In this document: positions 1-64,000 of the stretch, one piece after another | Numbering within the stretch: the first letter of the stretch is position 1 | Layout of the letters: the number at the start of each line of letters is the position of its first letter | From: Grus americana | Lineage: Eukaryota | DNA length: 64,000 nucleotides | NCBI RefSeq assembly: GCF_028858705.1 | Contig: NC_072852.1 | Location: 200,324,471 to 200,388,470 of the forward strand | Direction of reading: 5' to 3' | Notes under the pieces: generated by a model | What the model was told of the DNA's origin: nothing | Databases searched by the model: none | Seen by the model: the letters and a program-made list of their open reading frames with translations, nothing else | Made by a program: the position numbers and the translations under genes

Positions 1-2504
1 GATTCTGTCTGGTGGTACAGGGTTATGCCATTTCAAATGCAGGACTTCAGTTAGCTGCAGTTACTGTTACACCCTTGTAACTCAGGTACAAAATGAGTTA
101 GAAGTCTTTTTTTATTATCAATTGAGAAAGCTGGATAGAATAAAGTCTAATGCAAATGTAAGACTATTTGGCTGTTGAATGGCTGTACATCCAGTACATG
201 CAGACTGATACAAAAATGCAGCTTAAGTGAAGACAGGAAATTGATCATCATACTAAAGATACATACAAAGCCTTACACTCACCTGTCAACATTATTTTAC
301 TCAACAGCGTTATTTCTCTCCTCTGTATCGCTTACAAATAACAGAATACTTCCAAGCATTTTTATACTGCTGTAGCTTCTATGAGAACTAGTGATGGGTT
401 GGAACGAACTCCTATGGAAAGCGGTATCGCCATGTCATTAAAAAGCAGTTAAGGTTACCCATCTCTACTGTGGAACATCACGATTTGCACTGGAGCCTGT
501 TGTTTTAGTATAACTGTAGTGCAGTATGAAAGGCTTTCTAGATACAGATTTTCCAAACTTTTATTGCTTGTTCTCCTAAGTAGGACATGTTAGTATTTCA
601 TTTATCAGCAGGTCTGACTCCTCAGCCCAGTCCTAACACAGGAGTGCCGTCTCTCATGCTACCACTACTATCAGCTCCAGCAACATCAGGACTGTGAATG
701 AAAATAGCTTCTCTGTGCGGTGCTCTCCAGCTCCTCCGCTTCTGCAACTGTGACACAGGAACACACTGACTGGTCTGATGCTGTGCTAGACAGTGGCCGA
801 CTTGGTGTATCTGCTTGGACTTTGTATCAGACTTGGGAATCTGCAACCTGGGAACTACTAGTCTAAAGCAGACTACATAAAATGTGCTCCACTGAATGTA
901 ACACACAGCTTTTCCCAGCCATTTCAGAAGTTAGGGCTGGGTGCGAGTATCTGTCTTGCCCTGTATTTCTGAAGCACAGGAGGATGGCCCCCATTGAAGA
1001 GCCATGGAAAGGTGGCCTGATGCAATTGAAGCCCATGCTACAAAGCTATAACCAACACATGCTGGCTAAGGCACATGCATACAGTACAGCTAACTGCGCT
1101 GACCCAGCCTGGAAACCTCAAGTGCATACAGCTCAGAACCTGCTGCAGAATGGGCTGCTTGGAGGAGGGTGATAGACAGAGAGGGCATAACACACCTTCT
1201 TACCAGCACATGCCAATGACATTTTTAAAAGATAGTACTTGATGTACTCTAGTACTCTTTAGAAGCGTGTGGAATGGTATGACTCCCCTCCAGTATACAG
1301 ATTTTAGATTCCATTGCTGGGGGAGTGGGGGCAGGGGGGGAAGGGAGGGAGAAGAAAAAAAGGTGTCCTCTTGTTTTCAAGCCTAACTTATTATTTTGAC
1401 CAACACTTCATATAGGCAAAATGATAAATACTGTCTTACCTCGAGAGCATAACATTCTTAAGCCATCAAGATATTTCAGCCAAAATACAACTTAATCATG
1501 ATAGCATCACAAATATATAAAAAATTCTTTATCTGAAGGTTCTCCAACCTAAGGGTTTCAAAACCCTGATGTTCTGCACTAAACAGACAGAATTCTATAC
1601 TGTCATGTCCCTGACTGAAGCCTAAAACAAACCCCACAGATTAAACAATTTTTAGACACAATAATAATAAAAAAGCTGTGTTAATTATTTTTTGCATTTG
1701 AAATTTAGGGTATTTTAGAAGAACTTAAACCAGTCTAGACTGCTTTCAAAGATAAGATATGATATTTCAGTCTAAACAAAGCAAAGATCACTACAGCTAG
1801 TTACTTTAATTGGAACAAGCTTCTCAGTTTAAGAGATCTTCAGACATTTTATAAGCCAGTAGACACGGTCTCTCTAAACACACCTTGAAACCACCTCCAA
1901 GTTCTCCATTATATTCGATCCTGCCCATTTATGCACTCAAACACTTTACAACAAAACACTACTGCAGTTCAGCCATAACAGCAAAGAGTAGTCTGACAAT
2001 GCAGACAATAAAAAAAAACTTAATAAAGATACTCCAGATTTAGTCTCTTTAGTCAAAGCTGTAAGATACAAAAAGCTCGCTTGCAAAATTACACACAACG
2101 TATTTTAAATTACGATTATAACGGAACTGTTATTTTCGCGTGGTTCTTGCTCAAGTGTGGAAGAATCGTGCAGGGAAATCTGCCTGAGCAGCAGCCTCTG
2201 CCTCTGCAGCCTTACAGCCTGCGCGGGAAGAGCACGAGACGACCCAGCGCACTCGGGCCCACCCCGCTGCCAGCGCATGGTTAACACCCGCTCCCGACTC
2301 CCAGGCTGCCGTGCACCTCCTCGGGGAGCAGGGGCGAAACCCGACCTCAGGGCAGCCGTCGGCCCCAGTCTGGGGGCGGCCGGGCTGTCAGCCAGCCCGG
2401 CCACCACACGGCGCGGCAGCCTCCCTGAGGGACTCGCAACCACCGCGCCGCCCAGGGGTTCCGCCGCACCCCCAGGAGACCGGCTGGGGGCGCCGGGCTG
2501 ACAG

Positions 2505-2520
2505 GCGGCGGCGGCGGCGC
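2505..2520. repeat. MPHOSPH8: (GGC)5 trinucleotide repeat in MPHOSPH8 intron 1, adjacent to the exon 1 donor. It lies within a GC-rich, triplet-repeat-prone block (2500-2760) that also includes (GCC)n at about 2718-2735.
   Basis: Direct observation. The coding exon 1 (poly-Ala/Glu tracts) is also built from GCC/GAG/GGC-type triplets. Confidence 0.8.
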
Positions 2521-2531
2521 CGTGCACTCAC

Positions 2532-2765
2532 CCCCTCGGTCTTCACGTCGAGGATCTTCTCCACCTCGAAGACGTCCTCCTCCTCCTCGCTCTCACCACC
2601 GCCGCCGCCTGCCGTCGCAGCGCTCGCCGCCTTATCAGCCCCGCCACCGTCTTCCTCCACATCCTCCTCATCCTCCGCCGCAGCCGCCGTCTCCTCCTCT
2701 TCCTCCGCCCCCTCCAGCCTAGCCGCCGCCGCCGCCTCAGCCCCGCTCCCAGCCGCCGCCGCCAT
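2532..2765 (-). CDS. MPHOSPH8: MPHOSPH8 (M-phase phosphoprotein 8) coding exon 1. ATG at 2765. It encodes an Ala/Glu/Gly-rich N-terminus followed by the chromodomain start ...EEDVFEVEKILDVKTEG, then the donor gtgagt.
   Basis: Minus-strand translation MAAAAGSGAE...EEEDVFEVEKILDVKTEG matches the human MPP8 N-terminal chromodomain motif EDVFEVEKILDMKTEGGKVLYKVRWKGY. The exon ends exactly at a GTGAGT donor (intron starts at 2531). An in-frame ATG sits at 2763-2765 inside a CpG island. Confidence 0.8.
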
Positions 2766-3300
2766 TTTGGGCTGAATTTCAAACGACAACGGCGAAAAGC
2801 GGCTGCGACATCCACCGCCGGGCGAGGAGGGAGCGAGGCGGCGGCCGCAGCCAATCGGCGCCCCGCCAACCCATGACGCACAGGGGCGGGGCCCCGAGCC
2901 CGGAGGCCTTCGTGCCCTCAGCGCGGCGGTGAGCGGCAGCCAATGGGTGCGGGCAGCACCGGGAGGCCTCGACAGGGTCCGGAGGGGCTCGGCTTCGTGC
3001 CGGGCCGCGCTGTGAAGGCGGCAGCTCCGCTCGCCCTGGGGCGGGCTGCCCTCCAGCCCTATGCCCGCCACAGAGCCGGCAGCGAGGAGTCCGGTGCCGT
3101 CACGCTCCGGCCGCCCGCCGGTGTTGACCGTCGCGACCCCCGGTCTTGGCGAGGGGCGAGCGCCGGGTGAGCCCCGGAGCTGCCTGTCTGCCCGCTGGCC
3201 CGGGGATCTCTTCCTCGAAATCGAATTTTCCTGGGGAAATGCACCAGAAGGTTGTACCCGGAAACCTCAGGAGACGTCCTGCTGGGGAACAGGGGTTCTC
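2766..3300 (-). promoter_or_regulatory. MPHOSPH8: MPHOSPH8 CpG-island promoter and 5'UTR region. The island spans about 2090-3300. CCAAT boxes lie near 2848-2858 and 2937-2946, and a GC box GGGGCGGGGCC near 2884-2894.
   Basis: Very high GC and CpG density relative to the flanks. The CCAAT (gcagccaatcggcg; cagccaatgggtg) and Sp1-like GC-box motifs lie immediately upstream (minus-strand sense) of the start codon. Confidence 0.6.
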
Positions 3301-4893
3301 ACTAGGAAAAGGAGTCCTTTTACATTTCATAGTGTTTTGCATGCTAAAATAAGTGCCTATAGGCAAGCACAGTTTTTTTTTTTAACGTAACGTGCAGGAG
3401 GAAAAAAGACAATCCTCTAAGAAAAAGCAAATAAACCGCACCCTATTTGCGTACTGAACTGCCTTTGCTAGGGCGTTAATATATTGTATCTCAGAAACAG
3501 TTCCTTAAAGGACACGCATAACTCAAATGAAACTCAGGCTTTAGTGTGAATGTATACTTTTCGTACATACCCAACAGTGAAAACACCAAAGTATTTGAAT
3601 AATTAACTGCAGCGAAGGAAAAAAATATTTTTTTTTTATTCGTATTTTTGCCAGTGCTTACTTTCTAAGGTAACTAGTAATGCAGCAATTGACCATAAAA
3701 AGACTTCAGAGCAGGTTTAGAAGCTAGTTTATAATTGTCTACATTAAAGAGTCTGTGTAGTTCTTAGGAAACCTGTATCCTAGCTCTTCTCAAATAGAAA
3801 GTGTAGTACAAACCTTTCCTTTGTATTATTTACTAAAAAGAGCCAGTATCTTACACACATGAAAACAAGGACTCAGAGCACCTGAGAAACGGAAAGACCT
3901 CAGGCTATCCCTCTTAGAACCTCCTCTACAAGATAACTGTATCTACTCCATCCTTGGCAGATGTTCGCTTAAATTCTCAGGAAAACATCTATGAAAGACA
4001 TTCCACAATTTTCCTTAGTAACCTCTTACACCAGTCCTCTAGTACTGCTAGGGAGCACTCTCCATTTGTTTGGGCAGCGTAACACATTACCTGTGGTGAC
4101 TCTGGAATCTCGTGCTTCCGAGTATTTTCAGTGGTTGGACAAATACGCATAGAGTATGCTCGGTACACACTTCATTCCGCCTTGGTGCAAGCAATAGTAC
4201 TAAGTCTCTAACTACATTTCCTCAGATGACAAAGTACTAAAGTGCGATTCAGTGAAGCTCCTTAATTTAGAGAAGGTAATGCGTTCATTCAAACATCTGT
4301 GAAAAGCCCCTTAAAATAAATAACTTTTAGTCTGATTTTGTTATTAGGCTTCAGTGTTTGGCCCGGTATAAAATAAAACTAATCAGTTAGGGTATTTTGT
4401 CAGAATAAAATCAGAATACAGAGTAACAGTAGTAAAAAAAAAAAAAAAAGAAAAAAGAGAACTCATTGCTCTTAACAAAACTGACCTATTTGTATTGCCA
4501 AATTGACCTATGACAGATAAGAAAAAGCAGTGCAGGAGAAAAATAACTGTTCTGCTGTTCACATTTCAAGACATGCTGTAGGAATTACAACACCAATTGA
4601 AAACACTGATATGAAGATATTTATTAGTTCTTTGTTTATCACATTCTTGTATCTGTCAGAATATCTCATGCCATATTGAACTCAATTACTACAATACGCT
4701 TTCTTTACTGTGCCATTAAAGAAGTACGTAAGATTTTAGGATAAATCAAAACAAAGATATTATAAAAGACCTTTTACAATGTGCAATGAACCAAAGAGGT
4801 TAATGTAAAGAATTGAAATATTAAGGTACAGAGTTACAGGTAAGTAAAATATTACATATATGAAAAATCAAGACTTACTAACTGTAAGACCCT

Positions 4894-4899
4894 TTATTT
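4894..4899 (-). other. PARP4: Candidate PARP4 polyadenylation signal (AATAAA on the minus strand), about 165 nt after the stop codon. An alternative signal lies at about 4620-4625.
   Basis: Plus-strand TTTATT at 4894-4899 is the first canonical hexamer downstream of the PARP4 stop (5063-5065) in the sense orientation. Confidence 0.35.
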
Positions 4900-5062
4900 C
4901 CATACCTTTAAGTGTGTGACTATGAGAATTATTAGTCAGTGATAATATAAGATCAAATGTCCTCAATTTAAATGTTTTATGTAAAACTGCGAGGAAAGCT
5001 AACTCTGCTATTATCTTAAAGAATGATGTGATTAAATATTTTAAGTAGAAAGAGAACTGATG

Positions 5063-5213
5063 TTAGGTAAACTTGATACCCAATATCTTCTTGGTGGCAG
5101 AGTCCCAGTCTTTCCCAAGTTCAAGTCGATAGCAAATAGATGGAAATCGCCTCTCAACTCTTCTTACCCACTCTATTGCTTTCTTGATCAACTCAAAAGC
5201 CCAGTGAACACCA
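5063..5213 (-). CDS. PARP4: PARP4 last coding exon: ...(S)GVHWAFELIKKAIEWVRRVERRFPSICYRLELGKDWDSATKKILGIKFT*, stop TAA at 5063-5065.
   Basis: Matches human ...IPWAFEAIKQASEWVRRTEGQYPSICPRLELGNDWDSATKQLLGLQPIS. The acceptor cacacag lies before 5213. Confidence 0.7.
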
Positions 5214-7567
5214 CTGTGTGTAGAAATGAAGTTTTATTATAATAAAATCTTGTAAATCCACCAAAAGAGCAAGAAGAAAGTAATTTCTTCTAATGATTAT
5301 TATTTGAAAGAGAAAATTTTCTATATTATGGTAATCCATCCTGTATAAAATATCACCTGATGCAGAAAACATCATTATCTGAGCCACCCTATCTTTTTAG
5401 AATCTTCCACATGGGAAGTATGTAGACTTATCATTACTTGCATTTATTTGCACTATTCCAATCACTATGCATTTCATAAAGACAAACTTGACTCCTCCTT
5501 TGTACAATCATATGTTAGAATTTCTTTCATCAAGCAGTCAATGCAATTTTATTTGTATTCTTGTCTAGAGTAGCCAAAATTATACAACCAATTTTTCCCT
5601 CTGTCAAGGAGTTTCAAAAGAGGGAGTAAGATTTCCAGGGAGCTCTGACTGTTTCTTTATCCTGTTCCTACATGCTCTGTAAAGTATGAAGTGTGTAAAG
5701 CTTCCCATTTTGGCACAAGGAGTCTGTTGGTGGCTGGGGCAATCCAGGTTCACTGGAGGCCTATTCCTTCCTGCTTCTTTGTGTTTCCTGTATACAAAAA
5801 AACTTGGCAACTGATAATTGTTCACTTTGCCCCCAAAGAAAGGGAATTTCCAGACACAGGGACCCTATATTCAAAAAATAATAGAGCACCAGGACATACA
5901 GAAGAGTGCGGGGTTCAGAATGAGCCGGCACCAGCATTCCTCGCAGCTGAAGGAAAGGGTGGAAATTGTGCTGTGAAGAATCATCTGCTCTAATAATATC
6001 AAAACTCTTGTCCAGAATATTTTATGGTATACGCTTCTGAAGAAAACCAAGCCATAAATATATTCCTAAAAAGAGTGCAGGCCAACAGGCACAAGATAAA
6101 TGAAGGAAAAATCTGATAGAATTTTTTTTTCCTAATTTCTAAAATAAGTGATATTAAACACTGGAAAAGGATGCCCTTAAAGTTGAGGTTGATGAATCTT
6201 CATCCTTAAAGATATTTAAAACTCAGCTGGGCAAGATCCTGAAAAACTTATCCAACATCTGAGTTGGCCCTGCTTTACAGAAGAGATGACTTCCAGAGGT
6301 TATATCCAACCTGAATTATTCAATGATTCTAATAAGTAGTATAAAATATCTTTTACTATTTTCTATAGTCTCAATTTTTGTATCATATTTTGCAAAGTAT
6401 TCCTTCCTCCATCCATCCTCTTAAAAGCAACCACATGCCACCAATCTGATTACTACCTTCCATTCCCTTTTCTACAGCCATATCCTGTAGTATAGTGATT
6501 GACTCTCCAAAATGAAATTAGTCTTCTGTATGTTGAGAAGGTTGACATTACTACATTAAATGATAAGATTTTATTTAAAAGCACACCTTGAATTAGATGA
6601 TTCATCCAGTTTCATCAGTGTTTTGAAAACTATCCCTTTCAATTCCTTTGTGCAGCGTACGAACTGTAGCACAAGAAGAGTAGCAATCAACTTCAGTAGC
6701 ATTTCTTTTCCATTTGGGCCTAAGGAAGAAGAAAAGGCAAGCCGCATTACTATTTAAATTATTTCTTGACAACAGAAAAGGTGCTTTCTGCAAACTACTC
6801 CACATTACTTTAAAACATCAATTGTCCTAATGCTATTTAATTGTTTCATTCACATTAGTGATTTGACAAACATGCTCCTGGCTTTCAAACTTAAACTTGG
6901 TAATGCTTTGTTGGGATTTCTGCAGTTTGTGTTTCCTTGGGTTCTAATCTACTTTGATTTTAATACAAGCTATAGTGGGAAACTTGTAAGATTTTTGTCT
7001 TTTGATGAAGCATTGCACCCTCTAATAATTTAGAAAGAAGGAATTGCCTTTTTTTCCCCCTACGTTTTCTGGTCTGCTGCCAGCAAACAGCACCAATTGA
7101 CAGAATCAAACAGCAGAGTGCGTATAGGCAGAGTGCATACTGAATGCTGCTGCGTGTGTGTCTGTGAATTATATAACGTTATTCATATTATTTGAAATGT
7201 GAAAAGCAGAAGTGGTCTCTGCCTCTCTCCTAGGAGAGGCTTTTTTCCTCTTTTTTTCTTTAGTAGCTATTAATATAGCAGACACAATAATCAAGATAAA
7301 AGAACCTCTGTTGCTACTCCAACTATCTCACATCCTCCACACATTTCTCCAGGAGATGTGCTTAGCAATCAGGACACAACATTGTGAGAGAAGTTGAGAA
7401 AAAAACTGTATTATTAAAATCAGGCACTTTTGAGAACTTTAAGTGAAGAGATCCATTTAAATTCTGAGCATATCTTATTGCGAGTTCCACTATACATATA
7501 GAGTAATAACACATACAGCTAGGAAATATCTGTATGTACTGCTTTTTAATGACAGAAAAATATTTAC

Positions 7568-7670
7568 CAAGTGACTGAATGCCTTTTCTAATAAGGAAAT
7601 TGTTAATTAAATCATCAGCATCAAATTTCAAGATTTTTCCCAACTGTGGACTGAGATTCCAAGAACCATC
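7568..7670 (-). CDS. PARP4: PARP4 C-terminal exon: DGSWNLSPQLGKILKFDADDLINNFLIRKGIQSL(G).
   Basis: Acceptor ttccatag and donor gtaaat. Matches human DGFWKLTPELGLILNLNTNGLHSFLKQKGIQSLGV. Confidence 0.7.
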
Positions 7671-9479
7671 CTATGGAATAAACAAAGATATGGATAAGCC
7701 AAAGATTCAGGACACAAAACGTATTTGGCAAGAAAAAAAAAACAAAACATAGAATTACTTTAATTTTTTAAAAAAGCTTATACAAACACCTGAAATCCAC
7801 ATAATGAATTTAGGTGATTCAAATATTAAACTTCAAAAACCTTTGATATACATCAAACGTCCATAATTGACCTGGGATGTTGTAGTTAGCCTACCTTGTA
7901 AAAAACCCTTAAACATTAACAACAAAGTAATTTCGAAATCACTCCCATATAAAGTATGCACAATGACAACACTAGCCTTTTCAAATTTATTTCAAACAAA
8001 TTCCTTCTGAAAATTGTTTTTAAAGGTGCTAAAAAAATAAGCATTCCTTTTACTCAAAAGAAACAATAAAGGATCCCTGTCCTCTGCTGAGAATGAAGTC
8101 TCTATAAAATTAAGTTTACTCTATACATTATTAAATGCACTATTAACAAAACCAATCCTATTTTATCTGACTTTTCCTGCCAAAAATTAGACAACTCTCA
8201 TAATTAAAATTATCTGCCAAATGGTTTGCTAACCTCAGGTTAGATGGAAGAGAAGCTTTCAACAGGATGTTCACGTACTTACTCTTCAATATTTAATACT
8301 TTTGAAACTTTACTTGTCCTTGCAGCTTTATGTCTTAGAAAACTATAACCGTAGATACAAATTTATAACCATTTAAGGTAATTTAGAAGATAATACATGA
8401 TTTAAAAGGGATGTTTAGATAGTAATTATCCAAATTATGTAAAAAGTGAAAATCTATAGAATATTTAGTTTAATTAGTGTAAAAAACCATGAGAAATTTT
8501 CTTTTTAAAATTCAGCAATTGGAAGTTCCGCTGAAAAAGAACTCTTGGGCTGCAGTTCAGGAGTTAATTCCCACAAGAGTCAATCACAAGTCCACTACTC
8601 TAATTCCCATGGTATCCATGTGGCATGTGGTAATGGTTCAATGTTTAGAAATAATTTGATAAAAGTGTCCTGTCAGAAATATAGGAAAAATATGTATCTC
8701 TTCTTAATGCTGAGGTTGGCTATACAACTTTCACATACAACCTTCATACATAAAATAAAATTAATTACACACAGAAAGAAGCAGTGCTTTCAACAAATAG
8801 CAAGAAAGTGTGATGAGGATGCAAATACTAGGTGGACTCTGCTGCACAAAGGAACATGAAGCTGGGGCACCTGGAAGACTTACTGAATCTAGTGTACAGG
8901 ATGTACTCCTAGCAAAAGGGAATTCAACGTACCCTCAATGGGCCAATCTCTGCCAAAAAATGACAGGAGTCTCCACTGAGGGCATCCCACGGTGGCTTCT
9001 TCGCTTGGATCATGTAAAACTCTTGAAAATGTCCTTCTGTTTATTGCTTAGAGATATTGACTGTGCAAGCCACTACCTGATTGTTGATCATGACCTCACC
9101 CCTTAAGTTGGCAGGGTCACCAAACTGGCAATAGGTTATGCAGGACAGGGACTTCTCCTACCATGAGGGACATAGCAAACGCAACAAAACTAAACATTAC
9201 CTGCTCTGACTCCTACCTGCAAGATTCTTGGCTAGTACAATTTCCTTCAGTTTCCCTAGCAATTGGTCTGAGTGTCCAGGGGAAGTTCCTGCTGCAACAT
9301 CTCTCAGTCCAATCCTCTAAAACCCAAATAGTTTTCATTTTCTTGCATAATGGGCATTATTTGCATCCACTTCTTCCACTTACCTTCCACTCTACGTTTT
9401 ATATTTGTCCCAGGAAGCCCCCAAGCTGCAAACTGATGGAGGCTGTAAAAAGGTGCTGGAGGTGTATTACTTACTACCT

Positions 9480-11810
9480 GTCAGCCCTCATTTTATACTG
9501 TTCCTTACATACCCATTGCTGAGTTGCCCGTGAAAGCAATAAAACATAGCATGACTAATGTCAGCACGTACTTGTAAAATCTGTTTATAAACATTTTATA
9601 AATGTATTTTACTTTATCTCAGGACAGGATTAAAGTAAAAATATTTTTTCCTTCTACCTATATTTTAAGTAATGCACAAACAGACTATGGGTACTGTACC
9701 TGATTTTGGAGTGCAAAAATTTCTTTCCAGTCTACAGAAGACAACGAAATTCTCTGTTGAATCCTTTCTTTTTCTGTTGTCATAAAACATCTTGATTGTT
9801 CCTGGAGAGAATAATGTTCACTAAGAATCTTATGACCATTACCCATGCAGCTACTACATCATGATACAAAATAATTACATTTAAAAGCTTAAAAAACACT
9901 CCTCTTTTTAAACAGAAACCTCTTTTTCTGGTTGAAAAAGTTTCATTCTCTCTCATTTAGGAAAGGATTTGCACAAACATCAGCTACAGCTGGACAAAGT
10001 TCCTGTTTACAAAATTACATGGAGTGAAATAATTCAGAGTTAGTGAGACTTTTTTTCTCTTTTTAATCAAAACTGTATGTCTTCTTGTATTATGCACATT
10101 ATCATTATACTGTCATTTGTATGTTCAAAATAAAACATTATTGTTTAAAAGAAAAATTTCTTAGCCTGTACCTTGAACCGGGCAAATCCAGAGTAAAATT
10201 TGACTCTGGAAACGTTATCACCACTTGTTGGCTCTGATTTTTATACTGTTTCTTAAGCATGATGGATTGCCCATGAAAGGAACAAAAAATAGCATGACTT
10301 TGATGTCACCATGCTCTTTATAAAATCAGTTTATAAAGCAAAGAAAGCAAAATCATTTACAAAATGTTTATCTCAGGGCAAGGCTGAAGATAATTTTTCC
10401 TTCTACTCATATCTTACTTTTAGGTATTGCATGAATAGAGGATGGGTACTGCACCTGATTTTGGAGCTCAGGAATTTCATTCCTATTTACCGAACTGAAT
10501 GGGTGTCTTTCCTGAATCCTCTGTGTTGACATAAAACACAAAGATTGTTCCTGAACAGAGCAGTGTTCATTAAGAATCTTATTGTACCACCCATATAGCT
10601 ACTACTTCATGATACAAAGTAATGCCATTGTAAAGTCGCCTTAAAGTAGTAAGGAACAAGTGACAGAATTCAGAGTATAAGATTTATCACTTTGAAAAAG
10701 CATAACTAAAACCCAAACAATCAAAAGGAATGCTTTCTGCATTTCAGGTTCAGATTTCTTGAGTTGGAGAGCAGCCTTATTACCAGCCTTGCCATGTTCT
10801 TCTTTGGCTGTGCATCCATGAACCTTTAAACGCAAATGTTAAAGGCAGCTTTCATTAGCTGAATGCAGCTTGGATTTCAACATGACATATAGCATCCTAT
10901 ATATAAAAGACTACTGATGGAAGACTTACCACAGCCTTAAACTCCTTACTAAATCCCTCTTCAGGAGCCATAACATCACACTGACGTGCTATCTTTGCGT
11001 TACACCTTAACTGTTGCAATGCAACACGAGGTTTCGGAGTAACTTGTTTTTCAACATTATTCTTTTCAGAATTTGTGCATGTGGCAGGTGAACTAAGCAA
11101 TACTAAACCCTGCATTGCAGCAACAGAAGAAGAATCAACATGTTTCCTGTCTCCTACCGGTATTTGAAAAAGACAGGCAGGAGGAGGGATAGGAGGAGGA
11201 GCATGTTCAGGAATGTCCACACAAACATCTGATTTTTCAAGTGCAGGTGTCTGAAGTGATTTTTGTTGAGTCAGATCAATTCCTCCTACTGGCTTAAAAG
11301 GTTTAAAACCAAATGACGAGAAAGGTTCAGCAACATTTGGCAGATGAAAGTCATATAGTGAAGGTGACTGTGTTCCAGATGGTCTCTTCATTGGGATACT
11401 ACTATGAAAACAGAAATTTGATTTGAGATTGCAGACATTACGTTTAAGTTCAGAAGCATTCGCAAAGCCCTTTGCCATGTTTTTTGGTGAGATGCTCTTT
11501 TGAGTAATAGGAACTTCTTTGGATTGAAATTGGAAGCTTTCAGGTTCAACTTCCTCACTTAGGACATCCGCTGAACAAAAATCAGCTACTGATGGGGAAG
11601 ATCCCTGTTTAGGAAACAAAATAATTCCAGAATTAGTAAGATACTTTTCTCTTTTTAATCAAAATGGTATTTCTTCTTATATTGTATGCAGTATCATTAT
11701 ACTGTCATTCGTACGTTCAAAATGAAAGTAATGTATCAGTTAAGTTAAAATTTTCTTACCCTGTTCTACCTTACACTGAGCAAATTCAAAGGAAAATGTG
11801 ACTGTGACAA
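9480..11810 (-). repeat. PARP4: Local tandem duplication inside PARP4. Unit B (about 10240-11810) contains the large proline-rich exon. Unit A (about 9480-10230, immediately downstream in PARP4 sense) is a diverged copy that has lost about 900 bp including most of the exon. It keeps the acceptor and about 57 bp of exon-homologous sequence (at about 9945-10010).
   Basis: Direct alignment by eye. 9495-9885 matches 10240-10635; 10030-10220 matches 11625-11810. In A, 9940-10050 (catttaggaaaggatttgcacaaacatcagctacagctgg...) is homologous to the 5' end of the exon in B (cacttaggacatccgctgaacaaaaatcagctactgatgg...). Confidence 0.75.
10930..11604 (-). CDS. PARP4: PARP4 large exon (675 nt, 225 codons): GSSPSVADFCSADVLSEEVEPESF...EHAPPPIPPPACLFQIP...EGFSKEFKAVV. 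This is the proline-rich, low-complexity central/C-terminal region.
   Basis: Open frame of 225 codons in AT-rich DNA. It is bounded by the acceptor tttcctaaacag and the donor gtaagt and is phase 0-0. Its position and composition correspond to the large proline-rich exon of human PARP4. Confidence 0.75.
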
Positions 11811-11978
11811 AATATGACCAGAGAGGTATTTGACACTATTAAACCAAAAATTATTAACATAATGATGATTATGAGCCAAGAAAGTTCCACAGTACAATAC
11901 TGTTGTAGAAACACAGAAGATAGATCTACACAAAGTGAAGCATGGATCCTGCTTGTGCTGCAGTTCTGGCACACGTAC

Positions 11979-12078
11979 CAGCTGAGGTCCAGTAGCTGCT
12001 GCATGCAAGCTAGTGAGCCTGGGCTATACTGCCACCCTCCACCAATGTAGATGTTTGGTATTCTTCCGTCTAGGAATT
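11979..12078 (-). CDS. PARP4: PARP4 exon: ...EFLDGRIPNIYIGGGWQYSPGSLACMQQLLDLS(W). The 5' boundary is uncertain (12078 or 12069).
   Basis: LLDLSW matches human ...GGVEKLLDLSWTES. The donor gtacgt follows AGC TG. Both candidate acceptors are phase 1, which implies an undetected exon between 12078 and 12968. Confidence 0.5.
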
Positions 12079-12967
12079 CTTGGGCCAAAGGATCAAGAAA
12101 ATGGCTTTATATGAGTTGATCTAAGTTGTAGAACACACAGTCAGATCCCATTCTAAATATCTCAGTCTTAATACATTACGGACTACAGGCTGAGATGATG
12201 CTCCTGAGTTGTAGTAAATGCACATCATGGTGATGCGCAATATAATTTAATAGACAAATAATGATTTTCTTGAGTGCCCACACAATTTGGAGATGTAAAG
12301 CTTTAATCTGTTAAGACTTTATGGACTGACAGAATTACACCTGCTGGCTAACTGATGCAGGCATCTTGTCGTTTCCAGTCGAGAGCGCCACCATAACTAG
12401 CAAACATCCTATGTCACTAGTTCAAGTTTCTCTCATTGATCGTCCTCATCCCAGAGACTGTCCCACTGCATGCTAGCAATATGTCCTCTTCTTCCAGTCA
12501 TGCTTATCCCCATTCCCAGTAGTCTCTCTGCTTTGGCTGTACTTCTCTGCTAGTGGAGACTTAGTTATGGATCAATACCTTGTTTTTCCTTGAAACTCCC
12601 TGCCTCTCCCCCCAGTTTCTTAGAGCTAAATTTAAGGCTTCATTTACACTAGCATATTCTTGTAAGAGAATGCTCTAACAGGTGTTAGTTCTGGAAGGGA
12701 GAAGTCTGTACTATTATATTGTCTCTCAGAACTTCTGCTACATACGATATTTTTAAGTGTACTTTACTCTGGGACAAGTTCCTCCAAACCTTCATGTTTA
12801 TAGTAAAATTCCACACAGTAGTTGTGTGGCATTATTTTCAAAATAACTAAAAAAACCCCACCAGATTTAATGAACAATTACTATATGGTTACACATACAA
12901 TATGGCACTACTTTTGGATAATATACCAAAAATGTTAGCAATAAAAACATATATTAAATGTAATTAC

Positions 12968-13114
12968 CAGGGCACCAAAGGCAATTCCTTCTGAAAATAA
13001 GCCAGATTCCATTGACTTTTGGTCCCAGTCCATGTAAGGTAAAAAATCTACATCTTCTTGAGCTATAATTTTCAGGATGTTTGGAGCATCAGCAGAACAA
13101 TTTTCATTAGCATC
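12968..13114 (-). CDS. PARP4: PARP4 exon: DANENCSADAPNILKIIAQEDVDFLPYMDWDQKSMESGLFSEGIAFGAL.
   Basis: Acceptor ttaatttag and donor gtaatt. Matches human DENESPFPDIPKVSELIAKEDVDFLPYMSWQGEPQEAVRNQSLLAS. Confidence 0.8.
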
Positions 13115-14728
13115 CTAAATTAAAATGCATCACAGTTACGAACCTGAAAATTCTCTGGCATTATAGAGACAGTGCCTTTTTTTTTTGTGAGTTTGAAATG
13201 TGTTGAAAACAGGGAATAAGTGGATAACACAGTACATTAAAAATAGTCAGTATATACAAAAACCAGTAAATGTAACTTCACATTTTTTACTGTATTGAGG
13301 GACAATATATCATCAGTAATTAGATTCACATGAAGTATAAAGGTGGACAGTGTATATTTGTATGTATAATCTGTTCAAATCCACATAATGGAAATAAAAT
13401 CCAAATCTTGTGCACTTCTTTTTGTCAGAATCCTATTCCCACCCTTTAAAGGAAAACAAACATAAGCATTATAATAGATGTGCTTAAAATACATTGCATT
13501 CTGCAAAATCATGTTAAGATGACAAATTACGTAGATAATACAATGCCAAGCTGAATGGGCTAGTTTGGGTATTTCTGCATGGTACTACATTGTGTGTGGA
13601 GGTGCTTTTGCCTTAAGATGTCTGCAATGCTTTGTTCCACTGGGTCAAAAAAATCATCCTAGACTAGAAATGAGATTAAAGCTATTATATTTCCAGACAT
13701 AATTCAAACATAACATTCTAGAAGTCTGTTTTTTGAGAGGCATCATATCAACAAGGGGAAACTGAATCTTTTGAAGAATTGCAAAAACAGCTATATAAAA
13801 ATCAGAATGACAGATGATCATGATCTGTTGACACCCTTTGTAAACAACTAGCTCATGAAATCACACAGGTGTTCCCTTGCTAATCTGCAACATATTTTTT
13901 CTTCTGAATATTGCTTCTGTTATGTACCAGATGGAATATTCAGGTGCATTACAGAAAGATATTTAAATTGACTCACTTGAATTACCTTATTTTGAAGAGT
14001 AGTCCTTGACCTGGGAATTTCTAATAACTTCACAGCATTCCATTTTATAGTTGCTTTTTAATCAGATTTTTTTTGAAATGCATGTCTATCTTTTGATCTT
14101 TAACTGCAAATGTTGGAGTTGTTAGTCAGGAAAGCAATATTTCCAGAAAAATGTAACTCTTATCATGTACATATGCTACTGGTATTGGGTTTTTTTTTTT
14201 GTAATAATGTAGACATCAAGATGAAACAATAAAAACAGGAAAATTTTTTTTTTTCAAGTTATGCTCTCCTTGTGACTTCCACCTGACACAGACTCCCCTA
14301 GAATGACTTTTGCCAATACAAAATCCATTAGTTCAGCAATCCATGGCTAGAGTGGCCATTTTGCTATAGTTTGGCATCCTTACTTTTTATGAGAAAGGGT
14401 TCTGTGGCTTATGCACCCAGGATTGAAGAGTACTCTTTGACCTAGCTGGCTCCCAGAGCACTATCAGGAATTACAAACCCTTGTAGCAAATCACAACAGG
14501 AACACACAGATTGACAAAGTTTGTAAAGTAAGGACAAGCAATGTAAGAGAGAGAAAAGGAAAATAACTTGCTACATTGCAGAATCTCAAAAATAATAGTT
14601 TTAGCGCTATTTTAAAAGAATAATTGTTCAGCACAAGGAAGACTAGTTTTGATATGTACAAGGTTACAGAATTTAGAGTCTTTTGACAGAGAAGCTAGTG
14701 GAAACAAGATATTATGTAGAAAACGTAC

Positions 14729-14824
14729 CCTTTTCTCAACTGCAACGAAACTTGTAAACTGGCTTATAACTGAGTTCTCCAAGCTGAAGCGAATAATCAT
14801 GTTTTTCAAGACTTGTTTCTTCAT
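14729..14824 (-). CDS. PARP4: PARP4 exon: MKKQVLKNMIIRFSLENSVISQFTSFVAVEKR.
   Basis: Acceptor ccatctag and donor gtacgt. Matches human EMKKQTLKSLIIKLSKENSLITQFTSFVAVEKR. Confidence 0.85.
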
Positions 14825-15609
14825 CTAGATGGTTAAGTATTAACAAGTGGAAGAGGCAGAAAAAATACAATCAGCTAAAAGAAACAACGTCAAAACTGAA
14901 CACATACCTGTAAACACACTTATGCACTCTAAATAGGGACACGTAAAAGGAAGAGCTTGTGAGTATACTGGCCTGCCTAACTGTCTACTCCCTTCTAACT
15001 TTCTTCTACTCCCTCATTCAGCTTTGGGCAGGGATATGCATTTCCTCTAGTTACACTTCTTTGGGTTCTATCCTTCTTCTAGTGTAAGCAGCAGCTATGC
15101 TTTATAAGAAGAATTAGTCTAAAGTCTCAAATAAGCCAAGGTGGCAATATGGTAAGTTTTTAACTAGCTAAAAGCCATTTTTTTAACAGATCATCAGATC
15201 ATTAAGTCTATCTGTAAAACACAGGTTGTTATCTTCCATCATATCCTACACAAAAGCTATGGACTTTTGCCGGACTAATACGTATTGATCTTCATGAAAC
15301 TAAAATGTTCTATGTCACAGGAAAAGAACAATCACCTATGGCCTACAATGACAGGGTACAGATCAGGAAAAATAGGCACACGTTATGGCAACAGATGACA
15401 TTCTTATAACAAAGAAGAAGAAAAGACTCTCCCAAAAGTTTTCAAAATATTATCTGGGAGGTTATTACTATATTGTGACTTTAACATTAAAATATTAGGA
15501 TTGCAACCTTCTAGTTATATTTAACAAAGCAAGAAAAACTTCTCTATTCCACTGAAATGTTTGCTATTTAGCATTTTAAAGATATACTTTTTATTTCAGA
15601 TTATCAAAC

Positions 15610-15690
15610 CTCATGTTCTGTTTCATTCTCATGAAGAATCCCATCTTCATAGTCATTAATGAAAGCTCTTGCTGCAAGTTTGTGCAGCAC
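15610..15690 (-). CDS. PARP4: PARP4 exon: VLHKLAARAFINDYEDGILHENETEHE.
   Basis: Acceptor ttccctctag and donor gtttga. Matches human MIHKLAARALIRDYEDGILHENETSHE. It is phase 0-0 and links the flanking exons. Confidence 0.85.
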
Positions 15691-17517
15691 CTAGAGGGAA
15701 AGCAAAACTGATGATAAAAGAGTAGTAACTTTTTTTTTTTTTTAAAATTCTTCATTTCATTTATGAGGTCCAGCTTCAGGCAATTAACTTTCATATTTAC
15801 ATAGAACCTCATTTTCTAAGGAAAGGTCAAGCTAATTCTGCATTTGAAAAGCAATCACAACCTGCACCTAAGGTACATTTTTATTTCATTAATTTCAGCA
15901 AATTAAAAAATACCCAGGTCTTTACTTGTTGCGCACATTCTCTCTAGAGTCAAGGTGAGGGAAAAAAAAAAAGTGAGCATGCAAACAAACAGAAAAATTC
16001 TACCAGACAATTAGTATCAGCTCAAAACAGCTAACTAAAACAGGTAGGAAGAATGCTCCTGGATGTACACATTTTTCTCCACTGACTGTAAACAAAGCCT
16101 GGACAACTACCTCAGATTTAAACAACAATATCTATATACATGAAGTAAATTAATCCTATCCATAAAAATACAGAACTTGGGGGAAAAATAAACAGTCTAG
16201 ACTGTTCAACTTTAAAAAAAAAATCAGGTCTGCCAAAATCAAGTAATTTTTGATCTGAGGGGTTGTACACAGAAAAGGCAAATACTGAACTGTCCTAACC
16301 AGAAATTTACTTTTTGAACTAAACTAGTCTTTCATAGAAAAGAAAAACAATTTTGGTCTTTTCAATATGTTAAAGCTAACAAAGAGAGGGAGCTTTGTAG
16401 GGGCAATGTGGTAAAGTCCAGCTGTATTCCAGTTTCCATTGCCAAAATATTCCCACTGGCTCATTTTTGGAAGAATATCATAGATACTAAAGAGAGCCAC
16501 TTCTGAAGAAAACCTCTTAAGGAAATAGTTACTTTTTGAGCTAAGGTGAATTGGCAAAAGAAACAGGTAGGAATTCTTGGATTTCATCTAAAGCATCAAG
16601 AATTAATAATTTGCTTCTAATTTTGACCCTGTTTTTTATCATTTTCCCATTTCAGTTTACACCTTTCAAAACTTACTTTTTTTTTTAATTGCACCTGGAA
16701 TTTGTAGTACAGGTATTTTTATAAAAGCAAAAATTCATTGTGGCTAGCAAGTACATTGCTTCTGCTTGCCAATTTTATTTGCCTGTAGAAGAGCACGTCC
16801 CTGGAAACCAACTGTCCTTGTGGAAACCAACCCCACAATAGTGGCTTTCAAAGTAGATTACACTAAATAGGGAACAAAATCATTCCTATCTGAAAACAAA
16901 TCAGCTTCCCTTAGTGAGGAAGGGGTGACAGTCATATCAGAATTATTACGGAAAGTTGACACCTGTTAGATTTAATAAATGGCTCTTTTTGGTTTGTTTT
17001 CCTTTTCAAAATGGGGGCCGTGCTTTCTTCTGCATAAAGACGCCTTAATGTCATTGTTAGTGAAGCAGAGGAAAGGCTACTAACACTTTACTGTCTCTTT
17101 TTCCATACATTTCAAGAGAAGACAGACTAGCAATGAGATGTTCCACATAACAACAATTTACAACATGAAAGATAATGCTGCTGCAGCTTCTTCACAGAGG
17201 TCGCGTGAAGAACAGCCAATTCAAGGATAAAGCTAGAGCCCAAACAGGCTGCCAAAATAAGCAGCGCTTCGTATTGTGAGAAGCTTAAGTTTTGTGTTAG
17301 AAAGCACAGAGAAAGGTGACACTTCTATGTAAAACAGTTTCCCTTTAAAAGTCTGAAAACTGAAGGTCTGTGTTAAAACATCAGAAGCCAAAATAAAAGT
17401 GCAAGAGCTGCTGAAAACAGGATTTTCAATTCCTGCAAAACAGCATGAAGGAGCACGTAGTTGTTTAAAGCAGCTTGTCTCACTACGGCATGTACAAATT
17501 ATGTTGGCCAAACTCAC

Positions 17518-17598
17518 TGTTCCTGTCGTCTTCTGTAGTTCAGTAGTTGACACCACGGTCTCGAGTTCTTGGTTATTTATTACTGCTCTTAGGGTGGC
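17518..17598 (-). CDS. PARP4: PARP4 exon: ATLRAVINNQELETVVSTTELQKTTGT.
   Basis: Acceptor ttcttgtag and donor gtgagt. Matches human ATLCALIQEKEFRTMVSTTELQKTTGT. Confidence 0.85.
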
Positions 17599-17996
17599 CT
17601 ACAAGAAAAAAAAAAAACAACCCAAAACTGTTTCCTTCTCTCTCATGCTATGTTATCAGCACACATGCGTGCTGTTCTGTCTCCCAAATATAACTCAAAT
17701 CTGTAAGTCTTTGCATGTCTAGGATTAGACATGTCCCCTAAAACAAGGGGACAATCACAAGTAAAGGAATCCTGTATTTATCAAAGCACAATTATATGAA
17801 CATTAAATTTTTCCTCTCTACTTTTTAGAGGAAGGACTAATAATGACCATTAAATAGTAACTTAATTATATTTAGCAATGAAAAAGAAGCTAAGTGCATG
17901 CTGCAGAGAGGCTGTATAATAGAATATAATATTTCCTTTGTGATTGTTTTACATTTGAATTTCTATCCAGTAGTGCATGTGTATTCCAGTCTTTAC

Positions 17997-18167
17997 CTGA
18001 GTACAGTGAGGGATGAATCCATAGACAAGAAGTCTCTCATTGTTAAATAAAGACCGTATTTGAGCAGGAGCCTGCATTGGCTCTAGTGCACCTATATTAA
18101 ACTGTTGCCATTTAATAGAAACTGAACTGCATCCTGGAGAAAATATTCTAGATACTTGGCTCTGTAT
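17997..18167 (-). CDS. PARP4: PARP4 exon: IQSQVSRIFSPGCSSVSIKWQQFNIGALEPMQAPAQIRSLFNNERLLVYGFIPHCTQ.
   Basis: Acceptor ctttacacag and donor gtaaag. Matches human ...RLCSPSCHSVSVKWQQLNPDVPEALQAPAQVPSLFLNDRLLVYGFIPHCTQ. Confidence 0.85.
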
Positions 18168-19029
18168 CTGTGTAAAGAAGCAAAACAATTTAGTAGGCTT
18201 TCAAAAGAAAACATAATCTCTCAATAGAAAATCCCATGTGAATGGAACTAATTTTTCTTTTTTTTTTTTAACAACTAAAACAAGCCACATACTATTACTC
18301 ATAAAAATTAGTCTAATGTTTAGAGGTAATAAGGAGAATCACTCAGCCATTATTGTACTGGTTTCTGGAATAATGAGCTTTCTTTTAAGTAAAAGCTGAA
18401 ATTTGAGAGTAAAGTTTCTATTAATCAGGGTTGCCAAAGAGGGTGGGGAACATGGCCTGCTACACTTAGCACCATCTCCTACATGTGAACTCTGAGAAAT
18501 GTGAACAGTTCTGCACATCTCCATGGCCTGCTCTGGATAGTTCTGCATATATCCCTCAAATGACAGCCAAAATAGCAAGAGGAGGAATCTGTGCTTTTAT
18601 CCATTCCTCCAGGCAAACATGTGCCAGATCCTAACCTTGCTGCAGCACCTTCTCTACTGTCCCTGTTCCAGGAGGGACCAGATTCAAGGCGTAGGACAGT
18701 GCTGTAGACACATAAATACAGAGGGAAACTGCATAGCAGCACGCATGGGGTCCTAATTGCCTGAAACTTCTCGATGCACCAACAGTCAAAAGTTATAGAA
18801 TACAATTGCTACAGGCCTCATCACTATAGCATGGCCAATGTAGATGGGCTGTGACCTATGACAGAAGTAAAGCCATGTTTTTCCAGTCAAGGACAATTAT
18901 TTATATAGCTTGACATTTTAAAAACTTTTTCCAAGTTGGTATTATTGCACTTACCAAGAAAAGTACAGGAGCCCTCTCAAAAATAATAGAAAAAATAAAA
19001 TAAGTCATGGCTTTCTTGTTTTCTTTTAC

Positions 19030-19145
19030 CCATGCAGTGACCAGTCTGAATGAGAAGGCAGGGCAACTGCAGGGACAAATGCCCTCCCTTATGGAAGAAC
19101 TGAGGGTTCTCTACAGCTCTCATGCCCCTTTCTATAGCATGTGTT
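19030..19145 (-). CDS. PARP4: PARP4 exon: (G)THAIERGMRAVENPQFFHKGGHLSLQLPCLLIQTGHCM(G). The 5' boundary is 19145 or 19149 (adjacent AGs).
   Basis: Only the acceptor at 19145 restores the frame after the phase-2 donor of the upstream exon. Weaker similarity to human STANRHVLRILSQCGAGVFEYFNAKSKHSWRK. Donor gtaaaag. Confidence 0.5.
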
Positions 19146-21664
19146 CTTGCTGAAAATAAGACACCTTTGTAATACACAAATTAAATACTACTCTTTCTCA
19201 GTAACAATTTATATTTAAAATAAAAGAAGGCTTAAGAGACAAGTATCTCGCCCTTCCACCTTCTATCAAATGTTTCTTGAACTATCTATTTTATCGTAAT
19301 AGCAAAGCTACGTGATCCCATGAAAAGTAGCAATTCTCATTTTGAGATACTGAAGATATGCAGTATCAGATATTGATATATCAGACAGATCACATACTGA
19401 ATATAGTCAAGATTTATAAATGTACCTTTGCCTCCCAGTTATACTTTGATTTTGGGTCAAAGTATTCAAATGCTCCAGCACCGTATTGGGACAAAGATCT
19501 CAGCATGTGACGATTTGCTGTGGAACTAACAAAAAAATTTCTTTATGTAATTATTGAATTAAATTGTTCATCTGATTCTATTTGTAAGTATTTTGGTTTT
19601 AATTAGTACTGCAAGTTTTTTGAATCTGAATTTTTAAAATTCTATCCCTTTTTCAGGGGACAGACCAACTGAAAGCAACTGAGCCACTGAATGTGCTGCT
19701 ATATTAGAGATTTCCTGACAACATCAGAGGAAATTACATGGTACATGAGTTTTTACATGTCACAGTGCAGGGCTGTGCAGAGAAATTAACTTAGTTTCAA
19801 ACACCAATAAGACTGCATTAAAATGATGCTGATCTTAAACTAATTAGCCTCAATCTCAGCAGAGCTATTTAGCATGGACACAGCCATCTCACAGCCAAAT
19901 CCAGTGTCAGCTAGAGAATGGTACTATCTGAACAACATGGATATAACCACTATGGTAACACTTACTAGCCTGATAGAACAGCAGGCTCTGCTCACCAATA
20001 GTCTGACTATTGTGAAGCTACTTCGTAGGTATATACACAAATGAAAGCTTTATAGAGGATTAAAGGAGAACAATTAAGCAGATGAGAATTCTTTTGTGTG
20101 AGAAACAGCCCAGTATGTCTTGAATTTTTGCCAGACACAAAGTAGACTCATTCCTCAACAGGACCATAGAACTGTCTTAGTGCCCTAGTGAATCCACACC
20201 AAAACCCCTCAAGGCAAAATTAAATAGTACAATTGTCTCTATGCTAAGAACACATAATATCTTGGGTTTAAAGTTTACTGGTCTTTTAAAAGTCTTTCTA
20301 TAGATTTTGCTGCCTTGTACAACTCTGTAAAGTACAAATCTTGCACTATTTAAAAATGGGTTTTTTTCATTTACTGAGAGAGAATTATCATAAATAAAAC
20401 AGATGTAGTATTCTTTATTAATTCAGCCTTCTAGAAAACATTCTGTCTACACACGAGTATGAACCAGAGTGAACTTCTCTTTTACACTTCTTCACCATTA
20501 TTACTGTACCAATGTAACACGTTAAATGCAGACCCTGCCTACTGAAAGCAGATTGTTGCACACTAGCACATTAATGTTAGGGGCCAGGAGGAACCATTGA
20601 AGCTATGCCCTCTCAGACTACCAGCACTGAGGTAAGCCATTGCCACGCATAGTTCCATCATACCAATAACCAATAATCAATGACCCTAAATATGCTGAAC
20701 AGGAACACAACAGGAATGTATGTATGTTGAAAATAGTGTCAGTGTGCTGCTAATAGACACATACAATCTGCTCTTTATTATGTGGTGATGCAAATTCTAT
20801 TCTAGTCATAACATATGATTACTCTGAAGTGCCCTGGGATGTCTGGTACCCGGCCTGAAGGGTGTGCTTGCCTAGTGCTGGGAGAGGGCCCACAGCCGTC
20901 AGACCTAGGGAATGTTGTCAGAGCTATGGTGAAGGTGACATAAAAAACCAAAAAAGCTCTAGAAGAACATGACCCTCACCACTGGTCTTTATTATGATGT
21001 ATCCTTGCCAAGCCTCCCAGGATATGGTAAGAACCTCCCTGAACCTTTCCCATTTTTATGTGAAATATGTAACTGTGACCCATTTTTTTTTTCTTTAAAA
21101 AGTTGTTTCAGTCATATATATATCTTTCCAGTTTGTTGTTACTGAAAACAGTCAAACTACATTACAATTCATTTCAGTGAGGTTTTGCCTGTTCCTCTGA
21201 TGGCTGAGAAGTCTAGTGCTTACTTTGTCTTTAAGTAAATACCTTACAAACAAATGAAAATTAAATAATAAAATGATACAACTATTAACATTGCATTGAA
21301 ATTGCACTATTAAAATGAGACTACACCAAAACATGAAATGCAAAATTTTAAAACATTAACTCTTGTATTGTCCAATTAAACTCTTAAATAGTAAAGTAGT
21401 TATAATGAGGAAAGATATGAATATGTAAGACTACCTGGACATGGAATTAACGTTATTGTAGGTATCTGATCTTTGAAATTCCTTACATATTTTCCATTCC
21501 ATTATTAAAGGTACACAAACATTTCTACATTTAATCTAAACCTACATATATATTTAAGACAGTACACTCAGGCATCTGACAGTTGTCAGCTTATTAGCCT
21601 CTCACTTTGAATAAATTATCAATGATTTTAAACAAATGCAATTGCTAGCTAACTTTGTACTTAC

Positions 21665-21852
21665 CCAACACCACATGTAAATAACCTTGTATGTTGGACA
21701 TTATCTTTCACAATCTGGAAGGTCACACTCTCATTCTGAATATGTCCATCTGATATTAGAAGAATGTTACGGTGTCCTTGAGAAGGAAATAGCAGGCTTA
21801 AGTAATGTAAGGTCTTCCATAAATCAGTGTTTCCCAATGTTGCAGTAGCAGA
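21665..21852 (-). CDS. PARP4: PARP4 exon (vWA domain): SATATLGNTDLWKTLHYLSLLFPSQGHRNILLISDGHIQNESVTFQIVKDNVQHTRLFTCGVG.
   Basis: Acceptor acttttcag and donor gtaagt. Matches human SATPTMGNTDFWKTLRYLSLLYPARGSRNILLVSDGHLQDESLTLQLVKRSRPHTRLFACGIG. Confidence 0.85.
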
Positions 21853-23560
21853 CTGAAAAGTCAAGTATTACAATTTTAGTTTGAATTTATTTTTTCCTAA
21901 AATAACATATAATGTATAATTTAATATTTATTTCATTACACGACTCCTGGTTTCCAAATATAAATTATTACTTCTCAAGTTTTATTTGCTCCTGCTCTTC
22001 TATAATTAGTATTGGAGATAGAGCTTAAGGTCCATCTAGTCCTGTATCTTCTCTGGCTCAGGCAAAAGGCACAGGCAAAATAGGTAAGAAAAAAAGATAA
22101 ATTTTTCTCCTACATTATTTGCAAAGCTTTTAGTAATCAGTGGTTTGGGGACTTCTTGAACTGGTGTTTTCATCCAGACTATTGCACCTAAAAGCTATTT
22201 ACAGCTCTACCTTTTAATTTGCCTGACCCACTTTCTGAACTGAATTACAGTTTATCCTCTACATCAAGCACAACAAGAAGTTCTGTTATATTTATTATGC
22301 ATGAAAAGGACTGTGTAAGGATTCACGAGAGGCTAAAAAAAATCAGGATGAATCCGCTCCTTGTACAGTATATATCTGTTCCATATATCTGGCCATGTTT
22401 GTTTTCTGTCTCCCTACCTCTTCAATTTGAGATGGAACAACCAGAAGTGCATACAGCATTCAAGAAGCCACAGCAATACAGATTTACACAGCTACCTGTG
22501 TACCTTTCTGATTGCTACTGAACACTGCGGTACCATTTAAGAATGACTATTCACAATGGCTCCAGCATCTCTTTTCTGGGTGAAGCCCAGCCATGTACAG
22601 GTATAGTTAGTGTTGTTTTCCCCTTTGTGTTACTCTGCACTGATCACCATTTGCATTTTAACATCCCATTTTCAAGACACCCATTATATTAGTATCTTAG
22701 GCATTATGCTAGCATCAAGGAGCTTTAGTTGCAAATGAGAAGCCTAATTCTAGCACTCACAAGATACAGTACTAACCAAAACCTCTTGTCCTAAGTAGTC
22801 TACATCTGATCTTTTGGTGCCAAAAGCATCTTCCTTTCACTGAAAGTCCTTTGGCCTAAGTGCTGCCTTCACTTACAAATTATAGATTTCCAGAGGGAAG
22901 TCTATCATTTCCTCTCTTTCCACTGTGAGCAGGCAATGAGAGGTACGAAACTCCAAAAGATAAATTTAGGGGGAAACACTGAAAAATATCCTAACACTGA
23001 TAGCTACTCAGCTTCAAAATAACAACTTAAGCAATCTCTTAAAACCAAACTGAAATTAATATTCAGATGTGGCTGTGCTTGTTACTAGGGAAAATAGACT
23101 TCAAATAGACTAAATTACAGAAAAATCTTAGAAAACGGCCTAAAGAAAAAGAAAAAAAAAGAGGAAAAGCTGCATAACAGAGTTTCGCAATGATAAGTAT
23201 CCCATACAAAGAAGCGTTCTTTAGAATACAACCAAACTCATTTACTTACTGTAATAAACTCCTTCAGTGATGCCAAATCATTTATGATGTTCATTGAACA
23301 AGAAGAAAATTCTGTGAAATCTGTGAATAAAGATTGATATTAAGAGCACTGAAATATTAAGCATGTAGCAACAATATGGAAACACAAGTTTAAGTTTTAT
23401 GACTGGAATATCAGAGTAGAAGTATTCCATACTGCTACATGTTCCCGGTTGCAGCTCAGTGTATTATGCTGGTTTGATAATAATGATATACATAAAATTA
23501 AGCCGTGACAAGAAGGTAAAAACGGTGGCTCTCAGGTAAAAAGGAAATAGAGGAACTCAC

Positions 23561-23756
23561 TTGTGCCAAATTTGACTACATTCACTCTTTGTCTGACCCA
23601 AAATAGTTCCAAAACACATAAAGCAATCTGCTTTGCTTGGTGTAGAGCTGAACCTGCCATAGAATTCGAGCAATCTAATAAAATAATAATTTCACTGGAC
23701 AGCTGCTGTTCTTGAAATGCTGTTTCAAACTCTGGTTGGAATACAAGCATGCAAGC
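23561..23756 (-). CDS. PARP4: PARP4 exon (vWA domain start): ACMLVFQPEFETAFQEQQLSSEIIILLDCSNSMAGSALHQAKQIALCVLELFWVRQRVNVVKFGT.
   Basis: Acceptor ctccctctgcag and donor gtgagt. Matches human EACMLVFQPDLDVDLPDLASESEVIICLDCSSSMEGVTFLQAKQIALHALSLVGEKQKVNIIQFGTG. Confidence 0.85.
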
Positions 23757-25452
23757 CTGCAGAGGGAGAAACAAAATAATCAGCGCAGTGGACAAATACT
23801 ATATTGTTAGAAATGTACCCAAGCATCTTCATTTTTCTTATTATGGAATGAGCAGATATAGCCATATTTCAAAGTTTTAACCAATATATGTCATTTACTC
23901 TTAATGCCTGAGAAGTGCAAATTCCCTGTCCTTTACCTATATCCCAGGTCTCATATGAAAAACTGAAAAAGGAATTTTGTGGTTTCATGTCCCTATCTGA
24001 TTCACTCTTCTGCAAACAGCACTGGATTCTCTTCTACAAGTTACCAAAAAAAAAAAAATCACAGATATCACCTTTTATAATCATCACTGCCACCATAAAT
24101 TTGTGAGAAGTACTAGAATTAAAAAAATATGTAAACCAGAAGTGCATATTGTCCTTGTCATGAACAGAGATGCTATAAAAAACAAAGGCTTTCAAAAGTG
24201 AAACAATTAAATGCTTCAAGGAGTGAAAGTGTTTCCAATAGGGAAGAAAAGATTTGCACTTTGGAAACACAAATAGGAATCTCTTTCTTTCTCCTTTCCT
24301 TGGGAGAATACCAGTATTACTGCAGTCATCGGAAAGTAATCCCTAAACTAATACATTTAAACTAAGCAACTCTGATTAAAAGGAAGAAAAATAAAAGACA
24401 TCATTGTAGGAAGGAAAACAATCTTATCTGTCATTTTACTTATTTTAATCAATTTCCACATTGGATTGACAGATTAAAACACCAAAACTTTACATTTCAC
24501 CTCTGCAGCATTTCATCTTATTTTAAATAAATAAATATATAAATACAAAGGTGATGAAAATAACTGAAAGTGCCAAGGACTTCACAGGTAATACGAGAGA
24601 TTGATAAAGCTTCCAATAACCAGTAATAACCTGTTTTACGACACCCTTTTAAGTTTTAAATGTATTTCTCAGGCAAGTAGTATTGTGCATGAAGGTAAAA
24701 TGGTTGAACTAATTCTTCCTTTCCTACCTAACCTTTTATTAATGTTTTTCAGTCGTGATAATGAGCTCATCTGTGACATAACCACAGGTGGATTCTGTTT
24801 CTGGGTGATCCAGAGTGCTAAAAGTTGTAGCTATGTCTTTTTCACTTATTAGTGAAAAAGAAAAGAGTAAAATGCCTTTGAGAATAATCACTGCAGTAGT
24901 GATAGCTACAACAGAATGCAACATCTTCTAGGAAGGCCCAATGCCTTAAAACACTGACAGATTCTATAAATATTTGTAAGTTGTAAACACATCCCTGCAA
25001 ATTTAATGGTTTAAAATTTTACTTATTTTTAATTAGAATAGTGATTGCATGACTATGAAGCTACTTAGTTCCAGCCCCAGCCACAATTTATTTGTTCACT
25101 TCCACTGCTGCAAATGCAACATCTGTATCAAACACTGTAGTTGCATTTCTATGAAACACAAACAGCAGCACAACAGTTAGAAAAAAAGTGTTTTACCACA
25201 AGTGATTGGACACTGTATTGAACCATTTACTCTCTTCCAAGGCAAATGATAAAACAAAAGCAACAAGATTCTATGCAACTGAAAACAAAACTAATTTCTG
25301 AAGAATACTCAGCTTAATAAACCAGATCATATTAGCACTGTCCAGGTGTGAAATTGTTCTTCATCTTTTACCCACCCAAACTAAACTGTTCCTGTTTATT
25401 ATGTTTTAGCATATTCAGTATGATCTCATGAACAGTACAAGTTATGCAGCAC

Positions 25453-25590
25453 CTCACTAATTTTGTTGGGATGCTTCTCTACCCACATTCGAGGTAGGTA
25501 GACCTGAGAAATCCAGATATCTAGAAGGAAGCCGCTAATGTCCAAGGAGCTGTTATCCACAGTCTTAATTACAGCCTTGCAGTCTGTTTT
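25453..25590 (-). CDS. PARP4: PARP4 exon: KTDCKAVIKTVDNSSLDISGFLLDIWISQVYLPRMWVEKHPNKISE.
   Basis: Acceptor cttttctag and donor gtgctg. Matches human KRTDCKAVISTMEGSSLDSSGFSLHIGLSAAYLPRMWVEKHPEKESE. It is phase 0-0 and contiguous with the 23756 exon. Confidence 0.8.
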
Positions 25591-27963
25591 CTAGAAAAGG
25601 AGGGAAATAGGCATTTAAATATTTATTTAATAACAATATAGTGAATATTATTTGCTTTGTGAGAACAGGGAATGTCAACAGCATATTTAATAGGGGTAGT
25701 CCCAAAGCTTTTTGCCAAAAAGGCTGTAGAAAGTTTACAAGGTACAGTTTCTATTTACATATTACATTCTTTAAAATATCATTCATTTTTCTGAATGTAT
25801 TTTTAGATAAGAAGACAACCAAATCAGAAAGGCTTCAAGCACAACAGACATTTTCATCTGAGGGAAACAGAGGACCAAGCTATTTGTAGAATGAACAGTG
25901 CAGAAAGCCAGACAGACCGGGCACAAGCGTTTTCTAGGATAAAAGTTCCATTTTAAATACACAGCAGAACTGCCAGGCAGAGGCATAGTTAGAGTGAAAT
26001 TAATTTACCTTTATTTTAAGTTTATGTGTCCAACTCCGTATGCGTTCAATACTAGATGGCATTTCAATAGACATATTCACGGAAAATCCACTAAATAAAG
26101 AGAAAAGAAAAAAACAACTGAATGGCACTGCAGAGAAGATGATGTTTAGTGCGCATGCCATGACTTCTCCATGAGAAGGAACTATCTTTCCTGCCCTGTT
26201 TACCTCTTTGGATGAAAGCAGAGAATACTGAACTAGTTAGACAAGTTTCTGTCCCTAGGAATCCCCTACTCATTCACTACAGGTATTCATAGTTTAGCAG
26301 GTTAGAAGGGATCAAGAGGTCATTTGACATGATCTCCTCTGAAACACATTACATAACATTTTAGCCAATTATCTCTTCATGTAATCTAATTTTTATTTTC
26401 TAAAGCAAGGCTTCATAACAGACAGCCAAACTGGATTTCAGAGAAGTCAAGTTCATCATTTTCCCTAACTATTCCAAACCTCACTGCTAAAACTGCACAT
26501 CTTTTTTTCTTATTCAGCTTTAATTTCCAGTCTTTGCTTCTTAGTTTAGCTCTGTAATGACATTAAAAAGCAATTTGGTAAGTGCAATCATACAAGCTAC
26601 ATAAAAGACACAAAGATACCATATGATGTCATGGAATCACATTGCAGATGGAGGTCAACGTGCACGGCTTTTGTTGGGTTTGGGGGATTTTATGTTTTGG
26701 TTTGCCTTTTTTTTTTTTTCTTAAGGTCCTCCAATTGGCATTTTGACAATTTCAGTCAGTCTTGCCTGACAAAGTAAAATAATCTTCTCTCTTCCCTAGT
26801 TCTTTGTTTGCATATTTTGGGACTGCATTAGCCATTTTTGCCCCAGTATCACAGTGGTTGTTCATTCCAGGTTGTTGACTCACTGGGTGAGTAATAAACC
26901 CTGGGTTACTGGCAGTCGCTGTCTTTCAGGGTGTAATCTCCCAAGATGTAGATGCGTAGGGCTGCAATCATTTCATCTACATGTAGCCTTGCATTTGTCA
27001 GTCTTACAGCATTTTTGTTACATGGGCCTATTTTAATCCATATTCTTGACTACTGTGAGTCCTAATCTCAATTATTATTATTAATGTACCATGAATCTCT
27101 ATCCTCTGCATATCATATGAGCAATTATTTTCTATTTACAGCCACATGTCCATTATCCTTAAGATGCCTGTGGATAAAACATGCAATACACAGCACAGCC
27201 CCAAAGTATCTGCAGCAAGAAACAGCCTGCTGCCAGAAAAACATATTATGTTATTAATATATTAGTAAGTTTGCAGGTAACTTGGATGTCTTTGTGCTAG
27301 TCCTTCTAGAACTTGAAGCTGGAAAGAGTGAGATAGAGATATGTGATCTCCATCCTCACACAGTAACTATTCTTAAGTGTTTCTTATTCATATTTTCTAG
27401 TTTCCCTTAACACTAAAAATTAAATTGTATTATCATTTTAAATACCTTTTCTACAACTGGATGTGTAGTGTATGAATTCGTTAATCTATTCCTGATATAT
27501 GGCAAAAATGGCATCAAATCTTTAGCTGATCAGTACAATATTGCTACTAACCAGTAGTAATTGTACTGAATAAAAGCAAGTTAATAATAGGAAACACTAT
27601 TTCCAGTTAAATATAACTTCAGAAAATGATTACAGATGGGGTTTTGTGCCTACTTTGCAGAAAGAGCAGAGAAGAACCTAGAACATGGTCATGAAGAGCA
27701 CTTTTCATGGGCTTTAATATGGAAATATGAATAGCATTAAGTTTTGACACATTTACTGCTACTACTACCTGCATTACTTGTTATTCTGGTTGAGAATGGC
27801 CATATGCAGAAATGCTACTGGGAATATAATTATTAATACTCAGTTTCCAAGAAATCTTCTTTACCAGCAACATCACAGTTTCAGATAACTGTAATTTTTT
27901 ACTTAAAATGCAAATGCAAAGAAAGGTTAAAATATTAAGTGCAGTGATATTGAAAAATATGAA

Positions 27964-30425
27964 GATCATAGAATCATAGAATGGTTTGGGTTGGAAGGGA
28001 CCTTAAAGATCATCTAGTTCCAACCCCCCTGCCATGGGCAGGGACAACCTCCACTAGACCACATTGCCCAAAGCCTCATCCAGCCTGGTCTTAAACACTT
28101 CCAGGGATGGGGCCTCCACAACCTCTCTGGGCAACCCGTTCCAGTGCCTCACCACTCTAACAGTCAAGAATTTCTTCCTAATATCTAATCTAAATTGACC
28201 CTCCATCAGCTTAAACCCATTCCCCCTTGTCCTGTCACTACACTCCCTCATAAACAGTCCCTCACCATCTTTCCTGTAGGCCCCTTCAGGTACTGCTAAG
28301 CCGCAATTACATCTCCCCAGAGCCACCTTTTCTCCAGGCTGAACAATCCCAACTCTCTCAGCCTGTCCTCATAGGAGAGGCGCTCCAGCCCTCTGATCAG
28401 CTTCGTGGACCTCCTCTGGACTCTCTCCAACAGCTCCATGTCTCTCCTGTACTGGGGCCCCCAGAGCTGGACGCAGTACTCCAGGTGGGGTCTCACGAGA
28501 GCAGAGTAGAGGGGCAGGATCACCTCCCTCGACCTGCTGGTCACACCTCTTTTGATGCAGCCCAGGACACGGTTGGCTTTCTGGACTGCAAGCGCACACT
28601 GCAGGCTCATGTTGAGCTTCTCGTCCACCAACATCCCCCAAGTCCTTCTCCTCAGGGCTGCTTTCAATCCATTCCTCGCCCAGCCTATAGCTGTGCTTGG
28701 GATTGCGCCAACCCATGTGCAGGACCTTGCACTTGGCCTTGTTGAACTTCATGTGGTTTGCACGGGCCCACCTCTCCAGCCTGTCAAGGTCCCTCTGGGT
28801 GGCATCCCTTCCCTCCAGCATGTCGATCACACGACACAGCTTGGTGTCGTCGGCAAACTTGCTGAGGGTGCACTCGATCCCACTGTCCATGTTGCCAACA
28901 AAGATGTTGAACAGTGCCGGTCCCAGTACTGACCCCTGAGGAACGCCACTCATCACTGTTCTCCACTTGGACATTGAGCTGTTGACCACAACTCTTTGAG
29001 TGCGACCATCCAGCCAATTCCTTATCCACCAAGTGGTCTATCCATCGAATCCATGTCTCTCCAGTTTAGAGACAAGGATGTCGTGCGGGACAGTGTCAAA
29101 TGCCTTGCACAAGTCCAGGTAGATGACGTCAGCTGCCCATCCCTTATCCACCAACGCTGTAACCCCATCATAGAAGGCCACCAAATTTGTCAGGCACGAT
29201 TTGCCCTTAGTGAAGCTGTGTTGGCTGTCACCAATCACCTCCTTATCTTCCATGTGCCTGAGCATAGTCTCCAGGAGGGTCTGCTCCATAATCTTGCCAG
29301 GCATGGAGGTGAGACTGACCGGCCTGTAGTTCCCTGGGTCTTCCTTTTTACCCTTCTTAAAAATGGGGGTTATGTTCCCCCTCTTCCAGTCAGCGGGAAC
29401 TTCACCAGGCTGCCAGGACTTCTCAAATATGATGGAGAGCGGCCTGGCCACTTCATCCGCCAGTTCACTCAAGACCCGCGGATGCAACTCATCAGGTCCC
29501 ATGGACTTGTGCACCTTCAGGTTCCTTAGATATTCTCGAACCTGATCTTTTCCTACAGTGGGCGGTTCTGCATTCTCCCAGTCCCTGCCTTCTGTGACCT
29601 GGGCAGTGTGGCTCAAGCATTTGCCAGTGAAGACTGAGGCAACGAAGTCATTGAGTACCTCAGCCTTCTCCATATCCTGGGTAACCAGGTCACCCATTTT
29701 ATTCCGGAGGGGACCCACATTTTCCCTCATCCTCCTCTTATCACTAACATACCTATAGAAGCTTTTCTTGTTGTCCTTGACATCCCTGGCCAAACTAATT
29801 TCTGTCAGGGCTTTGGCTTTCCTAACCTGCTCCCTGGCTGCTCAGTTTCTCTGTATTCTTCCCAGGCTACCTGCCCTTGCTTCCACCCTCTGTAGGCTTC
29901 CTTTTTGTGTTGGAGTTTGCCCAGGAGCTCCTTGTTCATCCATGGGGGCCTCTTGGTGTTTTTGCTTGACTTCCTCTTTGCTGGGATGCCTTGCTCCTGA
30001 GCTTGGAGGAAGTGATCCTTGAATATTAGCCAGCTGTCTTGGGCTCCTCTTCCTTCTAGGGCTTTGTCCCATGGTATTCTACCAAGCAGATCCCTGAAGA
30101 GGCCAAAGTCTGCTCTCCTGAAGTCCAGGGTAGTGAGCTTGCTGTGCACCCTCCTCGCTGCCCTGAGGATCCTGAATTCCACCATTTCGTGGTCACTGCA
30201 GCCAAGGCTGCCCTTGAGCTTGACGTCCCCTACCAGGCCCTCCTTATTGGTGAGAATAAGGTCCAGCATGGCACCTCTCCTTGTGGGCTCCTCTGTCACT
30301 TGGAGGAGAAAGTTGCCATTGACACATTCCAGGAAATTCCTGGATTGCTTGTGCATGGCTGCGTTGTCCCTCCAGCAGATGTCGGGGTGGTTGAAGTCCC
30401 CCATAAGGACCAGGGCTTGTCATGG
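27964..30425 (-). mobile_element. CR1 (chicken repeat 1) LINE, 5'-truncated (about 2.46 kb) and degraded. It retains the end of the endonuclease domain ([10 protein letters not shown]), the reverse-transcriptase domain split over three frames, and the characteristic 3' tail ...cattctatgattctatgatc. It is sense-oriented relative to PARP4, inside a PARP4 intron.
   Basis: Minus-strand ORFs 29805-30404, 29038-29793 and 28369-28989 translate to CR1 ORF2 ([20 protein letters not shown]; [45 protein letters not shown]). The frameshifts between them indicate decay. The 3' octamer repeats ATTCTRTG are typical of avian CR1. Confidence 0.9.
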
Positions 30426-31626
30426 TCTCATTAAGTTTTGTGACTTGGGAATTTATATATAATCCTTAATAACAGAAGTGTTTCTGAAACAAAAGGAAGT
30501 ATTTAGTGAAGAAAAGGAGTGTAATAATTAGAAGTTATTCCCCTATGATATATACCTATCTAAGGATAACAACAGATAAGAGTGAAGGGTGAAATTAAAT
30601 TAGTTTCTTGATAATGCAACTTACCATCAAATATTCCACAGAAGTAGAAAAATGTTAATTTTAAATATTTTAATCATTTAAGGCATTGATAAAATAAAGC
30701 AAATAACAATATTAATGAAAGTGACTTACTTTTTCTGTGGTTTTAATTGTTTAACACACACCTTTTTTATTGTATCCTACAAAGAAAAAAAATTTTTTAA
30801 ACTGCCAGTTATGAAATATTTGTATGTCATTCCCGACACTTACTGCCCAGGAGCTCCTTTCTCTTGTATTACTAAGTTGAGACTACATGGAACTCTCTTT
30901 ACTTCTTTTAATCATTCAGCTTTGTTATCTGAGCATCACAGCAGCTAAAATTCAGATGAACCCGTGCATGTTTCTCTCCCAAGGACACAGAGAACTTCAG
31001 AACTCAGTATAACACATCTCTGAAGCAGAAGGCACGATTGTTGAACAGTCAGATATGATACAGTTATACAATCTCACAGGGACTATGACCACAAGGACAA
31101 TCTCTGGCTCTTTGCTAGCACTTAAATACAGAAATGACCGCCCCTCCCACCTGGATAATTCAGGAGCCATCAAGGGCATCCAAAGAAATGGATGGGCAAC
31201 CTTGTCCCTGAAGCAGAGAAGGATAATGATAGAGTGTTCAGCAGATGCTCAGCTGCTGTTTCATGATGGAGATAATACCATGTCTTTGCAAGCCAAAGGA
31301 GGAACAGCAGCACAGAAATAGCAGATAACTCAAAATATGAGATCTAACACATGCCAACTCAAGTCAACTTTCTAAGTCCTGCAGAAGCAATTACATCCTC
31401 AGAGACAGTTAGAGGCTTTCTACCAATCTCAGCATTCTTATGTGTGTGTTCACATTGCTTTATGACAAGAAAGGTTACAAACAATTATCTTCTGACAAAA
31501 GAGAAGAAATGAAAACAAAAACAATCATAAACTTACAGAAGCCTCTTGTGTAACTACAATCCCCTAGGCACAGAACTTTTGCTTCAAAACAAGAAGATGC
31601 TATTTTAAGATTGTAGTTTAACAAAC

Positions 31627-31745
31627 CTGTGTGTTTTCATTTAATGCTTTGTCCTGTTGCCATGGTGACACAGAAGCAGGCAGATGAAAGGTGATACAAC
31701 CATGCTGAAAACTCAGTTCAGTGATATAGGTGATTTTGATCACAA
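31627..31745 (-). CDS. PARP4: PARP4 exon (VIT domain): (x)VIKITYITELSFQHGCITFHLPASVSPWQQDKALNENTQ.
   Basis: Acceptor aattctacag and donor gtttgt. Matches human KVLIKITYITELSILGTVGVFFMPATVAPWQQDKALNENLQD. Confidence 0.8.
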
Positions 31746-32033
31746 CTGTAGAATTTGGAGGTAAGTTTCCAACACTTATTACAAAAATATCCTAAAAAAA
31801 TGCCAAAACAAAACAAAACTAGCTTTAATGACATCATTAAAGCCTATGTTTTCCAAAACAGTAATTAAATTGGTATTTAGGCACAGCGAAACCAAATGCT
31901 AACACAGAAATTACTATTTGGTTTTGGTGAAATGTAAGGAAAAATGGGACTATGATATGAAATGTCAAACTTTCACTAATTCCTTAATTTCTGGCAAAAA
32001 CTGATCAATAGGTACTGAATATATCAATCCTTC

Positions 32034-32058
32034 AAAAAAAAAAAAAAAAAAAAAAAAA
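32034..32058. repeat. Poly(A) mononucleotide run (25 A) in a PARP4 intron.
   Basis: Direct observation. Confidence 0.95.
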
Positions 32059-32269
32059 GGAAACCACCTGAAAGAGAAATATCTGGTTTATGTATGCCAT
32101 AGTGCATATTTGAAGAAGCAATAGTTGTTTTTAAAAACAATCAAATGTATGGTCCAAATAAGTTCTCATAAAAAAGAGTTTCTCAACAAAGACATGATTC
32201 ATCAAAGAATCTGTACTTGGACAACTGCAAAATTTTCAAGTAGGTACTAAACCACAATATTCAACATAC

Positions 32270-32356
32270 CGGTGCATCCTGGTCCATCAGATAAGCTCCA
32301 TCACCCTGACTGATAGCTTTCCAATATTCCCTATGTGCTTGTTTCTTTTCTTTAAC
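32270..32356 (-). CDS. PARP4: PARP4 exon: VKEKKQAHREYWKAISQGDGAYLMDQDAP.
   Basis: Acceptor ctttcatag and donor gtatgt. Matches human IKEKEEAQQEYLEAVTQGHGAYLMSQDAP. Confidence 0.8.
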
Positions 32357-32581
32357 CTATGAAAGATTGTTCCAAAATACGTCATTTCATCTCTATAGAC
32401 AGAAAGCTTAACCAATATTCTCTTAAATGATGTGACTACCTTGAAATCCAGTCAAGTGGTAACAACAAAGGACATGAGAGAAACCAAAATTAGTGTTGTG
32501 CATCTTCATTACTAATTAAGTGCTTTCGGATTTTAGAGACTGAAGGAGCTAAATCAAAGGCAAAGTACAATAACATTTTAC

Positions 32582-32713
32582 CTCTCCAATGACATGTTTT
32601 CCATTGATAAAAGCTTCAAATCCACAAACAGCAGCTTTATCATCCAAAGGAAAAACATATTTAGCTTCAATCGGTTTACTGTTTTGATTGGTGTAGGTCT
32701 GAAACATTACTAC
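32582..32713 (-). CDS. PARP4: PARP4 exon (VIT domain): VVMFQTYTNQNSKPIEAKYVFPLDDKAAVCGFEAFINGKHVIGE.
   Basis: Acceptor atttcag and donor gtaaaa. Matches human VIVFQTYTNKSHVPIEAKYIFPLDDKAAVCGFEAFINGKHIVGE. Confidence 0.85.
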
Positions 32714-34465
32714 CTGAAATGAATGTTTTTCATGTAACTGTAATGTTAAAACGTGATTTAAACATCAAGGGTTTAAACATTTAAGGGTAACAGCATAACT
32801 GCTTTGCACTGCAAAATGTCAATAGGTATGCCACCATTGGAACTCCTATTTGTACCTTAGAAATGAAGGTGTAACATTCATCAGTGCTTGACACATCTCC
32901 AGAAACATGCAAGGAGCTGTAGAACTTTTAATCTCTAAATCATTAATCAAATCTTTTCCAGAAGAAGAGTAAACCATGACCTTCTAAAGGTTATCTGACA
33001 TATTGGCAGAGTCGGAGCTGTCAAGCTATTGCCTACAAAAGAAGCCACCACTGCAATAGGTCTATAATAGTTTCAAACCAGTAAGGACTAAACAAGAAGT
33101 AAGAGTAAACCTCCGCAAAGAGATGGGTCTATTTTTATGAAAGGGATGTTTGCAAAAGCCTATGTTACTTCTATATGTATAGTATCCATCTTCTACTGAC
33201 AGAATTTCTGTCTCTGAGGTGGCAGATTGCATCTGACTTTCTTCTCACATCTGCTCTTCTGTTTACTTCTCTTGTGTCATAACAAAATTCAAGCAATTCC
33301 TCATTCCCCTTTGCTGCCATTCTTATTGTCTCTTGTCATCTGATCATTTCTGGTTTATGCTCTGTACCTCAGCCTTATAGACTGTTCTCTGCTTTGATGG
33401 ACTGGACCATAGAACAGATGCCACTGGATAATAATTCATTCCACAGGAAACCAGACAAAAAACCCTCAACAACAAACAAAATGAAAAACAAACAAACAAA
33501 CCCCAACAATCCCTCATGAGAGGAAGAGCTGTTCAAAGGAATCAGACAGATGAGACAACAGTTGTGTCAGAATGGTTTAAGCACAGACTCATTTGCAGAC
33601 AATTCTTTCAACAACTTTTCTCTCCTGTTTTTCCCTGCTTTCTTTTTTAAGGCTTTAGCAACAACATATAAAAAAACATTGTTTACTTTTATGAAGCTAC
33701 GTTGGCACTGGAAACCCCTGAATACGAATTCATGTGCAGAGATAGACATGTGACACAACTCAGTAAAACCATGGCTTTAGCTTGGTCAAGACTGCTCCAG
33801 ACAGGATGCAGCTGAAGGGGGGAAGATTGTGGAATTATGCACCAGGATTGGGAAAAGACCTGTGACTTGACAGAATGTGTTCTTAGTGCATATGTACTAA
33901 AATACAAGGTGGGCCCTTATTTTAGCCTGTTTGGCTAACTTTTATTAGCTAATTTTCAGGCTAGAATAGCAAGTTCTACTGTATTGATCGATATTTTACT
34001 TGTGACAGCTAATTTAGGTTGTCTAACCAAAGTCGAAACCGAAATACAAGTACATTTCCAGAAAGCTTTAATTATCCTAGGTATTTCTCACTGGTTTATA
34101 ATTCAGCTGGCAAACAGATCACCAAGAAGGTCTTTTAAAGGGAACAGAACATGTACACTACTGCATAAAGCTTCTCTACAATGGTGACTTGATTATGCAT
34201 AGGTAGAAAACAGACATAAAAATAAAACCAAGCCTTTCACTGACCAAAGAGCTTTTGTCATTTGTTTGACTACACATCTCTCAGAATAAAAATTGTTTCC
34301 ACTCATTTTCAGGACTTTCCTTCATTTAGCGATTGAATTTGAATTGCCTTTTTTTTTTTTTAATTAACTAAACACTAAATCGCATTTTGACTAAAACACT
34401 ATTTAACAAATGGTTAATTTTTCAGGGCTGAGTTATGGAACAGGACAATAAATAGCATACTCTAC

Positions 34466-34590
34466 CTGTGCTACAAAGTCTATTATCCTCCCCTTGATAT
34501 GAACACCTTCCAAAGGGACAGGATTTCCCAATCTGTCCTGAAGACCAGTTTTCACAGGATTCGAAAGGTTTGCATTTGGTAACGCATAGC
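34466..34590 (-). CDS. PARP4: PARP4 exon: (S)YALPNANLSNPVKTGLQDRLGNPVPLEGVHIKGRIIDFVAQ.
   Basis: Acceptor ctttgtttag and donor gtagag. Matches human ...KAGLQDASGNLVPLEDVHIKGRIIDTVAQ. The phase agrees with the upstream donor. Confidence 0.8.
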
Positions 34591-35119
34591 CTAAACAAAG
34601 AGTTTACAAAAGATTAAAAAGGTATTTCTTGAAATATACATTCAGGAAGGATGATTGAAACTAATCCTGTATCAACAGCCCATAATTTTTTACACAATTC
34701 AGAACACAAGAAGTAACATTCAGTTTCTGTTATGAATAACTGTGTTGTATTGCTGAGCTGTATTGCTGTCTAACAGATCATAAGTTCATGATAGTTCTGT
34801 AAGGTCTTACAAGGTCTTTGTTTAGAACCTTGCAGTTGCATTATTTAAAGACCATCTGATGATTTATGCATAAGTGCTTCCTGTGCTTCTCTTGAAACAC
34901 ACTGTGACAGGAGGAGTTGCAGCTGCTGTTGGTAATTATGCCTATAGGAAATCTGTTAAACAGATGCCAAATGGTAATCACTAATTTGGTAACATCTGCA
35001 AATAAACTACCAATTATTTTTTAGTATGTTATCTTCATACAAGTACTCTAAAAAGGGTTCTGGTAAGTATTTAGGAAACTCTGGATGCAAGTAAATATAC
35101 AAACAGAAAACATTTCTTA

Positions 35120-35282
35120 CTTTCATGCTGTAAATGATGTTGCGACTCTTGCTTATTGTTTTCTTGATCCAGTTCCACCCCAATTGCAGGCTGAAATGGT
35201 TTTATTTGATCTTCAGCAAGGCAAAACTTAACAACATATCTAATTTTAACCTGACAGGTTTTATACACAACAAATTCATCGT
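35120..35282 (-). CDS. PARP4: PARP4 exon: DDEFVVYKTCQVKIRYVVKFCLAEDQIKPFQPAIGVELDQENNKQESQHHLQHE.
   Basis: Acceptor tttctaccag and donor gtaaga. Matches human DDEFVVYKTNQVKMKYIIKFSMPGDQIKDFHP.... Confidence 0.85.
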
Positions 35283-36040
35283 CCTGGTAGAAACAAAGAA
35301 AGGTATTTTACAACAAAAACAAAGCTGTAGATAATATCTAAACCAAGGCAACTTGATTAAGAGGTGAACCTGACACATCATTTCTGAAAAATAATAATTT
35401 TACAGCTTTTATTTTCACTGTCCTGATCTCTCTGTATCACTACCACTTGAATTTCTTATCTTCTCACTTTGTATTCATTCTCCAGACTCCTTATATTTCC
35501 TTTAGTCTGTATAGCACAATCATTCCTCAAAATAACTAAGAAAAAAATAAAAAATGGTGGATATCTAGACAGCAACTATATCTGTTAGTGTACTACTACA
35601 GCTATCATCCCTGCCTTAGAATACCAACCTATTAGGACAGGGATTTTTATCAGCTGAATTCATTTACAAAACAATGAACCTTCCATGGTAGTGATTTCTT
35701 ATTCCATACAAAGAAGAATATCACTTCCAAATAACAATTTTAATATCGCAAACCAGATATTTATACAATGATTCAGTTATAATAAAATATAATATTCACA
35801 TCTTTCTTTTAAGTATTGTTTTCTTGCACGAATTCTTTACAAATAGCAACTTAGAGGCTTAGAAGTTTTATATGCACTTTACAGGCTGCAAGTCAGACAA
35901 GTGATTTTACGCATTACTGTTTAGTGATTTAGTGTCTGAAGAACTGAAATGCAGGTTACACTCATTCTGCTATCTACCACTGGTGTAATAAATCCAAAAC
36001 TTGGTGCCTTTTCAAGTGCCCAATACTGCAGCATCAGTAC

Positions 36041-36224
36041 CTCAAAGTCTGAAGAGACATCTGCTGTTTTACGGACTCCATGCACGCTGTCATAACCTGA
36101 TGGTGCATTATTTAATGAATAATCTCGTTCACACAAATCTACACAGGATCCAAGTGCCACGTCACAAACTGCCAGGAGTCGGGTTCCATCCATTTCACTG
36201 GGTGAAGAATACTTAATACTGGCG
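36041..36224 (-). CDS. PARP4: PARP4 exon (PARP catalytic core): (S)ASIKYSSPSEMDGTRLLAVCDVALGSCVDLCERDYSLNNAPSGYDSVHGVRKTADVSSDFE.
   Basis: Acceptor ctttacttgtag and donor gtactg. Matches human SIKYSHPGETDGTRLLLICDVALGKCMDLHEKDFSLTEAPPGYDSVHGVSQTASVTTDFE. Confidence 0.9.
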
Positions 36225-36431
36225 CTACAAGTAAAGAAAGATCATACACATTTTATTAAAATTTGTATTACTGTAAACATCGTAGGAGTTTAAGGAGAAG
36301 TACTTCTGAATAGATGGACAAGAATAAACTTTATAATTAAATTACCTTAAAAGTATTAAGCATTACATCTACTTAATTTAAAAAGTAAAAATAATAGACA
36401 AGGAATAAAGAGATATTGACGTTATTCAGAC

Positions 36432-36530
36432 CTAACAGAATCACTGAAGTAAATACCACTGCCCAGATTACCAGCGTCAGTTCTTTGCAGGCCATGATCT
36501 TCAACAACCACTTTAGGCAATAGGAGTCCT
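36432..36530 (-). CDS. PARP4: PARP4 exon (PARP catalytic domain): (R)GLLLPKVVEDHGLQRTDAGNLGSGIYFSDSV(S).
   Basis: Acceptor ttttctctag and donor gtctga. Matches human RGLLLPKVVEDRGVQRTDVGNLGSGIYFSDSL. Confidence 0.85.
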
Positions 36531-37824
36531 CTAGAGAAAAAAAAAAAAAAAAGTCACATAATGAATGAAGTGCAAAATACTTTTGCATATAGCTTGTGGG
36601 CTAATACACATTGTGCAGTTATGAACCACAGAGCATAAACAGAAAATACACTTTACAAAAACCATCCATAGACACTCAAGGAAATTAAAGTCTATTTATA
36701 AAAAAATAAATCACAAAGTCACATTAATCACCAAGACACTGATTACATAAGCAATAAAGACTGTTAGCTCTTTTTCATTTAGCAGAAAACCAATGCATTT
36801 TCCAGATTCATTGCCAAACATTCAAAATAATTTTTTGGTTATTAAATGAGTAGTTCTACATTTCTGGCAACTATGCTGCATTTAATTTCAAAAAAATGTA
36901 TGAAATTTTTGTATCTAAGAAAAAGAGAGTATGAGTTTTAAAAGTAGAATGCTGGGGAATGGATACTTGGAAACTTTTCAAATGTTTGATTTGGAAACCT
37001 AATAGTGTAGAGATATCATCCTCAGACTGTTTATGAGACATTTGATTTACTACCGATTGATGCCCACAGAAGACATTTTATATATAAAGAATGTAAAAAG
37101 ACAGAATATTTAAATAAGTTCAACAGTTTTGTAACTTACAATTAAAATCTGCAGTATGAGGAAAACAGATGCTAATATGACTTCTGAGGTATTTGAATTC
37201 TGATAGTGTCATATATCACATATATTTTTTCAAACATCCTTAAATTTTCAGTGGCGGATATTCACTGCATACATGCTATGATGAGGATTTAAACATGTCA
37301 GGCTACTAGAGGTTATATTATTTTAGCATTATTACCATGCCTGAGTGAATTCATGGTATTCAGTCACAGAACTAGATATTCTGTTAATCCAGGAAACTAT
37401 GATAATCTAAAAGTATGCCAAATACAGTAGTTGTGGGGAAAGAATGTACAGAACTGGAAGGAGGACATCGTCAATGCAATTCTTTCCTAAAAGAGAATAA
37501 ATTTTCCACACAGCCATGGCTCTCCTACTCTCTCGATTTTGTCATCTTTCATCTGGATTTAAATGACACTCCTCACCATCATATCCAAATAGCTGCAACT
37601 CAAGTCTAATCTATCCGGAGAGTAATTACATTTATCATTACAAAAGATTGATTTTTCCATCCAGAGGTCTGTAGAAGTATACGGATGTTCATATAAATGT
37701 TAACAATAAAAAATAGGGTAAATGACGCAAAAGAGCTTAATAAAAAAAATTAAAAGTCAAAATATATTTAAGAATATAGTTAAGCCTGATTCAATGTCAC
37801 AAAAAAGGGAATGTAAATTTTTAC

Positions 37825-37962
37825 CTGGAAAGAATTCCCATGAAGTTGCACACAGATGATGCATGGAATAAGGACTGAATGTTTCCAAGACTGCTCAGAA
37901 ATTCTGCTGTTTCACTTATTCTGCCAACCCTATAAACTTGTAAAATTCTCACTGGACAGTCA
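37825..37962 (-). CDS. PARP4: PARP4 exon (PARP catalytic domain): (N)DCPVRILQVYRVGRISETAEFLSSLGNIQSLFHASSVCNFMGILS(R).
   Basis: Acceptor tttcttgcag and donor gtaaaa. Matches human PVDVLQIFRVGRVNETTEFLSKLGNVRPLLHGSPVQNIVGILCR. Confidence 0.85.
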
Positions 37963-40068
37963 CTGCAAGAAATTTGAAATCATCATTGAGATCTCATGAT
38001 TTAGTGCATTTAAGATCAATACACTGCTGAAAGATAATGTATTCTTCTAAATCTCCAAGTAATGGTCAACTTTTTTTTTGTTTTTGGTGTTAGCAATTTG
38101 GGTGGCAAATGTTAAAAAATAGCATAAGAGAACAATCACCAGAGATATTAAAAACTTAATGACTAAGTTCAAGACCTGTTTAGACAGGGAGAAATCAAAA
38201 ATGTGTTTTCATGCTTAAAGTCATATAATCTCATTCGACATTTTGGGATCTAAATTCAAAGATGTGACGTAAAAAAACCCCATATAACTCTATGGAGCTC
38301 AGAGTCTGTAATATTTGTGATACACTATGAAATATCCAGAAGATAGTTTTAGGATTCTAGGATTCCTGTCACACAGTGAGGAACCTCTGGATTTAAAAAC
38401 TAACTGAGAAGAGGACTTAAGGATCATAATTTTAGATTTAGATACTGAAAGTAGGTAGCACCTGGAAAATAAAAGCATGAAGCCCTGTTTATAAATCAAA
38501 CCTTTATGCTTTTGAGCATAATCTTCAATGCAATAATCTTCAGTCAAGTTTTGAGTTCCTAAATGCTAAAATAATATTGGTAAATAGGACCCAGCCTCTT
38601 CTGTAATTCTGAACACTTTACTCAAACTGTGTGTTTCTTTTATTGAGGATTAGATATATATTATGTCCTAATTTATGAAGCTGCTAAATGAACTTTCTTA
38701 TATGAAGGTTTTTTTGGTTTTGTTTTCTTTTTTTTAAGAACCTTACTTGGACCTTGATCCTTTAACATGCTTCTACTGCAGTTGAAGCTTTTTAAAATTG
38801 ATTTTAGATTAAAATCAGTCAGAGACTGAAAGGGACTAAATATGGTCCAATTCTTGCAATGTCATTATGCTTATTTGTTATATAAGAGTAGAGTAAAGGT
38901 TTTTGGGGAAAATCCTGTGCTTACGATTAGTTAGTTTATGAATTAGTATATAGGTTCTAACATAGATAACTGCTATCGACAAAGAGCAGTCCCCTGGGTT
39001 CAGGTAACAGCAAATTCCCCAGAACTTTACTCAATTGTTTCTGTCACAAAGAACTATAAGGTGGAACTGAGCCATATAAACTATTGTTCTATTAATTTTA
39101 AATGATTTAAAAATTCAGACAAAATGTCAAGTGAAAGCCAGCTACTGAACTTTACTGAAGAGAAACAGAAGTTTGTGTGTTCCAAGCACAGTGCTTCTTC
39201 CATAGTTGAGCAATATATGTTTGGGTACAAGCACTTAGTAATCTGTAGTTGCTAGGTAGGTTTAGACCTTAGCTGCTTAACAGCATGTTTACTCAGTAAA
39301 AATAAACTTGGAGTGACTATATATGTGTAATTGAAGCCCACGTCATTCTTCCCTGTATTAATGATCTAACCATTGATTATTCCATTTCTAGTACCACCTT
39401 CTCTTTAATTTTTCCATATTTACCTATTTTTTAATTTTATTAATCAAAAGAGACAGGGTGCCCAGTTAGAAGCTAATGTCAAGAACATTAAATAGAATTA
39501 TAGGCAAATCTACAGAATAACTTCCCAGGAATACATCTTTTTCACACAACCGAAAGCTAACTAGAGAGGGATGGCAAGTTCTATATGTAATCAAAAGGTG
39601 ACCAGGTATTCTCTCCCACCCTCATCAAGCTTATTCACACAGAAAAAAACCCCATTTGTTTTACTCTGCAGAAACCAAAATTTTACTTCCATGTTTACTT
39701 TCCAGTTATTTTATAAAATGCCTGGAAATAAATACTGAGAAGCAGAGTAAACAAGCCTAGACCCCATATATCTTATTTTAATCACTCCTATAAATAGACA
39801 GGTTTTCACAATTAAAAAACAAAAAAAAACCCAAACAGAAAAATAACCCACCAAAATTGAACAATATGATAATTTTCAGTTGTGGGGTTTTTTTTTTTTT
39901 TTATTTACTTCCATTTCACTCTAGTATAGGTTATGGTAAATATGCCAGTTCTACAATCCCATTAGTGCAATCAACACTGCACAGTAACAGAACCTGGTAA
40001 TTCAGTTCTCTTTAGAGGTATTTTGTGCACTATATCTTGAATGTTACTGGAATTATTGCATAACTCAC

Positions 40069-40229
40069 TTGTAATTGTTTTTTAACACTTGTTGTTTAAC
40101 ATTGAGGAATTCATAACTTGTTGAGTCAACGGCTTCAATCTTGCACCTCAGAGCCCGGTATTTGGTCAATGATGATGGGTTTGGGCACGACATATTTGTT
40201 TCCCGTATATTAAGCATGTCTCTGATTAG
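40069..40229 (-). CDS. PARP4: PARP4 exon: LIRDMLNIRETNMSCPNPSSLTKYRALRCKIEAVDSTSYEFLNVKQQVLKNNY(N).
   Basis: Acceptor ttttctag and donor gtgagt. Matches human LIRDMVNVCETNLSKPNPPSLAKYRALRCKIEHVEQNTEEFLRVRKEVLQNHHSK. Confidence 0.85.
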
Positions 40230-41877
40230 CTAGAAAATAGTCAGAAATTTATGAGTACTTGGTACATTTAATTAAGGAAACATGCAAACCAGACTGAATT
40301 ATATAAAGTTACAGCATAGTAACAATGAAATGGAATACTCAAAAGAACATTTCCACTTGTTAGATACAGTTCGGAACAAGAGCAAATGGCTGTAGAATGC
40401 CATGAAAACAGTTCAGAAGAAAAGGGTATATAAGAAATAGTGTTAAACTGCTTCTGTACAACTCCAGATTAAGCTGTGGATGGAGCCTGCTCTTAACAGC
40501 TCCACAAACCAGTATTTATGCTTGGTTACCATTTTGATTTTGCTTATGAGGTAATCCTTACTTGTTAGAATCTGTCATGTCCCTGATGTCACTATTCAGC
40601 TAGGGCAGTAGCACAAGGCACCCATGTAATTTTCTCAGAGCAGGAGAAAGACGGACATGTAACTTTGAAAAGATTGTACAGTTCACTAAGCCATGGGAAA
40701 GCTTAATGAGACATAGGAATTTTTTTTATATATATCAGAAATATCAAAAGGTTTTAATTATCAAAAGATTTCCAAGTTTAAAGGTACTATTAATATATGT
40801 TCTTTTAGAACAGTAAGGAGCCTCCCTACCTCTCCCCCTTTACATTTTGTAGCTTACAGAAGACTGACTTGTGGATATCAGATACACCAGGAAGAGGTGT
40901 ATCTAGCAGAATCTATGGAATTCACATTATAATTGCAATACAAGGAGAAAATTTGAGTTTTCTCTGTAGTTACAAGAGTGATATAGCTGTCAGAGCCCTG
41001 AAAGCCTCTCACCTCTTCAGAGACTGGCCCTGGCTACTATCACCAGCAGTCACTGTCACCTGCTCTGCTCTTCCTATTTGGGTACCGTGGGACTAAGCCC
41101 CTGCCAGCGGTGTAACTGCCCTGGCCTTGCTCACTTTCACCCACAGCCCCATCCACCTGCCCTTACGGAGCAGCCAGCCCTTGCTGCTGGGCACAGGGGC
41201 TGCATCTGTGCGCACACTCAGCACGCCTCGTCGGCAATTCCCCCGGCAGGCTGAGAATTTCCCAGAGAGTTTCTGCAAAGATAAGACAACTTAGACCAAC
41301 TGATAGATGTTATCTGTTTAGATGTGCTGACTAAGTTCTTGCGCTAACAATCCAGGCAGCCCAGGGAACTCCCCCAAGCACTTTGTGCTGTAGGGACCAA
41401 GCTGTACATAGATTGGTAATTTTAAATAGTCTCTAGAAACTGTTCCTGCATACGCAGGAACGGAAAGGCTACACAGAACAGTCTTTGTATATAGTTAAAA
41501 TAGCTTAGATATATTTTGTGTATAGTTTAAGATAAACAATAGAAATTGATTGTTTATTTCCTGGAGTAGTTGCTAGGGTCAGCTGGATGATAACAACAGT
41601 TCTGTGATTCTCATTTGATCCAGCTGAAGATGCCACCACAACAAGGATTGCAATGGAAACTCCTGTCACTATCTGGACAGCAACTGGTCTTCCCGTTCAA
41701 AACACTGAACTCCCCCCATGAGCGTTACTCTATTTGTAAGATTCCAATAAATTAGTTATTTAAACGGACAGCTTGTGACTAGCTGTGCAAGCATCCTGAC
41801 AATTTATCTAGTGAGCATGTTCAAAACTGGTGTAGCACAGTGCAGATCAGGACTTACTAGCAATCTGGAAAAGTTAC

Positions 41878-42051
41878 CTGACACAGGTCCTGTTTTCTAG
41901 ATAACAGCTTTTTGGAAACTTTATAGTCTACTTCAGTTTTGTGACGTATAACTTGATAGAATTCCATCATCATCTTTTGTAGTGCCACCTCATTAGTTTC
42001 CTCATCCAGTGCATTCTTCACTTGGAGTAAAATACCTTCTGCTTTGCTCAC
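41878..42051 (-). CDS. PARP4: PARP4 exon: VSKAEGILLQVKNALDEETNEVALQKMMMEFYQVIRHKTEVDYKVSKKLLSRKQDLCQ.
   Basis: Acceptor cttcttttaaag and donor gtaact. Matches human VSKAEGILLLVKAALKNGETAEQLQKMMTEFYRLIPHKGTMPKEVNLGLLAKKADLCQ. Confidence 0.85.
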
Positions 42052-43363
42052 CTTTAAAAGAAGAGATTATTAAACTGAAAGGTATTGCAAAATTGCAGAA
42101 AGAATGCAAAGCAATAAATACTCAAAATGGATCATTTAATTCCACACTGAAATAAAACTTTAACTCTTGGTAGTGCAATGCCCACAAAATATTTTCTTGC
42201 AGCTAGGATATGAAAACAGTATGCAAACGTTGGATATTATTCTGCCCTTATACTGAGCTAGATGTAAAGTACCTCAAGCAGAGGTATTTTGAAAATTATT
42301 TATCAAATATTTATAAAATTTCACCTACCTGAAATATGTTAGGAATCTTAATATCCATACAATTGCACCTCATAAAAAGCATTACCACAAACAGCATTTC
42401 CTTTATGTATTTGCTGATTTGTGCAATGTACTTACTACTGTCTCTCAGTATGTGTATACAATATTACCAATGTACTACTTACTCACCAGAACCTACATAA
42501 ATGTGTATTATTTTGCCTTAAAAAGTGAAAGGAATATTCTTCTACCATACAACAGCTGAAGAGCATCAAAAGTGAGTTTTATGTAATACGATTAAGGCAA
42601 AGTCATTCCAGAATTGGGGACCTTCTACTGGCAAAGCTCTTCCAATTTAATACCAACATAACCTTCAGGTAATTTTGCTTTCAGGGATAACAGAGATGAA
42701 CAAAACTCTTGTCTTAAACAGCCATTTTGTTGGCTGTTTGTTAAGTTATATGAATTTAAATTACGTGAATAAACATTATCCTCTTAAATGTCTAGGGAGC
42801 AAAGCAAAAAAATTGAGGTATGTGGGAAAGTGAGACTAAATGAGCCGCAGAGTTAACAAAGGGGTGGACAGGCACGTTACTCTTAATAACAGCTGTAATA
42901 TCCAAAGGCCTTCAGAGTAGCTGGCTGTTAATTACATGTGCCATCTGATAATGCAGACAGGGACTATAATTAAAACTATTTTTCCATTACAAGAGAATGG
43001 CTGACTGAAGTATGGTTGAAACATACTGTGAGGAGACAGTAACCTATTATGCACTGTCTTCTATGACTGTCTTCTTATATGACTTGACTTATCTCATGGA
43101 AGAGATCCTCCCATAAAAATTGTGTAAATTGCTATAAAATGGAAAAGAGCCATCTGCCCTAGGGAACACAGCATGTTTTTAGTGTCATGATTCTGAAGCA
43201 AAATTTGAGATAAAAATTTCTGAAGTATGGATTTGTTGAAGTGCAGGAGTATCAAAAGTGCAATTACCGATCCCAATCTGAAACATAGGCATTTGCTGGG
43301 AAACAAATTACTTCTGACAGCATTCACATATTCATCCTCACAGAGTAACAAGAATTAACTTAC

Positions 43364-43501
43364 ATCATTTAGGCTTATGTTGTTTACCGGTTCAAGTAGT
43401 AAACTATCCAGGTGGCCAATAGCTTCTGCCCAGATCAATTCCACAAAATCACTAACTTCCTGACATATAGCACTTGAATGGATGGCTTCTTCTAGAAGTA
43501 A
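43364..43501 (-). CDS. PARP4: PARP4 exon: LLLEEAIHSSAICQEVSDFVELIWAEAIGHLDSLLLEPVNNISLND.
   Basis: Acceptor tttactacag and donor gtaagt. Matches human LLLEEVMNSSTLSQEVSDLVEMIWAEALGHLEHMLLKPVNRISLND. Confidence 0.8.
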
Positions 43502-44743
43502 CTGTAGTAAAATAAACACAATTCAGCAAAAAGACAAAGATGCAAGTCATGACAGTGAAGTTCTCACTCAGATAATTAAACTTGCCTATTCTCATAAACA
43601 ATACAGTGTACAATGCTCATTTATGCTTAGTATAATTTCTTCAGTCCCACTGAACTGAAGGGAAGGTTTGCTTTTATAAATTCTTTCAACTGGAGAGCAT
43701 GACAGGCCAGATGGCCATGATCTCTCTTGAAAATTGAGACATAAAGTCTTGGAGAAGACAGAAGTTGATTTGCTTAGTGTCTTCAGTACATTGTACTATC
43801 AGGTACACGGACATAATAGTCTGCAGATCCCAGCCACTTCCTTTTTTGCACAGTTGGTAAAAGAACAGATGGTTCAAAATGGCTGGTGTTTTGTAACATC
43901 TCTAACAGATGACACTAGATCTCTAGTTCAGAAAGCTCTGGTGGGAAAGACATTCCTGTGAAAATAAAAAATTGGAGCAACACAGCTACAGGAGAATAGA
44001 AAGGCCATGAAAAGTCAGTGCAATTCATACATGGAAAAGAGTTGTGAAAATAGATTTTCTCATGTTTTTCTGAGGAACATTGTTAAAGCATTTCCCTGAG
44101 CTTTTTCTCACTGTTGTACAACTCCAGAAGCTGCTATTAAACTTGATGCCATTAAACTGTTCTCACACGAGTTTGGACATTCTACATTGCTTGTTTATAT
44201 GGCATCAACCACACAGCTTCTGAGATCACTAAAGGACATATGTGGACCTTTCAACATTGCTGGATGTCATCTATGTGCCAGTTGTGCCCTATAGTAGAGG
44301 CCTACCATGGTAGAAGAGAGAAGCAGATAAAGTACAGTGAGAAAGTAAATGGAAAAAAAAATTCTGTCACACTACAACCATTTTAAATAGCAGTAAAACA
44401 TTGTCTGAAGAGTGCTTTAGGGAGCAGAATCCAACTGCTATTCCCATTGGGGGGGTCCTGTTACTGACTGCAATACGATCTACATCAAGCTTGTGACATC
44501 TGGATAGTCCCTCAAAAAACCAAAACTATAATGAATATGACTACATTTGTTTTTAATGTGTTTAAGTACTTGGAACATTCACTCAATATTCTGGAAAAAA
44601 AATATTTCAAAACACATATAAAGAGTTTCCCTTAACCTATGGCTGTATCACTGTAATCTAGACAATGTTTACCACATTCACAAAATTAGAAACTAAAACA
44701 AATCTTAAGGACAGAAAAGTGTAAACATGAAAGTTGTACAAGC

Positions 44744-44890
44744 CTTTTGCAATTTTATAGAAGCTAGAGATTCTGCTTCTGATGGAAAAGTTTCTCTGAG
44801 CAGGAAATCCTGCTTCTTCAAGTCTGCAATAAAAGTCTCATACTTTTCTCTTATTTCTTCAGAAGTATTATATACGAATTGTTTATTATT
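44744..44890 (-). CDS. PARP4: PARP4 exon: NNKQFVYNTSEEIREKYETFIADLKKQDFLLRETFPSEAESLASIKLQK. The 3' boundary is uncertain (44744 if GC donor; 44740 if GT donor).
   Basis: Acceptor ctatttacag. Matches human RRQFAIKKTSEDASEYFENYIEELKKQGFLLREHFTPEATQLASEQLQA. Only a GC donor (AAG|gcttgt) keeps the frame into the next exon. Confidence 0.6.
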
Positions 44891-45356
44891 CTGTAAATAG
44901 AAAGAGCAAAGTTAGTCAAAGAAACTATATAGAGACTTAAAGAATCAATTTTATCAGATAGTGCTCTAACAGCTGACAATCCATACTTAACCTCTGGGTT
45001 GTGATTTAACAGCCTCCCAACAAGGCAGTGCTTTAATGAGGGTTCATGGGACACAAAGACCAAGCACACAGCTTCAAATACAAACCCCATAGTGACAAGA
45101 TAGGTTCATCTAAATGTATGCTGGAGTAACTTGTTCTGTCAGTTGAACTACTCAAAATTCACCCCGATACAGCTCCTTTGACTTGAATCTAATGTTGTTA
45201 CAATGACACAGACTGCAAGCGCTATACCAGAGTGCACACATAACTCGTATGCTGAGAAATGCATTTAAGCCGCTCTCAAGTCAAGCTTTGCTGGCTCTCA
45301 ATACGATGGCCAGAATATCACTTGCTATAGCATTTCAGCATTTCAACATGTCATCA

Positions 45357-46580
45357 TGGTGGGTGGCCTCCTATGATGGGGTTACAGCATCGGTGGATAA
45401 GGGAAGGGCAACTGACGTCATCTACCTGGACTTGTGCAAGGCATTTGACACTGTCTCGCATGACATCCTTGTCTCTAAATTGGAGAGACATGGATTTGAT
45501 GGATGGACCACTCAGTGGATAAGGAATTGGCTGGATGGTCGCACTCAAAGAGTTGTGGTCAACAGCTCAATGTCCAAGTGGAGAACAGTGATGAGTGGAA
45601 TTCCTCAGGGGTCAGTACTGGGACCGGCACTGTTCAACATCTTTGTCGGCGACATGGACAGTGGGATTGAGTGCACCCTCAGCATGTTTGCCCATGACAC
45701 CAAGCTGCGTGGTGTGGTCGACACTCTGGAGGGAAGGGATGCCATCCAGAGGGACCTGGACAGGCTGGAGAGGTGGGCCCGTGCAAACCACATGAAGTTC
45801 AACAAGGCCAAGTGCAAGGTCCTGCATGTGGGTCGGCGCAATCCCAAGCACAACTACAGGCTGGGCAGGGAATGGATTGAGAGCAGCCCTGAGGAGAAGG
45901 ACTTGGGGGTATTGATTGATGAGAAGCTCAACATGACCCGGCAGTGTGCGCTTGCAGTCCAGAAAGCCAACCGTGTCCTGGGCTGCATCAAAAGAGGCGT
46001 GACCAGCAGGTCGACGGAGGTGATCCTGCCCCTCTACTCTGCTCTCGTGAGACCCCACCTGGGGTACTGCGTCCAGCTCTGGGGGCCCCAGTACAGGAGA
46101 GACATGGAGCCGTTGGAGCGAGTCCAGAGGAGGACCACGAAGCTGATCAGAGGGCTGGAGCACCTCTCCTATGAGGACAGGCTGAGAGAGTTGGGATTGT
46201 TCAGCCTGGAGAAAAGAAGGCTCCAGGGAGATCTAATTGCAGCTTACCAGTACCTGAAGGGGGCCTACAGGAAAGATGGTGAGGGACTGTTTATGAGGGA
46301 GTGTAGTGACAGGACCAGGGGTAATGGGTTTAAGCTGAAGGAGGGTCGATTTAGATTAGATATTAGGAAGAAATTCTTTACTGTTAGAGTGGTGAGGCAC
46401 TGGAACAGGTTGCCCAGCGAGGTTGTGGAGGCCCCATCCCTGGAAGTGTTTAAGACCAGGCTGGATGAGGCTTTGGGCAATGTGGTCTAGTGGAGGGTGT
46501 CCCTGCCCATGGCAGGGGGGTTGGAACTAGATGATCTTTAAGGTCCCTTCCAACCCAAACCATTCTATGATTCTATGATC
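45357..46580 (+). mobile_element. CR1 LINE, 5'-truncated (about 1.2 kb), carrying an uninterrupted RT C-terminal ORF (about 377 codons, 45357-46487, ending at the native stop) followed by the CR1 3'UTR and (ATTCTRTG)2 tail. It is antisense to PARP4, in an intron.
   Basis: Plus ORF 45249-46490: ...[44 protein letters not shown]...[45 protein letters not shown]...[27 protein letters not shown]. It is about 88% amino-acid identical to the other CR1 copy. The 3' end is cattctatgattctatgatc. Confidence 0.9.
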
Positions 46581-47545
46581 ACACAGTTTAGATACTGCCA
46601 GGAAAATATTTGGGAGTATATGAGGTAGGTGCATCCAAGACCATGCTGTGCACTGCCAAGTCCCAAACCAGTTCTTTTGAGCAAGTTGTAAGCAAACACA
46701 CAGAGTAGAGGAGCCAACTACAAATCAAACTTTCAAGATAAAGCTTAAAAGAATGACATCCTATTATCTATACCTAAAGATTAGCCTGCAAATAAGAATG
46801 AAAAGCATCTGAAGCTCTCTGGAAAAGGTATGTTCAACGTGCATAAAGAAACAAACAGGCAATGACAATGAGTGGTTCATACCTTTGTTCCATTTGATGC
46901 ACTGAAGTGAGCATATAGTCGAAATGGAAACTCATAATGCTTTTGGGAACACTGTAATTCAACAACTACAAACTCCTTGCTTTCCTTGGAGTTAATCTAA
47001 ATGGAGAGATAAATAAAGCATCTCAACCCCCAATTTATTGCTTAAGTATGTTTCATTCACATGATACTGCACCAAGTACTTCCCCTTATTTTTTCACTTC
47101 ATTTAAAATGACACGCTATGACTGGCTAAGAAGCAGAATTATTCATTATTTGTATCATAGTAACATGTAGAAGCTCCTCTCAGGGCTTCACTGTACAAAC
47201 TGCTGTACATATCCATAATTTCTGTGTTTTGAAAGACTTTTAATAAAAACATTTAAAATTTAAATTAGATTTAACACGTAATAGCCATGATATATATCTT
47301 GTCAGAAGCAAACATATTCTATTGCAACACTTCGTTGAGAACACTACAGCGATAACAAAAAAGTTTTATTTGGGTAGAATTAGGCTGCACTAAAGACAAA
47401 AAGCATTAAAGTACTTTTCAGTACTTCTCTTTGCATTGCAGTACATGATAACATAGAAGAGATACTGTTGATGTGTATAAAACTGTAAACCCTTTAGTCA
47501 CCTACTAATCCTCCTACATTTTCTCACAATAACAGAAAGACTTAC

Positions 47546-47624
47546 TTTTTCAAGGACACTGTATTTTGCAACTTCAAAATCTTGGTGGAAAAAAAGAGTA
47601 TCTTGATCATCTTTACTGTAAAAT
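47546..47624 (-). CDS. PARP4: PARP4 exon: ...FYSKDDQDTLFFHQDFEVAKYSVLEK(G). The acceptor is 47624 or 47615.
   Basis: Donor gtaagt. DFEVAKYSVLEK matches human DFEVAKYNTLEKV. Confidence 0.65.
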
Positions 47625-49115
47625 CTGGAATGGAATCAGAGTAATTAAAATCACATACGCCCAGTAAATACTGTACTGTAACAGGCTGCAACATCATACT
47701 AAAGAAAGAAGTATGTAAAGAGATACATCTATTTTTCAGCAGCAAAATAACAACAAAAAAAGTTTTGAGAAATGAAATCCCACCCAAACAAGCTGTTGCA
47801 CTAACAGACCAGAATGTCTAGAGATAACCTGAAGATGAAAACTAGATTTCAATCTTCATTCCTTAGAAAAACTATGGAAGCAACACAATAAATCTGTTTT
47901 CATTGCCTGGTTACATGTTAATTTTTTAATAGCTTGGTCAGCTACCTGTGCTGTCTGAGGCCAATTCCTCCCTTATTCCTGATCTTCACATTCGGATATA
48001 TGCATGTAGTTATATGCTTCAGCATCAGGACTCTTAGACCAAGTCTAACTTCTAGTACATTCTCACAGAGTAACTAAATACCTACCCTATGACTGAACAG
48101 CAGTCTCTAAATGTGAAAGCTGCATTTTGTTAATAGATTTAAGAGTGTTGGAGCTGGTTCGGTTCTTTTAACTCAGTAATTAGAAACAGTTATAGCAATA
48201 CTGTTTCCTTATAAACAAAAAGCAGTCTCAGTTATCTTGATTTTCAGCTCTCCCAAGAATTTTCATAAAAGAAATTAATGCTCAGCACTTGTAAACACAA
48301 TGAATCAGACTGCATTGCACAAACCCATGTGAACCAACAAGAGAAAAAAAACTGTGATGATAAACAGGGCTCCAATCAGAAAATCATAAAGCTTAAGCCA
48401 TACTAATGCCTGCTGAGATAGTAGAAGCTTTGCATGTATTAGGGAGCCACATTATGAAGATAATGAGAGCCATCTACAGAAGTCACTGAAACAGATTAGG
48501 AAGTGTTGCTTTTTGTTTTGGGTGTTTTTTTTTTTTTCAATTTACAGAAGTATCAATATAGATGTATCAAAATATATCTTTTATTTTACCCAAGAGTCCC
48601 CACTTTGGACTCAGTTCTGCTCTTATTATCTTCAGTAACAGCAAGGTTGGAATCATTTTCATTTTTCTTTGTGGCATTTTTGTTTTCAGAAGATGACAGG
48701 TCTTCCACATCTGCAACCAAAACATTTATTTACTTGGTATAATATCTGGTTTCTCTAATTTAACTTACAAATAGTTAATAAAAACAATACTACTACTTAA
48801 TATTCATAAATATTTTACACATTGAAACAAGTTAACAGCTTCTAAGGTCACATTTTATTCAGCCATATAACTGTCAGGAGATGGAGACAAATATTGAAGG
48901 GCAATTGCCCCAACTGCCTGACGGCTAGAATTAGTACTGCCCCAGGCTATGCCAGTGCCTACTCCCTGCAGGCACTTCGGCAACCTGACTTCTGTGACAG
49001 GAAGGGGAAAAAGAATTAGGGCATGGAGCTGAGAGCTACACTGTGCGACTTGACCACAAAGCCTGAGAACTGTTCCTCCGTGGCTCACGATGGTTTTGGG
49101 CATTTTTGGTTGGTT

Positions 49116-49662
49116 GGTTGTGGTGTGGTTTAACCTGGCAGGACACAGCCGTTCGCTCACTCCCCCGCACAGTGGGATGGAGGAGAGAATCAGGAAAAAA
49201 AAGATAAAACTCATGGGTTGAGATGAAGACAGTTTAATATGACAGAAAAGGAAGATGATAATGATGATGATAATAATAAATAGAATATACAAAACTAGTG
49301 ATGCACAGCACAATTGCTCACCACTGTCAGACCATTGATGCCCAGCTAGTTTCTGTGCTGTGGTTCAAACCCCTGGCCAGCTTCCCCCAAATTATATATT
49401 GAGCATGACATCATATGGTATGGAATATCCCTTTGGCCAGTTTGGGTCAGCTGTCCTGCCCACGTCCCCTCCCAGCTTCTTGTGCACTCCCAGTCTACTC
49501 GCTGGGGCAGTGAGAGAAGCTGAAAAGTCCTTGACCTAGTGTAAACATTGCCTAGCAACGACCAGTTGTGTTATCAATGTTATTCTCATCCTAAATCCAA
49601 AACACAGCACTATACCTGCTACTAGGAAGAAAACTAACTCAATCCCTGCCAAAACCACGACA
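49116..49662 (+). mobile_element. Solo-LTR-like element (about 545 bp, TG...CA termini), copy A of a two-member family in this window. Probably an endogenous-retrovirus-derived LTR. It lies in a PARP4 intron and is followed by a (T)23 run at 49677-49699.
   Basis: About 80-85% identical over its full length to 53517-54047. It begins tgtggtttaacc and ends ...ccaaaaccacgaca. Internal shared blocks include atggaatatccctttggccagtttgggtcagctgtcctg and tccaaaacacagcactatac. Confidence 0.55.
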
Positions 49663-50731
49663 GGCTGGTTTGCCTCTTTTTTTTTTTTTTTTTTTTTTTA
49701 GTTCTATAAATATAGTATATGAATGCAGTTTTACTTTTAGCTTAAAACTATTTAGGATTGCTACTGACTGGATCTACCCAGCTTCAGTCATGCATGCCCG
49801 TGGCATCGGCTGTGCAAAACCAGATTTGTCTAAAAGACTCAATGACACAGCAAACATAAATGCATTGGTCCTGATTCTTATTCTTATACATAGTTCTGAA
49901 AATTGCACTGATTCATGACATAGAATCAGTTCATAAAATAAAATGTATTATGTAAAAAGTAACTACTTTTAAAAATACTTAAAGGAGAGACTGGCACCCA
50001 GCAAAATCTAAGAGATGCAAAAGTAAAAAAATTAAAAAGCATAGTTACTAGGAAAAAAGAAGAGAATTAAAACACTAATAACTTTCAGGATGATAATTTT
50101 TTTTGCTGACTGTACACATTAAATAGAATTATCTTTCTCTTTTTCATGTTCTTTGGCTTGTCTCACAGCATTAAATTGAACATTTGTCTTTTTTCCTTCT
50201 ACAAAGTTATAGTCTTTTGCATCTGAACCATGTTACGTATCGGAATGCTTGAAGTTCATCTATTTTAATTATGTTGTGCAATTATTTCTAGCCCATGTTA
50301 ACCTGTTCTCTAGCTATCCTATTTTCTCATAATTTTGACTTCAAAACATAACACTTCCTCATACAAAGGCATTGAAAACCCACTGTATTCTGTTGAAATT
50401 AAGTAAAACTTCCAGGTTACTGTAATTTTTTTTCCAGTGGAGTCAAATAAAGACAGTCATTGAAGTAGGTTTTGTTATTTTTAATATTTTATCCCCCTTT
50501 CCAACTTGAAGTCTTATTTGAAGTTTCATTAAAAGAAAAAAAAAAATCAATGGAAAGACTCCACAGAATGGAACTAATATTTCTTTCTGAAAAATTCTAA
50601 TTTTTTAATTAACTTTATTGCCAGTCTCCATGGTTGCTGATTTCTTAAAAGCTGATTCTAAATATTGATCTTCAAAAACATTCTTTCCCAAAGTAACTGG
50701 TAGATGAATAAACTATGTCAAATATACCTAC

Positions 50732-50927
50732 CCTGGCTGGCTGGCCTTTGGTCAGAAGTGTCGTCTTGTGATATATTAACCTTATATGCATCAATCTGTA
50801 AAAGCTTCCCCTTTTCAACTGATTTCCAAATGAAATCTGCACATATAACAGGGAGCTGATACTTCTGAATATTTTTTAGATCACGACAGCTGAGGACATC
50901 AGCAGTATCCACAAGAACATGTGTACT
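50732..50927 (-). CDS. PARP4: PARP4 exon: STHVLVDTADVLSCRDLKNIQKYQLPVICADFIWKSVEKGKLLQIDAYKVNISQDDTSDQRPASQ(G). The donor is at 50732 (gtaggt) or 50728 (gtatat).
   Basis: Acceptor ttgtctttcag. Matches human CTHIILDNADVLSQYQLNSIQKNHVHIANPDFIWKSIREKRLLDVKNYDPYKPLDITPPPDQKAS. Confidence 0.8.
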
Positions 50928-53516
50928 CTGAAAGACAAGTTACAATTACAGTTGCTATGCACACATAACTACAATATTAATCCAAATACTGTTTATTTGC
51001 AATTCATACTGGTACAATCCTAGAGTCAAAAGGAAACATTTAAAAACAGACAACCTTTTTGGACCGTATTTTAACTGAAACATCTAATTTAGAAACATGG
51101 TACCTCTGCACTTTGTCCACAGACAACAGAGAGAGCAGAATTCTCTCAGGTGACAGTTCAGCTCAACTAAAATACAGATATCTTCAGATTATGTCCACTT
51201 TTCCACAGTCACTACAAAGATATGAAGGTGATCCGGTGCCTAATGTTCTGTAGAGCTTCTAGCAGCACATAGGAGGTCCAATAATGGGACAAGTTCTGTT
51301 GTGGCCAACATGGTACAAACCCAAAGCTATCTGGGGTAAAAGCATTAAAAAAAGAAAAAAAAAAGCAGCTAGGCAGAATGCTGAATAATCATAATATGCT
51401 TTGGTAGCCTTATAAAGAATCACACATTGTTTTACTGCAATCATATATATGCTGAACATATATGTCTAGTTAGGACAAAATAAAAACATTTGTCAAATTT
51501 GAACAGAAGTCAAATCAAATAAAATGGTCGTAAGAGGCAGCGGATTTTGCACCTCTAACAGTTAACATTAAGCATGCAAGAACTGATGGACACAGATAAA
51601 CGAAAGGTTATTACATTAGAATGAAATTAGATCTACTTTACTCAGAAACAAGATGATAAATGCATGGTCTTTTATTTGTCACATATGGTAAAAGTGGAGC
51701 TTTAAAAAACAAGAGTGTTTCCCTGATCTAGCAGCACTGAGCCCTTATCTGTTCTGGGGTTCCCGTCTGGAGATAGATGAGACGCTTTCCAATCATAACA
51801 TAGCTTCTGAAGCTTGGGTAAGATTTACCCTGAACAGGTTGGCCACTTGTTAGCTGTTCTCAGCATCCTGGAGCTCACAAAATTTAGGTACTGAAATATC
51901 TCTCTTCCCACTGTATTTAAAAAGATTATTCAAAATACAGATTTCAATTAATACATATTTGTACTGCATTAACTCTTAGTTCATTTGCTGTTTTCAATAA
52001 TTAAATTCTTTTAGCAAAGCTTTTTTTAAAGCTTGTTGTTTTTAATTAGGCAATTTCCTTGACTTTTTTCCCCAAATCCTATCTGGAGATCAGCAGTTCG
52101 TGTGTCAACACATCTTGGAAGATCCTGAATTTACAGCACAAAGATATCTGTCACGTCTTTGGAATACTCTAGCTAGACTTTGATATGTTATTCTTCACTT
52201 TCTCTCCTAAACAGATGTGCATTGTCAGAGTCACCAGGAAACTGCTGGGCTCTGCATAAGATGATAACATACCTACAATATTCCTTTTCTTCACACACTC
52301 CTTTCCTTTTCCTTCAATGTCAACACCTTACTTATGCAGAATTTAAACCGCAGACTCTTGTGAACCACTTACACAATTTTTGATGTTTGTAAAATGACAG
52401 CCAACTATGGGAGCTATATATAGCAGTGGGATTTAAAGTAACTCACTCAATGTTATATTAGGAAATATTACACAAGAGAGGGAGAAATTAACTCACTTAA
52501 ACATACTCTTCTCCAAATTAAAAAAACTGTATATAGAGAATAAAAAAAAATTGAAATCATAATACAATGCATTACCCTTTCCCTAAGGTCAATTAGAAGT
52601 AAGCACTCTAATATGACAACATTCATGACCTTGCTGTAATTGCTAGCTATGGGAAGGAGGAAGTAAACGTCACTTTCTAGTGGCAGAAGTAACAAGGTAT
52701 TATGCCTCCACTATTAAGCTAGATAATGTTAGGTAATTCCCTGTCACTGGCACGTGAATACTTATATTGTTAAGGCATTAGCATGTCCCACGGCACACTT
52801 CAAGCTGCTGCCAACTCACATCCTCCCAGTTTCCAGGCGTGGTTTGGGAGACAGAATATCACCATGACTGTTCCTGTTAGGCAGTTTGTATGTGAACACT
52901 CAGTCCTGAAGACCAAGAGGGTTCAGCAGTATAGGTGTGGGCCAAGCCATGCCAGCTGGCCACGGTCCCTGCAAGCATTCCTAGGCATGTAATGTACCAG
53001 TATAGATGCAGCCCACTGATTTCACTGCTGTGCACATCATGCAAACAGGCTCCTTGATTTATCCATACTGCGTGTTCAACATATATTACAAACAACAAGC
53101 TGTATTTAAATAAAAAACCTGCAATATCACAGACTTCTAACTCTACAACCATCTTTTCCTCACTCTGTAATCAAAAGTTTGTGTTAACAATAACATAACC
53201 AAAACCCAATTCAGTGATGCATCTCATTCAGAATTTCTCTCATCCTCTCTGACAATGAGAGAAGAAAATCAGGATGGCAAATTTATCCAGGAAAAAAACC
53301 TCCCTGGTTCTTTTGTGGAGGGAGAATATTGCTCTTAATTTTTTATGTGACATTTCAGTACTACAGAACCAAATGCATTAAAAATGTAAACTGAATATTA
53401 TCTTTAAATATTGAACAGAGATATAATCTCTACAGTTCTTATTTCTCTACATGAGGGAAGATTAACACTCTACATACAACATTTGCATCTCTTGGTATTC
53501 TCCTACTTGTTGTGGT

Positions 53517-54047
53517 TTAACCCCAGCCAGTAACTAAACACCAAGCAGCCACTTGCTCACTGCTCTCCCCACCCAAGGGGATGAAAAGGAGAATGGAAAA
53601 AAACCCTCGTGGGTTGAGATAAAGAGAGTGTAATAGGATAACAAAGGAAGATGATAATAATAACAACAACAATAACAAAGTGATGCACAAATGCAATCGC
53701 TCACCACATGCCGAAGTAAAAAACCTAACCCACCCAATGCCAAGTCTGCAATCCCACCTCCTGGCTAGCTTCCCCAGTTATATAAGGAGCATGACGCGAT
53801 ATGGCAGGGAATACCCCTATGGCCAGCCAGGGTCAGCTGTCCTGGCTGTGCTCTCCCAGCTTCTTGTGCACCTGGCAGGGTGTGAGAAGCTGAAAAGTCC
53901 TTGACTTAGTGTAGACACAACAACTACCTAGCAACAACTAAAAAAAATTAGGGTGTTATCAACATTATTCTCATACTAAATCCAAAACACAGCACTATAC
54001 CAGCTACTAAAAAGAAAATTAACTCTAACTCAGCCAAAACCAGGACA
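53517..54047 (+). mobile_element. Solo-LTR-like element, copy B, same family and orientation as 49116-49662. It sits in PARP4 intron 2, ending only 34 bp from the exon-2 splice donor.
   Basis: Full-length similarity to copy A, TG...CA termini, and conserved internal blocks (atggcagggaatacccctatggccagccagggtcagctgtcctg; tccaaaacacagcactatac). Confidence 0.55.
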
Positions 54048-54081
54048 CTACTGAGATCTCAGAAATAAATCTGGAACTTAC

Positions 54082-54214
54082 CTTCTGATTAAGCACAAAA
54101 TTAACTACTCCACCGTTTTCTTTTATGGATGCTTTCAATCTACTCTTCTCCTGAATGGGTAAGTATTTTACTTTAATAAAGAACACACAGTTTGCAAAGA
54201 TTGCCATTGCCCTC
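54082..54214 (-). CDS. PARP4: PARP4 first coding exon (probable exon 2). ATG at 54207: MAIFANCVFFIKVKYLPIQEKSRLKASIKENGGVVNFVLNQK. The 7 nt of 5'UTR upstream of the ATG follow an acceptor.
   Basis: Matches the human PARP4 N-terminus MVMGIFANCIFCLKVKYLPQQQKKKLQTDIKENGGKFSFSLNPQ. The acceptor ttttctcttttaacag precedes GAGGGCAATGG and the donor is gtaagt. An upstream acceptor implies a non-coding exon 1 further 5' (the CpG island at 59 kb). Confidence 0.85.
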
Positions 54215-54740
54215 CTGTTAAAAGAGAAAAGTTTTTTGTTTTTTTTTTGGCTGAGAAAACTTTCATTCCCACTATCCACTTAAGTAGTCTCTCACCAAAT
54301 ATATTCTTTGCAACTCTAGGAAGTTCTAAAGCAAATCCCATTTTATTAGCATGGTAATCAAATCCACCCGGAACATCTCTTAATCAGTGTTGTTTTTTTT
54401 TTTTAAATTCTGTGGAAAATTTAGCATGACCTATGTTTTCAGTAAAGTCATGGCTTGAACTAAGAGCCAAACTCTTGTCTTGTTCTCTTGCTGCTAATAC
54501 CCACTTTTAGTAATGTGGAATTATCTTAATTTAGACTGGAACAAGCTCTTTCAGCTCCCCTTTCACATTGTACCATTACAAAATAACTCTTTTTCAAGAA
54601 TGTAAACTGCTTTTCATGTTTTCACTTACTGATTTATAATCTGTAAAAATATATATATGTATAAAAATATCCCACAGCATTTAAAAAGAACTTCGGAAAA
54701 CTGATCCAGATTAAACCCAACACAGCAACCTCTCTGCCTG

Positions 54741-54753
54741 CCCCCCCCCCCCC
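54741..54753. repeat. Poly(C) run (13 C) followed by AAAACC.
   Basis: Direct observation. Confidence 0.9.
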
Positions 54754-57700
54754 AAAACCAAGAGGCTAGTTTTAATCCAGATCTGTTTTCTGATTGAATT
54801 CACCCTCTGGCCTATGGCAAAGATTTACAAAAAGGAGTAGTATAGCAGTGCAAGTGATGGAGAGGTAGGGGAGAGATGCACTAATGCAATTGCTTAGTAG
54901 GGGGACTGCTTGTCTTCTCAGTGTCAACTTAAATTGTCTGTGAAAAAATGAATGAAAATCAGCTGTGTGTCATTTGTGACAAACTACGCTAAGATATGAG
55001 AAGTTGGGAAAGTTTTATTTAAACAGGAGTAGAATTTATGACAAGATATAAAGGCAGCATCTGGTTTAAGTGATTAACATGTATCATCAACGTGTATTTG
55101 TTTTCCTGGATGCCTATAAGCATGAAGTTATTTTAAAAACTGATGAGAACGATAATTATAGTGTAAATGAGAACACTATACAGAGCACTGAGCTCTTTAT
55201 ATTGCATATGAGCTCCTCGGCACGTCATGGGCTTTCTAGGGTTTCAGAGCCCTTCAGTGGTAAATGAATGTTCAGTGCAAGCTAGAGGGCCTTATGGCTG
55301 TGTGGGTTCAGACAGAAGCCAAAACCAATGCCCCCACACAGCTTATTTGAAGCACAGTGCTCAATTTGGGTTTCTCTGAAAGGCATTCAGAGGGTACACC
55401 TCAAAATCACTTTGAGAACTTAATCAACATAAGGTAGTTCTTGACAACCAAATGATTTGGCTTAAAATTGCATCGCTGCTCCAAGCCAAACTGCTAATGC
55501 AGACAACACTGCTAAAGCTACAGGAACTAGCATGAAGAGAACATATGCTTGTAAAACAAAATATTCGGGCCATTAATTCTTTTTACCAATGATTCTTTGT
55601 ATCCCAGTACACCATGTCCATATCTCATCCAGAGGGTTAGTATCAGTGCCACTGGTAAAGACTTTGGTCTTACTCTGCTTGTATTTCCGGAAAAGCTGCT
55701 TGATGATGTTAATTTTCCACAGTGACTTAAGGCCAAATAATTTTATTTGTGAGGTAACTGGACAAAACTGACAATCTAGAATATTTGACCTCTCCAAATT
55801 CATCCTGGACTCACAGGACGAGGCAAACCAAGTAAGAAATTGCTTGGAAAGTAAAGATAACGTGAAAGGAAAACAGTTCTTGTGTTAGCTAAAAATGTCT
55901 GATATGAAGTGCCCTCTCTCTTGGGGAGAACATTCAGAGCAAAAATGACCTTTCTCAAACTGAATGAGAGCTCCCACAGAGACTGCAAATTCTGATTAAG
56001 CTTCTATCCTCCCACTTCTATAAATAAAGGCTACAAAAAGGAAAGCAGATGCTGTTTGAACTACTTGTGTTCATTTAGCAATTCATATTTTTCTGCAATA
56101 TGTATGTGCAAATGAGGAAACATTTATTACAACAGTTTCTTTACTACTTTCGTAGGACTAAAGAATTTAATTACCTAATAGTCAATAGGTGGAGAGAGAA
56201 TCAAACGAGACAATAACAATGCAGAGGAAATGTTTAAATGACCCGGACAACAACACTTCACAATCTAATATAAAATTATTGTTTGATTAATTTATCAAGG
56301 ACCCAAATCTACAGCAGATGATTGGGAAGGTTTCAGATAAAAAAACTAAACAAAAACACATTAGCCTGAGGTAATTTTAGGGTGAGATTTAAAGTATGTT
56401 ACCTGTAGTACATTTAAAGAATGAGTTTATTTTCTTTCTCTATGGCCTATTTGATTTTCAATATATGCGAGTAAAGTTTTTCTTCAGTGCAGCAAAAAAA
56501 AGAATCAGATGGCCAGCTACTGTGGAATAATTTAAATTATTAGCTAAAAATAAGAAGTAGATAGTCAAGGAGAGAGCAACATAATTCTTTTGAATTTGGG
56601 GTTTCATGAAAACCTGGAAAATCAACACTATCAGACACAATTTTATACATGTCTGTGTAATTTTATCTCAGAAAGGTAATCTATAGGAAAATACAAATCA
56701 TGTATTGCACTATACACCTGACAGAACTGGCAACTCTGTAATGGTAATATGTACATGTAGGTCAGGCAGACAGCAGATCAAAGGGCACATCACATCATTA
56801 TATACCTATATTTTGTGGCTCGTTTTTGTTTTTTATGGCATTAGCAGTGCTTTTGGCATAAAAGTGCTCTCTGCTCACACAAAAGAACAACTCTCCATAT
56901 TTTAACTATCTGAAATGATAAAAATCTTCTATGATGCAGCCTTGTTATAACTTGGCTCTGTGAGAAACTGTACTTTTAAGCAGCTCTACTTTGTAGTACA
57001 AAGGCTTATTTTTAAGCTGGTTTTATCAACTTTATTTTTAATCACAAACAAGATAGATTAATTTGAGGCACATATAAGGGCAAGCGTGCCACTGCCAAAG
57101 GCTTCTTTAATAACCATAGCATAGATCTGGGCACTGCCTCCCTCTTCACCAGAGCTCTATGTGCACTAGTTTTCTCAATATATTCTCTAAAGCAGCTTCT
57201 GGATACTGCTAAAGTATCACCAGAAATTGTCTCTTCAGGAAATAATGAACTCCGTTTGCACAGCCAAAACAAAAAGTTTATTAGAAGGCAATGAAATATA
57301 TACCACCAATTGCAAGCATCAGGCCTGCCTATACATGCATATCTTATCCAGAAAACACCAGAAGCAACTGAAATTAGTAGCTACATGTGCTGCAAAACTC
57401 CACAAAAGTATTTTATATTACATTTGCCGCTAAGAACTGAGAAAAAAAATTCTTGCAAGAACTGATCTGTAAGTAAACCATAGGTCAGCCAGTAAGCAGA
57501 AAGGAATGCATACACTTGAGGGATTCATTTCCTCCAAGTCAGTTTGCAAAGACACCCTCCCTTCTCTGTTCCCAGCACGAGAGGTATTATATGACCCTGA
57601 TCCCACTTCTCTCTTTAGATTTTGAGGGAGCCAAATCGTTTACACTCACCTGCTCAGGCAGCTGCCCTCCTTGAAGGATCTTTCTGCTTCCACAACAGCG

Positions 57701-59447
57701 TGAGGTACAACTGGAGAGCCTGGGCGTTGTGAGCAGGAAGGGCTACAACACACTCATACCTCTCTGTAAAATACCCAAAGGGACAGCAACCCAGTCAAAT
57801 AAATGAACCAAGCAAAGTGCAGTCTACTGCCCAATAAGGAGCAGTAACCCTTGCTGCACTTGGAAGGAGGAGGAAATTGTCACTGTTAAAGCACAAGTGA
57901 ACTTTGGAATACCTGACAGAGAGCAGGAAATTGAGTTAAAACCTGTTCAAAGTCCGTCCCCAGCAATTCTTCTCTCCCTTGAGTGAAGAAGATTCTATTC
58001 TCTTTCATTGTTGAGGAATGCTACCACTGAATAGTAGCCTCTCCTCCCCTATTTTCCTAGAGAACCAAGGAATTTTAGCAGTGTTTGGCTTTACTCTTTT
58101 TGAATGGCAGAATTTCCAAAATTCAAAATCAGAATAGAAAACTATTGTATTTAGTCTGTGTATTGAGAATTAATTAGCTGCTGATAAATACTTTTATAAC
58201 TGGAATACTTTGTTGTTGCAGCACCAGACATGGAAGTTATGCAAAGCGGAACTGCTGACAACTATCACTGGTTTAATTCTTACAATTTTAATTTATGTTG
58301 GTGAAGATCCATAAGGCCCCAGTAGCCTCAAAGGATTTCACACAAGCTTGTGTTCATGATCAAACCACAAATTCAACACCATTGTTAGCAATGACATATT
58401 TTTAGTGAAGAGAGGGAGCCAAAAATATTTTTTTATTGTTCAACAATAGACCACAAATAATCTGTAGCCCTGTAAGGCCTTCAGTGTGCAGGTAAACTGA
58501 AAACAAACCTCTACAGTATGTTCCTACTAAAAACGTCAAAAAGACAGAATGTGATGCTGTGCTTTAAAAAAAGCACAAGTACAAATCCTTTTATTTTCTA
58601 GCACAGTAGCTTATCAGCGTTAATACAGAATCCAGTCTGAGGACAATTATGTAGCCAACATATACGTAGACAATGTATTCATAACTGGCAAAACCAAAGC
58701 GCGGGCAAGATGATGGAAAGTTTAGCAGAAAGAGCCCTGTGAACTACAGATAACAGCAGAAATTAAAACTGGTAGTAGGCAACTGAAAGGGATGCCCTGG
58801 GTTTATACAGCCTAAAGCTCCGTTCTGTACCTGCCCACGCAGCCTGCGACGTACCACAAGTTTTTGGAGTGGGGTGCTCTGCCACTTACTGGAGTTTAGA
58901 GGAAAACACTAATTTCGCTCAGTAAGACAGAGCATGCCTAATGCACAAAACGTCAGAAAGCCAGGGGATGCTTTCTGCCCATGTATCTTCCTGTTCCTCC
59001 CTTACTGCAGCTACTTAGAAATTAAAAGGGTATAAGCAGCCGCAATACCAGCGCACTAGAAGTCCAAAGCCTCACCCCCGCAGACAACGCCACACCGCGA
59101 AAGGCTTGCGGACAGCTCGCTAGACAAGGATCTTCCCACACACCATGCCGGGACAGCCGCTGAAGAGCGCTGCGCGGGTACGGCCTTCCGCCTCTTGAGG
59201 AGAGGCGCTGCCCGAAGAGAAACTCCGTCTCCCAAAAGGGCCACCAGCGGCAACGCGGAGAGGACCCGGGAGCCGCCTCCACCTGCGGGGCGTCCTCAAG
59301 AGCGAGGGGCAGGCCCGGGTACCTGAAAGGATCCCCACCGCCTCTTCCCGCCCCGACAGCCCCGAGCAGGAACCGCGGAAGCAGCGGCTGCGGGCGCACT
59401 ACTTCACTGTTGATGCCCGTCAACGGCCTTTTCGCCACCGAGGCTCT

Positions 59448-59467
59448 TGGGAGCTGTAGTTCGAGCG
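59448..59467 (-). promoter_or_regulatory. ZNF143/Staf-binding-site-like motif (ACTACAGCTCCCAAGAGCC on the minus strand).
   Basis: It matches the extended SBS consensus ACTACAAxTCCCAGxAxxGC (ACTACA followed by TCCCA). It is in inverted orientation relative to the second site 60 bp away. Confidence 0.45.
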
Positions 59468-59510
59468 CCGAAACAACGCCTCCCAGCTGGGCGGGGAAGG
59501 CGGTGGGTTA

Positions 59511-59535
59511 GAACTACAGCTCCCAGCATGCTCGG
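59511..59535 (+). promoter_or_regulatory. ZNF143/Staf-binding-site-like motif (gAACTACAGCTCCCAGCATGCtcgg) on the plus strand.
   Basis: Near-perfect match to the extended SBS motif ACTACAxxTCCCAGCAxTGC that is common in bidirectional CpG promoters. Confidence 0.5.
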
Positions 59536-61257
59536 CGCCGGGGCGGTGCCCAGCCTGTGGCGCCGGGAGGCTGTGCGATGGCGGCAGGTTTGTAATAGAA
59601 GGCGAGGGGTGGTGGGCAGAGTGGAGTGTTGCTGCGGAAGCGGTCTGAGGAGCGGTGTAGGTGCTGCTTTCTCGGTATCTGTGAGGGCCCGTGGGTCGGA
59701 GCTGTTGCGGTGCGGGTGCCTTGGGGCCGGGGGAGCGGCGGGACGCTTCACTCCTCTGTGAGGGCGTCGTGGTGCCGCTGTCTGGGGCGATGTCCGTGTT
59801 CACGGGGGAAGGGAGGCGCCGAGCCTGGCCCCTCGGCTCGGCAGAGGAGCGTAGCTGTGCTCGTTTCCTTACCGGCGACCTTCGGGGGATCCCTTCGTCC
59901 CTCCTCGCCTTCGCGGGGCGGGTCAGCTTCAGCCCTGCAGGCTCTTTCGGTTGGCACGAAGGCGCTGCTGCCCTTAGACTCTAGGGGAAGCTTTAAACTG
60001 GCAGGCTGCCACGAAAGGGTTTCCAAAAGGTGACAATAGAAGTAGCGTCTGAACCCTGTGGGCTTGAATTTGCCTATACCTGTACCTCGCCGGGAGACTT
60101 CCAGTGGCGCCTCAAAATTGCAGGCAGTTGAAAAACATTTTTCTAGGTGAATTTCACTATTTCTCCTAGTCAAAGTTTCAAACTCCGGTTGAAAGCATAA
60201 GCCCTTTTACCGCAGGGAAAATGAAGCGAGAGCTGGCATGAACCGATGATCTCTTGGGAACAAGGAAGCCCTAAGCAGTTATTTCCTGATCAGCAGGCCT
60301 GTGGAGCCTGGGCTGCTGTGCTTGTCTGTCCTGTGTCCCCTGGCCCCTTCTTTCCTCTCTGTTCCCTGTGACACGCCACGTGCACAGGCAGGGAGTGAAC
60401 TGCCCTGGGACTAGTGTGAGGCAGCAGGGCTGAGTGGTCAGGGTCTGGCTTGCCACATCAGCAGCAGTTCTTTTTTTCCTCCTAAGTGAGGAAGTCACTT
60501 TGGGTCTCCTACCTACCTGAATTCATTCATGTTTTATGACACTTGCAAGAATTTAGTTATCGCTGAAAGTTTTGCAGTCTTCAAACTTTCTTTTTTTTGG
60601 ATGGATTAAAAAAAAAGAAGCTGGTTGGGAGGAAGAACTAACAGGCGGCATGGTTGTAGAGTTTCCATGAGAAACTAAGGAAGACATGACAATAATAAGT
60701 GCTGCACTGAAACGTGCAGTAAAATGTTTGTATTTAGATGCACATATTTGAAACTTTCTGTTAATACGAAGGTCCTATGAGGGAAGTTTGTCTTTCAATT
60801 CCTCAAATCACCTCTCTTCTTTTGTTGCAGGCACTTTAAAAAAATTCCGAATCCCTCTCTGTACTCTTGAAGAGAATATTATACACAGCTTTATAATATT
60901 TGAGATAATACTAGCTGCGTTCAAATAAATAATAAGATTAAAAGTTGGATTATGTTGACTTCCTGTACAGAAAGTGTTTGTTACTAGTTGTCCAAATTGT
61001 TTCTATTGCCTAGGGAAAAGTAGATTGTGACTGATTTTTATAAATACACTAAGTTGGTTACAAGAGAGTAACTTTCTTTTACTGGGAGTCCGTTACTGTA
61101 GATTTCTTATTTTGTTTATCTGCTTAATTTCTAGGTGCTGAAAGTAGGTAACCATCCACACCAAATACCTGGAACTTTGAAAGTGTCCTAACGCTACATA
61201 ACGTAATATTGTTATGTTAATGCTACATCAGCAAATAAATTGGATACAATACACAAG

Positions 61258-61632
61258 ATGCCAACTGTTGAAGATCCGAGTAGTGAACAAAACTTCATCA
61301 TGCATTGGATGTCAGACAGTTCCCGTGCTGGAGTCTTATTAGATCCTAGTTTTACCAGTTTGAAAATCAACAAAGAAAACTTGTTATCTGGACCTGAAAA
61401 CATTACAGCTTTCCCTGCTGAAGTGTGTCTTTCAGACAGCTGTTCTGTAAGTGATGACTCCTTGTGTGAAGAGTCGGGCAGCTCTTGTACACTTCAGCAA
61501 TATACCACTGAAACATCTTTTCCAGCAGCAGCATATAACGTAGAAGCCTCTAAAACAGACTTTGTCTGTGGTGAAGTGGATGGCCAGAATAAATCCGATC
61601 ACAGTGACCCACTCTTACAAAAGCTTGAACAG
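61258..61632 (+). CDS. CENPJ: CENPJ (CPAP) first coding exon: MPTVEDPSSEQNFIMHWMSDSSRAGVLLDPSFTSLKINKEN...DHSDPLLQKLEQ. 125 codons, donor gtaaaag.
   Basis: Matches the human CENPJ N-terminus [44 protein letters not shown]...DPLFKKLEQ. An in-frame stop lies 54 nt upstream of the ATG, and an acceptor-like site (tgctacatcag) lies at 61230. Confidence 0.85.
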
Positions 61633-63686
61633 GTAAAAGTTCTAGAATTCCTTGACATACAGCAATTACATTGGTTTTTTGTTCCTGCATGTGATTTGTC
61701 ATACCTGGAAGTCAGCTAACTCTTTGCAACGTATAGAGCACAGCAAGCTTAAAGAGCAAGTCCTAAGTCATGGTTATGTGTGCATAAAAGTTGGCGTCCT
61801 CATGATGTGCAATTATTAAGAGTCTAACTTCAGTTGTTTCCAGCTGGCACAGTTTCCAGTTTAAAATGAAATTGCATTCAGTGGCAGCGTACTTGTTCTC
61901 AAAATCTTTTTACCTGGAAAGGTGCACATGGTTTTAGTGTTCCATTGTTTCTTCACTTGAAGCTGTGGAAATGGGGTGCTGGTCGTTACAGTGGTAGTAC
62001 TTTGCTGCAGATATTCACAGCATGGTGAAGTTGTATGTTCTTGTATCTATAGCAACACCTCCTGTTCTCACAGTAGGTGAGTACACAGTACACCCATATA
62101 CCTGGCTCTGTTTAGATTAAGAGAGATGTTACTGTTGAAAGTGATGAAGTGTCCAAGACACTGGGACAAAAGGGCCTGGAATTACAATGCTGTGATATTA
62201 CCGTTTTATTCCAATGCAAGCGTGTCAGTTAATCCACTGTAACTGGCTGTACGTTTTCTTGTAGCTCTTCCCAATTACTAGATATAAATTGTGTTAGCTG
62301 AAAGTGTACTTTTCAGAGGCACTTTTAATAGCTCTTGCTGTTAAGGATTAAGAACAAACTCACCTCCTTGTCCACTCTGCTGGCAGCTACCTCAGCACAA
62401 ATCCCTATGTCTGTTCATTCAGGTGGGGTGTGTGTGAGTCTCTAGACTAAAATTCCACAACTGGTGCCATGAAAGTCTTGTCCACTATTTTACATGATAG
62501 GAAAATATTTATTCACTTTTTCAGTATTGTCAGCAGTATCGAACAGTGGCTAAATGACAGATATTAGCTGATATTAATGGTATCTTAAAAAGAATTGTTA
62601 AGTCTCCTGTCTTAGAAAGTTATTGACAATCTAATATATAAAAATAAATCTGATGCTTGTAGTGGTGAATGTAGTTTTGGGAGTATGAGATTTTTTGCAG
62701 TTTTGCTTTCTGAGGATATTATCAGAACAGGTAGAAGTATAATTGCTTTAATAAATTAAGTGAAGGGGTTGGAGATGAGACTTAGGTGATCTTTGGATCT
62801 TGATCATTAGCTCACAGCTTCTACTTGCATAGTGCCTTCTGTTTTCACTGGAATTTTAAGGGACTACAAGGAGAATTCAAGGGGAATTTTTCTTGCCTGT
62901 TGGATGACAGCTGTGGTTCAATTGTTGATCTATGGAAGGATTTAATCAGGCCTCCTGTCTTTCCTTTGGAGGAGCTGGAACTAGCACACGTGCATGTGCT
63001 GAAGATACAGAGATGGGCACAGAGGTCCACCACTCATTGCTGTGGTTTGGTAGTACAGAATGCCTTGCCTTCATATGGCCCTTGAGGCAGGGCCAAGGAC
63101 TGCTGCTACACAAGAAAATGAAAACTGGATTACTAAATTTAATCAGTATTTTAATTCTTTTCTTTTTTTTTTTTTCCAGGCAGCTTCATGAGTCTTAATG
63201 TTCTCTGTTCTTTTTCCCCTCTCTTGGTCCTTTGTATCAGTACTGTTCACTGTGAGTGAGATCTTGGAGAAAATAACCCAACACAACCACCCACACGTTT
63301 TCTAAAGCTTTAATTATTATGAAGTATTTAACATTTTAATAAAAACACGGCATAGTGGAAGTTAATGTTAGAAGAGCAGAATTTGAATGTTTTTCCCATG
63401 CAGTAGAAACGAGTGTTCTGATTCCTATTGTTTGCAGATTGGTCAGCTAAAGACTAGTGGAACTGTTAATTCGGCAAAATGGAAATAGCATGCACATGTG
63501 CATACATAGAAAAAAAAACCCCAAAAATTGTTTAGCATAGCATTTCATTCTTAATTTCCTTCATGTTACACTTAGCTAATGGGACATCTTTAAAACAAGA
63601 AATACCTGTTGTCTTGATGACAGTAATCCTGTGGTACATTCTGAGTAAACCTAGCCTCTAATACATTTGGGGTTTTGTTTGAAAAG

Positions 63687-63810
63687 CTGAAGGAATTGCA
63701 ACAACAGAAACAGGAACAGCTAAAGAAACAACAGATGGAGCAACTTCAAAGGCTAATGGAAGAGCAGCAGAAGCTACTTAGCATGGTATCTGGCCAGACA
63801 GCAGTTCTTG
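63687..63810 (+). CDS. CENPJ: CENPJ next coding exon: [41 protein letters not shown](G).
   Basis: Acceptor ttttgtttgaaaag and donor gtaagt. Matches human [42 protein letters not shown]. The frame is contiguous with the previous exon. Confidence 0.85.
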
Positions 63811-64000
63811 GTAAGTTGAGAGAGAAAGCATATGATGTACTTTGAGTAAACTGAAGAATTTAATCTCATTTTCCAGTTAAAATCAGAAAGTGTATTCAGT
63901 GTTCTTCATCTTAAAATTACTTCATTAGTCAAAGATAAATGCTGCACCACTTTGATGCCTGAAAGTCAAGTGCTACTGTGGAAGGAATTTTTATAAAATG

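Follow-up and report, generated by a model that had tools for sequence, protein, structure and literature searches.

Why does the intron that follows the largest exon of a PARP4 gene hold a second, shortened version of that exon's beginning, and is this version still put to use? The question arises in a 64-kb stretch of DNA (the window), for which an initial annotation had proposed a tandem duplication of the exon and a potential poison or cryptic exon in the downstream copy. The identity of the gene was upheld. Exons on the minus strand encode a BRCT domain (Pfam BRCT_2, 5.5e-9) and a vWA domain (VWA_3, 2e-10), and phmmer searches matched full-length human PARP4 (PDB 11jf/9bw6/9bw7; 11jf_P) with an E value of 1.9e-102 and the PARP4 BRCT structures at about 1e-15. 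The flanking exons are collinear with the human protein. The assignment to PARP4 (vault PARP) rests on the predicted BRCT, vWA, post-vWA and C-terminal exons.

The large exon, with taaacag on its acceptor side and gtaagt on its donor side, is bracketed by exons that can be placed on human PARP4. Three upstream exons (15690-15607, about 14824-14720, and 13114-12968) correspond to human residues 1124-1217. The next exon downstream (7670-7568) matched human residues 1577-1616 weakly (E = 0.06), yet collinearly; its splice sites, read from the sequence, are ccatag/GAT (with a GAT GGT start) and TTG/gtaaat, the slash marking the exon boundary. Because this is the next real exon, the remnant copy lies inside an intron of about 3.3 kb (10929-7671). 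The PARP4 intron is AT-rich, and LINE insertions are present elsewhere in the gene. Phase 0 is found at the end of the upstream exon and again at the start of the next one, and the 675 nt of the large exon are read in frame 0, which makes it symmetric (0-0). This largest of the exons sits between those for human residues of about 1217 and about 1577; by position only, it would be the counterpart of human PARP4 exon 30, described as disordered, positively selected, of variable length and larger than the other exons (Daugherty et al., 2014; PMC4038475). This orthology rests on the flanking exons, since a four-species profile of the large exon, run against PDB sequences, had no match to human PARP4 at E <= 10, as is expected with dN/dS above 1. 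The region had been described as proline-rich; its product is so only moderately (10.7% proline, 12.0% serine).

In 9000-12500 a repeat search listed nine families of direct repeats, spaced either about 745 nt or about 1595 nt apart. TRF returned nothing relevant in the same interval, and internal tandem repeats were discarded as the source of the signal. The self-alignment on which the proposed duplication depended was highly significant. Sensitive BLAST of the window against itself gave two blocks, in which 9473-9887 of the downstream copy (copy A) aligned to 10220-10635 of the upstream copy (copy B) with 69.9% identity over 435 nt (E = 2e-59), and 9902-10223 of A aligned to 11495-11820 of B with 71.0% identity over 341 nt (E = 9e-45; plus-strand coordinates). 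The two copies directly adjoin at about 10215-10225 in the same orientation, that is, head to tail. Copy B is the full unit of about 1.6 kb (11820-10215 in the minus-strand gene) and contains the 675-nt exon. Copy A, downstream of B in transcript sense and about 70% identical to it, is reduced to about 770 nt (10223-9456). A stretch of 859 nt occurs in B only. It takes in 565 nt at the 3' end of the exon, then the donor and 294 nt of intron, and its length is in good agreement with the 'about 900 bp' said to be deleted from the downstream copy. The arrangement, two direct copies side by side that span exon and flanking intron and are similar far beyond chance, is that of a tandem exon duplication.

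Table 1. Features of the duplicated PARP4 region and its neighbouring exons (window positions).
Feature	Position	Strand	Remarks
Upstream PARP4 exon DANENCSADAPNILKIIAQEDVDFLPYMDW..., 147 nt, phase-0 end	12968..13114	-	matches human PARP4 1181-1217; boundaries predicted from sequence
Copy B 5' intronic part	11605..11820	-	aligns to A 10223-10003; branch/polypyrimidine region and AG 11606-11605
Real PARP4 exon, 675 nt, 225 codons, phase 0-0	10930..11604	-	open frame; putative ortholog of human exon 30 by position
B-only segment	10636..11494	-	gap between BLAST blocks; orthologous segment in all other species; donor GTG/gtaagt at 10929
Copy B 3' intronic part	10215..10635	-	aligns to A 9887-9456; nhmmer E = 4e-123
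Copy A 5' intronic part with relic acceptor	10003..10223	-	AG at 10004-10003
Pseudo-exon remnant	9902..10002	-	about 100 nt, homologous to first ~110 nt of real exon
Junction of the 859-nt loss in copy A	9888..9901	-	between the two homology blocks
Copy A 3' intronic part	9456..9887	-	nhmmer E = 2e-128
Next PARP4 exon DGSWNLSPQLGKILKF... (DGSWNLSPQLG...), phase-0 start	7568..7670	-	human PARP4 1577-1616; boundaries predicted from sequence

Copy A retains only about 100 of the 675 nt of the exon and lacks the original donor, so that 84% of the exon is lost. An acceptor had been placed near 10010; the AG is indeed present and lies at 10004-10003, the first exon-homologous base being 10002. The polypyrimidine tract in front of it is likewise retained, in a weak form (ctccatgtaattttgtaaacag). 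The 57 nt or so of exon homology annotated earlier turned out to be only the part before the stop, and homology extends over about 100 nt (10002-9902). As annotated, the remnant translates into ELCPAVADVCANPFLNERE and is then closed in frame, by a TGA at 9945-9943 after 19 codons; this stop comes from a +1-nt indel relative to copy B and is kept in four of four species. The sequence between the two homology blocks (9888-9901) is too diverged for microhomology to be read. These features bear out the description of the downstream copy as a truncated pseudo-exon with an in-frame stop, derived from tandem duplication of the exon and its flanking intron.

A search with the exon translation led to three ORF calls on short contigs (L001, L002 and L003). 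All three contigs follow 14243-6000 of the window collinearly, with 83-87% identity over both copies, and the A/B paralog cross-matches of about 70% are present in every one of them. Together with the window species they make up the four-species alignment, in which the 5' intronic part of copy B has a 12-nt deletion in the window species as compared with the other three. Neighbour-joining trees were built from three segments, the 5' intronic, the 3' intronic and the exon-homologous part. All three trees separated the four A copies from the four B copies in reciprocal clades, the sequences grouping by copy and not by species. For the two intronic segments, the segment means of K80 were 0.10-0.12 between orthologs (A-A and B-B) and 0.27-0.31 between paralogs (A-B). 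Separation of the A and B copies into different clades indicates that the duplication and the 859-nt loss predate the split of the four species, and the reciprocity of the clades that no gene conversion has taken place since.

The profile search brought the contigs to five with L006, which is more distant from the other four (intron K80 of 0.20-0.28). Its last 52 nt appear to be of the A type, a tentative reading given that they form the end of a short-read contig of 1135 nt. They comprise GTCTCACTAACTCTGGAATT, which agrees with the A copies in 29 of 30 positions, while at the diagnostic sites every B copy, including that of L006 itself, is different; an exact 15-mer of the remnant interior comes next. 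L006 seems to lack about 560 nt (the 3' part of B and most of the 5' part of A) and a further 60 nt or so that include the relic acceptor, both read from the same contig end and equally tentative. By these comparisons the duplication and the deletion would predate the split of all five sampled lineages, tentatively so for the fifth. A metagenome scan added only L004 (identical to L002) and L005 (99.2% identical to it), which belong to the L002 species. An intact second exon was not seen in any of the sampled species.

The two copies differ sharply in how fast they evolve. Intron divergence between the species, which served as the reference for Fisher tests, was 8.7-10.7%. The remnant diverged by 4.0-8.9%, which is not different from the intron (P = 0.06-1.0); in three of the six species pairs it was slightly, and non-significantly, more conserved. 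The real exon diverged by 19-23% (P = 1e-9 to 1e-14 against the intron), about twice as fast as the intron. Its dN was 0.24-0.33 and its dS 0.12-0.21, with dN/dS of 1.18-2.32 in all six pairs (NG86) and dN two to three times the intron K80. The upstream copy is a functional exon evolving under positive selection; the remnant lacks the selective regime of the coding exon and is not measurably constrained.

If the remnant were a functional poison or cryptic exon, as the initial annotation had considered, its TGA would lead to nonsense-mediated decay or to a PARP4 without the vault-binding C-terminus, and its inclusion would regulate PARP4 output. The window species does have both the AG and a TGA in frame, and the real exon ends in phase 0, so that the remnant would be read in the proposed frame. 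Splicing into it is poorly provided for. On approximate PWMs, whose scores are good for ranking only, the relic acceptor of the window species scores 3.5, against 9.2 for the real exon acceptor, and ranks 31st of the 227 AGs in its own intron. On the same rough scale no donor scoring at least 5.2 occurs within 300 nt of the relic acceptor in the window species, and the best substitute within 400 nt, CAG/gtacag at +303, scores 5.2 as compared with 9.7 for the real donor. L001 is more favourable to the idea: its relic acceptor (5.6) is similar to its real acceptor (4.9), and a good donor, GTG/gtaaga, follows 171 nt downstream. Apart from L001, however, this donor (at about +170) is intact in L002 alone, and in the window species it reads GTC/ataaga. 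The relic AG itself is kept in the window species, L001 and L003, but has become AA in L002 (TAAACAA) and is deleted, on the tentative reading, in L006. Such different disabling lesions in different lineages are the pattern expected of neutral decay. The marginally higher conservation of the remnant in some species pairs, which would also favour a function, does not differ significantly from that of the intron. Nor was AATAAA or ATTAAA found within 900 nt of the relic acceptor, which leaves use as an alternative terminal exon unsupported. Compared with a poison exon, then, the remnant has the in-frame premature stop, but neither a conserved functional 3' splice site, nor a suitable 5' splice site, nor conservation clearly above the flanking intron; with about 100 of 675 nt and no donor, it does not make one of a mutually exclusive exon pair either. 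A functional poison or cryptic exon is highly improbable on this evidence. The remnant appears to show no sign of regulating PARP4 and to behave as ordinary intron DNA.

As to how the structure came about, we consider it very probable that an old intragenic tandem duplication was followed by truncation of the downstream copy and then by neutral drift. A PARP4 segment of about 1.6 kb would have been copied head to tail, reaching from about 216 nt before the large exon, through the whole of it, to about 700 nt into the intron behind it. Since the exon is symmetric, the initial duplicate might have held two copies of it in frame. The downstream copy would then have lost the 859 nt with most of the exon and the donor, most simply by one deletion, and the 1-nt indel would have closed the remaining acceptor-bearing stub with the TGA. 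Since then, the stub would have drifted at the neutral rate as intron DNA while the upstream copy stayed a functional exon. We infer the order, full duplication and then deletion, from parsimony only. It is unlikely that a complete second exon never existed, one complex rearrangement, for example by replication template switching, having copied two non-contiguous pieces of about 320 nt (5') and about 420 nt (3'). That scenario would explain why both pieces have the same A/B divergence (K80 of 0.27 and 0.31) and so the same age, and it fits the absence of an intact second copy among the sampled species. Equal age is also predicted by duplication followed by deletion if the deletion came soon after, however, intronic deletions of such a size do occur here (the losses of about 560 and 60 nt in L006), and a one-step rearrangement is the more complex of the two. 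The AT-rich intron and the LINE insertions elsewhere in the gene might bring to mind two insertions of a transposable element or other interspersed repeat, or else a repeat falsely expanded in assembly; these receive almost no probability. The unit contains a bona fide coding exon start. No third copy was found in the 64-kb window by BLAST or by an nhmmer profile built from eight copies (E <= 10), so that the unit, confined in the window to these two copies, is not an interspersed repeat, and a transposable-element origin was rejected on the same searches. The copies are adjacent, collinear and 30% diverged, which is not expected of an assembly artefact, and six independent contigs, drawn from five species, show the same two-copy structure, as would be expected of a real genomic feature.

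The split between chicken and turkey is some 30-40 My old. A crude clock that combines the chicken-turkey Ks of 0.081 (PMC4038475) with the paralog distance roughly suggests an age of the order of 100 My. The remnant is, as far as the compared sequences indicate, an old, fixed and neutrally decaying pseudo-exon.

The duplication had also been thought to contribute to length variation of this region between species or alleles, and here the data point elsewhere. Exon length in the four species is 675, 693, 687 and 822 nt, with the frame open in all. It varies through in-frame indels within the exon, among them a threefold tandem expansion of about 15 codons in L003; the two-copy structure is fixed and identical in the four species. 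With regard to alleles, two samples of one species, L002 and L005, differed by one mismatch and no gaps over the 2808-nt duplicated region, and this small within-species sample showed no structural polymorphism there. Because the longest identical word between A and B is 20 nt, the pair cannot drive unequal homologous recombination today; ongoing unequal recombination and copy-number polymorphism were set aside on these two observations.

The largest exon of PARP4 is a textbook case of one exon under recurrent positive selection, thought to be pathogen-facing. Its rapid evolution is already published, including for birds: dN/dS values of 1.75 (human-rhesus) and 2.05 (chicken-turkey) have been reported (PMC4038475), compared with 1.2-2.3 here. 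The same study describes substitutions and length variability in the exon and no exon duplication (PMC4038475), and no report of a PARP4 exon duplication was found in the literature searched, coverage of which was incomplete. The relic would mean that, beyond point substitutions and small indels, a whole-exon duplication once affected this exon in the bird lineage. Because the stub drifted at the slow intron rate, it would preserve the approximate ancestral sequence of the first 35 or so codons of the exon (…C-P-A-V-A-D-V-C…) and could serve as an outgroup to polarise changes in them; otherwise it is a neutral fossil, which does not explain present-day length variation. A bolder conjecture, in our view improbable, is that PARP4 of the avian lineage once had two in-frame copies of the pathogen-facing exon, an arms-race expansion later collapsed by deletion, and that some sauropsid lineage may still express two or use the stub as a lineage-specific poison exon; the species of L001, with its AG and GTG/gtaaga 171 nt apart, would be the candidate.

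Among known systems, human PARP4 exon 30 shares with the large exon its position in the gene, its rank as the largest exon and its variation in length between species, but no sequence similarity between it and the avian exon could be detected. A poison exon has two working splice sites, is as a rule conserved far better than the sequence around it and carries a premature stop that leads to nonsense-mediated decay. The remnant resembles such exons in lying within an intron and in having an AG and a premature stop in frame; it differs in having no donor in the window species, in the loss of its acceptor in two lineages and in a conservation equal to the intron background. Tandem exon duplication is a general phenomenon that lies behind many mutually exclusive exons. 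In contrast to those, the second PARP4 copy is not an alternative exon, but a dead relic that has lost 84% of its length and the donor and contains a stop. With relics of tandem exon duplication it has in common the head-to-tail copying of an exon with flanking intron, a phase-symmetric exon, diverged copies and one copy kept functional, and it appears to be a previously undescribed instance of this well-known class of tandem exon duplication and pseudo-exon relics.

The gene context is summarised in the table. The GC-rich block preceding the BRCT-encoding exons probably represents the CpG island of the PARP4 promoter; nearly the whole of PARP4 therefore appears to lie inside the window. Just downstream of the PARP4 3' end, the CpG-island-like region is probably the first exon of a neighbouring gene, and the acidic N-terminus that it encodes gave a weak match to the chromodomain start of MPHOSPH8 (M-phase phosphoprotein 8; E 0.004). 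The two LINE-type fragments yielded reverse transcriptase matches (RVT_1; E 6e-22, 8e-13 and 4e-13) and also an endonuclease match. A GC-rich block (GC 0.53) coincides with the minus-strand fragment, and the plus-strand fragment contains an intact 413-aa ORF.

Features in the window and the compared contigs
Feature	Position	Strand	Remarks
Real PARP4 exon, window	10930-11604	-	compared region
Real PARP4 exon, L001	2851-3789		compared region
Real PARP4 exon, L002	3412-4158		compared region
Real PARP4 exon, L003	591-1472		compared region
LINE-type retrotransposon fragment 1	28300-30400	-	PARP4 intron
LINE-type retrotransposon fragment 2	45249-46490	+	PARP4 intron
CpG-island-like region (GC 0.56)	~2400-3100	-	encodes acidic N-terminus ending DVFEVEKILDVKTEG
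GC-rich block (0.52)	58000-60500		just upstream (transcript sense) of BRCT-encoding exons

The initial annotation had proposed that the old tandem duplication may contribute to length variation of this region. Instead, in-exon repeats are responsible: in one species (L003), a unit of ~15 codons (SATRSVAPMQGFVFG-like) is expanded threefold in tandem within the exon interior (~1090-1230), bringing the exon to 822 nt. The window species differs from the other three by a 12-nt deletion (window ~11605-11615, minus strand) in the polypyrimidine/branch region directly upstream of the real exon (…TTTGTTTC[CTTGTAATTTTA]CTAAACAG). Owing to this deletion its acceptor scores 9.2 versus 4.9-7.2, by a rough PWM good for ranking only. 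In the most distant species (L006, a short-read contig), the end of the intron found only in the exon-bearing copy is joined directly to the tail of the decayed copy (1084-1135). About 560 nt are absent at this join, together with a further ~60 nt that include the relic acceptor; these gaps could be true lineage-specific deletions or else a short-read assembly join.

Across the four collinear species, the real exon diverges by 19-23% versus 9-11% in the flanking introns, about twofold faster, and each of the six species pairs has a dN/dS within 1.2-2.3. Positive selection has been published for the largest PARP4 exon, with a chicken-turkey dN/dS of 2.05 (PMC4038475), and is reproduced here in a different species set.

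Follow-up and report, generated by a model that had tools for sequence, protein, structure and literature searches.

Two solo LTRs of a dispersed retroviral family in introns 2 and 3 of a bird PARP4 gene

The PARP4 locus and the two repeats

The window, that is, the whole 64-kb stretch of DNA analysed here, carries the gene PARP4 on its minus strand. Exon 2 (54082 to 54214, minus strand) was read from the sequence and matched by tblastn and by the Pfam BRCT domain. The start codon lies within it at 54207-54205, its donor GT occupies minus-strand positions 54081-54080, and its predicted acceptor was placed from ttttctcttttaacag. Exon 3 (50732 to 50927, minus strand), identified by sequence reading, tblastn and Pfam, encodes the second half of the BRCT domain, lies between the two repeats described below, and is kept in the orthologous contigs.

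Each of the introns that flank exon 3 contains one copy of a repeat. Copy B (53508 to 54047, minus strand, 540 bp) lies in intron 2 and copy A (49121 to 49662, minus strand, 542 bp) in intron 3; both were delimited by blastn and by MAFFT alignment to each other and to further copies of the family, and their termini were fixed by the ends of those family copies. On the sense strand, copy B starts with TGTCCTGGTTTTGG at 54047 (intron position +35) and runs to a 3' end at 53508, with exon 3 a further 2580 nt downstream. Copy A starts with TGTCGTGGTTTTGG at 49662, 1069 nt past the exon-3 donor along the gene, and runs to a 3' end at 49121. The distance of 34 nt between copy B and the exon-2 donor, given in the first-pass annotation of this DNA, was thus reproduced with the LTR end at 54047 and the GT at 54081-54080. 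Its outer limits were partly right: the ends at 49662 and 54047 stand, but the start at 49116 took in a 5-bp duplication, and the start at 53517 lost 9 bp of the element.

When copy A was searched against the 64-kb window with blastn, copy B was retrieved at E = 3e-65 and no third copy was found. The two can be aligned end to end, with 75.2% identity at aligned positions and 98 gap columns, and the identity reported by blastn was 70% over 546 columns. The presence of two related elements of the same orientation, about 540 bp each and about 4.4 kb apart, was thereby confirmed, and the pairwise alignment on which that proposal was to stand or fall holds over the full length. The identity of 80-85% proposed earlier is found within conserved blocks only, and the overall value is about 75%.

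Both copies have the TG...CA termini that had been noted before. The sense strand of copy A reads TGTCGTGG...CACACCA and that of copy B reads TGTCCTGG...CACAACA. The flanks were compared with each other and with orthologous contigs, and a target-site duplication of 5 bp, within the range of 4-6 bp suggested for the search, was found for each copy. For copy B, CTACT on the plus strand (AGTAG on the minus strand) stands on the donor side at 54048-54052 and recurs as CTACT on the far side at 53503-53507, a 5/5 match. For copy A, GGCTG on the plus strand (CAGCC on the minus strand) stands on the gene-upstream side at 49663-49667 and matches at 4/5 the GGTTG (CAACC on the minus strand) on the gene-downstream side at 49116-49120.

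The internal motifs stand on the sense strand in the order expected of a putative U3-R-U5 layout, TATATA and then a candidate polyadenylation hexamer. TATATA stands at LTR position 265 in copy A and 264 in copy B, and the hexamer is ATTAAA at position 425 in copy A and a degenerated ATTACA at position 414 in copy B. The family consensus in sense orientation contains CATATAAAG, followed by ATTAAA. Relative to this consensus, neither copy shows an APOBEC-like excess of G-to-A changes. Since the gene and the sense strands of both LTRs are all on the minus strand, the earlier description of the elements as antisense to PARP4 has to be reversed. The idea that they could drive antisense transcription across the PARP4 5' region was wrong because it rested on that orientation.

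A (T)23 mononucleotide run does follow copy A at 49677-49699, as had been stated, but it is unrelated to the element. At the same place, orthologous contigs without the LTR carry A14 (L121) or A10 (L124) on the gene strand. The tract is therefore older than the insertion, an ancestral microsatellite of the intron that lies outside the LTR.

The dispersed family and its retroviral class

A search with one conserved motif recovered at least 120 loci of the family in bird-derived contigs, many of which span positions 1-540 of copy B at 70-78% identity. Among the 46 copies with both ends present, a 5-bp target-site duplication was perfect in 13 and had one mismatch in another 13, and perfect duplications of 4 or 6 bp were found in none. 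In four copies (L008, L068, L071 and L075), the polypurine tract ATGGAATAAGGGGTGGA stands directly 5' of the TGTCCTGG end. In a blastn search with the consensus ends, the ...AACCACAACA end at three loci (L104, L072 and L100, in four locus records, as L022 duplicates L100) is followed by GTCCTTTT and then by a primer-binding site. That of L104 is a perfect TGGCGCCCAACGTGGGGC, the tRNA-Lys1,2 primer-binding site (PMC1084362, PMC8775094).

The family also has internal coding remnants, an RNase H (Pfam PF00075, E = 3e-7) and an integrase ORF of 217 aa (Pfam rve, E = 5e-15). At L075, a single degenerate locus, the integrase ORF lies about 500 bp upstream of the 3' LTR on the same strand. The LTR of L075 was matched by neither copy A nor copy B in blastn, and what ties it to the family is the shared termini, the polypurine tract and an upstream stretch of 226 bp that is homologous to L071. 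The primer-binding site, polypurine tract, RNase H and integrase all come from copies of another bird, outside the window. A six-frame motif search of the 120 loci for reverse transcriptase and protease signatures returned only two weak protease-like matches, ill-placed relative to the LTRs. Two exact-motif scans of viral contigs gave no match, nor did ARAGORN and Rfam on the window. L031, with two same-orientation LTRs 7.5 kb apart, was considered as a full provirus and rejected: it contains no retroviral ORFs and is probably a pair of solo LTRs.

The closest solved relatives of the integrase are prototype foamy virus (PFV) integrases (E = 6e-14), and the integrases of HTLV, SIV and HIV matched at E = 3e-6 or worse; this pol comparison draws on one degraded integrase ORF of another bird, with no reverse transcriptase recovered. 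The RNase H fragment, compared with solved structures, gave no match that bears on the class. In the curation of avian LTRs, ERV3/L elements are recognised by a 5-bp duplication (PMC6523648). From the length of the duplication and this single degraded ORF, the family would be placed in class III, of the ERV3/ERVL type as Repbase uses the term, and appears spumavirus-like.

It is improbable, though not to the point of neglect, that the copies are instead solo LTRs of an ERVK family (class II, betaretrovirus-like). ERVK, betaretroviruses, MPMV and SERV typically carry a tRNA-Lys1,2 primer-binding site. ERVK solo LTRs are plentiful in some birds (PMC11009239). The 6-bp duplication by which ERV2/ERVK elements are recognised, however, was perfect in 0 of the 46 copies, whereas a 5-bp duplication, perfect or with one mismatch, was present in 26, and no other solved retroviral integrase comes nearly as close to that of the family as the foamy-virus one. 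Foamy viruses use a tRNA-Lys1,2 primer-binding site too.

Among known systems, the avian ERV3/ERVL-superfamily LTRs of Neoaves in Repbase and Dfam (for example, the TguERVL type, PMC6523648) share with the present family the TG...CA ends, the 5-bp duplication, an LTR length near 550 bp and the predominance of solo copies, as well as an internal pol with RNase H and integrase and, from the one locus that shows it, a gap of only about 500 bp between integrase and 3' LTR. Identity is about 75% between copies A and B and between each of them and the consensus of the other bird, so that they probably belong to species- or lineage-specific subfamilies. The mammalian ERV-L elements (HERV-L and MuERV-L, with the MT and MT2 LTRs) share the putative class III affinity, the 5-bp duplication and, as the gap of about 500 bp at L075 would suggest, probably the lack of env; ERV-L in the strict sense, however, takes its name from a primer-binding site complementary to tRNA-Leu, and the family described here has the tRNA-Lys1,2 type. 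The mammalian LTRs are well-known promoters once co-opted (PMC5538554), a use that would be hypothetical for the present family, and they show no sequence similarity to its LTRs. Spumaviruses, represented by prototype foamy virus, share the closest solved integrase, but they are exogenous, with env and accessory genes and much longer LTRs, whereas this family is endogenous and consists mostly of solo LTRs. The passerine ERVK solo LTRs (PMC11009239) are likewise avian, formed by LTR-LTR recombination and accompanied by a Lys-type primer-binding site; they differ in their 6-bp duplications, and the integrase of the present family is not betaretrovirus-like.

Empty orthologous sites and the origin of the copies

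A protein search with the N-terminus of PARP4 returned only short single-exon ORF fragments, and these led to contigs of three further bird sources that are orthologous to this DNA. The contigs align at 82-89% up to the edges of both LTRs, and comparison of the loci revealed that neither site is occupied. L121 and L124 have the 5-mer once and no LTR at the A site and the B site alike. Four further contigs (L122, L123, L125 and L126) cover the B site only and are empty there. The B site carries a single AGTAG in L121 and L124-L126 and AGTGG in L122, and the A site of the orthologous contigs has a related 5-mer in one copy. The 3.8 kb between copies A and B consist of host intron and PARP4 exon 3, and they can be aligned throughout, at 82-88%, to birds without either LTR.

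Two solo LTRs so close together had been thought to be remnants of one provirus-sized event or of separate insertions. Given the empty orthologous sites and the host DNA between the copies, we conclude from the alignments that each copy is a solo LTR in its own right, inserted independently and in this lineage, and that the pair does not go back to one provirus. A single old provirus, with the copies as its 5' and 3' LTRs and an interior that decayed or was replaced, is refuted by the empty sites and the separate duplications, even though the copies share their orientation and their spacing of about 4.4 kb is close to the size of a provirus. A matching 5-bp duplication of its own flanks each copy, and the outer flanks of the pair are unlike (AGTAG versus CAACC). 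Moreover, the interval that should be proviral holds an exon of the host, and an identity of 75% is too low for LTRs that would have been identical at an integration after the split from the lineages with empty sites. The introns of those lineages differ from the window's by 11-18%, and as both insertions are younger than the split, this low identity suggests that their source elements were already diverged.

A non-LTR origin, whether SINE, CR1 fragment or local segmental duplication, is likewise refuted by the features of the family. The long T run near copy A could be mistaken for an opposite-strand poly(A) tail, but that run is ancestral. The TG...CA ends and the 5-bp duplications, together with the primer-binding site, polypurine tract, RNase H and integrase of the family, are not those of such repeats; the CR1 copies of the window are unrelated in sequence; and the flanking DNA of one copy is not repeated around the other. 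The identification of both copies as solo LTRs, already favoured in the first-pass annotation, is upheld because of their TG...CA ends, their separate 5-bp duplications, a family with primer-binding site, polypurine tract and pol, and the empty sites.

Taken as a whole, copies A and B very probably go back to separate insertions of one dispersed class III, spumavirus-like family of endogenous retroviruses, each preserved as a solo LTR. In the lineage of this bird, a provirus would have entered a PARP4 intron, once for each copy, and duplicated a 5-bp target. Its two LTRs would then have recombined, with loss of the interior and of one LTR, so that a single LTR was left between the duplications. 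Both LTRs share the transcriptional orientation of PARP4 on the minus strand, where they would read U3-R-U5, and they are most likely neutral passengers of its introns.

Possible consequences for PARP4

As both LTRs are sense-oriented, they might act on PARP4 itself, either as an internal promoter that yields 5'-truncated transcripts or as a splice acceptor with a polyA trap that yields BRCT-only transcripts. We consider this improbable, and slightly less probable than the ERVK assignment. On its side, the TATA-like box (TATATA, positions 264/265) is kept in both LTRs, the ATTAAA signal is kept in copy A, and near the LTR 5' end an acceptor-like pyrimidine tract is followed by AG (TTTTCTTTTTAG in copy B and TTTTCTTCCTAG in copy A); solo LTRs of birds can be active in cis-regulation (PMC11009239). 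However, these motifs belong to the family consensus and give no sign of selection, the hexamer of copy B has decayed to ATTACA, and intronic solo LTRs are mostly inert. Because the insertions are lineage-specific, conservation offers no measure in this case. The specific forms of such an effect, in which copy A would trap PARP4 transcripts after exon 3 to give a short BRCT-only isoform, or either LTR would serve as an internal promoter that skips the exon with the start codon, are a little less probable still. If one of them were true, a lineage-specific insertion would have changed the output of a vault PARP gene in this bird; the copies would gain functional interest only if LTR-driven or LTR-terminated PARP4 isoforms appeared in transcript data.

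We presume that neither copy has a current function. Solo LTRs account for 93-98% of the total LTR length in birds (PMC11009239), and those in introns are commonplace. The two copies are real but ordinary. The main value of the analysis lies in its corrections, namely, the sense orientation, the independent insertion, the lineage specificity and the unrelated T tract. Both insertions could be used as presence/absence markers for the phylogeny of this bird's lineage.

Placement of two related LTRs in PARP4 introns

Within 48900-54400, two matching blocks in the same orientation lay ~4.4 kb apart, and a direct-repeat search resolved four collinear blocks shared by the two, with 77-92% identity. 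When the copy in intron 3 (copy A) was used as the blastn query against the whole window, the copy in intron 2 (copy B) was recovered with E = 3e-65 and 70% identity over 546 columns, and no third copy was found in the 64-kb window. The two could also be aligned end to end with MAFFT. The repeat is genuine and far above chance, and the pair of related same-orientation elements proposed by the first-pass annotation was thus borne out. The 80-85% mutual identity given there was overstated, being true of conserved blocks only; in the family alignment the copies agreed at 75.2% of aligned positions (370/492), with 98 gap columns.

The boundaries were set by the terminal motifs of the LTR family, which placed copy A at 49121-49662 (542 bp) and copy B at 53508-54047 (540 bp), both with the sense strand on the minus strand. 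Both carried the TG...CA termini described earlier. The earlier ends at 49662 and 54047 were right, whereas the start of A had included the target-site duplication (TSD) and that of B was 9 bp short. The search for flanking TSDs, suggested as a check, revealed one of 5 bp at each copy, perfect for B (CTACT at 53503-53507 and 54048-54052) and matching at 4/5 positions for A (GGTTG at 49116-49120, GGCTG at 49663-49667).

With a human PARP4 sequence as the tblastn probe, 28 collinear matches were obtained on the minus strand, from 54207 down to 5072. Independently of this probe, BRCT, PARP catalytic, VIT and VWA domains were found in the translated exons, and the best solved relative of the catalytic part was PARP4 (E = 4.6e-129; PARP2, 3e-19). 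Exon 2 spans 54214-54082 (minus strand), with the ATG at 54207, the donor GT at 54081-54080 and the acceptor deduced from ttttctcttttaacag; exon 3, read from the sequence, spans 50927-50732 (minus strand). In intron 2, the first base of copy B is at position +35, confirming the reported 34 bp from the exon-2 donor; in intron 3, copy A begins 1069 nt past the exon-3 donor. PARP4 and the two LTRs share the minus strand, so the LTRs are in sense orientation, not antisense as had been claimed. About 5 kb upstream of exon 2, a G+C-rich island at 59000-60500 (52-67% GC vs ~36% around it) probably represents the CpG-island promoter of PARP4 together with non-coding exon 1.

Retroviral features and classification of the LTR family

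Viral contigs, scanned twice for exact motifs, gave no match. In metagenome contigs, the pattern GGACAGCTGACCC, a gap of 30-36 bases and then GTCATGCTC detected at least 120 loci; two or three JGI samples, the long contigs of which are evidently bird host DNA, supplied nearly all of them. Loci L001-L120 (samples Ga0065711, Ga0181612 and Ga0065710), as well as L125 and L126, are on 'metagenome' contigs of up to ~100 kb of vertebrate (bird) host DNA; the contigs of these samples carry >100 copies of the LTR family and include one orthologous to PARP4 introns 2-3. In 1.1 Mb of those loci, A and B gave 287 blastn matches, many of which span B 1-540 or A 1-520 at 70-78% identity, indicating that the element ends are common to the family. 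Among 46 copies with both termini, 13 had a perfect 5-bp flanking TSD and 13 more had one mismatch, while a perfect in-register 4-mer or 6-mer was found in none of the 46. The family therefore makes 5-bp duplications. In avian LTR superfamilies, a TSD of 5 bp is the criterion for ERV3/L, 4 bp for ERV1 and 6 bp for ERV2/K (PMC6523648).

Four loci (L008, L068, L071 and L075) lacked a TSD; in each, the TGTCCTGG end was immediately preceded by the same purine-rich stretch, ATGGAATAAGGGGTGGA, the polypurine tract that a 3' LTR should have on its upstream side. In L075, a 217-aa ORF on the same strand, ~500 bp before this LTR, matched the Pfam integrase core domain (E = 4.9e-15). Its best solved relatives were prototype foamy virus integrase (E = 6e-14 to 5e-12), followed by the HTLV-2, SIV and HIV integrases (E = 3e-6 or worse). 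The L075 LTR beside the integrase was unmatched by A or B in blastn; what ties that LTR to the family is its polypurine tract, its shared termini and a 226-bp stretch of homology, upstream of it, with L071, the LTR of which aligned to B over the full length.

At three further loci, L104, L072 and L100 (L022 and L100 are identical in sequence, hence three and not four), the ...AACCACAACA terminus was followed by GTCCTTTT and a leader common to all three. In L104, the 18 bases after GTCCTTTT are exactly TGGCGCCCAACGTGGGGC, the primer-binding site complementary to tRNA-Lys1,2 (PMC1084362; PMC8775094). This site begins 9 nt past the LTR end, after the 8-nt spacer, an arrangement kept in the three loci (L104 537-562; L072 12319 onward; L100 2403 onward). 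An RNase H domain was found downstream of the leader in L072 (Pfam PF00075, E = 3e-7). In L072 and L100, only 1-2 kb separates the 5' LTR from the RNase H and integrase remnants, indicating proviruses with large internal deletions. The 575-bp family consensus contains CATATAAAG and, ~190 nt on, ATTAAA, the order expected for U3-R-U5. All these sequence features are concordant with a sense strand running from TGTCCTGGTTTTGG to GGTTAAACCACAACA, the minus strand in the window.

By behaviour and by the tests applied, copies A and B are ERV solo LTRs; the solo-LTR observation was correct but ordinary. Membership of the ERV3/L superfamily is favoured by the foamy-like integrase and by the 5-bp length of the duplication. 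ERV-L has a tRNA-Leu primer-binding site, whereas the family here has a tRNA-Lys one, which counts against a strict ERV-L label. Assignment to ERVK is disfavoured, as none of the 46 family copies had a perfect 6-bp duplication.

Empty orthologous sites and independent insertion

When the 107-aa product of exons 2 and 3 was used as a protein query, all matches were short ORF fragments over exon 3. Three fragments led to contigs of 2.9-7.8 kb from six samples, representing three sequence types (L121, L122/L123 and L124/L125/L126), with 82-89% identity to the window on either side of each LTR. The alignments break off at 54048 and restart at 53507 at the B site, and break off at 49684-49688 and restart at 49119-49120 at the A site. 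The B site reads TCTCAGTAGGAAAATA in L121 and L124-L126, with a single AGTAG and no LTR, and TCTCAGTGGGAAAATA in L122; the A site without the LTR reads GGCAAACGAACCAAAG in L121 and GGCAAATCAAGCAACC in L124. In this comparison of orthologous bird loci, which had been recommended, both sites are empty, so each LTR was inserted within the lineage of the window species. The full A-B interval can be aligned to the orthologous contigs and includes PARP4 exon 3, and thus is not a provirus interior. Of the two origins offered by the first-pass annotation, one provirus-sized event fails because the interval is host DNA, and independent insertions stand.

Total intron divergence at the split preceding both insertions was 11-18%. 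As the insertions are later than this split, a divergence of 25% with many indels is out of reach for copies that were identical at the start. Most likely, A and B would come from already diverged source elements, i.e. different subfamilies. A variant R region, TTATCATCTTCCTTT, is common to A and B and absent from the other bird's consensus. No APOBEC-like G-to-A excess was found in A or B.

The T run beside A (A23 on the gene strand) is A14 or A10 in the LTR-less contigs L121 and L124, respectively. This run at 49677-49699, 23 bases in the window vs 14 and 10, is an ancestral intronic microsatellite expanded in the window lineage; an LTR or retroposon tail was ruled out by the shorter run in those contigs. 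Relative to window ~52487-52503 in intron 2, ~860 bp extra is present in L124 (2719-3577) and L125 (2866-3724), probably another lineage-specific insertion; L126 ends nearby. Smaller extra segments occur in L121, ~78 bp near window 52100 and ~150 bp near 48450.

Proposed history and possible activity

We propose that two class III (ERV3/ERVL-type) proviruses integrated separately into PARP4 introns 2 and 3, that recombination between the two LTRs of each provirus left a solo LTR, and that both solo LTRs would have remained in the introns as neutral DNA. Recombination is suggested by what is now seen at each site, one LTR with matching duplications at its edges and host DNA beyond them. Such reduction is the rule in birds, where solo LTRs make up 93-98% of LTR length (PMC11009239).

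Given the sense orientation, the LTR motifs might instead act on PARP4, either as a splice-and-polyadenylation trap or as a promoter inside the gene. A TATA-like box is retained in both copies, A keeps ATTAAA (ATTACA in B), and both have an acceptor-like TTTTCTT(C/T)(C/T)TAG near the 5' end (sense positions ~25-36), which might serve as a cryptic 3' splice site where an intronic copy is in sense orientation. However, the acceptor-like motif is also in the family consensus, as are the TATA-like and polyA-signal motifs, and we regard such activity as very improbable next to neutral retention. On the gene strand, the acceptor-like pyrimidine tract and AG lie at 54012-54023 in B (TTTTCTTTTTAG) and 49627-49638 in A (TTTTCTTCCTAG).

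Two CR1-type LINE fragments with reverse-transcriptase ORFs also lie in the window, one on the minus strand (28054-30404) and one on the plus strand (45249-46490). The ORF of the latter is uninterrupted over 413 aa, suggesting a fairly young copy. Each CR1 region matches ~60 bird-derived loci.

Follow-up and report, generated by a model that had tools for sequence, protein, structure and literature searches.

A probable bidirectional CpG-island promoter with paired SBS2 motifs between PARP4 and CENPJ in a bird genome

Where two neighbouring genes that point away from each other begin to be transcribed, and whether from one and the same place, is the question raised by the interval between PARP4 and CENPJ. 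In the window, that is the whole 64-kb stretch of bird DNA analysed here, the two lie head to head, PARP4 on the minus and CENPJ on the plus strand, and the first coding exons assigned to them in a sequence-only reading are borne out by Pfam domains, by PDB chains and by collinear orthologous contigs. PARP4 is identified on the minus strand by the Pfam domains BRCT, PARP_reg, PARP, VIT and VWA, and solved PARP4 chains in the PDB match from residue 3 (E=3e-26). Its first coding exon (54214 to 54082, minus strand, ATG at 54207; 54082..54216 with the acceptor) is preceded by ttttaacAG, the AG occupying 54216-54215. L135, L138 and L141 share this acceptor, TTTTCTNTTTTAACAG|GAG, with the window, four species in all, and therefore an upstream exon is required, as had been proposed. 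On the other side the first coding exon segment of CENPJ spans 61258..61632 on the plus strand, with the ATG at 61258 and a donor at 61632|61633, and its 125-aa ORF has 22 orthologous ORFs at 68-100% identity; the identity is confirmed by collinear orthologous contigs carrying PF25779 Tubulin-bind_CPAP. Nothing else was detected between the genes, Rfam at gathering thresholds giving no family in the whole window and Rfam at E<=1 giving, within the island described next, only a resemblance to mir-1805.

Sliding 500-bp windows with GC>=0.55 and CpG o/e>=0.65, read together with the GC profile, define one CpG island at 58801..60200, and no second 500-bp window passes these thresholds between 54.2 and 61.3 kb, so that the claim of a single island between the two coding exons is upheld; elsewhere in the 64-kb window the sole other island is at 2.0-3.5 kb. 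Positions 58990-60000 have a GC content of 0.654, a CpG o/e of 0.84 and 90 CpG, whereas the whole window has a GC content of 0.383 and a CpG o/e of 0.28. At 59485, the minimum of cumulative (G+T)-(C+A), strand composition changes from C+A-rich on the left (G+T fraction 0.43) to G+T-rich on the right (0.62), and the C+A-rich stretch left of the switch, of about 470 bp, mirrors the CENPJ side. TATA, CCAAT and NRF1 sites are absent from the island. It holds an Sp1-type GC box, GGGGCGG (59540..59546, plus), and on the PARP4 side TTCCCGC (59345..59351, plus), for which an E2F-like type is a guess from the consensus alone; both are conserved in 3/3 other species. The sample for conservation in the island is small, comprising the window and the orthologous contigs of three other bird species (L007, L005/L006 and L011). 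Across it, no non-coding block is more conserved than 59511-59605, which matches the coding exon in this respect, reaches 100% identity in 25-nt windows and spans the right-hand of the two motifs at the island centre, the GC box, a YY1/TISU-like ATGGCGGC and an invariant donor CAG|GTTTGT. High conservation is also seen in a separate block at 58883-58941, kept as an unexplained element.

The M4 motif ACTAYRNNNCCCR has exactly two matches in 64 kb, at 59448-59460 (minus) and 59513-59525 (plus), where shuffles lead one to expect 0.41 per 64-kb window. Both copies share an identical 15-mer, GAACTACAGCTCCCA, at 59448-59462 and 59511-59525, and so form a perfect, outward-facing inverted repeat whose arms are identical even at degenerate motif positions. 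With up to 2 mismatches allowed, 0.07 copies of the 15-mer are expected and two copies were seen in 0/100 shuffles, and two motif matches were seen in 0/20,000 simulations with the dinucleotide composition of the island. The presence of two Staf/ZNF143-like motifs in the island is thus upheld by motif scan, chance tests and conservation in four bird species, and so is their outward-facing arrangement, but not the spacing of 60 bp, since the gap between the 15-mers is 48 bp and the 5' ends of ACTACA are 53 bp apart. The left site, GA-ACTACAG-CTCCCAAGAGCCTCGGTG (59436..59462, minus), looks toward PARP4, and its core is invariant in the four-species alignment, with ACTACA, CCCR at SBS positions 3-6 and C at position 12 in 4/4 species. 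The right site, GA-ACTACAG-CTCCCAGCATGCTCGGCG (59511..59537, plus), looks toward CENPJ and agrees with a published SBS2 probe at 19/25 positions; ACTACA is intact in 3/4 species, L007 having ACTACC. The description of both sites as near-consensus suits the right one, a strong full SBS, but not entirely the left one, in which the defining positions are kept and the 3' half is weaker. Those positions, CCCR at 3-6 and C at 12 (PMC3082894), are present in 8/8 cases (2 sites x 4 species), and ACTACA in 7/8. In each site ACTACAN stands directly 5' of the SBS, which is the arrangement of SBS2, of the TBS (ACTACANNTCCCA) and of M4. The 48-bp spacer (59463..59510) holds the composition switch and has diverged in L005 and L011, giving a footprint-like pattern of motifs conserved across four bird species around a diverged interval.

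In mammals SBS2 is a target of the activator ZNF143, which stimulates initiation, and of THAP11 with HCFC1, which competes for it. THAP11 binds SBS2 only, and two Pol II peaks flank SBS2 loci (PMC3627581). By extrapolation from mammals ZNF143, THAP11 and YY1 may bind the bird sites. Likeness to SBS2/THAP11-HCFC1/M4 promoters extends over ACTACAN directly 5' of the 18-bp SBS, CCCR at 3-6 and C at 12, and the RRACTACAN form (GAACTACAG); a TATA-less CpG island adjoining Sp1-type and YY1-type elements is likewise found among HCFC1-bound human promoters (PMC3668359, PMC3627581, PMC5006282). The present locus differs in belonging to a bird and in having predicted sites, and its two sites repeat each other exactly over 15 bp in inverted orientation, degenerate positions included. 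Their location, at the island centre and conserved in four species, is that expected of SBS2 if the island is a promoter. The closest comparison in arrangement is with the ZNF143-dependent bidirectional promoters of Anno et al. 2011 (PMC3082894), which share head-to-head genes, a CpG island, mirror composition and a central SBS with ACTACA, and include TMEM186-PMM2 and a fragment of BUB1B in which two SBS accompany two RRACTACAN motifs; like the mitotic gene BUB1B, CENPJ serves cell division. Bidirectional promoters have been described as having a 'mirror' composition (PMC3082894), and the switch at 59485 agrees with it. For the published pairs the annotated start sites had to lie within 1 kb of each other, whereas PARP4 and CENPJ are compared here by first coding exons 7 kb apart; from the single island, the conserved PARP4 acceptor and the conserved CENPJ donor, their start sites too would be less than 1 kb apart. 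An outward-facing pair had been called a hallmark of bidirectional promoters, which goes beyond what is published, namely that ACTACANNTCCC is enriched in them and that a single SBS suffices for two-way activity (PMC3082894).

With its CpG richness, want of TATA and mirror composition, the island is probably a two-way promoter for PARP4 (minus) and CENPJ (plus), with the two outward-facing SBS2 at its centre. In this model each 25-bp SBS2, a Staf-binding site extended by ACTACA as in M4, would direct initiation a few tens of bases outside itself. The CENPJ transcript would run past the GC box and ATGGCGGC and be spliced at CAG|GTTTGT (59587|59588), most likely to 61135 and alternatively to 61232, while the PARP4 transcript would begin with a 5' non-coding exon starting left of 59436 and spliced about 5 kb downstream to 54214.

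That CENPJ starts, and has its exon 1, in the island is well supported. The putative exon 1 (59540..59587, plus, limits estimated from the conserved block 59511-59605) has its 3' end at the candidate 5' splice site (59585..59593, plus), the nearest donor-like site on the downstream side of the right motif. It is of moderate score (5.9 bits on a simple consensus matrix), and the proposal of this donor holds well, the site being identical in every species covering it (the window, L007, L005/L006, L011 and also L004). The exon was previously taken as non-coding, which needs correction, as it ends in conserved ATGGCGGCAG with an ATG at 59578. That ATG (59578-59580, within the core at 59578..59585, plus, conserved in 3/3 other species) is 41 nt beyond the end of the right SBS2 and, with the 61135 acceptor, would open an 8-codon upstream ORF (MAAGxxxR-stop). 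The TISU consensus SAASATGGCGGC is linked to YY1 (PMC5577775) and takes in a start codon near the transcription start, the ATG standing within about 30 nt of it; TGCGATGGCGGC agrees with it at 9/12 positions, the core and -1 matching and -4 to -2 differing, with GC here in place of AA at -3/-2. In TISU elements and the JPX first-exon upstream ORF (PMC5577775) there is similarly a ATGGCGGC core with its ATG in a short first exon, conserved at the DNA level and opening only a short ORF.

For the start of CENPJ exon 2, acceptor A (TGTTTATCTGCTTAATTTCTAG|G, 61113..61135, plus, junction 61134|61135) is better supported than acceptor B (61210..61232, plus, junction 61231|61232), the choice of the sequence-only reading, and is most likely the one used. 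Its AG is present in 8/8 species and its pyrimidine fraction is 0.75 in seven of them (0.60 in L004), within a highly conserved surrounding at 61022-61153; acceptor B has a pyrimidine fraction of 0.60 and an AG in 7/8 species, lost in L008 (CAA). In the window, ATG 59578 spliced to 61232 would be in frame with the CENPJ ATG via a 26-nt leader, a length confirmed in the independent contig L012. An N-terminal extension of CENPJ is nevertheless rejected as a general reading, because six other species (L001, L004, L005, L007, L009/L011 and L013) have a 27-nt leader that breaks the frame and because 61135 is the better acceptor. Metagenome scans with the exon-1 string gave no match to a 21-mer and, for a 16-mer, 120 chance microbial matches with 0 orthologous. 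Protein database searches returned genomic ORF fragments only, with no transcript-derived or annotated bird proteins and hence no splice evidence.

A PARP4 start inside the island is plausible. On the minus strand between 58.45 and 59.45 kb no exon-1 donor is conserved in all four species; CAG|GTGGAG at 59282 and GGG|GTGAGG at 59075 are common to the two closest species. A donor CAG|GTACCC (59323|59322), of which L007 has a weak form and L005 and L011 none, was set aside. A small internal 5' UTR exon at 58938-58890 was rejected; in the window it has an acceptor ttttgtgcattag| and a donor |gtaagt, but L007, L005 and L011 lack the donor.

The want of a fully conserved PARP4 donor, the 5 kb separating the island from the PARP4 coding exon and the conserved block at 58883-58941 all lend something to a different account, in which the island serves CENPJ alone and PARP4 is transcribed from a separate CpG-poor promoter or an unrecognised exon in 54.3-58.9 kb. 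The leftward site would then also serve CENPJ, SBS activity being orientation-independent and a single SBS active in either orientation (PMC3082894), or would drive only unstable upstream antisense RNA. Against this, the conserved PARP4 acceptor calls for an upstream exon and the interval offers no second CpG island. The composition left of the switch, C+A-rich, is the mirror image of that on the CENPJ side, conservation extends to the left site and to several blocks on the PARP4 flank, and donors common to the two closest species do exist; an island devoted to CENPJ is rather unlikely. It is hard to see the motif pair as a chance or inert GC-rich feature or as a repeat-element relic. Mammalian SBS2 sites can stem from retroelements such as MLT1J (PMC3627581), yet no further copies occur in the 64 kb, and conservation of both sites beside a diverged spacer, together with the simulation statistics, rules such an origin out for practical purposes. 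Scarcely more credible is a hidden small non-coding RNA gene of the snRNA, tRNA-Sec, Y RNA, 7SK or vault RNA type driven by the Staf/ZNF143 sites. Staf was first characterised through its activation of snRNA and tRNA-Sec genes and PARP4 is a vault component, so that a vault-RNA gene nearby is attractive. The Rfam results given above and the lack of a TATA box speak against it, as does the occurrence in such human genes of SBS1 only, never SBS2 (PMC3627581), the sites here being SBS2; a Staf-dependent gene of the SBS1 plus PSE/TATA kind is rejected on these grounds.

The arms of the inverted repeat might instead work as a hairpin, in RNA or single-stranded DNA, which would make the element a microRNA-like precursor at a promoter, akin to avian mir-1805, and not just a pair of protein-binding sites. 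The full-length mir-1805 model (RF03779) matches 59439-59534 on the minus strand end to end (25.9 bits, E=0.002-0.008), the consensus stem likewise consisting of an inverted ACTACA..CTCC pair with ACTACAGCTCC-type arms; shuffled sequences fold far less well than this one (z=-4.8 as DNA, -4.6 and -5.0 as RNA), and the arms agree even where the motif is degenerate. Yet 25.9 bits is far under the mir-1805 gathering threshold of 64, and mature gga-miR-1805, tgtattggaacactacagctcc (PMC9876980), has no match in the window even when 3 mismatches are allowed, on which two grounds membership of the family is rejected. The weak match is explained by the shared inverted motif. The loop differs from that of mir-1805 in sequence and length (50 nt vs 39 in the model) and is unconserved. 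Among the four sequences available the stem is intact in 3/4 species, and none of the arm substitutions in L007 and L011 is compensated, with two mid-stem mismatches in L007, where z falls to -1.5 and -2.2. Further, if start sites lie outside the SBS2 sites, both arms would be in neither mRNA. A functional hairpin is thus improbable. Hardly less doubtful is the broader idea that exact inverted SBS2/M4 pairs at bird promoters are a recurrent source of hairpin small RNAs, mir-1805 being one case and 59439-59534 a second; were it true, base pairing would be a second reason, beside protein binding, for the arms to stay identical.

Overall the bidirectional-promoter reading makes the PARP4-CENPJ island a further example of a well-known promoter type, real and conserved and not surprising. 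A literature search returned no paper linking CENPJ with ZNF143 and none describing a PARP4-CENPJ promoter. The pairing of the two genes had been thought notable in itself, but about 10% of human genes have a head-to-head neighbour (PMC3082894), which makes a functionally unrelated pair unremarkable, and a shared promoter carries no implication of a functional vault-centriole link.

CENPJ/CPAP is a dosage-sensitive centriole-length factor, and what is gained is a concrete model of its promoter in birds, with two SBS2 sites, a GC box and a YY1/TISU-like ATG, whose predicted upstream ORF could damp CENPJ translation. Likely exon boundaries are corrected for annotation, and the promoter type to which the island probably belongs covers about a tenth of vertebrate genes.

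The gene on the minus strand is PARP4, because its ORF pieces carry, in this order, BRCT, PARP_reg, PARP catalytic, VIT and VWA domains and because coding exons 1 and 2 give a match to solved PARP4 chains that begins at residue 3 (E=3e-26). For the plus-strand exon, which runs from an ATG at 61258 to a donor at 61632/GT, protein database matches comprised only unnamed genomic ORF fragments, through which orthologous contigs were retrieved; there are 22 orthologous ORFs, and the downstream ORFs of the contigs carrying them contain the Tubulin-bind_CPAP domain (PF25779). By this orthology the plus-strand gene is CENPJ/CPAP and the exon its first coding exon. The acceptor proposed ahead of each first coding exon is seen at both, and that of PARP4, TTTTCTNTTTTAACAG/GAG, is kept in three further species, and so an upstream exon is needed for PARP4. 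Long ORF pieces within a PARP4 intron (about 28000-30400, minus strand) presumably belong to a CR1-type LINE reverse transcriptase, which they resemble by eye. A separate CpG island at 2000-3500, just past the PARP4 3' end, covers a minus-strand first exon ending ...EDVFEVEKILDVKTEG (ORF 2388-3071, minus). Against solved structures this exon gives a weak match (E=0.004) to the beginning of the chromodomain of M-phase phosphoprotein 8 (MPHOSPH8), and the island is probably the MPHOSPH8 promoter.

Between the PARP4 and CENPJ coding exons, 500-bp windows passing the usual criteria delimit an island at 58801-60200 and the scan found no second one there; the sole other island of the window is that at 2.0-3.5 kb. 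From 58990 to 60000 the GC content is 0.654, with 90 CpGs and a CpG observed/expected ratio of 0.84, as against 0.383 and 0.28 for the whole 64 kb. A motif scan of the island found no TATA, CCAAT, NRF1 or CHR elements. The running total of (G+T)-(C+A) is lowest at 59485, a point lying between the motif sites, with a C+A-rich flank to the left and a G+T-rich flank to the right, the same mirror strand composition as described for bidirectional promoters (PMC3082894).

The Staf/ZNF143 binding site (SBS) spans 18 bp, of which positions 3-6 read CCCR and position 12 is C; it is extended by RRACTACAN in around one fifth of cases and can, as a single copy, suffice for transcription in two directions, and ACTACANNTCCC is among five motifs enriched in bidirectional promoters (PMC3082894). 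The form with ACTACAN, SBS2, is the only one bound by THAP11, in competition with ZNF143, and its loci are flanked by two Pol II peaks; for snRNA-type genes, SBS1 is the only form in use (PMC3627581). The two motif positions of the sequence-only reading were borne out, in that the window holds exactly two matches to the promoter motif M4 (ACTAYRNNNCCCR), at 59448-59460 (minus) and 59513-59525 (plus), where 0.41 matches are expected. Both copies lengthen to one identical 15-mer, GAACTACAGCTCCCA, inverted and facing outward across a 48-bp spacer. Among 20,000 simulated islands of the same dinucleotide composition 119 held one match and none held two, and the pair is not due to chance.

Contigs spanning the island come from three other species: L007 at about 86% identity to the window, L005/L006 and L011 at about 73-75%; a further contig, L004, starts at the exon-1 donor. 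Across the two sites in four species, CCCR and the C at position 12 are kept in 8/8 and ACTACA in 7/8, and in L005 and L011 both motif cores are preserved around a spacer that cannot be aligned, the pattern of a classic footprint. A sliding-window profile places the top conserved non-coding block at 59511-59605, reaching 100% over 25 nt, on a par with the coding exon. The GC box (59540-59546), ATGGCGGC (59578-59585) and TTCCCGC (59345-59351) are each kept in all four species. Constraint is much weaker at the PARP4 side of the island than at the CENPJ side. About 120 bp on the PARP4 side (59084-59205) are present in the window and L007 and missing from L005 and L011. At the island edge there, a block of about 60 bp (58883-58941; minus-strand reading ...CTTACTGAGCGAAATTAGTGTTTTCCTCTAAACTCCAG) reaches as much as 97% conservation across four species and can be made out in part in a fifth (L135:252-300); in the window it has the look of a small exon whose donor is GTAAGT, and that donor is missing from the other species.

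Could the inverted pair instead be a small-RNA gene hidden in the island, or be kept as a structural hairpin? Nothing in Rfam matches at gathering thresholds. At a permissive threshold the two-arm hairpin (59439-59534, minus) does match the avian microRNA family mir-1805 (RF03779) end to end, but with 25.9 bits where the threshold is 64, and the mature miR-1805 sequence (PMC9876980) is missing; the match arises because the consensus stem of the family likewise consists of an inverted ACTACA..CTCC pair, with two ACTACAGCTCC-type arms that share the island's motif. This raises the question whether mir-1805 may itself derive from, or sit at, an inverted M4/SBS2 promoter pair. As to a hairpin, in three species the arms fold much better than shuffled sequences do, but their substitutions are all uncompensated and the stem is broken in L007; the arms would be conserved as motifs and not as a helix.

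Overall the island is most probably a typical two-way CpG-island promoter of the TATA-less kind, whose divergent SBS2/M4 pair is conserved. Its use as the CENPJ promoter is strongly supported and as the PARP4 promoter likely. A literature search found no description of a PARP4-CENPJ promoter, although a duck study names the two genes jointly as one association signal (PMC6676418); the kind of promoter is well known and this instance is new. On the PARP4 side several minus-strand donors are common to the window and L007, the species closest to it (59282 and 59075 for example), but none within 58.45-59.45 kb is kept throughout the four species, and so the first PARP4 exon is not definable.

On the CENPJ side the first donor-like site past the right motif is CAG/GTTTGT at 59587/59588, the donor already proposed, and it is identical in all species covering it. 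The acceptor proposed with it, 61231/61232, fares less well: its pyrimidine tract is modest (0.60) and its AG is missing from L008, whereas at 61134/61135, inside a strongly conserved stretch, TTAATTTCTAG/G has its AG in 8/8 species and a pyrimidine fraction of 0.75 in 7/8. L008 has CAA where others have CAG (L008:770-780, orthologous to 61229-61232), possibly a sequencing error in that contig, and this is the single observation most directly against 61231 as a universal CENPJ exon-2 acceptor. The putative exon 1 ends in ATGGCGGCAG, and so an ATG at 59578 lies within it; ATGGCGGC forms the core of the YY1-linked element TISU (SAASATGGCGGC), which doubles as a start codon near the start site (PMC5577775), and the site matches that consensus at 9/12 positions. 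Exon 1 sequence comes from the window, L005/L006, L007 and L011, the same 10-nt exon end being assumed for the remaining species. Predicted splicing to 61135 gives an 8-codon ORF (MAAGxxxR-stop) with the same stop codon in 8/8 species. Predicted splicing to 61232 gives an ORF that runs across the CENPJ ATG in a different frame in 6/7 other species, the remaining one being L008 without the acceptor AG, and in frame only in the window's species. There the CENPJ leader (61232-61257) has a 1-nt deletion, being 26 nt as against 27 in seven other species, and a second, independent contig (L012) agrees that it is real. Use of the acceptor at 61232 would thereby put the ATG of exon 1 in frame with CENPJ, and the protein would gain MAAANKLDTIHK, in this lineage only.
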